Shown: positions 1 through 64,000 of the stretch, piece after piece
Layout: each line of letters begins with the position of its first letter
Numbering within the stretch: the stretch's first letter is position 1
Assembly (NCBI GenBank): GCA_035221665.1
Contig: CM069140.1
Location: forward strand, 54,126,001 to 54,190,000
Direction: 5' to 3'
DNA length: 64,000 nt
Source: Okamejei kenojei
Lineage: Eukaryota
Made by a program: the position numbers and the translations under genes
The notes under the pieces: generated by a model
What the model saw: the letters and a program-made list of their open reading frames with translations, nothing else
What the model was told of the DNA's origin: nothing
Database searches by the model: none

Positions 1-3000
1 GTAGTGTCATTTTCCATCACATTATAATTATTTATTTTGGATTTGGCAGGCCCAGGTTAATTGTTTCAAGTAACTTGTGTTCCCATTATTTAAAATAAAT
101 ACATTTCTTTGTCCAGTTTTATATTTAATGATTTTTTTCTTTGCATAGTTTTATTTTTAATGTTTTTTATTCTTTTCAGTATTATTAATTAACCATTCCC
201 TACCCATATCATAACAGAATCAAAATTCTCAGCGAGGTTTTGAATTTCATAAAAGCTAAAAATGTATAAAATATTAAATGATCCAATGCATTGAGCACAC
301 CAAGTAATGTGTAGTTTAACCTGGACACGCCTGACTCAGACTCGTTTTAATAGTCATATTGATTCTGAGAATCAGTTTATTTTTTCAGAAGATATTCTTC
401 CCTTTTTACACAATTTATACTTAGAATATTTTGAGTTATACGCACACAGAATTAATAAAAATATATATTTTGTGCTTTCATAATCTACTGTCCATTTTAA
501 GTGTAGGCATTGTAAAAACTATAATTTCTTTCATGCTGTTTTTTTGCAGATTGTGGAGATTTTCAACTCACATTGGTGTAAAGATATTTCTGGCATTCCT
601 TGTGACATTATCATTATGGTGAATTGGACAGTTAGAAAATAAAAACTTACATTTTGCATTTTGGATGGTTGCAATTTCATTCCTATATTAAATTCTAAAT
701 AAAAGAAATGTTCCAGATATCTGAATTTCAATATTTACATAATTTGTTATTTTAATTTAATGTGATGCCCTGAATATTTTTATGTTTTTATTATTGGAAT
801 ATTACATTGAAAAAAAAATGGTAACATCAAATATTTTAACAGCTACTTTGAGTTTGATGCTGTGCATCTCAGTAGCTTTATGTTCTGTGACATCCCAGTT
901 GAAACACAAGTTATTTTCACTTTGGATATATTCATAGTGAGTTATGTTTCATGCATCTTTTAGCATTTATTAAAGAACCAAGCAAACTATGAAAACCTAA
1001 TTGCAATATGACACCATTAGCTTTTTTTAAAAATTGCCTCGACTGCAATTATCTTCCAACATGAAATGTAGTGCCCCCTGATGCATGTGTCAGTGAGAAA
1101 GGTTAGAGTTTCTAACACATTCTTCTCTCTCCACAATATTCCATTGACAAACAAGCAGTAAGTGAAAGGGACATAAAATATAACTTGGTGGCTGGATAGT
1201 TTTTTCACTAGGTTTCAAAGGCACTATAGTTTTCCCAAAGAAAATCTATTGATATTCAACAAGGAGTATTATACCAAAGTACACTATTTAATTCAGTTTG
1301 ATCAGCACTGTATACTAGAACCTATCTTGACAAGCAGCAGCCATCATGTTTCAGATTTAAATAGAAAGTCTAAATACCGAATGATCAGCAAAATAGTAAT
1401 TGATTATTGACTAAGATGACATACTGAATATGAGGCCATATGCAGATATTCATTAGGTCTACTTGATTTCTGCCTGGACTTCTAAGAATTGTACTTTGGT
1501 TAACACAATACATGTTGTTTAATTTGAATTTAACCTGTGACTTAGGATAGAAGAAGTTATTTACATGGGTTAGGATTTTGCTTATGTGGGCAGAATTTTA
1601 TGTTGTACGGAATTTGAATGTGAAAGTTCTACCATCCACAAAGAGCATTTTAGTAATCCTGCTGCTATATTTTTTTTTTGGCCGCCCATTTTGTTTATTC
1701 TGGTGTTATAGAGATGCTAAGTATTGAACCAAAAACACTAAATTATTGAATTGATGGATACCTGTCTCAAAAGCCAAACTCCACACTGATGAAGAAACCC
1801 AACCACAGGCACATTTCACATTTGTACGTATGATCCCTCCCTGGCCACATCTGTAAGCTGCATCATACAGGGAGTACAAGTCGACACAATCAGAATAGGT
1901 CAACTCTCCCAATTCAAATTGCATTGAGTTGGGTTGTAGTATGTAGCAGGTAGAGCTGACAAGTTAAAATTATTACCTTAAAGGAGATGAACTAAAGTCA
2001 ATCCAAATAATCTAATGAAAGCTGTGGTATATTAAAAGACATGATAAGAGTTGTGGTAAAAGATGTAAACTTGGGTAAAGCATTCAAAGGAATGGACAGA
2101 AAGGTAAGGGATTAATATTTTGTGGTTGGAGGTTCTGTCCCTAAAGCAAGACATATGGATAAATTGTAATGACTTTACTCATTTATTTCACTCTGTTAAG
2201 GATTAACCAATTATAAAACTGTGTCAATACACGATCCTCAAAAATATATTAAAAATCCTTTAGTGCAATATATGTTATTAGATTAAAGTGTTTTGTGACT
2301 GTGAAACAGCAAATACTGGCACAGATTCTTTTACATTATTCTCTTATCCTGAAGAGAATGAAAAGTGCAAAGCCAATAGCATCATGTATTTATTTGTGTG
2401 TGTGAGAGAAAATATCACGGCAATTCTCAACTGGTAAATTTGATGTAAGCTAACACTTCTGTTAGGTTTTACTTGAGTGTTTCATTATTGAACATGCAGT
2501 CCTGAGCATTCCCTTCTCGATAGCACCGTAATGCTTTTAGATCTATCATGACCTCTGTTATAACACTCATTGATTTGATGAAACCTCTACTGTGAAAGAA
2601 CAGCATTATATTTGTTAATAATAAAATGAATTATGGAGGGGCGTCAATAGAAAAGTGATTATTAAAGGTTCCTTCTCTCCCTTATATGTTTTAAATAGGT
2701 TTGTGCCTTTGCTTAAATAGTGGAAAAATACATCTAATCATCTGTATAGTTGTATTTTGAGAACATTATTACAGTGGCCTGGTTCTTAACATACCCTTGT
2801 AAAAATAACTCTGAAGTAACATATTTTATAAAATATATTTACATTTCTTACCAAAATATCTTCTTTAACATACAATGATTTAAAACCCCAAATGTGTTCT
2901 AAGCTTAAATCAATGAATCATGGAACTGAAAAGTGAATGCTGGCTTTTTGTATGGGCCATATAGGTTGCTCTATACCTTGCACTTTCCTCGTAGTTCTGC

Positions 3001-3667
3001 TTTTCTTTCAAATACTTATCTTTTTGAAGGCCTTGGTTGTATGTGCTTCCACCACCATTTCAAGCTGTCAATTCTGGAGAGTAGCTACTTGTTGCCTAGT
3101 TGTACCTTCTGTCACTTCAGGGTTTTTTTTTTGGTTATCTATGACCTATGCATTCTAGCCCTTTCACATGTGTCCTCTCATTCACTTCTTTAAGACTCGG
3201 TATGATTTTGCATTATTCAATCAAAACACCTCTGAAACTTCTCTGCATCAAGAGAACTAGCAAAGTAAACTCCTCTATCCTTGCAACAACCTAGTAAGTC
3301 TTTTTTTCTCCCTTTCCCCAAACACATCACCCAGATTTGGATATTGTGCTAAGTTGTAGCCAAACCAGGTTTTTAAAAAGACTCTATGATATTTTATTTT
3401 CTATGCCGCTTATTTATGGTATAAATTCCCTATGGCGTTTCAACCATTTTCTCCACTTGCCTTGCCATCATCAAAAATTATGTGTATATATACACCCAGG
3501 ATTTCCTGTTTCTGGAGTCATTTTCACATTGTACCTTTTAGATAATATAGTCTCTCTTTATTCCTACCACTAAAATATGAACACTTTTTCACAATAGTTA
3601 TCATCTGACACTTGTATGCTAATTCTATCAGCATGTCTAAGTCCTCTTAAAGTCTTATCACCATTAA

Positions 3668-3953
3668 GGTGGCACAGTGGTGCAACGGTAGAGTTGCCGT
3701 CTCACTGCACCAGAGATCCGGGTTGGATCATGACTAAGGGTCCTATCTGTATGGAGTTTGTTTGTTCTCCCTGCGACCACTTGGGTTTTCTCCGGGAGCT
3801 CCAGTTTCCTCCCACATTGCAAAGGCATGCAGGTTTGTAGGTTAATTGGCTTCTGTAAATTATTCCTAGTGACTAGGATAGACTTAATGTACAGGTGATC
3901 GCTAGTTGGCATGGACTCAATGGACCACGCTGTATATCTAAATTAAATGAAAC
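3668..3953 (+). mobile_element. HE1/V-SINE-type tRNA-derived SINE
   Basis: Head with A/B-box-like motifs (ggcacagtggtgcaacggtagag...ccgggttggatc), V-domain core (ggagtttg...ttcctcccaca), CR1-like tail. Confidence 0.85.
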
Positions 3954-4091
3954 TATCCCCACTTACAATTAGCTGCAACTTCCATATCTAATGTTATCTG
4001 CATGTTTGGAAATGTTTCCCTGAACATACAAGTCCACACCATAAAAGCAATATGTTTCTTGCACTGAAACCTGAAGAATACCAATATATAA

Positions 4092-5222
4092 ATGGTTAAG
4101 AAGGTTCAATCTTTGGGTGTTAATGGCGGAGTAGCAAGATGGATTCAACAGTGGCTGAATGGGAGATGTCAGAGATTAATGGTGGATGGCTGTTTGTCAG
4201 GTTGGAAGCCGGTGACCAGTGGGGTGCCTCAGGGATCTGTGTTGGGTCCACTGTTGTTTGTCATGTACATCAATGATCTGGATGATGGGGTGGAAAATTG
4301 GATAAGTAAGTATGCAGATGATACTAAGATAGGTGGTGTTGTGGATAATGAAGTAGATTTTCAAAGTCTACAGAGAGATTTGGGCCATTTGGAAAAGTGG
4401 GCTGAAAGATGGCAGATGGAGTTTAATGCTGTTAAGTGTGAAGTGCTACATCTTGGCAGGACAAATCAAAATAGGACGTACATGGTAAATGGTAGGGAAT
4501 TGAGGAATGCTGTGGAACAGAGGGATCTAGGAATAACTGTGCATAGTTCCCTGAAGGTGGAATCACATGTAGGTAAAGAAAGCCTTTGGTGCGCTGGCCT
4601 TTATAAATCAGAGCATTGAATATAGGAGTAAGGAAGTAATGTTAAAATTGTACAAGGCATTGGTAAGACCAATTCTGGAGTATGGTGTACAATTTTGGTC
4701 ACCTAATTATAGGAAGGATGTCAACAAAATAGAGAGAGTACAGAGGAGATTTACTAGAATGTTGCCAGGGTTCCAGCAACTATGTTACAGAGAAAGGTTG
4801 AACAAGTTAGGTCTTTATTCTTTGGAGCGCAGAAGGTTAAGGGGGGGACTTGATTGAGGTCTTTAAAATGATGAAAGGGATTGACAGAGTTGACGTGGAT
4901 AAGCTTTTCCCATTGAGGGTAGGGAAGATTCAAACAAGAGGGCATGACATGAGAATTAAGGGACAGAAGTTTAGGGGTAACGTGAGGGGGAACTTATTTA
5001 CTCAGAGGGTGGTGGCTGTGTGGAATGAGCTTCCAGCAGAAGTGGTGGAGGCAGGATCGATTTTAACATTTAAAAGTAAAGTGGATAGGTATATGGACGT
5101 GAAGGGAATGGAGGGGTATGGTCTGATTGCAGGTAGATGGGACTAGGGGAAAACAAATGGTCGGCACGGACTGGAAGGGCCGAGAGGGCCTGTTTCCGTG
5201 CTGTAATTGTTATATGGTTATA
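4092..5222 (+). mobile_element. CR1-clade LINE, 5'-truncated RT and 3' end
   Basis: ORFs with [34 protein letters not shown]. Frameshifted. 3' tail ...gctgtaattgttatatggttata. Confidence 0.95.
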
Positions 5223-5263
5223 AATTGCTTAACTGAAGGTATTAAGACTTTAGAAGGCATTTT

Positions 5264-5380
5264 CATAGATACATAGACAATAGGTGCAGGAGTAGGCCAT
5301 TCGGCCTTTCGAGCCAGCATCGCCATTCAATATGATCATGGCTGATCATCCACAATCAGTACCCCGTTCCTGCCTTCTTC
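5264..5380 (-). mobile_element. CR1 3' UTR fragment
   Basis: Reverse complement of the tail family seen at 62040-62170. Confidence 0.85.
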
Positions 5381-5879
5381 CTTGTAAGAGCATGTAAGAG
5401 CATGTGATACTGAGTCACAAACGGTTGCTGAAAAGTGAAGACATCAGCCAACTCTTATTTGGAATTAATGAGAAGTATTGAGGTATATTTGAGATATGAC
5501 AGTTTATAGATTTTGGGACAAGAATGGAAGACACCAATTACCGTTGTTTTGCTGGAACTATACAGATTGCTTCTTGAAAAATTAGGAAGGCCAAAATATT
5601 CCAGGAAGTGAAGGGGCTCTCAATATAACTTTTCCAATCTACCCGTTTATGTTTTATATCCTAGAAATAAAACCAGGTAAATATTTTTTCCTTTAAAGCC
5701 TTCTTTCCCGAATGCAAAACCCAGAATTGGATACAGTGCAGGATATTTTTTGCAGAAATGCTAATTAGAAAATAGGTAGACAATTCAAGATAATTTCCTT
5801 GAAAAAAAAAGTGTAAGGTTGATAATGGAAAGGGACAGTAGGATTAATAAAACTATTGGAATATGAGCAGAGTTTAAAA

Positions 5880-6290
5880 AAGTACTGCGAAAATCCCATG
5901 GGATCGATCCACTATGTGTTGATAAATTGGATCCAAAATTGGCTTGGTCATAAAAGACAGAGGGTGGTTGGAGTGTGCTGTTTTTTTCTGACTGGAGATA
6001 TGTGACCAGTGGTGTTTCATAAGGATAGGTGCTGGGATCTCTGTTGTTTGTAATATATATCAATGACATGAATGAAAATGTAGGTGGTCTGATAAAAATG
6101 CAGCTGCCAGGAGAGGTGGTAGAAGCAGATACAAAACGATGTTTAATAGGCATTTGGACAGACACATAACAGGCAAGGCATACAGGAATATGGACCATAT
6201 ACAGACAGATGAGATGATTAATTTGGCATCATCATGATCAATGCAGACATGGTGGGCCAAAGGGCCTGCTCCTGTGCTACTATCTTTTGA
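5880..6290 (+). mobile_element. Old CR1 fragment with internal deletion
   Basis: gtgaccagtggtgtt...gtgctggga motif joined to a 3' UTR (ggccaaagggcctgctcctgtgct). Confidence 0.7.
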
Positions 6291-7291
6291 GGAAGGAACA
6301 GAATACAGGGATATAAGATCTGTTGTAGAATGAGCAAGATATTTCAAAGAGTGGGGAAAAAGTTAAGGATTGGTGTTCCAAAACCACAGTAATATGATTG
6401 TGAATGCCAAAATAACTTTTAATAATTAGAATTCAAGCCATTAATAATGACATAGAGGTGTTATGTGGCCATAACAAAATCAAAGTGGGAAATTGTATTC
6501 AGGTTGCATTCAGGACTGCTTCCTAGATCAGGATATTTTTGTACAGCAGAATAAAATGTATTTAGAAAACAAAACCTGGGAATACGGGGAAACAAGAAAA
6601 AAGAACAATTTTTGATATAGTTTTTGAAAATAAAAAACGTAGGCAAAATGATTGATGTGAATGTTGAAGAACGATTGCTTAGCAAAGATCCAAATATATT
6701 CACAATACGTTGCTGATAAAGCAGTAGCAAGAAAGGAATTATCTCTGAAGTGTGATCATGGATCAAGGCAGTAAAGTCACTTGACTAAATACATGCTATC
6801 AGGCTGTTGAGAGAGGTCAGAAAGTAGAGAACAGGGGCACTTTTCACATTTTTTTCTATTCTCCTTTAACATACAAATTGTACTTTGAGATGGAAAAGTT
6901 ACTGATATAATGTTTGTAGCTGAAGAAAAGGAAAAGCACGAATCAGTTGTTTAATATTAGTTCATAATCCATTCTTTGAGATCAAGTTAGTAAGGAGTAC
7001 AAGATTTAATCATAGATGACTAACAAATGGCTTTGCAAATTTAATAGAGGGTATAGAAAAATGTTATTGATTGGATAGATAAAGGGACTACAGTAAATGC
7101 AGCACATAGGATTTTCAGAAGGTATTGCTAATGTGTCTCAAAAGAGTCTTATTGGAAAAATTCAGATAAGCAGAACAAGATAAAATGTAGTAATCTTGAT
7201 AGCTAGTTGGTCAACGGACAAAAAAACCCAAAGATTGGGTGTTGCAGAATACTGTTGAAAGTTATACCCATCTTAGACAATTCCTCAAGCT

Positions 7292-7597
7292 CGACGGTGG
7301 CGCAGTGGCAGAGTTGTTGCCTTACAGTGCCAGAGACCCGGGTTCGATCCTGACTGCGGGTACTGTCTATAAAGAGTTTGTAAGTTCTCCCCGTGACCTG
7401 CGTGGGTTTTCTCGGGATCTTTGGTTTCCTCCCATAGTCAAAAGACCTACAGGTTTGTAGGTTAATTGGCTTGGAGTAATTGTAAATAGTCCCTAATGTG
7501 TGTAGGATAGTGTTAGTGTACAGGGACCACTGGTCGACGCGGATTCGGTAGGTCCAAGGGCCTGTTTCCGTGCTGTATCTCTAAACTAAACTAAACT
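7292..7597 (+). mobile_element. HE1-type SINE, inserted in an old CR1 relic (~7010-7240)
   Basis: B-box gggttcgatcc, V-domain, tail ctaaactaaactaaac. Confidence 0.9.
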
Positions 7598-10500
7598 GGA
7601 AGATGCCCTGCTCCTAATCTGATGTTGAGTGTTCTGCAATGTCTGACGTAAGATTCAGAGTCGGTTTCTTGGAAGATAGTTTTGCTGCACTCTTGTCATT
7701 GTGTTAATATTATGGTATGCGTGTGCATTCTAGACCTATGGGATCTCTTAGCTACAGAGATCCCATGGTGGCTTACTCTGAATGCATAAAATTGACTGGA
7801 AAGTTAATTATATTGATCATCGGAAACGGGACACTGCAGTATTATTATACAACAAAAGTGGGTCTGAAGCTTGTTGAATACAACAGGGACTTAAACACTT
7901 GAAATTGAGCTATGTTTCTAGGGCTGTGGCCTCACTTCACCCTTAGAGAAAAGGACAACAATACAGAAAATAATTTAAAGTGGCTGAAAGTGTTGCTGTT
8001 CATCCCCACTCTAGTGTTATAAGTAGGTGGAGAATTGCTGAATATGAAACTTTCAGTCCAAAATCCAATTATTCAATTGGTTACGCATTGAATATTTGTG
8101 GTTTTCAATTAATCATTTCTTCTTCACTCAGCAGTGCTTAAAGCAAGTCAATAATTTCCCTGATAAAGTAAAAACAGAATACGAAGTACAGGATTTATCC
8201 CGTTCTCGGGGAATTTATTGACTTTGCTAAATGCGAGTTTGTGAAGACTGATCAGGACCCAAAAGGTTGAAGAAGCCCATAATCATTTTTAATTGGGTTA
8301 CCTTTGATCTGTTGTACACAGAGCATCATTGACATTATCAGACAAAACACATAACTGCCTTTTACAGACATTTGCAAAAAGCTGAATTCTAACAACGTAC
8401 AATCTGTCCTTCTGCTTTCAGAAGATTAATTATCAGAAGAGTTGACATCACCTCCCAGAAAGTGCAGAATGCTTTTTATATTCTCCTATTCAACTATACA
8501 GTCTTCTGGATTTCACAACAACAGCATAGAAAAAAAAAAGATAATCCGCCTTTTATGTTTGCTCCACTTTGTATCTTTTCTTTTTCTGTTTTTGTTCGTC
8601 AAACTGTTACTCTCTTTTTGACTTCTGATTGTTACTGGGAGGTCGCAAACCCTCCGCTCCTTTAGAAGCATGCGGATTGGGGATTTTATTTCCTTAAATT
8701 CAGCAAACTGGATTATATGAAAGACAAAAAGATCCAGATGGGCTTCATCATACATATGATAAAGGGCAAGAAGCATTAGTGCAGAGTGGGGAAGTAAGGA
8801 ATTCCAATTGGACTTTATATCAGGGAACACTCTTCCTTCCCATTTTCTCCCTTGCTCCGTCTCAATTTATTACATTAGGTTTGCTTTATATTAGCTGCTT
8901 CGTTCTGTCCCTTTGGTTTAAATACTGCTTTAAAATATAATGTCCTGGAGGAGCTTAGCACCGCATGTCTTCAAGAAACACCTTCAGTGCTCATTTCAAG
9001 GCATCCGGCCATCTGCCAATGAAGGCGGATTTAATCTTGTAAAATTAAATTTCGCTCCGCTGACATACTCTTAGGCGTCTGCGGCTGAGCGCTGTGGACA
9101 AACTGAACATGACAGGAGCATTGTTTTTTGTCACATCTACTGTGTTGATCTTTTCAAAGTCTCATAAAAATTTATTGATGTCCCTGTTTGCAGCCTAGGA
9201 TATTAGCGTCTGTAGCACAGATATGATTTGATCTGTCTTCCCTTATTGGCGACCAGCGCTTAGCAATGCTTTTTAATACTTGCTGCCTTATAATCAGTCA
9301 TTCCCAAAGTTGCAAGGCGGATGCAGTTAAGATCTGGCCTTTATAGTAAGCTGCTTTGCCCCTGAGGCTGATGGCTTTGGCACTATAAGTATGTAATTTT
9401 TGTACAATATATTCATAAGTTGATAGATGTACATACCAGTATCTACATCTTTGAACAGTTAAGTGCTATAATGAGAAAAGGAAGAGAAAACAGTTACAAA
9501 TTCGATGTGACAAAAAAAAAAATCATTACTTCTCTTTGGTCTGTTATCATTTGCGAAAGAATGATCTACATCTACCATTGTATAATTAGTTTAATTAAAA
9601 ATTTATTTTCAACTCATTTTCTAAAGTTGTATAATTGTTTCAAATTGAACAGTCTAAGGAAAAATTTCATAAGAGATTAGATTGAAACTTCAATAATTTA
9701 AATGTACAATTAAAGAGTTTTACTTCAGGGTAATTAATAAGAAATTCTTCATAGCGACAATGTAATAGAAAACTGAAAAAAGGGGTTTCCTGAACACTTC
9801 AAATATATATTGTCCCAATCTATCATACACATCTATTTGTCTGTTTGTCATTATTATTGTATTTTGTACACATCGTTTTTATTTGTTGATCATGCCTCGC
9901 TGTCTATAGATTTTTAGTTGCGTGCATGCATAAAATTTAGCCAGTGATTAGTGAAAAGGATGGGAATCCCAATGAGAAAATAGAATCGGGAGAACCTCAA
10001 TACTAGGCTTCTCTTTGATAATGCCCTCCTTCCTGCGAAGATTCATCCAAAAATTCTTCAAAGAAGCAAGATAATTCTCGGGAAATATCTGTGGTCAATG
10101 CTCTCCAACTTGCATTATTACAGCACACTCATGACAATTATTTCACTGTCATCTTCGGTGAGTTGCAGTGATGGAATATGTCAGTGAACATGTAAGTAGT
10201 AAGCCAAAAGATTGGTGCCTGTGAATTCCTAATCCGATTTGTTCCACAAGGAGGCACTCCAAAGTCCAGTTAGAGCTTAAGGTGGAAGGGAATGTTGAAA
10301 TAATCTTTTGGCATTTGTGTTGCAAATGTCATGGTAACCTCCTATAGGACATGATTAGCAAAGGTTTCTTGCATAGTTTGTCTTGAGGGACATTTACAGA
10401 ATGGGGATACTTAGAGATGAAAGCTCAGCAATGTTTACATTTTCTGCCAAGAAATGTGGTACCATGTCCACATGGCTGGTACTGTGCTATCCACCACAAC

Positions 10501-11499
10501 CAGGACCATATATTCTCTCCAAACCCCCTCTTTTCCCTTAGCACGTGCTTAGCCATGCCGCAGCATGAGGTACTAAATGAAAGCCAGCACTATACCCACT
10601 TGAAAAGACTGAGGTCTTGATCCTATTCATCGGGAGGACTGGAAGCAAATAGCATGATTGCCCTTTTAGCAGTATTGGTTTGCAGTATGTTGAGAGGAAA
10701 ATAATCATCTTTCTAAGTGGAATTTTGATATTTATAAGAAGTAGATTTTGAAAGTGTTGGCATTGAGTGAAAGCAATATATCTGGAGATGGCAGGTTTTA
10801 TCTTCATAATGGAGTACAATAGTCAAAAATGGGCAGTAATTTAGAGTATGATGTGTTCAATAATTACTATTAGCGTAATGATATATATGATACTTTATAG
10901 ATGAATAATGTTACCGTCTTAAATGAATAAAAATTGAATATCCCCAGCCATTCTCTCTCTGCAGCCTATTAGGTGAATTACTTTAGCTGTTTATTTCTAT
11001 TCATTGAATTTGGTTTTGGCACATTGTACCTTTTCTAAGAGTCCAAATTACAATAGAAATGCGTTAAAAAAATCCTTACTTGTACTGTTTGTATAATCTG
11101 CTTGTACCAGTAAATTATCTGTGATAATAAAGATGGTGTGATTGTAAAACCTTGCCATGCTCTATCTAATATTGAATGATAAGAAGAAAAAAAATGTTCT
11201 TTTGGTTCGTGAGTACAGTCCAGTCTCAGGCCTGTCACCAGATGCAACAGGTCAAGGTACCCTACAAAGGATGGGAAGGATGTTGGTTCATTTAATCTTA
11301 GTTTGTCCGAGAAAATGGCTTAAGGGAAAAGCAGGTTAGTGGGGTACTTGTGGGGCCATGGAGGTATCTGATCACCTCCACTTTCAGCTTTGGGATAGAA
11401 ATGACAACATGAAAATTAATGAAAGCTTTTATATATTTTTGCCAAATGCTGTCATGCAAGTGAAAGGATAGAATATTGAAATAAATGGTAACTTGGGGG

Positions 11500-11865
11500 T
11501 TGAAGGGAGACCTGATAGAAGTATTACATTATGAGAGGCATAGATAGGGTAGACAGTCAGAACCTTTCTGCCTGGGTGGAAATGTCAAAGATGAGAGGGC
11601 ATAGCCTTGAGGTGAGAGGAGTAACATTTAAAGAAGATGTGCAGAACATGTTTTTTTACACATAGGATATGGGTGCCTGGAACATGCTGCCAGTGGTGGT
11701 GGCGGAGGCACATACAATTGTGACATTTGTAAGGGTGTTGGATAGGCAGATGAATATGCAGGGAATGGAAGGATGTGGATCACATGCAGGCACATGAGAT
11801 TAGCTTTGTTGGCACAGACATTGTAGGCTGAAGACCCCGTTCCTGTGCTGCACTTTTCAATGTTC
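11500..11865 (+). mobile_element. Old CR1 3' end
   Basis: agagggcatagcctt (TRGH-like motif) and a typical 3' UTR. Confidence 0.75.
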
Positions 11866-12519
11866 TTTGTGAATCTCATATAATGAAGACATTTGATAAA
11901 CATTCTGGAAAAGAGCAACATAGTCTTATTACTAAAAATCTATATTTTCATTTTTGTTAATTCCATGGTCACTCCTGAGGTGATCCTCTTTCTCATGCCA
12001 GTTAATTTGGGAGTGATCAATGTGATGGTGAACCTGCATTTTTTCTGTTTGTACACTTATTGGTCCCCAGGAAAAATAACTGTAATAATTGTGACCAGTC
12101 TGAAGAAAAGTCCTCCACAGATGCTGCCAGTCGCACAGAGTTTCTGCAGCAGTTAGGTTTTTGCAAATCTTAATATTAATTGCCCGGTTAAGCAATTGTT
12201 GGGGTGGGAATGTTGTAGTATACATTTGAGGTGGTAGGGGATTAGGGAGGAGCTGGAGGTGGCAAATAATAGAAAAAAGGATTCTAAAGAAAGACTTGAA
12301 TTGTAACAATTTTTGTTGGATGTAAAAAATCTTCATTCGATATGTTTCATTTTTACCTGATTCTCCAAGCAATTTTCAAAGGCTACTAAAATCCTTATGA
12401 ATGATCACAAGGATAAATAAAGGGTATAAGGCACATCAGATTGAAGAAGAGCAGAATGTGTGTTCTGATGGTTTTCTTTGTGATTACAAATTACAATCTG
12501 TGACTGAGCAGTAAGAGTA

Positions 12520-12758
12520 GGAAGGAACTGCAGATGCTGGTTTACACCGAAGATAGACACAAAATGCTGGAGTAACTCAGCGGGTCAGGCAGCATCTCTG
12601 GAAAGAATAAATAGGTGATGTTTCGGGTCGAGACCCTTCTTCAGATTACAATGTATGTATGTCTGAAGAAGGGTATCGACCTGAAACACCACCTATTCCT
12701 TTCCTCCAGAGATGCTGCCTGACCTGCTGAGTTACTCCAGCATTTTGTTTCTATCTTT
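12520..12758. mobile_element. Miniature Penelope-like element: head-to-head inverted pair of pLTR ends
   Basis: 12520-12646 (-) and 12661-12758 (+) are reverse complements around a 14-nt spacer. The same terminus family is attached to the GIY-YIG fragment at 50972-51596. Confidence 0.85.
12614..12646 (-). ncRNA. Minimal type I hammerhead ribozyme motif, core intact
   Basis: Minus strand reads CUGAAGA-A-GGGUC UC GACCC-GAAA-CAUC-ACC: CUGANGA box, perfect stem II, GAAA box, UC cleavage site. Confidence 0.75.
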
Positions 12759-14897
12759 TGACCAATAGGTGTTAGTTTAGAGTATTAGAGCAAGTGTCCT
12801 CTCCGCATGGTGAGGCAACTAACGTTTTACATGCATCTCAGTCAATCATAGGCCCAACCATTTATGTTAAGCAGATTATATATTTTTCCTTGAATTGCTT
12901 TTAGTTAGATCCCAGAGGTGACAATAGAAAGGATGCTATCTCTTTTAATGTGCTATCAAATGACTCAAAGTAATATTGCATAGACCTCTAAATCAATGTG
13001 ATAACTGACCTTTATAATGCAATTCTCAACTTTGTCTCCTAAATCTATTTTAAACACGCTGGAATTTTGATACATTTGTTAAAATGTTGCACACTCTGGA
13101 TGTGGATAATCTTGAGCCCCAATTTTTCTTTCCTTCTGCTAAATAGGAGTAATGTCACTTTGACAAGAGTGGTATTGGACAGCTGATGTGCTTTCAGGAT
13201 GAGATGCAATTTATTCTGTTGTGTGTTGTACAGAATCTGCCAAAACACACATTTGATTATTTTGCACAACATGCAAATAATTACGGTGTACTTTGCAACA
13301 GTTTGCACTTTGGAGAGATTTTTAAAAAGATAATGCCAGGTAATATAATGAATAACAAAATCTGTTAGCATGTTGTAATAGTACTCATGCAGAAAATTAA
13401 CTAGAACTGTGCGCAAGACATGAACTGCAATAAAGTGAAATAATTATTTCCTGTTTCTTCAACAGTAAGCATTCCATGTTGAAGGACAACACACTCCAAG
13501 GGACTGTGAAGGTAAGTGAGGCTGAACAAATGTTAAAATGCGAGTCATAGCAAAGATGAATGGAAGTGAGTGAAAGTAAATAAGAAGAAAAATGAAACAA
13601 AGAACAAGAATGAAGAAGAACTGAAACAAAAATAATGGAGAGAGAATAAATTTGCATGCAAGAAATAAAGCAAGGTGCAAAGCAGCTGTAAAACTAAGAA
13701 TTGTATGATATTTCAGATGAGGAAATGAAAGAAAGAAATCACAAGATATGTGAGTAGCAATCGCTCAGAAAAGGAGAGGACTAGAAAGAGATTGAGGAAA
13801 AGAGCCTTTTAACTGACATGAGAACAGTCCAGTCCCTGGAGTACTTCATTTCCAGTTAAGTTAGAATTAAGTCCTTGTTAAACAAGCACTCTTCAAGGAC
13901 TTTCAGCTGCCTTCAGAGTGGGATTAAGGATCAGAAAATAATCGCAGGCTGCCATCAATCCTGTGTAAGAATAAAGTGTTAAAATGCAGCACCATGAGGT
14001 GACCACTTTTGGCAGCGACTATAACCTCAATTGCAGAAATCTTTTCTTGAATTGGCTGGTGCTTTGAGAATATACATGTCAAGGATCATTAAAAGAAGAA
14101 TTAACAAAAACACTTCCTTTTTCATAAGTTTTGCCTCCTATCCTCAGCAACTGAGACATTTTCATGCTTGTAACACATGTACTATATTAAGTCTAAGTCG
14201 TGAAATTATATGATTTTCTTTTAATCGTTTATTGAAATAAGCAATAAAATTTGATGTATCTCGGAGTAAATAACCAATTGCTTTTTTTTTAAATTGACAG
14301 TGTCGAGAATATTTAACACAATTTTGTGGTTTAACATCAAAAATCTCAGAACTTACCAACATGATGGACTGGAACTGGTTAAACTTTATTCGAGTAATAT
14401 ATATTAAAGTCTTGTTTTCTCAAAAAACTTCTCTGCCTATTTCTCCCTTCACTTACTGCTCTGTGAATACCAATCCTTTAGAAGGTCAAATTCTGCAGGC
14501 AATACTCTGGGGTGAAAATGCAGTTGCTCACACAATATTCACATAGATGTTGATGCTGAGTGTCAGAGGATATGTTGATAACTGGACACATCACGTGACT
14601 TCAGCTTTGGAAGCTGGAGGATGATCATGAACGGAAACAGTGACCATAAGTGCAGGTGTGCTTGGGATCAATTGGAGGACTTCAGCTGCCATCTTCTGTA
14701 AGATCAACCAGCCAGACAACCCCTATTGCTGCAACCCTGGGCAGTTCTTCGAAGGGTATACTTTCATTCCAGATACAATTCAGCAAGATAATACTATTGA
14801 ATAAAACAAGGCTTCAAATGAAGCAAAAAATAACTCAAATTACTTCAGTGCACATGAAATCCATGCTCTGCCCAGAGCCCCAAAGCTATTTACTTTT

Positions 14898-15275
14898 CTA
14901 GTTTAGTTGATTTTAATCTATTGTCATGTGTACCGAGGTACAGTAAAACGCTTTTTTGTTGCGCGCTTATCCAGTCAGCCGAAAGTCTATACATGATTAA
15001 AATTAAGCCGTCCAAAGTGTACAGATACATGATAAAGGCAATGACGTTTAGTGCAAGATAAAGTCCAGCAATGTCCGATTAAAGATCCTCCGTGGGTCTC
15101 CAATGAAGTATGTGGAAGGTCAGGACTGCTCACTAGTTGGTGATAGGATGGTTCAGTTTCCTGATAATGGCTGGGAAGAAACTGGCCCTGAATACGGAGG
15201 TGTGCATTTTCACACTTCTGTACCTCTTGCCTGATGGGAGATGGAGAGGAGGAAGTGTCCGGGGCTACGTATTCC
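14898..15275 (-). mobile_element. Rex1/Babar LINE 3' fragment
   Basis: Reverse strand encodes a degraded LPSGKRYRS...FFPAIIR motif. Same family as 29595-30020. Confidence 0.75.
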
Positions 15276-16258
15276 AATTCGTCACTCATCCGAGAATAGT
15301 CTACATTTATGAAGAATTGTGGCTTGCATGTATCTTTAAAGAACATTTTTTTATTCTCAATGTCTGGCTTAGAAGTTCCAAAGATGAAACGGTCATGCTA
15401 AAATCTACCACAGACTTCACTGCTCTCCAGTGAGCAAGAGAATCCTAGAACTAGTTTGCTGGGGAATGTTACATTTCAACACGGATTTCTTCAAATTATG
15501 AATGTAATTGTTAGCATGAATTTTAATAGTATAAGATAATGGGAATGAACTTTATTTTCCAAACATGACCTCTTAGTGAGTGGAAGGATTGTTGAAGGAG
15601 AACATTTTCTTATGTATTGTACTATCAATATTTTTTACAAAGAGTAGCGACTTGTATCAGTACCCAAACCAGAAAGCTTGAGCTCCACTAAATCTTGGTT
15701 TAACTGAATGCACCAGATCTAACGTGTGCACAGATCAAATGAGTCCCTGGTGAACAGCTTGCACATGAAGCTTTCAGAACAAAGTTGGCATCTCGGAACT
15801 AGTAGACTGAGGGACATTGCAAACTATAGACAATAAAAAAAGTCTCTGCAATAATACAGGACCCTGCTGAGAGCTCACTTGGAACATTCTGTATGATCCT
15901 CAATTCCCTATCTAAGGAAGCATATATTTCTGATAGTACAATAAAGGTTCAACAGATTGATTTCTGCAAGTGGGAATTTACCTGTGAGCAGAAACAATGC
16001 AGGGTAAGCTTTTATTTTCAGGAGCTGAGAAGAATGAGATATAATTTCATTGAAGCATACAAATTCCTTCCGGATTTCTTCTCCGTCCTACTGATTACTC
16101 TCATGCACAGTTTCTTTCCACTCCCCACTGCCCCTCCCATCCAATGCCATTACCTTTGTCCATCTTCTCCTGCCTAGCACCCACCTTTCCTTCCTTTGGG
16201 TCCTTGTCACCCTGGCCACCCCCAGCCCCACCCCCGTCCAACCCATGCCCATTCCCAT

Positions 16259-16260
<2 letters not shown>

Positions 16261-16305
<45 letters not shown>
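16261..16305 (+). repeat. (AAT)15 microsatellite, 3' tail of the L2 element
   Basis: Seen directly. Abuts the L2 3' UTR. Confidence 0.95.
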
Positions 16306-16306
<1 letters not shown>

Positions 16307-18465
16307 CATTTTATTTATGGGCGCCTTTCAGAACACTGAAGGACACCTTACAGTTAAAACAAGCAAATGACAAATATATAAATAAAATGAAACAAAAACA
16401 ACATATCCATGAATTTGATAGAAAGTGGAGTTATGTGGGATAGGCCAGTCTGAATAGGTGAGTTTTGAGGGAGGTTTTAAAGGTGGGAAGAGACTTTATG
16501 GTACGGATGGATAGTGGGAGAGAGTTCCAGAGGCGAGGGGCAGAATGGCTGAAGGCTCTGAACCCCACCGTGGATAGGCGGGCAGATGGAGTGGAGAGCA
16601 GGGAGCAAGAAGAGGATCGGAGAGTTCGGGATGGAGTGTAAGGCTGGAGGAGTTCAGAGAGGTATGGAGGAGCAAGATTGTGGAGGGCTTTGAAAGTGAG
16701 GCGGAGAATCTTAAAATCAATGTGGTATTGGACAGGGAGCCGGTGCAGTTGTTTGAGGATGGGAGTGATGTGTTCGATGGATGGGGTTCTGGTGATAATG
16801 CGGGCAGCTGAGTTCTGGACCAATTGGAGTTTATCGATGGACTTGTGGGGTAAACCAGAGAGGAGAGAGTTACAATAATCAATACGGGAGGCGACGAGGG
16901 CGAGGATGAGAGTAGCAGTGCTGTTCGGTGTGAGTGATGGACGAAGACGGTGGATAGTGCGTAGGTGGAAGTAAGCAGACCGAGTGAGATTATTCATGTG
17001 TTTTTCAAAATAAAGTGTGCTATCAAGGATGACACCCAGACTCTTGACCTGAGGGGAAGGAGGGACAATGGAATAGTCAATGGTGAGTGAGAAATTGGGA
17101 TATTTAGATAGGGTGGATTTGGAGCCAACAAGGAGAATTTCAGTTTTGTTACTGTTGGTTTGAGGAAGTTGTGAGCAAACCAGGTTTTAATTTCCACTAA
17201 GCAGTCAGACAGGAAAGAGGGAGGATGCATGGAAGTGGGTTTGGTGGACAGGTAGAGCTGGGTGTCATCCGCGTAGCAGTGAAATTGAATGTTGTATTTC
17301 CTGAAAATAAAACCAAGGACACATTTATAATAAATACATTTTAAAACCGAGGGGCCCTGGGACTGAGCCATGGGGAACACCACTGGTGACTGGGGAGGGT
17401 AGTGATTGGACATTTTAAGTTGTACAAACTGAGTGCGGCTGGAGAGGTTTGATGTGAACCAGGTGAGTGATGTGTTGATGATACCAATGGAGGCTAGACG
17501 GTCGAGGAGGATGTTGTGAGAGATGGTGTCAAAGGCAGCAGTCAAATCAAGGAGGATGAGTATTGTGAGAAAACCGGAGAAGGCAGCCATCAGCAGGTCG
17601 TTGGTGACCTTGACTAATGCTGTTTCTGTGCTATGGAGAGGGCGAAAACCAGATTGAAATTGTTCATAGAGGTTATTGCTGATGAGATGATTGTGAACCT
17701 GTGCAGCAACTGTTTTTTCTAGTATTTTAGAGATAGATGGCAAATTGGAGATTGGTCGGAAATTATTTAGATTGCTGGGATTTGCACCGGGTTTCTTAAG
17801 TACTGGAGTTATTGCAGTGGTTTTGAGAGAGGAAGGAACATGAGCAGAAATAAAGGAGGAGTGGATGATGTTAGTTGTGAAAGAGGAGAGGGAAGGTAGA
17901 CGGGTTTTGACTAAGTGGGTGGTGATTGGGTCGAGTTGGCAGGTGGATGATTTCGATTTTCGGATGAAACCAGATATTTCAGTAACAGTTGGGAGTTGAA
18001 AACTAGATAATAAAGAAAAGGGGGGGACAGAAGAAGGTGGACGGAGTGCACTATTATCCGCATTAGATAAAGAGGGGAGCTGTTTGTGAATGTTTTCAAT
18101 TTTCGTTTTGAAAAAGGACATAAAACTATTACATTGAGAAGTTGAGTACAAGTGGGATGGGAGAGTATACGGTGGTCGTGAGATCATGTTAATTGTGGAA
18201 AACTGGGCTCGAGTGTTCCCTTCGCCAGATGAAATTAAATTAGCATAGTATATGGATTTACCTGTGGAGAGGACATCCTTATAGTGCAGTATGTGGTTGT
18301 CATACATGTCCTTGTGAACAACAAGTCCGTTTTTTTTGTAGAGACGTTCCGGGCGACGTCGTTTTATTTTTAGCTGGCGTAGAACAGGTGTGTACCGGGG
18401 CAGAGTGTGTAAAAGAAACAGTCTGGGTTTTCAAAGGAGCAAGAATGTCCAGAAGTCCATCATTG
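16261..18465 (-). mobile_element. L2-clade LINE, 5'-truncated RT pseudogene
   Basis: ORFs with [68 protein letters not shown]. Confidence 0.95.
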
Positions 18466-18469
18466 TAAT

Positions 18470-18825
18470 GTAGTACCCACCATCCATCCCTCTATCTAGT
18501 TCTACATTTCGCTCCTCACCTTCCTTTCTTATCAGATCCTTAATTTGCAGCCCCTTGTCTGTTCCACTTATCACCTTCAGCTTTTGTAACTATTTCCACT
18601 CTTCTCTCCCCCACGTGACTCATCTGCCTCTCAATTCCCCCATACCTTGATCACCTAACACTTGCCAGTTCTTGCCCCACGACCTCCCCTCGCCTCTATC
18701 TACTAAATATCTCCCCTCCTCTCCTCCAGTCTTGAAGAAGTGTCCTGACACAAAACGTTGTCTATCTATTTCCTTCCACAGATGCTGCCTGACTCACTGA
18801 ATCCATCCAGCAGTTTATTTTGTGC
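18470..18825 (+). mobile_element. Penelope-like 3' UTR/pLTR; its 5' part is probably ~16075-16260, split off by the L2
   Basis: Pyrimidine-rich UTR, then a degenerate hammerhead (gtcttgaagaagtgtcctgacacaaaacgt) and gatgctgcctgac...ccagcag. Confidence 0.65.
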
Positions 18826-19687
18826 TTAATGTTGGAATTGCATAGCAGGTCAGGCAGAGAAAGACACAGTTAATGTATCAGTTTGATGATGTTTCATCAC
18901 AACTGGGAGAAGTTTCTCTTTCTACAACTCCTTACTGACTTGCTGGATATTATTTTTAGTTTTTTTATATTTAATTTTAGATTTTCAGTATTTGTGATAT
19001 TTTGCTTTGGATTCAGAAGCATGTAAGTAGAAATTAGTGCTTATTTGCAGACAAATGACATTAATGTCTACATAGCAGAGAGACAATTTAGTTCCATGAG
19101 ATTCAGAATTCCTTTCAGTGAATTGAAAGGCCTGGGTTTTGAGATATCAAAATGCTTTATTTGATTCAAATATTATTTAACTGGAATCTTTTGTCCTCAA
19201 ATAGTTTCACTTTTGCAGTTTAAATGTAATATAGACAGCCGATGTTCACTAAGCCTATGTTCCCAATTTGCGTCTGCCATGGATAAATTGCTTTAATGAC
19301 TTAATCGATCTACATCAACAGTCATCACCGAGCTGCCCATCTATTTATGTGGCCTCTGGGTTTCTGTGGCTCTACTCCTAAAAGATCAGTGATGTTTGAT
19401 TTGTGACTTACTTCACTGCATTTAAAACATCTGAATTAATTTCTTGGATATCTGAGGTCTGCTTGACTGACCTCTGCTCCTGTCCTAGGAGAGATGAGCA
19501 TTTGAGTTGCGGAATGGCTTGTTCATGGGACAGTGTAAGCATTTAGCCTTTTACCTGAATTGGCAGAACCATATATTAGTGATCGTGCCTTGTTAATTGA
19601 CACATTTCACAGTGGTAAAAAAAATCACTTATTCTCGAATCACCTCGATTTGTGCCTATAAATGTGTATCTCTGTGTTAAATAGGGA

Positions 19688-19993
19688 AGGCAGGTCAGTT
19701 GGAAGAGCTGCCACCTCACTGCGTCTGCGGCCCAGATTTCATTCTGATCTCACATGTTATTTCTGTGGAGTTTGCATGTTCTCCATGTTTTCCATGTGAC
19801 CGCCTGGGTTTCCTACAGCTGCTCCAGTTTCCTCCCACATAAGGTTAATTGCCCTCTGTGTAGTTCCCCATAGTGTGTAGGGAGTGGATGTGAAAGTGGG
19901 ATAACATAGAGTGAATGGCTGATCAGCATGGATTTGATGGGCTGAAGGATCTGTTTCCGTGCTGCATCTCTAAACTAAACTAAAACTAAACTT
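19688..19993 (+). mobile_element. HE1-type SINE, diverged
   Basis: V-domain and ctaaactaaactaaaact tail. Confidence 0.8.
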
Positions 19994-20424
19994 TAAATGA
20001 TTAATAATTAATTTGTTTCTCAAACTAATGTCCCCTTTATCTTCTGTTTGGAAAGCCATTGCCTCATAACTGCATTTTCGATAATCACATCTTCATAAAT
20101 GCTTAGCTATCTTTTGATTCTGAAGCCTTTAATTGGATTGATGTCTTTATTGGCCTATTCCTCCACTGAAATTTCCTATTGGCCTGTTGCTGAAAGAATT
20201 TGTATAAACATTATTGTTAAGAAATGTCAGTGGATCACAATTAGCCATGAATTATTAGAAGTTGTGAAAGCATTCTAGGTACAATTATTGTTCATGTGAA
20301 TATATGTTAAATCCATCCTCAAAAAAAGGGAAAATAAGCAAAATACTGTATCCATAGAACTATCCAATTGCTCTGTGCTTTATTTTGCTGCAACATTATC
20401 AAGATCTGTATTTTGTGAACCATT

Positions 20425-20690
20425 TATAGATTCATAGTTTCACAGCATGGAAACAGGCCCTTCGATCCAACTTGCCCACATCGGCCAACATGTCCCACCT
20501 CCTCTCCTCCCACCTGCCTGTGTTTGGCCCAGACCCTCCCAAACCTGTCTAAATGTTTCTTAAAGGTTGCAATAGTACCTGCGTCAACTATCTTCTCTGG
20601 CAGCTCATTCCATACACCCACCGCCCTTTGTGCATAAAAGGTTACCCCTCGGGTTCCTATTAAATCTTTCCCCCTTCACCTTATACCTTC
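20425..20690 (-). mobile_element. CR1 3' end
   Basis: ORF MGVWNELPEKIVDAGTIATFKKHLD and a 3' UTR. Confidence 0.85.
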
Positions 20691-22024
20691 TGTTTTGAAT
20701 AGGTTTGGATAAGCCCATCAGCGACATGAATATCTTAACATGGACAGTACCTAATGTGTATCCCCCCCAAATATTCTCTGCAGTCTCCTTGGTGTTCGAT
20801 GGGGGGTTTTAAGAGTAATGATCTCAAGGGACTCGTAATCACATAAACAAATATAGTTCTCCTTTGGGTGCACGTGAAACTTCTCGGGTCTGAGGATCAC
20901 ACTATGTAATTCCCTCTTAATTTGTGTGCAATCTGTTTCTGTGGCTATCTGAGTTCTACTGCAGGATTGTTACTCTGGGATTCTTTTTTTTCAGACACCT
21001 GTATGTAGTGCCAGATCTTTTTTTCATCCTTGGCATATTGCAACATCTTTAAGAGCTTCAGTGTTTGATTGTTCAATTTTACTTGCTTCTTCCTTCAATG
21101 GCTTGTTGCTGATGTCAGTCATAATCTAGCTTGTTTACAGTTTCAAATTACCCGAAGGCCGTAATGAAATCTTTATCCCATTGAGACATTCATGTGCAGC
21201 AACCAGTCGGTGAAATTCCTCCCAAGCTGTATTGATAACAAATGTCATTCTTTTTTAATGGCAGCTTTTGAAATGAAGTGTTGAATCGGGTTAAATATGA
21301 GCTCAAGTTCATCAAACTCATTCTTTACTCTTCGTGTAACAAAACATCTCCTGTCACCTTCTTAAGATAGTGACTCCTCCTCATCCCTAGGATAGAAGCA
21401 CATTTTCAGCACGCTGCATGATTACTCAACATTTACTCAGCTGGATACTCAAGAGAATTAGGCATCGCTACTGGAAATATTCTGTGTGCCTCAGTCAGTG
21501 TCTCCAACCTGGCTTTAGTTTTCTCTTTGCAAGCCACAGGGACATACCTTGAATGGAATACCATAGCTTGCTTACTATCATTTACTCGATAGTATTACGT
21601 TCTAGTTTCCCTGTTGCTTAAGTGAGATTGGTATGTGCATTTGCAAATTGCATGGCTCATGCAGAATTTAATTTTCATGATCTTATGATGTACCTTTCTC
21701 AGTCCCACCTGACGAACTATATAGCTTCCTAATATAGGTGTGTTAGATTGTTGAATGATTCCCCAAGTCCAGAGGTAGTGTTTTAAAACTCTTATTCAGG
21801 CACAGAGCTTAGATACTATCCAAGTGAAGCCTGGAACACAAGAACAAAGAAACTATGGATGTAACTATTAGTTAAACTTTCCCGCGGATCAGATAGTAGC
21901 TCCCTTGACTTTCCATTGGTTGGTGGCACTATTCAAAGTTGTTTCTTTTTCTGAGTGGTTCAGGTCCAACCACCAGGGTATTTTCTACAAGATTGACTCT
22001 TTCCCACATGTGGACATCTTTGTT

Positions 22025-22846
22025 CAAGAGTTAAAGTTCAAGAGAGTTTATAGTCATCTGTCCCAGATAGGACAATGAAATTCTTGCTTTGCTTCAGCAC
22101 AACAGAATATTTTAGGCATAAATAAATACAGAACAGATCTGTGTGTTCATATACTATTGAGTATATATATATACACACATAAATAAGCATATAAAGTGCA
22201 ATAGGCTATTAAAGATTTTTGTTTGAGTTGAGTTTAATAGTCTGATGGCTGTGGGGAAGTAGCTATTCCTCAACCTGGATGTTGCAGATTTCAGGCTCCT
22301 GTACCTTCTACCTGAAGGCAGTGGAGAGATGAGTGTATGGCCAGGGTGGTGTGGGTCCTTGATGATGCTGCCAGCCTTTTTGAGGCAGCGACTGTGGTAG
22401 ATCCCCTCGATGGTAGGGAGGTCAGAGCCGATGATGGACTGGGCAGAGTTTACAACTTTTTGCAGTCTTTTCCACTCCTGTGCGCACAAGTTGTCGAACC
22501 AAGCCACGATGCAACTGGTCAGCATGCTCTCTACTGTGCACCTGTAGAAGTTTGAGAGAGTCCTCCTCGACATACCGACTCGCCGTAATCTTCTCAGGAA
22601 GTAGAGGCGCTGATGTGCTTTCTTTATAATTGCATCAGTGTTCTGGGACCAGGAGTGATCTTTGGAAATATGCATGCCCAGGAATTTGAAGCTCTTGACC
22701 CTTTCCACCATCGACCCGTTGATATAAACGGGACTGTGGGTCCCTATCCTACCCCTTCCAAAGTCCACAATTAGTTCCTTGGTTTTGCTGGTGTTGAGAG
22801 CCAGGTTATTGCGCTGGCACCATTTGGTCAGTCAGTCGATCTCACT
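22025..22846 (-). mobile_element. Rex1/Babar LINE 3' part
   Basis: ORF 22154-22768: [49 protein letters not shown]. Confidence 0.92.
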
Positions 22847-22892
22847 GGAACTGGGTTTCAAATGGTCTAAATCAACCCTAGTTGAGCATTGC

Positions 22893-23078
22893 TAGTATCA
22901 AATATTTTTAAGGCAGAGATAGACAAATTCTTGATTAGAACGGGTATCATGGGTTATGAGGAGCAGGCAGGAAAATTTGATCAGGAAGAGGAGATCAGCC
23001 ATCATTGAATGGCGGAGTAGACTCAATGGGCCGAATGGTCTAATTCTACGCCTATAACTTGTGAACCTGTGAACTTGT
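22893..23078 (+). mobile_element. CR1 3' tail fragment
   Basis: tttaaggcagagatagac...gatcagccat...gggccgaatgg with a gtgaac-type tail. Confidence 0.75.
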
Positions 23079-23157
23079 AAGCATCTTGCCAACGGAACAT
23101 TCACAATTCTCCATCAATGGGTGTGACATCTTTCTGATCTACTACCATCAAGTACAC

Positions 23158-23456
23158 ATTTAGTTTAATTTAGTTTAGAGATACAGCATGGAAACAGTCC
23201 CACCGAGTCCTCACCGACCAGCGATCCTCGCACAATATCACTATCCTACACACGCTGGGGACAAATTTACATTTATACCAAGCCAATTAACCTACAAACC
23301 TGGACATCTTTGGAGTGGGGGAGGAAAACCGAAGATCTTGGAGAAAATGCACGTGGTCATAGGAAGAACGTACCCGTAGTCGGGATTGAACCTGCGCCTC
23401 TGGCTCTGCAAGCGTTGTAAGGCAGCAACTCTACCGCTGCTCCACTGCGCCGCCGC
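23158..23456 (-). mobile_element. HE1-type SINE
   Basis: tttagttt tail and reverse-complement head and V-domain. Confidence 0.88.
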
Positions 23457-23587
23457 ACAGCATAACTCTCTTAATTCTTTGGATCCATCTTTGGATAGCA
23501 TTTCCCAACAAACGTCAGTTAATGTTGTTCTACCTCAACAGCATTGAATCATTGGTTTCTATTGCACTGTATTAATATTGATAATAT

Positions 23588-23748
23588 GTGTAAGAAGGAA
23601 CTGCAGATGCTGGTTTAAACCGAAGATGGACACAAAAAGCTGGAGTAACTCAGCGGGACAGGCAGCATCTTTGGAGAGAAGGAATGGGTGACGTTTCGTG
23701 TTGAGACCCTTCTTCAGACTGGTTAGGGATAAGAGAAACAAGAAACAA
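23588..23748 (-). mobile_element. Penelope-like pLTR end with hammerhead motif (23686-23720)
   Basis: Minus strand agtCTGAAGAagggtctcaacacGAAACGTCaccc. Core intact, stem II weakened. Confidence 0.8.
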
Positions 23749-24189
23749 ATTAAGTTCCTTTACGAAGGCAGTATACCAGTAGAAATGTCATTGACTGCCA
23801 GTGGCACCAACATTTTTGCATTGGTACATCTAATGAGCATTCCAGGTTTGGCAAGCAATTGACACCCTACCAGGTATGCTATTTTCTGCTGTTACTCTGA
23901 ACCTAGTGCTGTTTCTGCCACAGCACGGCTCATCCCATCCACTCCATAGGCTCCTGATGACCTCATCATCATGCACAGTTTGTAGAAATGATCTTGTAAG
24001 CTGGGACATTTTCCCATATGCAGCATACTTTTCTGTACCACTCATGTTATTGTTCACCATAATTGTAACATCCGAACAAACTTGGCAGTTCGTTCTTTTT
24101 TCTGTCCATAATCTTGTGTTTCGGCATAAATAGCTCTCTCTATCCAGCTCCACAGGTGGAGAAGTGGCAGGTTCAATCCAGAAGGATTT

Positions 24190-25110
24190 TGGGAGGTCAA
24201 CCAATGTAAGGGGAATGTACACAGTCAATGCAGGACACTTAACAGCAATGGTGTACAGATGGATCTTGTGATCCAGGTCCTGGGCACCCTGAATATAATA
24301 ACATCAGTGGCAAAGAAGGTGTATGCTTGCCTTCATCGGTCAGGTCATTAAGGATGACAGCTTTATAAAATTTTGGTTGTGCAGCATTTGGAGTAATATA
24401 AATGCAGTTTTGGTCACAGGAATAATGAGAAGGCATTGGAGAGGGTGACCAGAATGCTGCCTGGATGCGAGGGTATTAGCTATAAGAAGAGGTTTTCTCT
24501 GGATTATCACAGGCTGAGGAGAGACCATGTAGAAGCTTATAAATTATGAGAAGCGCGGATGGTCAGACAGAAACTTTATCCCACGGTAGAAATGTCAAAA
24601 ACAAGTGGACAAAGATTTAAGGTAAGAGGGGGATAGTTTAAAGGAGATGTGCTGGGCAAGTATTTTTCACAGAGTGGGTAGGTGCATGGAATGCACTGTC
24701 AGGGGGTGATGGTAAAAGCAGACACCATAGAGGCTTATAAAAGGCTTTCACATAAGCATGTGGATTTGCAAGGAATGAAGAGATATACCTTAATTTAGTT
24801 TAGAGCTACAGTGTGGAAATAGGCCCTTCGGCCCACTGAGTCCGCGCCGACCAGCGATCACCCCAGGAGGAAACCTGAGGAAAACCTACGCGATCACGGG
24901 AAGAACATACAAACTGCGTACAGATAGCACTCGTAGTCAGGATCGAACCCGGGTCTCTGGTGCTGTAAGGCAGCAACTCTACCTCTGTGCTACTGTGTCA
25001 CCCCAAATATGGATTATGTACAGGCAGAAGGGATTGGTTTAATTTGGCACAATGTTCGATACAAATGTCACGAGCCAAACGGCCTGATGCTGTGCTATAC
25101 TCTTCTATGA
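24190..25110 (+). mobile_element. Old CR1 interrupted by an internally deleted minus-strand HE1 SINE (~24791-25004)
   Basis: CR1 motifs (gcagttttggtcac, gagagggtg). The 3' UTR resumes after the SINE. Confidence 0.75.
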
Positions 25111-26254
25111 TATGTGTTAAATAGAACGAGAGAATCAGTTTTATTGGAGCTGAGTTTTTCTTTCATTTAATCTACAGACAACCCTGTAGACACAGAAAAA
25201 GAAAGGGAGAGAGAAAGCCGTCTATAGATGAGGGGATAGCACTTAATAGTCTCAAATGGCTGCCTTAAAGGAAATTCAGTTAACAAAATGTCAGAGGGAA
25301 ATGCACTTCCATTCACTTTATGACACATGATCCTGCACGCATAGGGAAACAATATTTACAATATGCTAGCCATTTCAATTCATTTTAGAGATGTACGACG
25401 GAGATTAATTTGCGGGATAGAAAATGGCAAGAGAAAGATGTCTAATGCTTCTCTCTAAAAAGGAGCTGTCCTCAAGTCAGAGGTGTTGGAGCCACCAGGC
25501 TTGCAAAGATTAATTGCCTTACTGCCATTAAACCTAAAATTAGCTGGTGGGGGAACATCATGTAAAAGGTTGAAAAGCCATGAATTATTATTTTTAAGCT
25601 CCTACCTTTAGAAGATACTTTTCCCTCTTGCAAATGTCACTTGTGCTGAGCTAGCTGGTTGTGTAAAAGTTATGTTTTTTAATCATGCTGCACAAATTAT
25701 TTTTTTGATTAATTTTTCCTCGCTTCTATCGTCTCTCAGCCTCTCAGCACAACTGCTGACCTGCACAGCACCCTTTCTTCAAGCACGAAAGGAAGAGAAG
25801 GAGTGAGAGAACAGGTGATGACTCACTGAGGGTCCCTGATTTTCCGCTTCTGTGTAGATCCCAGTGTGACAGAAATATGTCAAAGATATTGAGTGTTCTG
25901 GTGATACTGCAAAAGACTTTGTCCTTCGCTGTCTCATGGTGCTGTATCATTACAAGTATCTTCCATCAAAATGCTTTTAACATTCACTTTCCTTTCAAAT
26001 GGTGTAAGCACTATAATTGAGGAATCTACTGTTGAATTTTACAGGGAGAAATTGCGCTCTGAAGTGTCTGTTTTTATGTAATCCATCCATCCTTTCTGCC
26101 CTAAAATAACAGATGTGGTCCCTCAGCACATTTGTGCGGTGATTGGCAACTGATGCCATTTTGAACAGGGTGCCCACAGGGATAGTGAACATCCATTGCT
26201 AATGTGCGTAGTGGACAGACACTGGCACCACCATCGTGGAACACAGGGCACCAG

Positions 26255-28040
26255 GTAATAGTAGCATAGACTACTTTCTAAATGAGGAGAGGATTCAGAA
26301 ATTTGAGGTGCAAAGGGAGTTGGGGGTGCTGGTGCAGGATACCCACAAGATTAATTTGCAGGTTGAGTCAGCGGGAAAGAAGGCAAATGCAATGCTAGCA
26401 TTCATTTCAACGGGACTGGAATATAAAAGCAGGAATGTAATGCTGAGGCTGTATAAGGTGCTGGTGCGACCATATTTGGAATATTTTGTGACGGTTTTGG
26501 ACCCTATATCTGAGGAAGGATATGCTGCCATTGGAGAGGATCCAGTGGAGGTCTACGAGAATGAAACTTGGGCTGGTTGAGTTAACATATAAGGAGCATT
26601 TGATGGCTTGGCTGGTGGGAGGCTGTAGATGGTCGACAAGGAGTTTAGAGACAAGTGTAAGTTCTGCCTCATATCCTAAAATCTTATCACCAGTCAGAGA
26701 AATGAGTATAGAAGTTGGGACAGTTACAGTTGCACAAGATATTGGTGAGGCTACATTTGGAGTATTGTGTTCAGCCTGGTCGCATTGCCTATAAACTGGA
26801 ACAAGTGCAGAGAAGTTTTACAAGGATGTTGCCAGGAATCTACCTGGAGTAGATTGCATGCAGTTTTGGTCCCCTAATTTGAGGAAGGACATTCTTGCTC
26901 TTGAGGGAGTGCAGCATAGGCTTACAAGGTTGATTCCCGGGATGGCGGGACGGTCATATGCTGAGAGAATGGAGTGGCTGGGCTTGTACACTCTGGAGTT
27001 TAGAAGGATAAGAGGGGATCTTATTGAAACATATAAGATTGTTAAGGGTTTGGACACGCTAGAGGCAGGAAACATGTTCCTGATGTCGGAGGAATCCAGA
27101 ACCAGGGGCCTCAGTTTAAGAATAAGGGGTAAGCCATTTAGAACGGAGACGAGGAAACACTTTTTCCTACAGAGAGTTGTGAGTCTGTGGAATTCTCTGC
27201 CTCAGAGGGTGGTGGAAGCCGGTTATTTGGATGCTTTCAAGAGAGAGCTAGATAGGGCTCTTAAAGATAGCGGAGTCAGGGGATATGGGGAGAAAGCAGG
27301 AACGGGGTACTGATTGGGGATGATCAGCCATGATCACATTGAAAGGCAGTGCTGGCTCAATGGGCCAAATGGCCTACTCCTGGCTATTGTCTATTGTCTA
27401 TTATCTGTTGAATCGAGGGCCTGAGCTACAGGGAAAGATTGGGCAGGCTTGCTGCACAGGAGGTTGAGGGAGGATCTTTTGCAGGTGTATACAATGGTGA
27501 GTCTCTGGAACTCTCTGCCACAGAGGGTAGTTGAGGCCAGTTCATTGGCTACATTTAAGAGTGAGTTGGATGTGGCCCTTGTGGCTAAGGGGATCAGAGG
27601 GTATGGAGAGAAGGCAGGTACGGGATACTGAGTTGGATGATCAGCCATGATCATATTGAATGGCGGTGCAGGCTCGAAGGGCTGAATGGCCTACTCCTGC
27701 ACCTAATTTCTATGTTTCGCAGGTGTATACAATTATGAGGGCAATAGATAGGGTGAACGCCCAGAGCCTTTTTCCCCAAGGTAGGAGAATCGCGAATTAG
27801 AGGGCATAGGTTTAAGATAAAAGGAGAAAGATTTAGTAGCAACCTGAGGGGGAACCTTTGAACTCAGAGGTTGGTGGGTAAATGGAATGAGCTGCCAGAG
27901 GAGGCAGTTGAGACAGGTACAATAATAACATTTAAAAGACATTTGGACATGTACATGGATAGGAAATGTTTAGAGGAATATGGGCCAAACACGGGTAAAT
28001 TACAATGGGCATGGATGAGTTGTGTCAAAGAACCTGTTTC
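26255..28040 (+). mobile_element. Nested CR1 cluster: old copies plus inserts at ~26841-27405 and 27496-27718
   Basis: Several QFWSP/WNSLP/TRG peptides. Host CR1 resumes after each insert. A 15-bp direct repeat flanks 27496-27718. Confidence 0.9.
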
Positions 28041-28530
28041 CATGGTGTATGACTATGACTAAAAGAGAAAGGGAATTTGACTGATGCGGCAATCATGATG
28101 AAATAGCCTCCATACACAGGCTGTTGGATGTATGTCTTAGCAGTGTTAAAGAAGCAGTGGAACAGATGAACTTAAGTACGTATAGATTGACACTGGTAGA
28201 TGAGTAATAGGGTTACGGTACATTGGGCATCTTCTGTGGTCAGTAGCAGTGTTGTAGTAGGTAGAAAATGACATTAGAATATTCACCCACTGACCTCAAC
28301 TGCTGATATGAGCTCACTGAATTTCTTTCAGCATTTACTCCTTGCATTAATCTACATGGCTTTCTGCTCTCACTGTCTGTGCATTGTGTACCTACGTACT
28401 CTATCCTCTGCATTCTCCATTCCCCACCAATTTCATGCTTCTTCCTGCAGGGCCTTCATTAGATCATCTGTAAAGCTTGGAGTTTGCTCTCACCTATATT
28501 ACCCCATTCATTACAATCCCCCAGGTATAG

Positions 28531-28828
28531 TGGGCGGCACAGTGATGTAGCTTGAGGCACAATGGCTTAGGGTTAGAGTTGCTGGCTTACAGCGTCAGAG
28601 ACCCGGGTTCGATCCTGACTACGGGTGCTATCTGTACTGAGTTTGTACATTCTTGCTGTGACCATGTGCGTTTTCTCTGGGAGCTCCGGTTTCCTCCAAA
28701 ATTCCAAAGATGTACAGGTCTGTAAGTTATTTGGCGTGTAGGATAGTATTGGCATATGGGCAATTGCTGGTTGGTGCAGACTTGGTGGGCCGAAGGGCCT
28801 GTTTCCGCACTGTATCTCTCAGTCTAAA
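28531..28828 (+). mobile_element. HE1-type SINE with partly duplicated head
   Basis: ggcacagtg...ggcacaatgg, B-box gggttcgatcc, CR1-like tail. Confidence 0.88.
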
Positions 28829-29594
28829 ATTCTGTTGTTGGATGACTACCTGTATGTGCTGCACATTTTATTAAACATTGTACCGTATCCCTCTTCCAAA
28901 CCTATGACTGGCATTGACTCATCTAATCTCCAGGAACTTATCCAATAGTTATTTGTCACACCAGAAACTAGGTGCGAATGACCTGTGGGGAACATTGTGG
29001 TTAAGCAAATCGTGTTCTTTTTTCTTGATACTGCAGATAAACTTTCAGCAAGAATGACTAGACAGAGATCTGGATTATAAACCTGGCTGATAGTAGATTT
29101 GGAATGATTACTGGTTAAAATCAGCACACAGCATATCCGAGATGTCATGGGTCTCAGTATTAAGCTACAGCCTTGAAGGGATGCTTGTGTTATGGGCCTA
29201 GGAAATCATGGGAGATAAGACTCATAGAGATTTAGAGCAAGCAAAATAACCACAGCTGCAATAAATTTGCCACATTAAGGCTCATGTTATGACATATAAC
29301 CATGCCCAGGGTTATTGCTCCACGAGAGACATAATTAGCTCATATGTCCATTTGTATATCTCAATGCAATTTTAGCAGCTGAAAAATCTATGTACTATAT
29401 GTGTGTTCTCAGTTCTTGGTTTTTTCACCTCATTGTTGACAATTCGGTAGCAAGCAAAGGGTGGTGCAGTAGCCAAATAGATCTTTCACTTGAAATCTTC
29501 AGGATAAGTGGCAAGCTGCTTTTTCTTTTTATTTTAAGGAGAGTTTGCAAGATAATTTCTAGGTTCCTGTTGCAACAGGATCAGCATTTAGTAG

Positions 29595-30020
29595 GCCATC
29601 ACACAAACCAACCTCCCTTCCATTGACCATTTACATCTCACGCTGCTTCGGCAACGTCACCAGCATAATCAAGGACGAGTCGCACCTCGGCCATTCCCTC
29701 TTCTCCCCTTTACCATCAGGCAAAAGATATAGAAGTGTGAAAAGTTACACCTCCAGCCAGATTCAGGGACAGATTCTTCCCAGAATCTGTTATCAGGCAA
29801 CTGAATCACCATACCAACAACTAGAGAGCAGTCCTGTGCTACTATCGACCTCATTGGAGGCCCTCGGACTATCTTTGATCTGACTTTATCTTGCACTATA
29901 CTTTATCTGTACACTGTGGATGGCTCGATTGTGATCATTTATTGCCTATCAGCTGACTCGTTAGCACACAACAAAAGCTTTTCACTGTTGCTCGGTGCAC
30001 GTGACAAACTAAACTCAAAC
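29595..30020 (+). mobile_element. Rex1/Babar 3' fragment
   Basis: ORF with IIKDESHLGHSLFSPLPSGKRYRS. Confidence 0.85.
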
Positions 30021-30332
30021 TCACGGCAATAACGTAGCCATGAGTAGTCAAGACTAGATCCAGTCTTACTTTAATAAATGCTATTATTACACATTCAAGG
30101 TGGTTTTCAAATGTTCCACTTCTCTGAAGATTTGGCAAATTTCCCAGGATAGCATTGCACACCTAATTATAGTTTTGACAGAGGCTTTTCTCTCTCTATA
30201 TATGGAACTGCCAGTGGATTTTACAAAGTTTAGAATTCCCAAAATATGCAGATGTCCCAGATTTGTCAGGCATTCTTTGGTGCTGATTTACTGTCTATGT
30301 TGCCACACAGGACTCTCCATGGGATCCAATTT

Positions 30333-30662
30333 GCATGGAACAGTTGGTGCAGCGCCAGGGTCCCTGGTTTGCTCCTGACATCAGGTGCTGACTGTGGGGA
30401 GTTTGCATACTCTCCCTGTAATTGTGTGTTTTCCATTGGGTGCTCCGGATTCCTGCCACATTCCAAAGATGTGTGAGTTTATAGGTGAAATTGGCTTTGG
30501 TAGAATTACCCTTAGTGTGTAGGATGTGAATGCAAAAGTGGCATAACATGAAATTGGTGCGAAAAGGCGAGCAATGGTCAGTGTGCACTTGGTTTGCCGA
30601 TGAGCCCGTTTCTATGTTGTATCTTTCAGTCAATTAATCAATCGTTCAATCAATCAATCAAT
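30333..30662 (+). mobile_element. HE1-type SINE with (TCAA)n tail
   Basis: V-domain gtggggagtttgcatactctcc...ttcctgccacattccaaag. Confidence 0.8.
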
Positions 30663-33600
30663 TCATTTGTGCATATGGAAAACTTGCATCGAGTTTGGTT
30701 GGGCATGGGAACAATGATTTCACTTGATGAAATTGGAATTTTCGTGAGAATTTGAGTACTCTGCAATTTACATTGTACAGGGATGTTCAGAAACATTTGT
30801 AACGTTTGACAAGTTTCTCAGCTGATTATTCCAGTGTGTGGCTTGGCTGGCAACCAAAGTTTTGTTCAGATGTTTCATAACCACGTTCTGGCCATTCCAT
30901 CTGACATGTAAGGCCATGTCATCATATAGGGTATCTTAACTAAGGTTCAAGCTGGCATATTTTAAGCAGTTAACAGGGGATCCACAAAAGCTAAGTTTTA
31001 ACACTTTTCATAGGTCATGACACTTTTTAACACTTTTCATAGGTCACCACTGACACGATTCTGTCCCATTACAACAAGAGGCTGGCTTCCTTCCTTGGAT
31101 TAGGATTGACTGAAACAGACATGATTTTGCCAAGTTATATTATTTTGTTTCTTCCCTCCAGACGTATTCAGGAATCCTAATTCCTCTCATTCAAAAGTTG
31201 AGCAAATTTGCTCTTTCATCTTCACTGCTACTTTCTTTAAAAAATCTTGAAGATTCAGGAACGTAGAGGGAAAGTGTCATGTTGATTAGTTAATGACAAT
31301 CTAAGGTGACATTTTATAGCGTTCCTGGAATTGTGAATTTTCAGCAATCAGAGTGGCACTTCAATTCGCTACATTTATCTGATCTTCAGAATTATTCAGC
31401 TTGAAAAGTATGTTGATTCCTATTCTGTGGTTTGCCATAGGATAACAATCCTGACCACATTATAGAACAGCTTAACTCGTAATCTGTTACTATAAAGCCA
31501 AATAAGAAATCTCTTTGAAACCACAGCTCTAAGCAGTGCGATCGAAGAACATAAATAAATGTCATAAAGTCAGTGTTGGCAGTTAGTTGTTCTTAACAAG
31601 GGCTTTAATTGGCTTTAATGAAGCTTAAGCAAAGGCTTATGAAACTATTCTAACAGAGGCTGGTAATAATATATTTACAACATATCACATGAATCGAATG
31701 TGATCCAGCATCACATTGGGTTTTCTTTTAAATTTAACTTTTAGCTTCTTCATTTTGCAGGCAATTCAACAATGCCTGTTTTTCTTCATTTGAGTGTTTT
31801 TTACTTTTATAAATACTGCTAATGCCATTTTCACCATCAAGGAAAACATATGATTTACAGGGAAAGGTGGTCAGAAACTGTGAGCTGAAAAGGCTTGATC
31901 TTGTTTTCTATTCTGTCTGACTGAGAATAGAAGACTCCAAGGACCAGTTGGTAGCTGCAATGCCAAGGATTTAAATGTGTTGGAAGCAAAACCACCAAAT
32001 GCCTATTTACGTGCACCAGTCATTAATGAAGAAACCAGACCGTGCCCATCATTAAAGTAGTTGATTCTGCAGTGTTCAATTTGAGCATCTGTTCCAAATG
32101 AACAGTTAATATGCGATATGGTAGAATGGGCGAGACTAGCTTCCAATGATTTCAATAATATTTTTCAGTCCGTCACTATAATCAAAGAATTAAAAAAAAA
32201 ATCAATGCAGTAGTAATCCCTTACCACTAGATGCCCCCAGCAGTAAATGTCGTTTTACCTACAAGGCCTGTGCAAAATAAATTAGTGACAGTTGTGTAAA
32301 ATCACGCTGACCTTTCCTCCATGTTACTCCTTCTGTCCAGTTTCGGCTTGCTGAATATTTTACTTTTGGATCAGAGTGAATGCTGTTAATTCCTACAACA
32401 CTCTGGTGCTACATCATCCAACCGCCACATACTTATTGAGTCGAATGCCACATTGGGCAACTACAACCGTTGGTCCTCATGAAAAATGAAATGTGCTTCA
32501 TGGCATTGGATGATTGATAATGCCCCGTTGCTGCACTGCAGTTCAAAATAACAATATTTATTGTCAAAAAAATAAAATGCTAAAATTGTAACAACTGCCC
32601 TCTGTCCCTTTTTGTCATCACTGAATAATCGATTATTCACCCAGACAACCTGCAACTGTTTGGCATTAAAAAGATCTATTATTTGTGACACTCCTATAAC
32701 ACACTACAGCTACAGAAGGACAGTATTATTTGGTATCAGTGGCTGTGCACTTCTACTTCGCATGCAAGGGATGTGTTTGGAAGTGAGCAGCCTCCGCAAT
32801 ATTTAAGAATAGTTTATTAAGCTGAGCTGCAGCCGTATGTAGAAGAGGGCCTGAGATTGACATGTTTGGGATTAGTTCGGCCCTACATTTTTCAGAGGTC
32901 GTTTCCATGGATCTCGGAGGCTGTGAAATAAATGGGCCTTGCTTTAGCAGCCGGCCAAAAGTATGAAACCAATACATAACATTTAATGCTACTGTCTGCA
33001 TAGGAAAAATACCGATTATTCAGTTATTTGATTAATATAGGAATGAGCTTCTACTTGACTAAAACTATTATAGCCTAATAATCATTTGACCTCTATTTTA
33101 AATAAAAAGCTTTGGAAAAGAAAGGAAGAGTAATTTATGTTGCGAAATACTACAGTGGCACATCCCAGACATCACTCCAGCCATATAACTAAAAAGTGCA
33201 AATGCTAACTCAGTGGTTAAATTGAAAGTCTTTCTACGAAGATTACTTGTTATAAATTGAGTATACTTTCACTTCATCTTGTTTCTGCTGATTAAAAAAC
33301 TTCATTTAAAAAAAATTAGTGATAACCGATGATCTCACTTGGGAGAAAGGGATTCACATAGAGCAGCTGTTTGGATATGACCACCTTTAAAGAAATTAGC
33401 TAACACACTTTGTGAGTTGGTTTAGTTGGCGAAGCATTCTTGGCAACTGATTTTATTAAATCAGCTCTCATATATCATATCCTCCGCTTGCGTGTGGCCC
33501 AAATGAAGCTATCAACATTTATTATTTAAAGCAGAAATCTCTGATTAATTGGCATCTAAAATAAACAATTAAAAATAGCTCTTGTTCTTATTGGTGATGT

Positions 33601-34689
33601 TTTAAAAATGGATTGTTACTGCACTACTCTTTAATTACTATTGTGTGGCGTCATTCTTGTTCCCCACATGTAATGACTAAGAATTTAGTTAGGCCATTAA
33701 TAATAAAAGTAATGATTTATTAAAATGTTGGGAAATATACAACTGTGTGCCCAGAGGACATGTATAAGTTACAGGCTGTCTGACATCAGAATGATTTTAT
33801 GTGAATGATTGGGAGCAGAGTGACAAGGATGCTTCTAACAATTGGTACGATGTTATGAAGATAGACTGACAGAATCTGATGTTCTCAATGAATAAAAAAA
33901 GATATAGCCTGATTCAGGGCTTTAAAATGCTGCAAGGCAGGGATAACGTGGATATAAGCAGGTTATTTAACTTTAAATTTGATTGTGGGACTCGAGCACA
34001 CATACAAAATTGATACGCCTCAAGCAAGACTAGAGATTTAAAAAAAAAGTTTTTTCACCCCATACAGTTGCAGATATGCTGAACTGATTCCTATCAAAAG
34101 CAGAACATGCTACGTTGATTGAATCCTTGAAAAAGACCAGGGTGAAATATCTGACTATGAAAGGGATTGAAGTTTATAGGAATAGGTTGAAGCTCAGATA
34201 ATAATTCTAAGTTGAATAGACAGTCTTCTTTGAACCAATAGAACAGGTCTGGGTTTAAGAATTTTAATTGGATAACCTGCAGTGTTAGGTAAACAGCCTT
34301 TTGCCTCAAGAAAATAATATGCAATTCATTTTCTTTTCATGTAATTATTATTTGCCTCCCACGGTAGATAGAAAGACTGAAAAAGAGAGCTTCATGCTGT
34401 GCCCAAATGTAGTTGATTGGGTTCATTGGGAAGGATAGGCTTAATGGGACATGTTGGTTTTCTTCATTTAATTTTGACATTATACTTTATGCCCATCACC
34501 ATGCCATATTGAATTAAAATAAATAGCAAAATTATCAGTATATATTAATATACTATTGCATACAGATGGGTGAGTCCAAGTAAATGCATATTTGTGTCTG
34601 ATTTAATTTGGTACAAGTTGAGTCAACTTTAAATTTTTAATTATGATTGATTAATGTTCAGTGTTGCAATATTACTTCCCAGAACCTAC

Positions 34690-36010
34690 GTTTGATGCAG
34701 CTAGGTAAAGTTAAAGGTAATGGAAATGGGAGGCAAGTGAAGGGAAGTTACTCAAATTGGTACCATGTGATTGGGCGGATCCTGTGAAAATTTATGTTAG
34801 GGCAATAATCATTCATGACATTTATATATAACTGGATTATTGGGATGGAAAGCTGATTGCATAAATATAAACAGTGCTGTAAGAACTGAGGATGGAAGCA
34901 TGAAATTATATGGAGGATTTTGGCAGATTAAGTAAATTAGTCAAATTGTAGTCTGGAGAAGGGTCTCGACCCAAAACGTCACCCTTTCCTTCTATTCAAC
35001 GATGCTGCCTGTCCCGTTGAGTTACTCCAGAATTTTGTGTCTATCTTTGGTGTAAACCAGCATCTGAAGTTCCTTCCTACACAAATTGTAGTTATGATGG
35101 ATATCAATGGTCATGTGTAAGGTCATCCAGTTTGAAACAAAAAAAGTTAGAACAGAGAACTTGCTAAATGGTGAAAAACTGGAAGCAGTAAAGATTCTGA
35201 GAAATTTAATAGTCCATATCCATAAGGACCAACAGGAAATAATGAGAAGACCTAATGGTTTCCTGTCTTTTAGATATAGAGATGTGGAATACAAGGAGGT
35301 AAGAATTTTGCCACAGTTATATAATGGAAAACGCTAAAGAGGTAATGCTTGAAATATTGTTGACCATTCTGATCACCACACCACAGGAAGGATATACTGG
35401 CTGAAGAGAAAGTGCAGGGTGAATTTACCAAATGATATCTGGAAAGAACTGTTAAATTACAAAGAGAGATTGCACAAAAGTAACATTATATTCTCAGAAA
35501 TTGAGAAGGCAAAGTAGGCGGTTGCAGAAAGTGGTGGACATTGTCTGCTCCGTCGTGTATTGCCACCACACCATCAATAGGATCTGCAGGAAGTGCTGCT
35601 TCAAAGGCAGCTGTTATCATCAAAGCCCCATGCCACCCTGGTCATGCTGTCATCTCACTGCTACCATCATGAAGAAGATATAGGAGCTTCAGAACCCTAG
35701 CCTCTAGATTCACGATAAAGCTTTTTAACAACTAAGAGGCTCTTGAACCACACTACACAATGCCAACTACAAACCTATCTCAGCAATGATCAATAGTGGA
35801 CTTTGTTTAGATTGCATTATGTACTTCAGTTTGTACTATTATAGTCTGGTTAACTATTATTACTGATCTTGATTGTATTATTGATTATTTTAAATTTATT
35901 TGTCGTGTTGTTGCATTAATATTTATGTAAAGCTGCACCAGTTAAGAAACTCATTGTTCCATTCTCAGTGCATATGACAATTAAACACTCTTGACTTGAT
36001 TCTCTTGACT
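34690..36010 (+). mobile_element. Old CR1 containing a Penelope pLTR end (34950-35083), followed by an old Rex1 3' fragment (~35515-36010)
   Basis: CKVIQF...LNGEKL peptide. gtctggagaagggtctcgacccaaaacgtc. RRLQKVVDI motif. Confidence 0.7.
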
Positions 36011-36023
36011 CAATCAACGTTTT

Positions 36024-36228
36024 CATAGAAACATAGAAACATAGAAATTAGGTGCAGGAGTAGGCCATTCAGCCCTTCGAGCCTGCACCGCCATTCAATA
36101 TGATCATGGCTGATCATCCAACTCAGTATCCCGTACCTGCCTTCTCTCCATACCCTCTGATCCCCTTAGCCACAAGGGCCACATCCAACTCACTCTTAAA
36201 TATAGCCAATGAACTGGCCTCAACTACC
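36024..36228 (-). mobile_element. Young CR1 3' tail
   Basis: (catagaaa)3 tail. Nearly identical to 27496-27718 and 61960-62170. Confidence 0.92.
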
Positions 36229-37202
36229 AGTTTGAAACCACATTTGAGATATTTCAAATTTAGCTTGTTATGAATCCCTGCTTTATATTGTTCCACCTTT
36301 GTGGGGAAGTCTTTCAGTTGCATGAACTCTCGAATTCTACCCCTCTTTCCTCGCTCCTAAAATCTGAACCAAGCTTTTGATTATCTTTTCCACTAACTTC
36401 AGTTGAAACCTGGTATCAAATTACAAAGTTATTTTATTTTATAATTCTTCTATGAAGTGCCTTTTTAAATGGGTAGAGCATTGCTGCATAAATTAAAGCT
36501 GTTGCTAAACTCCAAGTTATGTCAAGGAATGTACATTACTTTTCATGGGATTCATTTTACCTTCTGATTCCTAAGGTTTGATTCATAATTTTATTATTGC
36601 AAACAGACACAAAGTTGTAACAATTCTTGGCTTGCTGTGTAAATTCACATAGGCAAGCATTTTTTTTAATAACTTCAAACCTGTGGAAAGAATTTTAAGT
36701 CTTGTTATCAGCTGTTGTCTCCGAATAGGTAGGTGGTCTTTGTGGTTTTTAAATCTTGCTTGTAAATTGGTAAAAGTACATGGGAAGAAAGGAAAATTAG
36801 TTGAAGACAGCAGAACGTGTATCACACTTGATAATTTGAACCTCTTTGTGATATTTTTGATGCATTTTCCTTTCTTTGAGAAATACTGTGAGTTTGATGT
36901 ATTTTCCTTTCTTTGAGAAATACTTTCTTTAAGAAAGTTTTATCATAAGGATGGATACAGAGAACTGTGGGCATTGCCTTCTAACGAAGAGAAGCAGATG
37001 CCTGCACAATACTGTGAGTGAATGAGAAGAGATGAGAAGACATTGCCAGAATTACTTGTACAGGGGTGTTGTGTGTTCCTATCGACATGAATTGTAGTCC
37101 TATTTTGACAATGTTAATATTTTCTAATATCAACATTTTCTTTTCATTTGCAGTATTGTGAATGGTGTAGCTTTAACAAAATGTTATTTTCTTTTTCCAC
37201 AG

Positions 37203-37298
37203 TCTGTTTTGCTATCAGCACCAATTAAAAGGGAAGGGGAATCACCAACAGCATCACCTCTCTCTGCAGATGACACTCATCATTCAGACAGATACCAG
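37203..37298 (+). CDS. RNF220: RNF220 internal coding exon (96 nt, phase 0/0)
   Basis: Acceptor ttttctttttccacAG| and donor CAG|gtggga. Encodes SVLLSAPIKREGESPTASPLSADDTHHSDRYQ, matching the remembered vertebrate RNF220 segment SLLLSASIKREGESPTASPHSSATDDLHHSDRYQ. Confidence 0.92.
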
Positions 37299-39914
37299 GT
37301 GGGAAAAGGGAAAGCATGGCATCCATTGGCAGTTGTAAGAAACCAGGTGAAATGTGATTTGTATGAGTATCTGGATAATGTTCCAACTATTCCAATATCA
37401 GAATGAGGAAACCTTTTCCGAACGGATATAATTCATGTGATTTATCAATAGGACTCCCTTTTCAATCAGAGCACCATTTAAATGGGCAGTCTCATCAGCA
37501 AGGATCATCTGAAGTAGGAATTCTCACCAGTAGGATTCCTTTTTTAAAATAAAGGTTTTACAATGGGTAATGATAAAAAAGAGAGATCTTTTTCATTCTA
37601 GGTAACAACTCAAGTAACCGGTAATTAGGATTATTTAAAAAAAAAAGTAAGTTCAATATAATGCCAATTTGTCCTGAAGAGTTGCATAAACCTGATTCTG
37701 TTAGTTGCAGAGAATGCTATAAGGAAGTTGATTTCATCACTTGGAATATATGATTTAAAAATATATATATCATAATACAGAAAGCATTCCACTTTTGAGC
37801 AGGTCATTAAAGCTGGTCATTAAAAAGAGCTATTAATATTAAACCAGTTTTAATTTGTGCAGGCTCTGGACAATAGAAATGCTTTTATGATTTGAAATCT
37901 GGAAAATAGCTGGCTTGAAAATAAATTATTATTTACACTTTTTTTCCCTACTGTCCGATCCTCAAATCAACGACTTGTGTGAAGCATTGATGCTCAGGCA
38001 TCAGTAGTTCTTCACCTATCCTGGACAACCAACCATTCATTTTGTAACTTGGGTGATGCTTTTTAACACAGCTATTCCATCTTAGGGACTCCGATGGTCA
38101 AAGCTGGTCAGTTCTCAGCTGGAGTTTACACTCTGTCTTTCAAGTCACTGGATAATGATCGAGATCGGGGACACGGGTTGATTTACCTTTCCATAGCTCA
38201 AGAGTTCTGAGACCAATTACAGTGCACCTACTGTTGCTGCGGCTTATGTCAGTTAACTCAGCTCAAACCATGTTATGTTTGGCCATCTACCATTCCCAAT
38301 GGTGCATTTGTCAGGTCTATTATCAGAGGAACAGGAGAACCACAAAAAAAAAAAACAAATATAAATAAGCAAAAATAATGACTGGATGGTGGATAATTTT
38401 GGTGGGGGGTCAAACTGTTTTACTTCGCTCACATTAGCATTTTCATGGAATGTGTAAACATAGTGCAGGAGCATCACATTTTTTATTTGTAGTTTTGGCA
38501 GTCAAGTTAATAAGTGTGAAAATAAAACACCACCCAGTAAGGGGCTGGAACAAAAATGCTAATTTCACTGTTTGATTTAAAAAGTATTATTTTAACAAGT
38601 CTGACATATTGTGCCCTTCTTTTGCAATTGGGCTTTGAGTAGTGACTGTGTTTTCTCCAGTGCTGTACACATATTTTATCTTCCCCATTACATATCAGGA
38701 GTGCATTGCCAAAAAGTAATCTACTCCCTTGTAACGCAAAAACCTGTCCCCATGTTTAAGAGTCTTTAACACACATAATTGCACACAGATGTGGATTTTG
38801 TTTTCCACGAGTGGGGTGCACATACCTGATTTATTTAAACCCAAGGATTTTAAGCAAATTTGGAAATTGACAGTCCTAGAAATATGCACATTGTGAAATG
38901 CTGGAGCTTAACCAACAAAACTTTCAGGGCCATATTCATGTTGCGAAGCTGAAGTAAAGACCACGTAACCTTTCTGCTGGATCACGATTTTGGATTCTTT
39001 TAGAAAGTTTATTTGGAAAGATTGGAATGAGAAGAATGCCAGCTCCAATGACTGTTCTACCCTCCAAGTTGAGCTAATGAGCTGGAGTGGCTGGTTAATT
39101 ATCAGCTGCCTCACATTGGCCTGTCTGACCTTCCGTTGAGTATATCGTGTACTCCTGGGGTTTAGTTTGGGTCTGAATTTTCATTGCTGGGCATATAATT
39201 TGAGATATACCTCAACATCTGAGGGATCTCATTGTTCAGGTATCTTAACCACAAGATGTTACCTTGCTTGGTGACATCAACCTTCTTTTGACCCAAAATG
39301 AAAATAGTTTGTCCAAGGAGCGCTGTCCTGTGATATTTTTACCAAGTAAAAAATATCTAGATGTTATGTGATCTTGCAAAAATGTGTTTTATTTATTTAC
39401 TTGTTACTGAATTTTAATTCTTCCATAATTTTAAATTGTGTAAAATGTTAATCCCTTAAATGTGGAATTCCCTTGCTACTCATTCATTGATGAAGGTAAT
39501 ATAATGTGTAGTGAGAAACATTTACTTATGTAAATGTAAAGCAGAAGAATCAGATAATTACTACTGATGCTGTTATTCTTTCCTGAAACCACACCTTGAT
39601 GAGAAATCACTTTTTTTTTTGTCAGTGAGAAAGCAAAATGAGAACATGACGTTCTTCTTTAGATGCTTAATTAACGTAAAAATAAGAGTCAGAGGGAAGG
39701 ATCGAGGGAAGACGACAATGATTGTACAGGGCTGCATTTTTAAATAAAGTTAAACATAATACTGGAAACAAAATGTCGGGTATAAGAGGAAAAGATGATT
39801 AGCAACACATTTAAATCATGAAGGGAATAAAGAGGTCAATTTTGAGTTATAATTTATACTGAATCAGAACAAAAGCAAAGGATTGAATGCAAGTTAATGT
39901 TGCCAAAATCTACA

Positions 39915-40175
39915 TGTAGAACACAGAACATATAACAGTAAAGCATAGGAACAGTCCACAATGTCTTCGCCAAACATGATGGCAAGTTAAACTAATCGCC
40001 TGTGCCTGCTCGTAATCTATATCCCTCCCTTCCCTGCATATCCATGTACTTATCTAAAGACCTCTGAAATATCACTATTGTATCTGCCTCCACTATCACC
40101 CCTAGCAGTGCATTCCAGGCACCCATCACTCTCTGTGTAAAAAAAAATGCCTTGCACATCTCCTTTAAACTTTCC
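39915..40175 (-). mobile_element. Old CR1 3' end
   Basis: Reverse complement of the family at 11500-11865. Confidence 0.75.
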
Positions 40176-40622
40176 TTTCAATTCCGAAGTAACCACTTAA
40201 CTCTATTAATAAATGAACACTATCATGATTCAGTGGAAAGTTGATTAAGGCAAAATATATAAAAAATGACACCTATTAATCCAAAGTTATGAGAAAGGTT
40301 AACTGATCTCCGCAGATGTGAAATTATCTAGTAAACTAGATGGGCTGAAAGACTGTCTGTGTTCTTCTCTCTCACTGTTCACAGCTTCATTTAAAACTCT
40401 TACCCCATTAAAACTCTGAACAGTTTTATTTTGTGTAATATGGTTCACCCTCAATATTTTGAACAAATGGGAAACATTTTCACTTTGAGGTTGCCATTGG
40501 TTCTCAAAGGTCCTGCTAATGCTATTGTACTTGCGTCAAGTGAATGAACATAACCAAAATCTTTCACTCAGTGGAATTACATGAACAGCTCTCTATTCCG
40601 GAACATCCATTCTACTACTTAA

Positions 40623-40927
40623 AGGCAGCAGAGTGGTGCAGGAGTAGAAATGCTGCCTCACAGCGCCAGAGACCCGGATTTGACCCTGGCTACGGGTGCT
40701 CTCCATGCAAAGGTTGCAATTTCTCCCAGCTACCACGTGGGGTTTCTCTGGGTGCTCGGATTTCCTCCCACATTCCAAAGACGTGCCAAAATTGTAGGTT
40801 AATTGGACTTTGTAAATTGTCTGTAGCGTGTAGAGTGGGATAACATGGAATTAGTCCAAGGGGGATCAACGGTCAGCGTGGACTCGTTGGAACAAAGGGC
40901 CTTTTTCCACGCTATACAGTATCTCTT
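40623..40927 (+). mobile_element. HE1-type SINE
   Basis: Head, cagcgccagagacccgga, V-domain and tail. Confidence 0.82.
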
Positions 40928-41060
40928 TTAAAAAATCATGCATACAGACAAGCAAACCAATGCCTACTGCTCAGGTAATTCTCAATAATTCATGTCACAA
41001 TTGACAGAGGTGTAATTGCTCATGCATTTAAGCTCAAGAAAAGTATTTCTTATTGCAGCT

Positions 41061-41150
41061 TTATATAACCATATAACCATATAACAATTACAGCACGGAA
41101 ACAGGCCCTCTCGGCCCTTCCAGTCCGTGCCGACCATTTGTTTTCCCCTT
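41061..41150 (-). mobile_element. Extremely 5'-truncated CR1 (~90 bp)
   Basis: Reverse complement of 5145-5222 with no mismatch that I can see. Confidence 0.9.
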
Positions 41151-42214
41151 GTTTATGTCGGAGGTACTCTTGAAATTCACCATGCAGAATATACTGGGAC
41201 AGAACACCATAGATTGCAAGGATCCTTTATAAAAATAATTGCTAAATTACAGCAAAATGTATAGATCGGTTGCAGAGGAGATTTAATGGAATGAAACCTG
41301 AAATGAGGGATCTTGAATGTGTGTCAATCAAGAAAATCCATGACTGTTCTCCATAGAGAAGGTTAAGAGTAGATTTAATATCCAAAGTTATGAGAGATCT
41401 AATGAACTTAATGAGAGGCAACTATTTTCTGTATCTGGAGGCTCAGAAACCAGAAGACATAAATTTAAGATATCAGGCAAAATAATCAGGTGAGTTAAGT
41501 CTTAGCTGAACATTATTTGATCCGGTGGCTTGCAGTGCAGTGGTTACAAGATGATCCAACAATAAATGTCAAAAGGGAAATTGTTATATACGTGAAAAAG
41601 AAAATAAATGCAGGATATTGACAAAGAACAGGAGAATGCAACAAATTGGAGAGCCCTTTCAAATCAGCGACACAGACATGATAGCCAAATGGTCTTCTGT
41701 ACTTTATGACTCCAGAAGACGACATCCCTAACGGTGAGAGAAAACAAACTGTGTATCTGGCTTAATTAGTGTTTGAGTATCTCAGTAAGTGAATTATTGG
41801 ATCCTCACCACTTCTAATTATAAATAGTTTGTATAATTGATGCTCTCCTGTTGTTGATGAAAATGTGTGGTTTACTGTGTTGTGCTATCATTAACCTCTC
41901 ACATGCAGAAGGAATAGTGCCAGAGAATGTTGTCTCTATGAGGAGCTGTTATCACTGTACCAGCCTCATCAGTAGTCTGCAATCTAATTTGTGTGTGTGT
42001 GTTTTTCATTCAATGACAACTTGTACCTGTTCTTTCCCAATTCTAATTAGTTGTATTAATTCAATGTGCAAATTTTCAGTTCAAGGGGTTTGCTTAAGAT
42101 GTGAAGGGAAATTGTCCCATTGTTTCTTGTATTGATGAAAGGTTTATTTTCTGCCTTGAATGCTTTAAAAAATATATGTTCTGTCATGAATGCATGAAGT
42201 TGTTTTCAGGTGTA

Positions 42215-42520
42215 ATTAAGAAGCGCATGGAGTGTTGCAAAGAGCAGTAACAGCGTGGGCTGCAGCACTGGCTGCGAGAAGTCCAGGCACCGTTCTTGGA
42301 TGCTGAGCTGCTGCCACCTATCGGGCGCTTGGCGCAGGCGCGCTTTGTGATGTGCACTTTCACCTTTCGCCGGCGGTCACGTGGCCGCGCTTTCTCCGAG
42401 GCCTGGTGGAAGCTGAGCAAGATGCAGCCTCTTGGTTACAATCCAATGACATCCTCCCAGTTGCTGTGAACTGCACGGATCGGATTATAAAGGTGCAAAG
42501 CTTCCAGGTGCTACATTCAT
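42215..42520 (+). promoter_or_regulatory. Small CpG-rich island, candidate internal promoter
   Basis: Local GC/CpG enrichment in non-TE DNA (tcgggcgcttggcgcaggcgcgc, tcgccggcggtcacgtggccgcgc). E-box CACGTG at 42378-42383. CTCF-like CCGATAGGTGGCAG on the - strand at 42311-42324. Confidence 0.5.
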
Positions 42521-42560
42521 GCCAAGTAATATTGACAGGTTATCCCATTTTAATCCTGCC

Positions 42561-42611
42561 ATGGACCCAGCAGGAGTGGAGGATCCAGAACACACCAATG
42601 GCAAGGAGGAA
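42561..42611 (+). CDS. RNF220: Putative alternative first coding exon of a short RNF220 isoform (MDPAGVEDPEHTNGKEE)
   Basis: Kozak gccATGg, 17 open codons, phase-0 donor GAA|gtaggt, 156-nt intron to the phase-0 acceptor at 42768, preceded by a CpG-rich island. Confidence 0.55.
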
Positions 42612-42767
42612 GTAGGTTTTGTTTACATCCTGTGTAGTTGGGGCAATGGGAGAATCCACTGCAATCCATCTGCTTCAAGCATATATTTCACTTATATTCG
42701 GGCAGTATTTGACAGTTTAAGTGCTTCTTATTTATTTTTCACCTTTCTTTTCTGTTTTTCTTTATAG

Positions 42768-42810
42768 ACATTTTTGCGAGTAAGGTCCAACAGGCAAGCA
42801 AGGCTGAATG
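42768..42810 (+). CDS. RNF220: RNF220 internal coding exon (43 nt, phase 0/1)
   Basis: Long polypyrimidine tract ending tttatAG| and donor ATG|gtaagg. Encodes TFLRVRSNRQARLN plus one G, continuing the previous exon in frame (cf. RNF220 ...RYQTFLRVRANRQTRLNA...). Confidence 0.92.
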
Positions 42811-43034
42811 GTAAGGTTACGTGTATGGCAACTCTGTAAAATACTGATTTTGCGGGGGATAAACTTTTTTTTTAAAGGGGGGAGGGGGTTTCAATTAAAG
42901 CTGCACTAATTGATGAAAACAATTGAAATATATGCCATGAGGTGATAGCTTTTCAGTGTTTTCCATGACTTGTATGGTAAACACACTTCATATTGAGTAA
43001 CTTTTTGCTCCATTCTGAATGGAAAGAACAGACA

Positions 43035-43097
43035 TGACAATAGTTGTTGCACAAGGATTTTGGCAGCACTTATTTTCAATATCAACCCTTTCTGGAG

Positions 43098-43128
<31 letters not shown>

Positions 43129-43317
43129 CAATACCAATCAGTATCATTAGATTTATTTCTGTTTCAATCAGTTGCTAGCGAAGGATAAACTCATGGCTTG
43201 ACTAGTTTGCCACTGGTCTAAATGTAAAATTGTTAAAATTAAATATTAAAATTACTCCAGAAAGGGTTGATGTTGAAAATAAATGCTGCCAAAATCCTTG
43301 TGCAACAACTATTGTAC
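43035..43317. repeat. 61-bp inverted repeat (43037-43097 / 43255-43315) enclosing a (CG)n(CA)n tract, flanked by a 10-bp direct repeat
   Basis: Arms differ at 2 of 61 positions. agaacagaca at 43025-43034 and 43318-43327. Confidence 0.9.
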
Positions 43318-43939
43318 AGAACAGACACTCCTGAAGCTCTCAACTTTCTGAAAATTGCTTTCCCATTAAGCAAATCAGCCTGGCATGGATGAAGTACTGA
43401 ACCAGGCTAGCATGGCATATTCATATCAAATCTGAATACTTTATCAAATTTCTATACACACTGAGCCAACTTTGACATACGTCATTAAATCCCATAGGCC
43501 TTGTGATTGGCTAGCCAGGTTTAAATGTATATTGTCACTGATGCTGTCCATTTCTACCTTTATAAATATCTGGTCACTATTGGTGCATCAGTTCATAAAA
43601 CCCTCCTCTGTGCTTTTTGTTACTCTGGAGTAACTGACCTGACAGCTGCAGTCACGTGCTTTTAATGACATGAGGAAAATATTTTACAGTGTGAGGTTGG
43701 AGGAGAATTTCTTATACAGTATGGTTAAGGTCTGGGGTGACTACAAGGTGTAATGGTGGAAGTAGATCCCATTTTGTCACGGAAGGATACTGGTTAAGTA
43801 TATGAAAACAGAATTTGAGAGCTACATAAGATTGAAGAGTGAGGCTATTTGAAAGGCTTGAGAGTGGGACAGACTCAGTGGGCTGAATGGCATCCTTCTG
43901 TGATTCTCAACACGAATCAGCATATAGTGACCTAGAGAC

Positions 43940-44110
43940 ACACTCCAGCGACTTGGATAAACATCTTGCTAACACTCCTGTACAATTCTAACCAAGTGCT
44001 GTGCTATGCATTGTTCCACTTTAAATCAAAGTTTTAAATTGAGACCTTGCCTGTTCTCTTGGGTAAAAGATTTCATGACTTAATTCAAGAATAGTGGTGT
44101 TATCTCTTAC
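43940..44110 (+). mobile_element. Very degraded DeuSINE-like relic
   Basis: Weak resemblance to the remembered Deu-domain (gacttg...gtgctg...gagacc...taaaagatttcatg). Confidence 0.35.
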
Positions 44111-44671
44111 CTTGGTGATTTTTTTTTTTGTCCTTAAAACTGATCTTCTGGTTTTCTCACACTTTTTAACAAAAATGACCATGATCACCCTATCTTCAAA
44201 AAACATGAGGTCATTCAATATTCTGCTTCCGTTGTCCTAAATCATATCAAATCCTTGTTCATCCATCATCCTTGTTCTTGCTGATACGTATGGCTCCCAG
44301 TTAAACTTTGTAACGTTCTTAATCTTGCTTTCAAATCCCTTCATGGTTTCACCCATTCCACTCTCTGTAATCCACTACTTCTGCAGTCCACCAAGGCATT
44401 TCCATTTGCCTAATTCTAGTCTCTGAAACTTCCCTAAATTTTAATGACTCCTATTTCTCTCTTTTTAAGGAGCCTCTTTAGGGATCATATTACTATTAAT
44501 CTCCCAAAGCGGTATGCTCCAATGAGGTGCCTTGGAATGCTTTGCTATGTTAAAGGTGTCATGAATGGAATATTAAATCTTCAAAGTTCTGTGTGATAAC
44601 TCTTCCCTTCCGCACTGTTAACCAAGTTTCTCCTCAAAACAAAGAACGTTATTAAGTTTACTGGCAATAAA

Positions 44672-45319
44672 AAAGAAACTGCAGATGTTGGTTTAAACAA
44701 TGATAGACACAAAAAGCTGGAGTAGCTCAGCGGGTCAGGCATCATCTATGGGGGGAAAAAAAGTGATGTTTTGGTTTGGGACCGGTCTTCAGGCTTAATG
44801 TGGGGGGGGGGGGGGGGGGGAAATGGGGGAGAGGAATTTGGGACAAATTGGGGCTGGCAACAAATGACCTTGGGCAAGGAGGTTTGCTAGAGATGGTGTG
44901 AGCACAAGGGGTGCACCATTGAAAACTGGAACCAGTTAATGGACTTTTAGTGGAGGAAAGGGCGAGGGAAGGGAGGTGTTTGTAGAAGTTATCTGAAATT
45001 GGAGAATGGAACGATCATACCGCTGGGTTGTAAGCTGCCCAAAAGAAATTTGAGATGCTATCTTTTACCACTGGATTGACTTTTCTATCCTGGCCTCCAT
45101 TGCCAGGGTGAGGCAAATTGCCAGGGCGAGAAACAGCACCTCCATTGCCAGGGCGAGGAACAGCACCTCTTATTTTGTTTGGTTAGTTTACAAGCCAGCA
45201 GGGCGGGGAGTGGCACTACAATCGGTCTGAAGAAAGTTCCTGACCCAAAACATCACCTATCCAATTTCTCCAGAATGCTGCCTGACCCACTGAGTTACTC
45301 CAGCAGTTTGTGTCTATCA
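44672..45319. mobile_element. Penelope-like element with inverted termini and an internal strand switch
   Basis: Left pLTR (-), a G run, GIY-YIG C-terminal DNA on - then on +, and a right pLTR (+) ending gtgtctatca. Confidence 0.75.
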
Positions 45320-46489
45320 AGTTTACAGGGTATTTGAATGAAAAATGGGGACATAACACCAATACTGTTACAAATTAATTTAATTGGAGCCTCCTATCAG
45401 GGTTGTGATGGTATTTATAAACCATTTGTATTGAGCTCTTCCAGAACATAATAACATATGATTTATCAATAAATTATTAACAATGGCTTTAAAGGAGCCT
45501 TCCTTGTGGTAACAGTTTGTATTGGGTTCATAGCCTATACTATTGTGTTTTAGGCTATGAATTAGTTCTGCAATTAATGGGTAGGTTTTTGTGGTTTTCC
45601 TTATTTCAACAACTCTCACTCACTGCACTCATCACATCACCAAAATGTCCCAAGAGATGCTTGAGTCTGGAGAAGCAATAAGAAATGTAAATCTCATTCT
45701 GTGGCCCCAACACAACACAGATCTCTGCCCCCATCCATATCATGAACGTATTTTTCTCAATAATTTGTTATTAGTCTCGGGAAGTAGAAAGAAGAAGAAA
45801 AATAAACATTAGCTGTCTGGATTGGTTTTTGGATGACAGGTTTAGTAATAAAATAAACTTGAACACACTGGATATTGTAATTGGCTATCTAATTGATACA
45901 AGATTAAGTAATTAAAATTTTAATCATGGGATTAATTGTTGTTTCTTTTAACCAGGCTAGCAGGTACAACACTGCACGTGTAGACATACGGTGAAATATT
46001 TATGGGAGAATCATGGTTTATTTCTTTAATTAATACAGCTCCCTACTTTGACATTCCTTGTCATCATTGTTCATGAAGAGATATGAAAACAATAAGCTAT
46101 CTAGAAACTATTAATTGGTGGAATTTCATTGAAAGGTTCAGAGAGCTTCATTGCAAGCTCGTATTCATGTGGTATAAATGCTCAAAAGTACCTGCAATTC
46201 ATTCCAGTATTTAACTGTTGAAATGGAAGCTCACAGAATTTTTCATTTGTTATTGAGGAATGAAGGTGATGAGCTGCATGGAAAGATGAGTGCAAAGCAT
46301 AACTATCTTACCAGCGAAAATAACATCAGCCTATTCACCACCACAAATAGAAGAGGGACATAATAAGCAGTTGTAATGTGGAAAGTGGGGGAAAAAATGA
46401 TGGAAAAATAGATGTTCTTGTGACACTTTTAGTTTTAAACGTTGTTTATACAAAGCATGGAGAATTGGGGACTGAAGAATGGACACAAG

Positions 46490-46635
46490 AGACAAGAAAT
46501 ACTGGAATTTGGAGAAACAACAGTTGGCTGGAGGAACTCAGCAGGTCAAGCAGCATCTGTGAAGTGGAAGGAAATTCCATAGCCCTCCCTCCATGCTTTT
46601 CCATTAGCTGAGTTCCTCCAGCAGATTGTTTGTCA
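46490..46635. mobile_element. Degraded miniature inverted Penelope pair
   Basis: gctggaggaactcagc ... gctgagttcctccagc is a perfect 16-bp inverted match. Confidence 0.65.
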
Positions 46636-48347
46636 CAGAATAATGTTGCGCACTGGTTTTATATGAGGTTCTGGGGTTTCCTGTAGTTGTTGTCCATGTT
46701 AAAGGCTTATTTACAATTCAACTGCAAACCTGGCTTAGTAATCTGTAGTTGGCCATTTTGGAAAATCTTGCTGTCTCTAATTATTTATTTAATTTAAACT
46801 TCTTTCCATTGTTAATTGATATGCCTCCCCCCCCCACCCCCAGTCACAATTATAAAGCAGTCATGCTTTGAATCTTTCAAAATAACAAATTGTTAAGCAA
46901 GTTGAACTCCATATGTATACCAGTTGTAAACATATTGTATAACAATTTGCTAATTGTCAAAAGACAATCTCTGAATTGATGTATAATTGCTGCACAAGCT
47001 AACAGGTTTTTCTTAGGATATTAGAAGATCTTCAAAAGATATGTAATCTGAAATATGCGTTTCAGATAAGTGCATTTAAATAATAATTTCTGTTAATTTG
47101 CCAGGTATCTGATAATTTTATTTCCATCCTGTAGTTTAAAAGGTGGCATATTTTCTGCATTACGTGAGTAGGGAAAAAACAAACTGAGCTTCACCTGACA
47201 TGAACCCCAGTGTATATGACCATAAACTAAGCTTGTCTATAGGAAAGTTGGTAAAAAAATATTATGTAATCAAGGGCTTAAATTAGGTCAAGAATAATGC
47301 TAGAATGGTTTGGGTTTTTTTTTTAAACTGTCAATATTGGGAATTTGGAGCAAAGCTACTACAGAAGCTGTAAACTAGGTGCACCAATGGCAAAAAGATC
47401 ATGACTCAACAAATGTCATTGAATAGATTGTTAAGCCTACTGTCATCCTTCTACGCATGCTGTTTGATCTTCATAACACTTTTTGTGTTTATTTCACCTT
47501 ATGGAGCAACCGTAGCTGTGAGATGATGTTAGACATATTATCAATTATAATCTAAAGGGCACAATTTTAAAAGATATAGGAGAACAGAGGTCTGAGGACA
47601 TATAAACATAGGTTGTTGAAAATGGCAGGATACCTTGAGGAAAAAAAATCCTGGGTTTTATAAATGGAGGCGTAGAATGAAAGAGCAAGTTAGTACAGTA
47701 AATCCTTGTTTTAACAGGCCCCTTTGTAGTGGATTTCGGTTATAGCAGACACACTCCCAACTTGTACTGCCACCCCGGCCGCTTAGAGCACACGCTTATG
47801 AGGGTCTCCAGTAAGTCCTTCTTCACTCACTGTACAGTCCAATTGAAGCAGCCATTTTTGAGGCTCACGTGGCTTCTGAGGACAGAGCTTTCTTCGGGCC
47901 GCTGTCAGGACACCTACGGTCACCGTGGGGCTCCCTCCCCTCTCACCAGCTGCTTCTTTCTCCTTCCCTTTATCCGCTTGACTGCCGCCAGCTTCCACTT
48001 TTCCCATTGGTCTGTCCACAAGGCCTCTTTCCCATCCCCCACCACTGCCTTCTCCTTTTCCCCCGGAGTCGCCAACATACTCCACCTTGGAAGTGGCAGC
48101 AGGTGGGAGGGGACACCATGGTGAACAAGCGTGTCATGTCGTTGGCAGCGGCCTGAAGAAAGCTGAAAGCCTAAAGATACAGCGAGAGCGGTAACCACAG
48201 CTGCGTCAACCTTCGAAGAAGGGCTTGCTGGTGCAGACCAGTAGCATCGGTGCTTAGTTTTAAGTTGGAATAACACTGCATACTGAATCGGTCTGAAGAA
48301 GGGTCCCAACATTACCTATCCATGTTCCCTAGTGATGCTGCCTGATC

Positions 48348-49378
48348 TCAATTCAATTCAAATTTAATGTCATTGCACAGATACAAGTATGGGTACAACG
48401 AAATGCAGTTTAGTGTCAGTACGTAGTGATAGCAATGTTTAGATAAATACAGATGTGGGAATCTATCGGCGGGACTCCGAGTTCAGCAGTGCGATGGTGT
48501 TATTGTAGAAGCTACTCCTCATCCTGCTGGTGCGGGACCTGAGGCTCCTGTACCGCCTCCCCGATGGTAGGAGGGCAAACAGTCCATGGTTAGGGTGGGA
48601 GGGGTCCTTGATGATCTTCCCAGCCCGTCTCAGACACCGTTTTCGGTGGAGGGCATCCAAAGCAGGGAGCGGGGCACCGATGATGTGCTGGGCGGTTTTC
48701 ACCACCCGTTGTAGTGCCTTCCTGTCTGCTACGGTGCAACTGCTGTACCATACCGTAAAGCAGGTGGTCAGGATGCTTTCGATGGGTACAGCGGTAGAAG
48801 TTGGTCAGGATCTGGGGGGACAGGTGGGCTTTTTTGAGCCTCCTCAGGAAATAAAGGCGCTGCTGCGCCTTTTTGACCAGCTTGGAGGTGTTGAGGGACC
48901 AGGACAGATCCTCCGAGATGTGTACCCGAGGCAATTTGTAGTTGGAGACCGCTCCACCTCAGTCCCGTTTATATGGATGGGGGTGTGTCTGCCCCCTCTG
49001 TTCTTCCTGAAGTCGACAATGATCTCCTTCGTCTTTTGGGAGTTAAGGACGAGGCTGTTATTGGCACACCAGGTTGTCAGGTGCTGGACCTCCTCCCTGT
49101 AGGCTGATTCGTCGTTATCGCTGATCAGTCCTACCACCGTGGTGTCGTCGGCAAATTTTATGATGGCGTTGGAGCTAAACTTAGGGATGCAGTCATGGGT
49201 GAAGAGAGAGTAGAGGAGAGGACTGAGCACACAGCCTTGTGGCACGCCAGTGTTCAGTGTTATAGTGGAGGAGGTGAGGTTGTTGATCCTAACAGACTGG
49301 GGTCTGTTAGTGAGGAAATCCAGTGTCCAATTGCAGAGGGAAGTGGAGATGCCAAGACCGCTGAGTTTGGTGATCAAG
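48348..49378 (-). mobile_element. Rex1/Babar LINE, 5'-truncated RT, inserted in a Penelope pLTR (48289-48347 and ~49401-49466)
   Basis: [53 protein letters not shown]. Short TGAAT-repeat tail. Confidence 0.93.
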
Positions 49379-49514
49379 CTAGCGGGTTACTCCAGCACTT
49401 TGCTGAGTTACTCCAGCACTTTGTGTCCTTTTGTGGATTAACCATCATCTGTAGTTCTTTGTTTCAAATACATGCAATGATGATACCATACTTGGTTATA
49501 ACAGACATAATTTC

Positions 49515-49516
<2 letters not shown>

Positions 49517-49553
<37 letters not shown>
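49517..49553 (+). repeat. Poly-C run (~37 nt)
   Basis: Seen directly. Poly-G runs also occur at ~44802, ~51101, ~53023 and ~54407. Confidence 0.9.
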
Positions 49554-49554
<1 letters not shown>

Positions 49555-50971
49555 TGTGGTCCATTATAACGAGGGAACTGAGATAACTGGGAACTGAGCC
49601 AAATGGCCTTCTATGATGTAAATCTTCTGTGAAATTAGCTTATACGTTGAATTAAAGAACAAACAATGGCACAGAAATATTGTTGGGAATGTATTGAAGA
49701 TCTCTGAGGGAAAGAGAACACATTTGTAAGCAAATTTCTGACATCTAAAAGTGCTAAAGCAGTAATAATAGTTTTTTTTTTTTACCTTAATAGTAACAGA
49801 AATAGAGTTGGTATAAATAAGATTGAGTGCATGGTATTTCTTAACTGCATTCCGGAGTTTTAAAATAATTGGTAAACAGTAATCTGAATAATGGGGGGGG
49901 GGTTTGATTTGGTGAATATAAAATGCTGGAAATATTTGGCATGTTAGGCAGCATCTTTGTAGTGTGAAACAGTTATTGTCATTAACCTGAAACACTAACT
50001 CTGTTTCTCTTTGGACATGTGTTGTATGACCTGTGTATTCAGGCATTTTCCGTTTGCAGGATCTGCAGGGTTTTTTGGCTTTGGGGAATGAAGCTGAGCA
50101 GTTGAAAAAGTATCAGTGCGGGAGTATTTTGTTGGTTGTGATCATAATTCATTTAGGGTTAACATAGTTATGGAAAAGGACAAAGATAAAATGGGGTTAA
50201 AGGTTCACTATTGGGATAAGGTTAACTTTATTTGACTAAGAAGTGATTTACTAAAGGTCCACCAGAAATAGCTATTTGAAGATAAATCAGTCTCAGGGCA
50301 ATGTGAGCATTTAAGAAGGAGATTTAAGGGTTTTAAATAAGTGTGTTCCCACAAGGAAAAAGCATGTGATTCTCACCCAGGAGGCTCCAGTTTTGGTAAT
50401 GTGCATTGAGGATGAGAAGGCAAAAAAGGGAAGAATGAGACTGAAAATAATGCAGTAGAGAGCCTGGAAGCATACAGAGAATTTTAGAATGAAATTATGA
50501 AGAACATTAGGAAAGCAAGAGGGAGGGGGGGGGGGGCATGCAGTGGCAATGTTATAAATCGGGAAATTGATGGTGCATGTAACAAGGGTAATATAATAAT
50601 TATGGGGAACTTTAATCAACAGAAAGACTGGACAAACCAAGTGTGCAATAATTGTGTAAAAGACAAATTCATGGACTATGACTTTCCTGATTAGCTTGTT
50701 GAAGTATAAACAATGATATAACCTGTTTTAGATCTAGTATTGTGGATTGAGGATGTGCTAATTAAAACCTTGCACTTCTGGTCTTTTCAAGAAGAATGAA
50801 AGCATTTAATAGAATGCAATAAAACTTTATATATGGATCTAAAGTGTTTTTGCTCAATCTAAAAAGAGACTTAAAAAAAAATCCAACTACGTAGATGGGA
50901 AGCATGTGTTGATGTAATTCTAAAATTTCATTACAACTAATGACACTGAACAAATAATAAATGATGCGTTA

Positions 50972-51596
50972 AAGAAGGAACTGCAGATGCTGGAAAATCG
51001 AGGGTACACAAAATGCTGGAGAAACTCAGCGGGTGCAGCAGCATCTATGGAGCGAGGGAGATAGGCAACGTTTTGGGCCAAAACTCTTCTTCAGACTGAC
51101 GGGGGGGGGGTGGGGGGAGGCCGGGGGAAGCGGAGGGAAGAAAGGAAAAAGGAGGAGGAGCCCGAGGGCTGAGGGAGAGGTAGGAGGAGGAGACAGCAAG
51201 GGTCAACAGAATTGAGAGAATTTGTTCATGCCAGGAGGATGCAGACTCCCCAAGCGGAATATGAGGTGCTGTTCCTCCAATTTGCGGTGTTGCTCATTCT
51301 GGCCGTGGAGGAGTCCCTGGACGGAGAGGTCGGATACGGAATGGGAGAGGGAGTTGAGTGCTGAGCCACCGGGAGGTCGGGTTGGTTATTGCGGAGGTGT
51401 TCGGCGAAACGATCGCCAAGCCTCTGCTTGGTGGTCTCGCTGATATAGATCAGCTGACATCTAGAGCAGCGGATGCAATAGATGAGGTTGGAGGAGGTGC
51501 AGGTGAACCTCTGTCTGACCTGGAACGACTGCTTGGGTCCTTGAATGGAGTGGAGGAGGAGGTAAAGAGACAAGTGTAGCATCTCTTGCGGTTGCA
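50972..51596 (-). mobile_element. Penelope-like element 3' part: GIY-YIG endonuclease remnant, pLTR and hammerhead motif
   Basis: ORF 51226-51597: FTCTSSNLIYCIRCSRCQLIYISET...RFAEHLR...PVAQH, a typical PLE GIY-YIG. caaataataa occurs at both flanks. Confidence 0.92.
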
Positions 51597-52660
51597 AATA
51601 ATAATGATAATGTTTATTATATTGTTTATTTCAAATATATAAAAACCATGGCTAATGAGAAGTTAAAGGCAAAGATTTGCAATGTTGCTTAAAGTGTAGT
51701 GAATTAATGAATTGGGAACCATTCATAATTTGGGAAAGGAGCAAAAAAGGAAACGATATACAATGTGAATAATCTTGCAAGAAACTAATCAGACTTTAGA
51801 AGCTTCTATAAGTGTGTGTGTACAACAGAAATGAAGTATAGAAAAAGTTATTGTGAGTTCATTATTGAAAAAAGAACAAATATTATGGGGAAAGGAAATG
51901 GCAGAGAAATGAAGCAATTTTATTTGCGACTACCTTCTTGAAAGTAGAGGCAGAAAACCTGAAAACACTGCTGAACGTAGCTCTAGAGTGAAGAAGCTGA
52001 AGAATTTAGCTTCAGTTTTAAAAAAGGACCAATTCATGTGACTGAAAGCCAATCAATCTGCATTTCAAGTTTTCATTTTCCACCATTCCATAGAATGGTT
52101 CTCACAAATTTGAAGGGGACAGATGTAACTCCATTCTTCAAGAATGAAGGGGGAGAGAAAATGGTGAATTGCAGACTAATAAGTCAGATGTTGGGAGTAA
52201 AGAACTTGCTAGAATCCATTAATAAGAAAGTAGTCACAGGGCATTTGGAAAAAGAGTGAATGGATTGGGCAGAATTAACATAGCTTAGCCAAATAGAAAT
52301 CACATTTGAAAATGGAATTTGAAAAAAGAGTTTTAGGTTGGAATTAGCAGAATAAATGAGCAAAAAAAACATAGGATATGGTCAACGTGCTTTCAGCAAA
52401 TCTTTGACGGACTGCAAGAGGTTATTAAACAAATTTGAAGTGTGCATATTGCTGCACAATAAGGATTAAATAACAAGCAAAGAGTGGGAATGAATGGGTA
52501 GCTTTCATGTTGGGAGGCTGTAATTAGTGGGGAACTGTAGGGATCAGTGGTTCTCTATGCATTCCCAATTTATATTAATGATTTGGATGGGGAAATTGTG
52601 TTTAATTTATACATCTTTGCTGGTGATTTTGTGCTGGGTGGTATTGTTGGTTATGATGTT

Positions 52661-53079
52661 TAAGAAGGAACTGCAGATGCTGGAAAATCGAAGGCAGACA
52701 AAAATGCTGGAGAAACTCAGCGGTTGATGCAGCATCTATGATGGCCTTCTATGATGTAAATCTTCTGTGACATTAGGCTATACATTGAATTAAAGAACAA
52801 AAAATGGCACAGAAACATTGTTGGGAATGTATTAAAGATCTCTGAGGGAAAGAGAACAAATTTGTAAGCACATTTCTGACACGTAAAAGTGCTAAAGCAG
52901 TAATAATTGTTTTGCTGTCCTTAATAGTAACAGAGATAGAGTTGGTATAAATAAATATGATTGAGAGCATGCATTCCGGAGTTTTTAAATAATTGATAAA
53001 CAGTAAACTGAATCATGGCTATGGGGGGGGGGGGGATTTGATTTGGTGAATATAAAATGCTGGAAATATTTGGCATGTT
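52661..53079. repeat. Penelope terminus (52661-52740) fused to a direct copy (52741-53079) of 49603-49945
   Basis: Colinear high similarity over ~340 bp. The unit sits inside an old CR1. Confidence 0.9.
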
Positions 53080-53805
53080 GGATTTAGAATGGGTTGAGGA
53101 TACACTTAGACTAAGTAAATGAGAAACAAAAAGTTAAGTGGAATATTATGTTGAAAAATGTGGTGCATTTGTTTTAAATATTAAGAAATGTAATGATAGT
53201 AGTTCAAAAGGACTTGGGTATTCTTACGTATGTTATTAAAGGTTAAAGTGTACACAAATGTTATGAGTATTGTGAAATTTGAGTATAAGAGTAAGAATGT
53301 CTTCAGTACAATTGTCAACACGGATTATTAAAAGTACCAGGATAGGTCAATAATGAGATTTTTAAAAACCAGATGGGTTCTTTGTTTATTTTATTCTTGC
53401 ATCCATGCAGGAGGCCATGAGTCGCATAGCCTCTCTCCTAATTTTCTGCACCTTTTAACTTATTCTCTCTCGAATATGTTCATCAAATCCCCCAACATTA
53501 TTTTTCCATTAACCTACACTAATGGGGACTTCACAGTCACCGATTAACCTAACAGCATGTCTTTAGGATGTATGAGCACACAAAGGAAGCCGAATGGTTA
53601 ATGGAGGAGCATGCAGACTTTACTTGGACAGCACCCAAAGTGAGGATTAAACCCGGGTCCCTGAAATACTGAACCCTAAAAATCTGAGGCATAGAATATA
53701 AAACTTAGAGAGATTTTGGTAGAACAGCAAATAATGGTAATTAGGCCATGACTGAGTTATTGTTTACAGTTCAAACACAATGTTGTAGGAACGATGTGAT
53801 TACAA

Positions 53806-54363
53806 TTCAGAGGATGCATTTATGAGGATATTGCCCGGGCAATAGCTTTAGAGAGCCGACGAGCGATCACCCCATATGATAATGCTATCCTTCACACTAT
53901 GGACAATTTATAATTTTATCCAAGCCAATTCACCTGTAGTCAGGATCGACCCCGGTTCTCTGGCACTGAAAGGCAGCAACTCTACTGCTGTCCTAACTCT
54001 GAAGAAAGGTTGGCTAAAATTTAGGTTATTTTCTCTGGAGCACTGAGGAGCCTTATTTCTACTGGCACAGACTTGATGGTCTGAATGGTTGTCTTCTTGT
54101 CATGATTTTCTTTCATTCTTTCTATGACTTTTATTTGTTTACCTGTACTCATTTGAGTATTCTGACAACAAGTCAGAAACTTATGATAATTATAAAGTTA
54201 GATTACTGATTATACAAGAATGAGAAATGAGGGAAAGTAGAATTACTTACATTTTATAATCATAATATACAGTGTGAAGGATAGCGTTAGCATATGGGGT
54301 GATCGCTCGTCGGCTCTCTAAAGCTATTGCCCGGGCAATATCCTCATAAATGCATCCTCTGAA
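53806..54363. repeat. 93-bp inverted duplication (53806-53898 / 54271-54363)
   Basis: Two mismatches. The copy spans a CR1/SINE junction and the palindrome tattgcccgggcaata. Confidence 0.92.
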
Positions 54364-55042
54364 ATAAAAACAGAAAATACTTAGCAGCTCAAGCAGTACA
54401 CAGTACGGGGGGGGGGGGGGGGGGAGGAAGGAAGGGAGGGAAGGGCGAGAGAGGGATAATGTCAGATCAATGGCCTATCAATTCTGATGATGTATGATAT
54501 CATAACCTAATTCTGGCTACTGCCGCTTAATATGTATTTACATTTCCGTTGAATTCAAGATAATTTTAATTTCAAAATACTCCTGCAAAGATTTTTTTCT
54601 CGTCATACTTTATATTCACGAGATTCTGTGATTCTTTAAAGTTATGCCAACTTGCAAGGTCAGTCAAAGGGGTGGTCAGGAAGGGGTTGTGCATGCTGTA
54701 CAAATAGCAGTTTTCACTGTTTAATGGATGTTGATGTTTTGGTAATCATAATTTAATATACAAAATTTCTTGCTGCATCGGGCACCAACATTTTTCTTGC
54801 TTCCCCTTCTATTGCCTGAATAAGTTACGAAACATATCAGCTGCAGCATAATGGGTGCCTGCCTGCAGTAAGGTATGAACAGCATTTAGATACTGGCTTA
54901 TAAGTGCAAGTTACATTTGCACTGCAAAAGTGACAGGGAATGACCATTTCCTTTTAACATGACCCTGTTAATATTCAACAATATTCCCCTTCCAACAACC
55001 TTCTCTCCAGGTCACAATTGTCCAAAAATGTAAGAGTAATGG

Positions 55043-56357
55043 AGAGATGAAAACAGGCTCTTCAGTCTGTCCAATAACAACCACCCATTTACACTGGTAC
55101 CGTAACTTAATTTTTTATTCTCTGCATGTTTTCGTCAACTCCTCTGATTTCACCACTTACTAACAAACTAGAACAATTTACACTGGTCAATTAACCCTCT
55201 CAGGCTTGACATGTCGGAGGAAGCCAAAGCAACTGGAGGACACTCCATACGGGTGGCACGGTGGAGCAGCGGTAGAGTTGCTGCCTTATGGGTCTGTCCC
55301 ACTTAGGTGACTGCAGGAGACTGTGCAGTCGCCACATGTTTGCGAGTGGTTGCCGGGGAGTCGCCTTCATGGTCGTGAGAAGTTCCTGCATTCTGGGAAC
55401 TAGTCGCGGCCTCATTATAGTCACCGCAAATTTTTCAAGATGTCAAAAAATTAGCGGCGACTAGAATGAAGCCGCCATGGAGAGTAGCGAGTATTCTCGT
55501 GCCGCAGGTGGGTCGCCAGGAGGTCCTAATGGGTTGCCAGGAGGTCGAAGGTTCTCGTAGCCAGTGCTGACCGGTGAATTTCATTGGGGAAAAAAAACCG
55601 TAAGCACTAGTTTTCAGAACCAAGGATAACCGACCAGTAATGTTAAATGTCCGCTGAGCTTCACTGTCATGTATCTCTGCCTTCTTAAACGTTGTCTCCC
55701 CCCCCCCCCTTAAAGGACTTACCATACATTGTACTTTTGCCGTCTTAATTACAGTGCCAACCTTCCTGTTCATCGCGGTGTGTGTGTTTGTATCGCATTG
55801 GCTTTGCATTGTGTGAATTTCACTCAGACAGTGCTCCCCCTGCTTGCATGTCTCCCATCTTACATAACAGGCTGGTGAAGGAAGCGATGTGTGTGTGTTC
55901 CACTCTGACAGTCGCCATTCCAGTTGCCAATTTTTCAGGCGACTGCCGGCATCTTGGCAGTCGCCTGAAAAATCACCCAAGTGGGACAGGCCCATTATAG
56001 CGTCGGGGAGACTGGTTCGATCCTGACTACGGGTGCTATCTGTATGTTATCTCCGTGACTGGGTGGGTTTTCTCCTGGTGCTGGTCTCCACACTCCGAAG
56101 ACCTACAGGTTTGTAGGTTAATTGTCTTTGGTAAAAATTGTAAATTGTCCCGCGTGTAGGATAGTGCCAGTGTATGGGAACCGCTGCTCGGCACGGACTT
56201 GGTGGCCCGAAGGGCCTGTTTCCGTGCAGTATCTCTACACTAAAAAAACTAAAAGATGTTCACATAGAGAACAAGCAAACTCCACTTCCTGCGGTCAGAA
56301 TTGAATCTGGGCCTCTGGCACTGTGAGGAAAATGGTTGATTATTTGCCATTGTGCTG
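55043..56357. mobile_element. Minus-strand HE1 SINE split by a plus-strand HE1 SINE (55251-56253)
   Basis: The outer SINE resumes at ~56254 (cacatagagaacaagcaaactccac). The inner SINE has a head and a ctaaa tail. Confidence 0.8.
55289..55994. mobile_element. PIF/Harbinger-type non-autonomous element (MITE, 706 bp)
   Basis: TIRs tgggtctgtcccacttaggtga / tcacccaagtgggacaggccca. TTA duplicated at 55286-55288 and 55995-55997. It cleanly interrupts the SINE head. Confidence 0.88.
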
Positions 56358-56599
56358 TTTGCTTAACAGGATGTCAGCTAAATGCCATGTCTGCCGGAGT
56401 TGATCTTTGTAAAGTAACTAATCGCACAGCTCTCCACAATCTACAAGGTACAAATCTATGATAGAATTTCCTTTATTTGCTCATCGAGTATAGCTTCAGC
56501 ATTACTTGGATTTCAACAACATCCAAACCAAAGATTTCGATGAATATCTTAGTGCAGTATGCAAAGGTAACCCTGTGCTTTTAGTCACCTGCCACTTTA

Positions 56600-56935
56600 A
56601 CTCTATCCTTTTCTCATTCTGTCTTTAGGTTCCAATTGTTCTGACTATTGTCCAAATGTAAGCTCACAAAACAGCATCTCATCTTTCATCTGGGCACATT
56701 ACAGCTCTCAAGGCTTACTATGGAATTGCAGAAAATCACACTTCTATATCTCTCACTGTAGCTGTTGTTTTTTTTTTTTAATGTGATTATTACCTTGAAG
56801 GTTTGGACTGTGCCACATTCACTTTTTTCCTCTATCTATTCCCCTCTCTGTAACCTAAAATACTACATTTCTCATTTTTCCAGTTCTACCATGCTACCCT
56901 CTAATAATAAAGATCTATAATTTGATCTTGAAAAA
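56600..56935 (+). mobile_element. Old Penelope-like 3' fragment
   Basis: cagcatctcatctttcatctgggcacattacag encodes the QHLIFxLGTLQ C-terminal motif. Confidence 0.6.
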
Positions 56936-57009
56936 TGTGACTTTTGATGGTGCCATGTCTCAATCAAAGGTTGCCATCAAAGATGAGGCTGCCAGTGCCT
57001 TTCCCATCT

Positions 57010-57720
57010 GGGGAAAGCCATGCTTTAAGTTCAAGACCTAATATCCAGCAGAAAACCTATGGTCTTCTGGGCATTGGAGCTCTCAGCCCTCCAACACACA
57101 TCAGAGACATGAGCTACATGTGACAGCCTCCTCAGCATTGGGGAAATACCACCCAAACTGTTTATGCTGAAACCTGGACATCCATTGGCAGGATAAACAA
57201 ACAAAGGCTGCATCTCTACTTTGGCTTTGGCCAGACCATATTGTCCGCATGTCTGACACCAGACTCCTGAAAAAGATACTCATGAGTTATTTCATGGTGG
57301 ATGGGGGGGAAAGATTTATATTTGTTCCCAAAGCCTCCTGTGAAAGTGTAATATCTCCATTGATATGTGGGAATTCCTGCCCAACGGTCACACAAAATAG
57401 TGAAGGAAAATTTGGAATGGCATTGAAAATGTCCAATCTATTTCTTGGGCGTGTACGGAAAAGCCATAGTAAACCTTGGAAAGAATGATGGACACCGTGT
57501 GCTGGAGTAACTCAGTGGGCCATGCAACATTTTTGGGGAAAAAAGGATCGGTAACGTTATGGGTCGGGACCCTTCTTCAGACATTCAGATAGAATGCACC
57601 ATCTCCCAACCTGTGACAGAATATTCTAGTTCTTAATTGGTCTAATTAGCCGCCTCTAAATCAATTGAACCGGAATGGAGCAAATCTCTTTGATCCCAAG
57701 GGACTGCCTAGGAAGAGGAT
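57010..57720 (+). mobile_element. Old RTE-clade LINE 3' part, interrupted by a minus-strand Penelope pLTR (~57491-57583)
   Basis: Frames give IHWQDK..., HIVRMSDTRL.KKIL. The pLTR reads gggtcgggacccttcttcagac. Confidence 0.7.
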
Positions 57721-58234
57721 GAAAAGAAAAAAGTGAAAGTCACAACATCGCTGCCCTAACTCACCTTTCCATAAATCCAGTTTTAAATGATTTCTTTTTT
57801 GCCTGCTATCAGTTCACTTTAGTAAAGTTCAAAGCATGCAATTATACCTCAGTGCATTGCAAGCTGTAGTATGGAATATGTTGAGGCCCCTTGTCTCTCA
57901 GTTGCAGGATGGTAGGGTCAATAACACACCAAAGAAGGATTTAACACTCTATTGCCACTGTCATTTACACTTTTTGTAAAATATTAATACCACAGATCAG
58001 GGTCTGATTTTACACACTTTTAAAGGCATTACGTTTTAAGAATCTTTTGAACCAAAACGTGCAGATATCCAGCCTTTTCCAATTCTATCCCTTTAATGTT
58101 GTCACATTGAAAGGAAGCAAGGCATAGTATTTACATTGAATCTTTTCTTGTGTACGATAATGGATTAAGTACTTTTGAAGTGTTTTTGGTGTTGCCTTGC
58201 AGGTAAAAAAACAGCCAGGTAGCTACAAAGAACA

Positions 58235-58405
58235 AGTTGTTTTATTGGTGATGGTGTGGAGTTAATACTGGAGGGACAATTACACTGATTCCCTGCTCTT
58301 TGAATAATGAATTGGTATTGTTTACATCCATCTGAATAGCCTGAGAGGCATTTATTTTAATTCACAGCTCAACTCTTCTAACAGTGTAGCATCTATATAG
58401 TGAGA
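58235..58405 (-). mobile_element. DeuSINE-like relic (SacSINE/AmnSINE-related)
   Basis: ttccctgctctttgaataatg...tttacatccatctga...acagtgtagca resembles the reverse Deu-domain from memory. Confidence 0.5.
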
Positions 58406-60922
58406 ATTTTGAGATGAATAGAATCAGTGGTCTTTAGATGTGAGAATCCTATTATTGAAGCATAGCTGACTTTGTGTTGGCTTATTTTTGCATGGTGTAT
58501 GGCTGAATGGAATACTGGGTTGGTTTGGTTCCAATGCTGTTAGTTTGCTGCCCTTCATTGTATAGTAATGGAGATGCCCTGGGCACAAGCCTAGTTGTTC
58601 ACCAGAGAAAAAGAAAGAAACGCTCGGGCAGATGACTCTTCGTTGGTTCGTGTCACAGAAATATTTGCAACAGATCTGCATCAGAGGTGGAGTTTAAATG
58701 TCTGGATATCTCGTCACTATCTAGATGCATACAATGTGTCGACTGTTAAATCTTCAATGCATCTCAGCATTTTATAACCACTTTTCACAATTTGGCTCAC
58801 CCCAATTACATCTTGTGACTCAAGGGCTACAAGGTTGATGAGGGCAACCTTCTTACCATCTACGATATGTCAATTGACACGATTCTGTCTGCATCTTGTC
58901 ATTCCTTTGGGTTCATATCAATAACACATTTCCTAATTAACCACAAAGGGTACATCAGTTTGTTTGTGCAGATATCCCCTGAGACAAATGGATATTCTTA
59001 ATGTTTTGCAAATGGGGAACTGTTTTGCAGTATTTCTGGGTAACCATAGGGATGGTCAGTAAAATGGTAGGGGTTCTGGCAAGGGCATGAAACTTGTGGG
59101 GTTGGCATACAGCTGAGGGTGAAGACATTTTGTTACATTAGCTGTGTTGCAGTAGACTGTTTGAAAAACCTGATATGCAGAAAACATTTGCTATTATGTT
59201 AATTCATTTATATTTTGCTGCAGCCTTTGCCTTCATTAGCACAAAGTAGCAGAGGAATTGGTTTCATTAAATTGTAGTATACCTGGGAAATAATGCTTTC
59301 TTGTACGGAATGGTGGGTACTCTTATTGCTTTGAGGTATATGTTATAGTTTCACTTTGAATTGATCTGTTTCATTCTGGGTGTGAGAATTTATTTGGATA
59401 TATTTATAGTAAAAAGGTTCCTGATGATTAATGCATCACTGCCTATTGATTTTTTTAAAGTAATTTGTTCCATTGGTGAACAGTGATGAAAATATCAGTG
59501 AACTAAGTTTGCAAGACTAGTACTGTCAGTTAGGAAATGCCAAAATAATGTACTTCAACCATACTTATGAAGTGATATTTAGGTCAGATTCTGGTCATTA
59601 CTTTGGCTGATGATTAATGCATTCTTTAAAATAAGCTCTTAATTTGCTCTGTTTTATAGTTACAGGGTATGGTCCTGTAATGGCCACATTTTCTTTATTC
59701 GGGATCCTGGAAACTGTTAGCTTATTATCTTAATCCCTCTTCCCAAGAACACATGCAACAATATTCTATTGGCATTTTCAGGCAGGGTCTTCAGCAAAAT
59801 AATACCCACCTGAAAAATACAAATTCTTTCGACTGAAAATAAAAAAAAATAAGGTGTTGATTTTAGACCAGCAAGTAAATACTGGGCTATACTTGGCAGA
59901 ATAGTTTTTAAATGTGGAGTGGGAACTCTTTACAACTGTTCCACCTTTCAAGACTACTGTAGAACATTAAGAGGGTCCCAGTTTGCCATTTTATCTGTGA
60001 GATGGTAGCTGCAATCTTTTCAGTTTAATGTCCTCGATTATGTACACATCCATAAATTTATGCTTCAACTGGAAGGAAAAAGTGTAACTACTAAGCCAAA
60101 TCCACAAGTTTATGGGAAATTCTCCTTTGTACTAATACCTATTTGCTAATCAAAGTTTCTAAAAATTGTCTTTCATTACATTTAGTGGGGCCACATCGGT
60201 GTGCAAATTCGGTTGCTGCATCTTCCAGCATCTCACATATGACTACACTGCAGAAGCACTAGAATGGCGTTTCTGCAACATTGCCTATATTCATCGTGAG
60301 GAAAAGCAAATCACTGTCAGTGTTCTCTCCCAGGCTCCACTCCAATAGAGTGTTTGTTGGGGGATAAAGTGAAGCATTGCAGTGGAAAAACACTGAAAAG
60401 AGCTTTGGGGAATGACACACCACTGATTCTGTACTGAAATTGGGTCCTTCATGTACCTCACTGGTTAAGATCACATCTTGCTGTTCACCATGAATGACTC
60501 CAGGCAACCACATTCCCAAAATGTAACTTTTGTACACTGCAAATGCTGTCATCGTGGAGCTGTAGAAGCAAGTGGTAAGGAGAAAACCATTCATTGTGTA
60601 TGTGCTAACTGAAGAGGAGCTTCAAACTCGTAAGAACTATCTACCTTGGTTCCATTTTTGTAGTTTATATGCAAGCCTTCTACAACTTTGCACAAAATTT
60701 GCATTTTAGTATATTTTAAATATGACAAATGTTCCTGTGGAATATTAATTACAGAATCTGAATTACATATTTGAATGAGATATTGTTGTATATTAAAAGT
60801 AAACAGAAAGCCACAGTGCAGATATGGTGAGAGATCTGAGAGATGATGTGAAGATTCCAAGTTGATCTTCCTTTTCTGGAGTTTAGCCTGTGTGTGTTTA
60901 AACTGAGGTTTTTGTTAACGCT

Positions 60923-62170
60923 TTTAGTAGCGTGGATAAGGGAGAACCAGCGGATGTGGTATATCTGGACTTCCAGAAGGCTTTCGACAAGGTCCCACAT
61001 AAGAGATTAGTATACAAACTTAAAGCATACGGTATTAGGGGTTCAGTATTGATGTGGATAGAGAACTGGCTGGCAAACAGGAAGCAAAGAGTAGGAGTAA
61101 ACGGGTCCTTTTCACAATGGCAGGCAGTAACTAGTGGGGTACCGCAGGGCTCAGTGCTGGGACCCCAGCTATTTACAATATATATTAATGATCTGGATGA
61201 GGGAATTGAAGGCAATATCTCCAAGTTTGCGGATGACACTAAGCTGGGGGGCAGTGTTCGCTGTGAGGAGGATGCTAGGAGACTGCAGGGTGACTTGGAT
61301 AGGCTGGGTGAGTGGGCAAATGTTTGGCAGATGCAGTATAATGTGGATAAATGTGAGGTTATCCACTTTGGTGGGCAAAAACAGGAAAGCGGACTATTAT
61401 TTTAAATGGTGGCCGATTGGGAAAAGGGGAGATTGCAGCGAGACCTGGGTGTCATGGTACACCAGTCATTGAAAGTAGGCATGCAGGTGCAGCAGGCAGT
61501 GAAAAAAGCGAATGGTATGTTAGCTTTCATAGCAAAAGGATTTGAGTACAGGAGCAGGGAGGTTCTACTTCAGTTGTACAGGGTCTTGGTGAGACCACAC
61601 CTGGAGTATTGCGTGCAGTTTTGGTCTCCAAATCTGAGGAAGGACATTATTGCCATAGAGGGAGTGCAGAGAAGGTTCACCAGACTGATTCCTGGGATGT
61701 CAGGACTGTCTTATGAAGAAAGACTGGATAGACTCGGTTTATACTCTCTGGAATTTAGGAGATTAAGAGGGGATCTTATAGAAACTTACAAAATTCTTAA
61801 GGGGTTGGACAGGCTAGATGCAGGAAGATTGTTCCCGATGTTGGGGAAGTCCAGGACAAGGGGTCACAGCTTAAGGATAAGGGGGAAATCCTTTAAGACC
61901 GAGATGTGAAAGACTTTCTTCACACAGAGAGTGGTGAGTCTCTGGAACTCTCTGCCACAGAGGGTAGTTGAGGCCAGTTCATTGGCTATATTTAAGAGTG
62001 AGTTGGATGTGGCCCTTGTGGCTAAGGGGATCAGAGGGTATGGAGAGAAGGCAGGTACGGGATACTGAGTTGGATGATCAGCCATGATCATATTGAATGG
62101 CGGTGCAGGCTCGAAGGGCTGAATGGCCTCCTCCTGCACCTAATTTCTATGTTTCTATGTTTCTATGTTT
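60923..62170 (+). mobile_element. Young CR1 LINE, 5'-truncated RT pseudogene
   Basis: [41 protein letters not shown]. Indels near 61375-61400, stop at 61907, (tttctatg)n tail. Confidence 0.96.
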
Positions 62171-64000
62171 TATAACTAAACACTGCACGTGATTTGGCTG
62201 AGCCTCATGAATCTTTTTTCTTTTAAATGCCCAGTAGCTAATTGCATCAGCAGAGCTGTTTGCAAACAAAGCTCTGGCAAATGGTGCACATGTAGCCTTT
62301 CACCATCATGATTTTTCATTGTGCCCTTTCTGTCGTAGTATTTCTATACATGTGGTGTTAACTTCCCTTACTTGTTCCAGAGAGATTAGCAGATGAGACT
62401 TCTTATCCTCCATATGAAGGCAAAGTGACTTTGTCAGTCTGTATATTTTGCATATTAAAAGGCCATTTTCTGTGTTCAGTCAGGTGTGTCAATATGGAAT
62501 CTCTGTTGTGACTATTAACTTGACCCTAATCAGAATTTATCCAATTAAATGCAACGGTGTCTTTCACATGGGATTGCTGAACATTGTCGCCAAAATGCAT
62601 ACGTTGCTTAAAAATTGATGAGCTGTTTCATTTTTGGTGGTATATATTAGGTTTTTTTTTATCCTCTTGAATTCACATTTTGAGCATTTATTGTTCCTAG
62701 AATATGGTTTTGTTTTAAGATGATGAAAACCCAGTTTAATTTTGATATTTAAAAATGCACTTACCACAAATGTGAATTAGACTAGATAATATTCAATTCC
62801 CTGTGAAAATTCCTAACTGATAAAGCTTAACATACTGTACAATATGTTTAGCATTGATGTTAAGTTAAAAAGCACTGTGCACGTGCTTTCCAAATTTTCC
62901 AATAAGGCATTCAATAGAATAAGCTTGTTCAGTACAATAAGATTTCTTGTGGCAGTCTCAAAACCAAAACTCTACGATTGGTGTACATGGACATGACATA
63001 GCAATAATAGAATGCTGTAGGTATTAGAAAAGTACAGGTAATCTTTCCAATGGCATTTATTATTTGGACACGCCATACCATATATTCTAATTCTTAACCC
63101 TGTAGAATCATTAATTAGTTAAAGCAGCGTAAGAGACCATTCAGTCTATTGTGGTGGTATTGGCTCTTGTGGAACAATGCAGTCATTCTCATTCCCTTGC
63201 TCTTTATTGCGGTGCCTCAAGTATTTAACTAGTTCCCTTTCAAGACCCCCGATTCTGAATTTTGTTTCCATCATCTTGACAAATATTGAAGTGCAGATCC
63301 TGCACATAAAGGAATTACCTGCACTGGACAGATGAAGCAGGGGTTGGTCTGGCCCAGTGTGATGGTGTTACTTCTGTCCAGTGCTGCAGGCTGCATTAGA
63401 TTTACTCGCTAACCCAGCTGCTACAGCGCTTGTAGCCACTGCACGACCTGCAACTATTCGCAAACGACCCATCCATTGCCTAGGGCAGCCACCCCTCCGC
63501 TTTCTTGCACCGAGGTCACTTCCCGAGCTGATCACAGAACTTTAGAGTGCTTTCTGTAGGCGTGAGAGATGAGCTTATGGAACATTCACAGCTGCTGACT
63601 TTTCCCTTCACCTTTTGCCGCCGCCATCCATTATTGTCTGAATTCTGTTTGTAAGCCATGTGGTGATTCTACAATTGACCCGATGAACATATAATTCACT
63701 TTCAGGAATTTCTTTCAATTAGAGATCTTGATCTTCAGATAGCCAAATATAGTTTGAACAAAGTGTAATTTGGAATCAAATTGTCACTTCAGTTGCTATA
63801 ACCAATCTTGGCTTCCATCCCGAATTATATCATCATAAAGCTGACATTAAATGATAACTTTATAAGTGCTATGGAGCCTACCTGATTTATTATTGTCATG
63901 GCCTCTTGCAAAATCTAGAAGGTTAATTCAGATTTATTGGTAAACTATATTGGTTCTGAAGGTAGATAACATTCATAAAATAAAATCTGAAGGAAGCCGT

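Follow-up and report, generated by a model that had tools for sequence, protein, structure and literature searches.

In this study, we found a spliced exon of RNF220a in the skate Okamejei kenojei, which we read with high confidence as a likely alternative first exon with a CpG-island promoter, and very probably as the orthologue of mammalian exon 5a, the exon that starts deltaN-RNF220. The exon lies within a window of 64,000 nt (G000:C10:54,126,001-54,190,000 of a 2.76-Gb genome), the whole stretch of DNA analysed here. An earlier note on this DNA had pointed to such an exon; its observation is confirmed, and its interpretation is supported once the start codon is corrected. Splicing from 42611 to 42768 and onward was observed, and annotated proteins of other rays and sharks proved identical or nearly so. 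The comparison with exon 5a was made on proteins. The isoform itself is already known from published work on mammals, and RefSeq has models of it for sharks and rays. What is added here is a polarity of the two forms reversed from that argued in PMC12296455, a Met38 start limited to bony vertebrates in our sample, and a candidate SIN3-binding helix.

The RNF220 exons in the window match skate RNF220a at or near 100%. The long isoform contributes a 46-nt exon (13466-13511, plus strand) and a 96-nt exon with a phase-0 donor (37203-37298, plus strand), the latter being the last exon private to this isoform, and both isoforms share the 43-nt TFLRVR exon (42768-42810, plus strand). RNF220 has been tied to neural patterning, muscle differentiation, and a human leukodystrophy. 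The first coding exon of its long form lies 324 kb upstream of the candidate exon and its last exon 105 kb downstream, and the pre-mRNA measures ~105 kb for the short isoform versus at least 429 kb for the long isoform. The exon that follows the 43-nt exon spans G000:C10:54199370 to 54199494 and can end at either of two donors separated by 78 nt, which code for a second zinc-finger-like motif; one hagfish RNF220 model also lacks this motif.

All sequence elements named by the earlier note, i.e., gccATGG at 42561, 17 codons, the GAA/gtaggt donor at 42612, the 156-nt intron, and the 43-nt exon, are exact. The junction it predicted between 42611 and 42768 was found, in frame to the 43-nt exon, in five of six RNA-like contig runs (X1, X3, X5, X6, and X7, from four organisms and four studies), and it removes a phase-0 intron of 156 nt with GT-AG ends (42612-42767, plus strand). 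In X5 and X7, the letters past 42810 are those of the next RNF220 exon. These runs belong to the eight examined out of 24 listed; they come from related organisms, their RNA status was assigned by guess (X1 is flagged 'probably DNA'), none of those listed being recorded as RNA, and they give neither tissue nor expression level. The sixth RNA-like run, X13, contributes a single contig (182 nt, depth 2.7), which continues unspliced for 29 nt past the donor at 42612. In the DNA-like run X18, one contig spans the 156-nt intron and the joint is absent. The raw RNA run X24, read to ~6%, is uninformative, as it covers no RNF220 exon, not even those common to both forms. In run X1, another contig covers the long-form exon (37201-37296), and we infer that the long and short forms both occur in this run; contig depth, which cannot rank isoforms, was 33.5 for the short exon and 10.3 for the long-form exon.

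The five spliced contigs, one of which is 3021 nt in length, begin at their own terminal base (42378, 42405, 42378, 42393, and 42383), with nothing upstream. Thus the 5' end of the 234-nt exon (42378-42611, plus strand) is approximate, within 42378-42405, as contig ends cannot prove a transcription start and the same stop in two studies is a weak hint. Since contigs cannot show starts and these end at the edge of the GC-rich patch, the stretch might instead be a cassette exon within the transcript, or else form the 3' end of a first exon that is longer and non-coding, with the contig starts reflecting a drop-off of coverage in GC-rich sequence. We consider this highly improbable, because none of the five spliced contigs carries an upstream joint or extra letters and because two studies stop at the same base. 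Furthermore, an in-frame stop is present upstream at 42447, and only four AG sites could act as in-frame acceptors of an internal exon, none of them with a pyrimidine tract; together with the lack of upstream joints, this argues against an internal cassette exon. A somewhat longer 5' end would leave the protein unchanged. The earlier note had also proposed that retention of the 156-nt intron would give a short peptide. Its frame is indeed open (51 codons) and ends on the acceptor TAG, and the low-depth contig of X13 is unspliced, but a peptide of 68 or 82 aa is little supported: 6-7% of shuffles or of stretches of the window are open to the same extent, the final TAG is necessarily in frame in any phase-0 intron whose length is 3n, and a stop upstream of many junctions is expected to lead to nonsense-mediated decay. 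That the retained intron makes a functional peptide therefore seems scarcely credible. Taken as an alternative first exon inside RNF220a, as 42378-42611 likely is, the 234 nt contain one of the 39 listed differences in a DNA-like run of a related organism (P ~0.01 if differences were uniform; at least 39 differences, with ~8 more unlisted).

A small CpG island, single-copy in the genome, is located at 42215-42420 and is likely the proximal promoter of the short isoform. It contains 16 CpG in 206 nt, with a GC content of 60% and an observed/expected ratio of 0.87, as compared to 0.22-0.30 in the flanks. It was described previously as the clearest non-TE CpG-rich patch in the window, and this holds, as it is the top 200-nt CpG peak and the second and third peaks are high-copy repeats with thousands of candidate copies (two of 11 other peaks checked). 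The E-box reported in this area is present (42376-42384, plus strand, with the CACGTG core at 42378-42383), at the likely transcription start; it is one of 13 CACGTG in the window, and 7% of patch-like simulated sequences contain one. Spliced contigs of two studies begin at 42378, the first base of its core, which is only a weak hint. The CTCF-like site claimed for the patch is also there (42311-42324, minus strand), with one mismatch to the consensus. A match of this quality, however, was reached by 49 of 100 window shuffles and by 1.6% of patch-like sequences; hence the site is weak at best and is not distinguishable from chance at the level of the window. A TATA-like run near 42487 was rejected, as it does not fit TATAWAWR and lies downstream of the contig starts.

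The earlier note placed the start of translation at ATG 42561-42563 (plus strand), which has a strong context and would give a product of 311 aa with a 17-codon leader. However, the annotated and best-conserved start is the upstream in-frame ATG at 42519-42521 (plus strand), which that note had missed; despite its weak context, it is the start of the annotated 325-aa form with a 31-aa leader. Further upstream lies an out-of-frame ORF of 15 codons (42422-42469, plus strand), with a second ATG at 42446, which ends 50 nt before 42519. Met is found at the position of 42519 in all 11 cartilaginous-fish leaders and at that of 42561 in 10 of them, the chimaera having Leu. In addition, a GTG is located 12 codons before the junction (42576-42578, plus strand), at a position that codes for Met in sharks, sawfish, chimaera, gar, many teleosts, and frogs.

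RefSeq and UniRef list the short isoform, starting at ATG 42519 and 325 aa in length, for 11 named cartilaginous fishes: Cetorhinus, Carcharodon, Hemitrygon, Hypanus, Mobula, Chiloscyllium, Mustelus, Pristis, Scyliorhinus, Rhincodon, and Callorhinchus. These entries, mostly automatic models in which the first ATG is picked by rule, include XP_059840122.1 (cluster member P0016, Hypanus/Hemitrygon), XP_041063991.1 (P0004, Carcharodon), and the Callorhinchus UniRef entry A0A4W3HZW3, which share the exon and junction of the skate but, in contrast to the earlier note, do not start at 42561. A search for the leader in relatives had been suggested, and besides these 11 database proteins, one transcriptome protein, seen on eight contigs, carries it. 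When 15 proteins were compared, 11 had the leader, which agrees with that of the window at 18 to 31 of its 31 residues (31/31 in P0016 and P0017), three were of the long type at the junction, and one lacked the junction. No named skate record with the leader was present among the cluster members listed.

In a wider set, the junction motif was found in 235 of 405 proteins, 98 of which have a short leader. Among the 60 distinct short leaders, 8 to 31 residues in length, the final residue is Glu in 50, Gly stands at -4 in 40, and Met at -12 in 28, while ~6 are unrelated models. This Met serves as the start in frogs, gar, and many teleosts, and it is also present in sharks, sawfish, and chimaera, whereas O. 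kenojei, stingrays, and manta rays have GTG/Val. Zebrafish rnf220a (NP_001070038.1, 307 aa) has a 12-aa leader with the same four-residue end pattern, joined to the same exon, but starts at Met -12, where the skate has Val. The zebrafish third-exon mutant, described in PMC7288745 as truncated at 37 aa, is consistent with the same exon order.

The short product retains the basic NLS-like stretch, the second zinc-finger-like motif, and the RING. Missing from it are the 300 residues at the N-terminus of the long form, with the helix motif and the first zinc-finger-like motif. As anticipated by the earlier note, the RING is kept: in the 325-aa skate-type protein P0027, Pfam PF13923 is found at 272-311, together with PF15926 positions 77-248, the C-terminal part of the RNF220 domain, and all of its exons map downstream in the genome analysed here. 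By the Pfam match, the RING is intact, and the short form would be a ubiquitin ligase. The new acidic N-terminus, by contrast, does not stand as claimed, since the leader was already known and its net charge ranges from -5 in rays to +4 in mammals (+3 to +4 in therian mammals). Given this range, acidity is not a conserved function of the leader. Its main role is probably to supply a start codon, as conservation across jawed vertebrates is limited to its last four residues.

The mammalian short form has been published as human RNF220 isoform 4 and mouse isoform 3, or deltaN-RNF220, starting in exon 5a (Choi et al. 2025, PMC12296455). The earlier note had left it as a condition that mammals use a start at the same position, and this turns out to be the case, at least at the level of the protein: in the mammalian 308-aa proteins, a leader of 18 aa precedes the same junction and Met38 is present, as given for isoform 4 in PMC12296455. 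A human record of 271 aa corresponds to residues 38-308 of the 308-aa protein. After the junction, 246 of ~290 residues match between the mammalian 308-aa and the skate-type proteins. Like the human and mouse isoforms, the skate form has a likely internal start, a short phase-0 leader joined to the same exon, a retained RING, and two in-frame start codons. The 78-nt splice switch in the next exon also appears to be common to skate and mammals, as the skate has the alternative donor and the 78 nt equal the 146/224-bp difference in PMC12296455. Unlike the skate leader, which is acidic and 31 or 17 aa long, the mammalian one is basic, Arg/Gly-rich, and 18 aa long, only the last four residues being common. 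The second start also differs, as Met38 of mammals lies inside the NLS, whereas both ATGs of rays and sharks lie upstream of it. The position of Met38 is occupied by Asn in the skate and, over 78 sequences, in hagfish and each cartilaginous fish examined, so that the 4b form could not arise in that way in cartilaginous fishes; isoform 4b, which starts at Met38 and is partly cytoplasmic, thus looks specific to bony vertebrates in our sample, a feature separate from the promoter switch.

Very probably, the skate exon gives the same short form as the mouse and human exon 5a, considering that the last four residues and the junction are common over 60 leaders, with fish and frog intermediates, when compared as protein. 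The internal starts of cartilaginous fishes, ray-finned fishes, and tetrapods could nevertheless have arisen independently within the same intron, each with a real first exon. The wide variation of the leaders in length (8-31 residues) and net charge (-5 to +4) would fit such a history, and the DNA-level comparison covers close relatives only. Yet the leaders from shark to mammal end in a common G-[KR]-[RE]-E and share phase 0, Met is found exactly at -12 in sharks, chimaera, gar, teleosts, and frogs, and the shark and zebrafish leaders have an Asn-Gly-Lys run in common, which makes independent origin improbable in our view. A less remote alternative concerns the start codon, namely that ATG 42519 is bypassed and only ATG 42561 is used, with a single 311-aa product. 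The stronger context at 42561 would favor this, as would the short distance between the uORF end and 42519, which could promote re-initiation further down. Against it, all 11 leaders retain ATG 42519 together with the 14-codon extension, which is free of indels, even in the chimaera with Leu at the second Met, and the frame shifts of one shark model lie only upstream of 42519. We therefore regard use of 42561 alone as possible but unlikely.

In the mechanism we propose, a small and presumably unmethylated CpG-island promoter would start transcription near the E-box at 42378, within 42378-42405, and the 234-nt exon is spliced to the shared 43-nt exon and then to the next exon, as observed in the contigs. 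Scanning ribosomes would pass the short uORF and start at 42519 to make the 325-aa protein, while leaky scanning past this codon would lead to the 311-aa protein from 42561, a start that also lies upstream of the NLS. Both ligases would keep the NLS-like stretch, the RING, and, optionally, the second finger, but not the N-terminal 300 residues. In mouse, the short form is broadly expressed and predominates outside the brain, and the long form is mostly neural. By analogy, the skate short form is likely the broadly expressed one and the long form mostly neural, and the shorter transcription unit along with the separate promoter may allow this broad expression.

As for the age of the two forms, PMC12296455 argues that the short form is the original RNF220 because zebrafish and fly have no annotated long forms; for zebrafish, the short form has been stated in print to be the only one. 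However, long proteins that combine the N-terminal motif with the first zinc-finger-like motif are present in hagfish, amphioxus, hemichordate, the brachiopod Lingula, damselfly, and bumblebee, and one long protein clusters with the coral Montipora. This survey outside jawed vertebrates covered the best 150 of 934 representatives, from which 10 were named, two of the 10 without a clear motif. A long protein of the teleost type exists as well, along with teleost models that include the upstream exons, and a conserved N-terminus of Tey orthologues is remarked on in a Drosophila paper. No deltaN-type leader was found among the same best 150 of 934 non-jawed-vertebrate representatives (10 named). 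A 307-aa Priapulus protein considered as a candidate was rejected, as it keeps long-form residues before the junction. Contrary to PMC12296455, the occurrence of long forms in coral, brachiopod, amphioxus, and hagfish indicates that the long form is ancestral and the internal start derived. The internal start is attested in all jawed-vertebrate groups sampled, and the same-junction starts from shark to mammal support the earlier suggestion that the switch predates the split of cartilaginous and bony fishes. The two-start design would date to the common ancestor of jawed vertebrates. No paper on the short exon in cartilaginous fishes was found among the top results of our literature searches, some of them loose, which is weak evidence of absence.

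The N-terminal helix motif of the long form (residues ~12-36; exon at G000:C10:53844589) is nearly invariant from coral to mammals, lies outside Pfam PF15926, and contains an LxxL core; it presumably resembles the REST helix. SIN3-interaction (PAH1-binding) helices are short helices that require such a core (PMC6168491). RNF220 was found as a SIN3B binder and ubiquitinates the PAH1 region of SIN3B, according to a review (PMC5902990). In structure prediction, the complex of chimaera SIN3B PAH1 and residues 8-45 of skate RNF220 scored 0.48, versus 0.04 for the best control, above a mark reached by 51 of 78 solved complexes and two of 108 mismatches; this pass may reflect memory, as like SIN3 complexes are already solved, and scores up to 0.60 include only five of the 78 solved complexes and all four passing mismatches, with peptides being outside the calibration. 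The runs agreed in at least 81% of contacts, and the pLDDT of the partner was at least 56. That the helix dropped by deltaN may bind SIN3B PAH1 is thus a weak lead from modelling. Among the top results of partly loose searches, which are weak evidence of absence, we found no paper mapping a SIN3-binding motif in RNF220, and the available portions of PMC7956749 and PMC13068551 give no motif sequence. It is tempting to speculate, though we hold the idea as tentative and rather doubtful, that the internal promoter of jawed vertebrates turns an ancestral SIN3-recruiting ligase into a non-docking form by dropping this helix as the SIN3B (PAH1) binding site. If so, each tissue's ratio of long to short form would decide between degradation and tethering of the SIN3-HDAC corepressor by RNF220, and the exon-2 knockout in mice would be a specific loss of the SIN3 arm. 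The candidate helix is a concrete and testable difference between the RNF220 isoforms.

Several other features of the locus and its relatives were observed. Within the 156-nt intron, an ATG opens a frame of 11 codons (42646-42678) that matches a stingray RefSeq isoform (X9, P0025) spliced to the 43-nt exon; the donor here would be of the GC type, and its G is altered in a related DNA-like run. In Hypanus sabinus, a protein of 323 aa (P0019) on a contig other than that of the 325-aa gene is a near-identical short form with the full 31-aa leader, and its locus may be an assembly duplicate or have arisen by retrocopying of the short mRNA; the O. kenojei genome yielded no second copy of this kind. 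A diverged RNF220 paralogue at G000:C36:10755882-10795249 (minus strand) has the same exon layout, with a 43-nt exon and an exon for the N-terminal motif. In the final 1.3 kb of its intron before the 43-nt exon, a region that looks repeat-filled, no ATG-to-donor candidate was found with the donor patterns tried. The RNF220 introns in the window contain broken LINE-type reverse-transcriptase fragments, detected by ORF translation, at 16431-18430, 22154-22831, 26212-27313, 48463-49386, and 60902-61909. High-copy repeats, SINE-like and others, are located at 39930-40175, 40640-41150, 51200-51550, and 55150-55750, with more than 4000 candidate copies in the genome for 51200-51550 and more than 6000 for 55150-55750.
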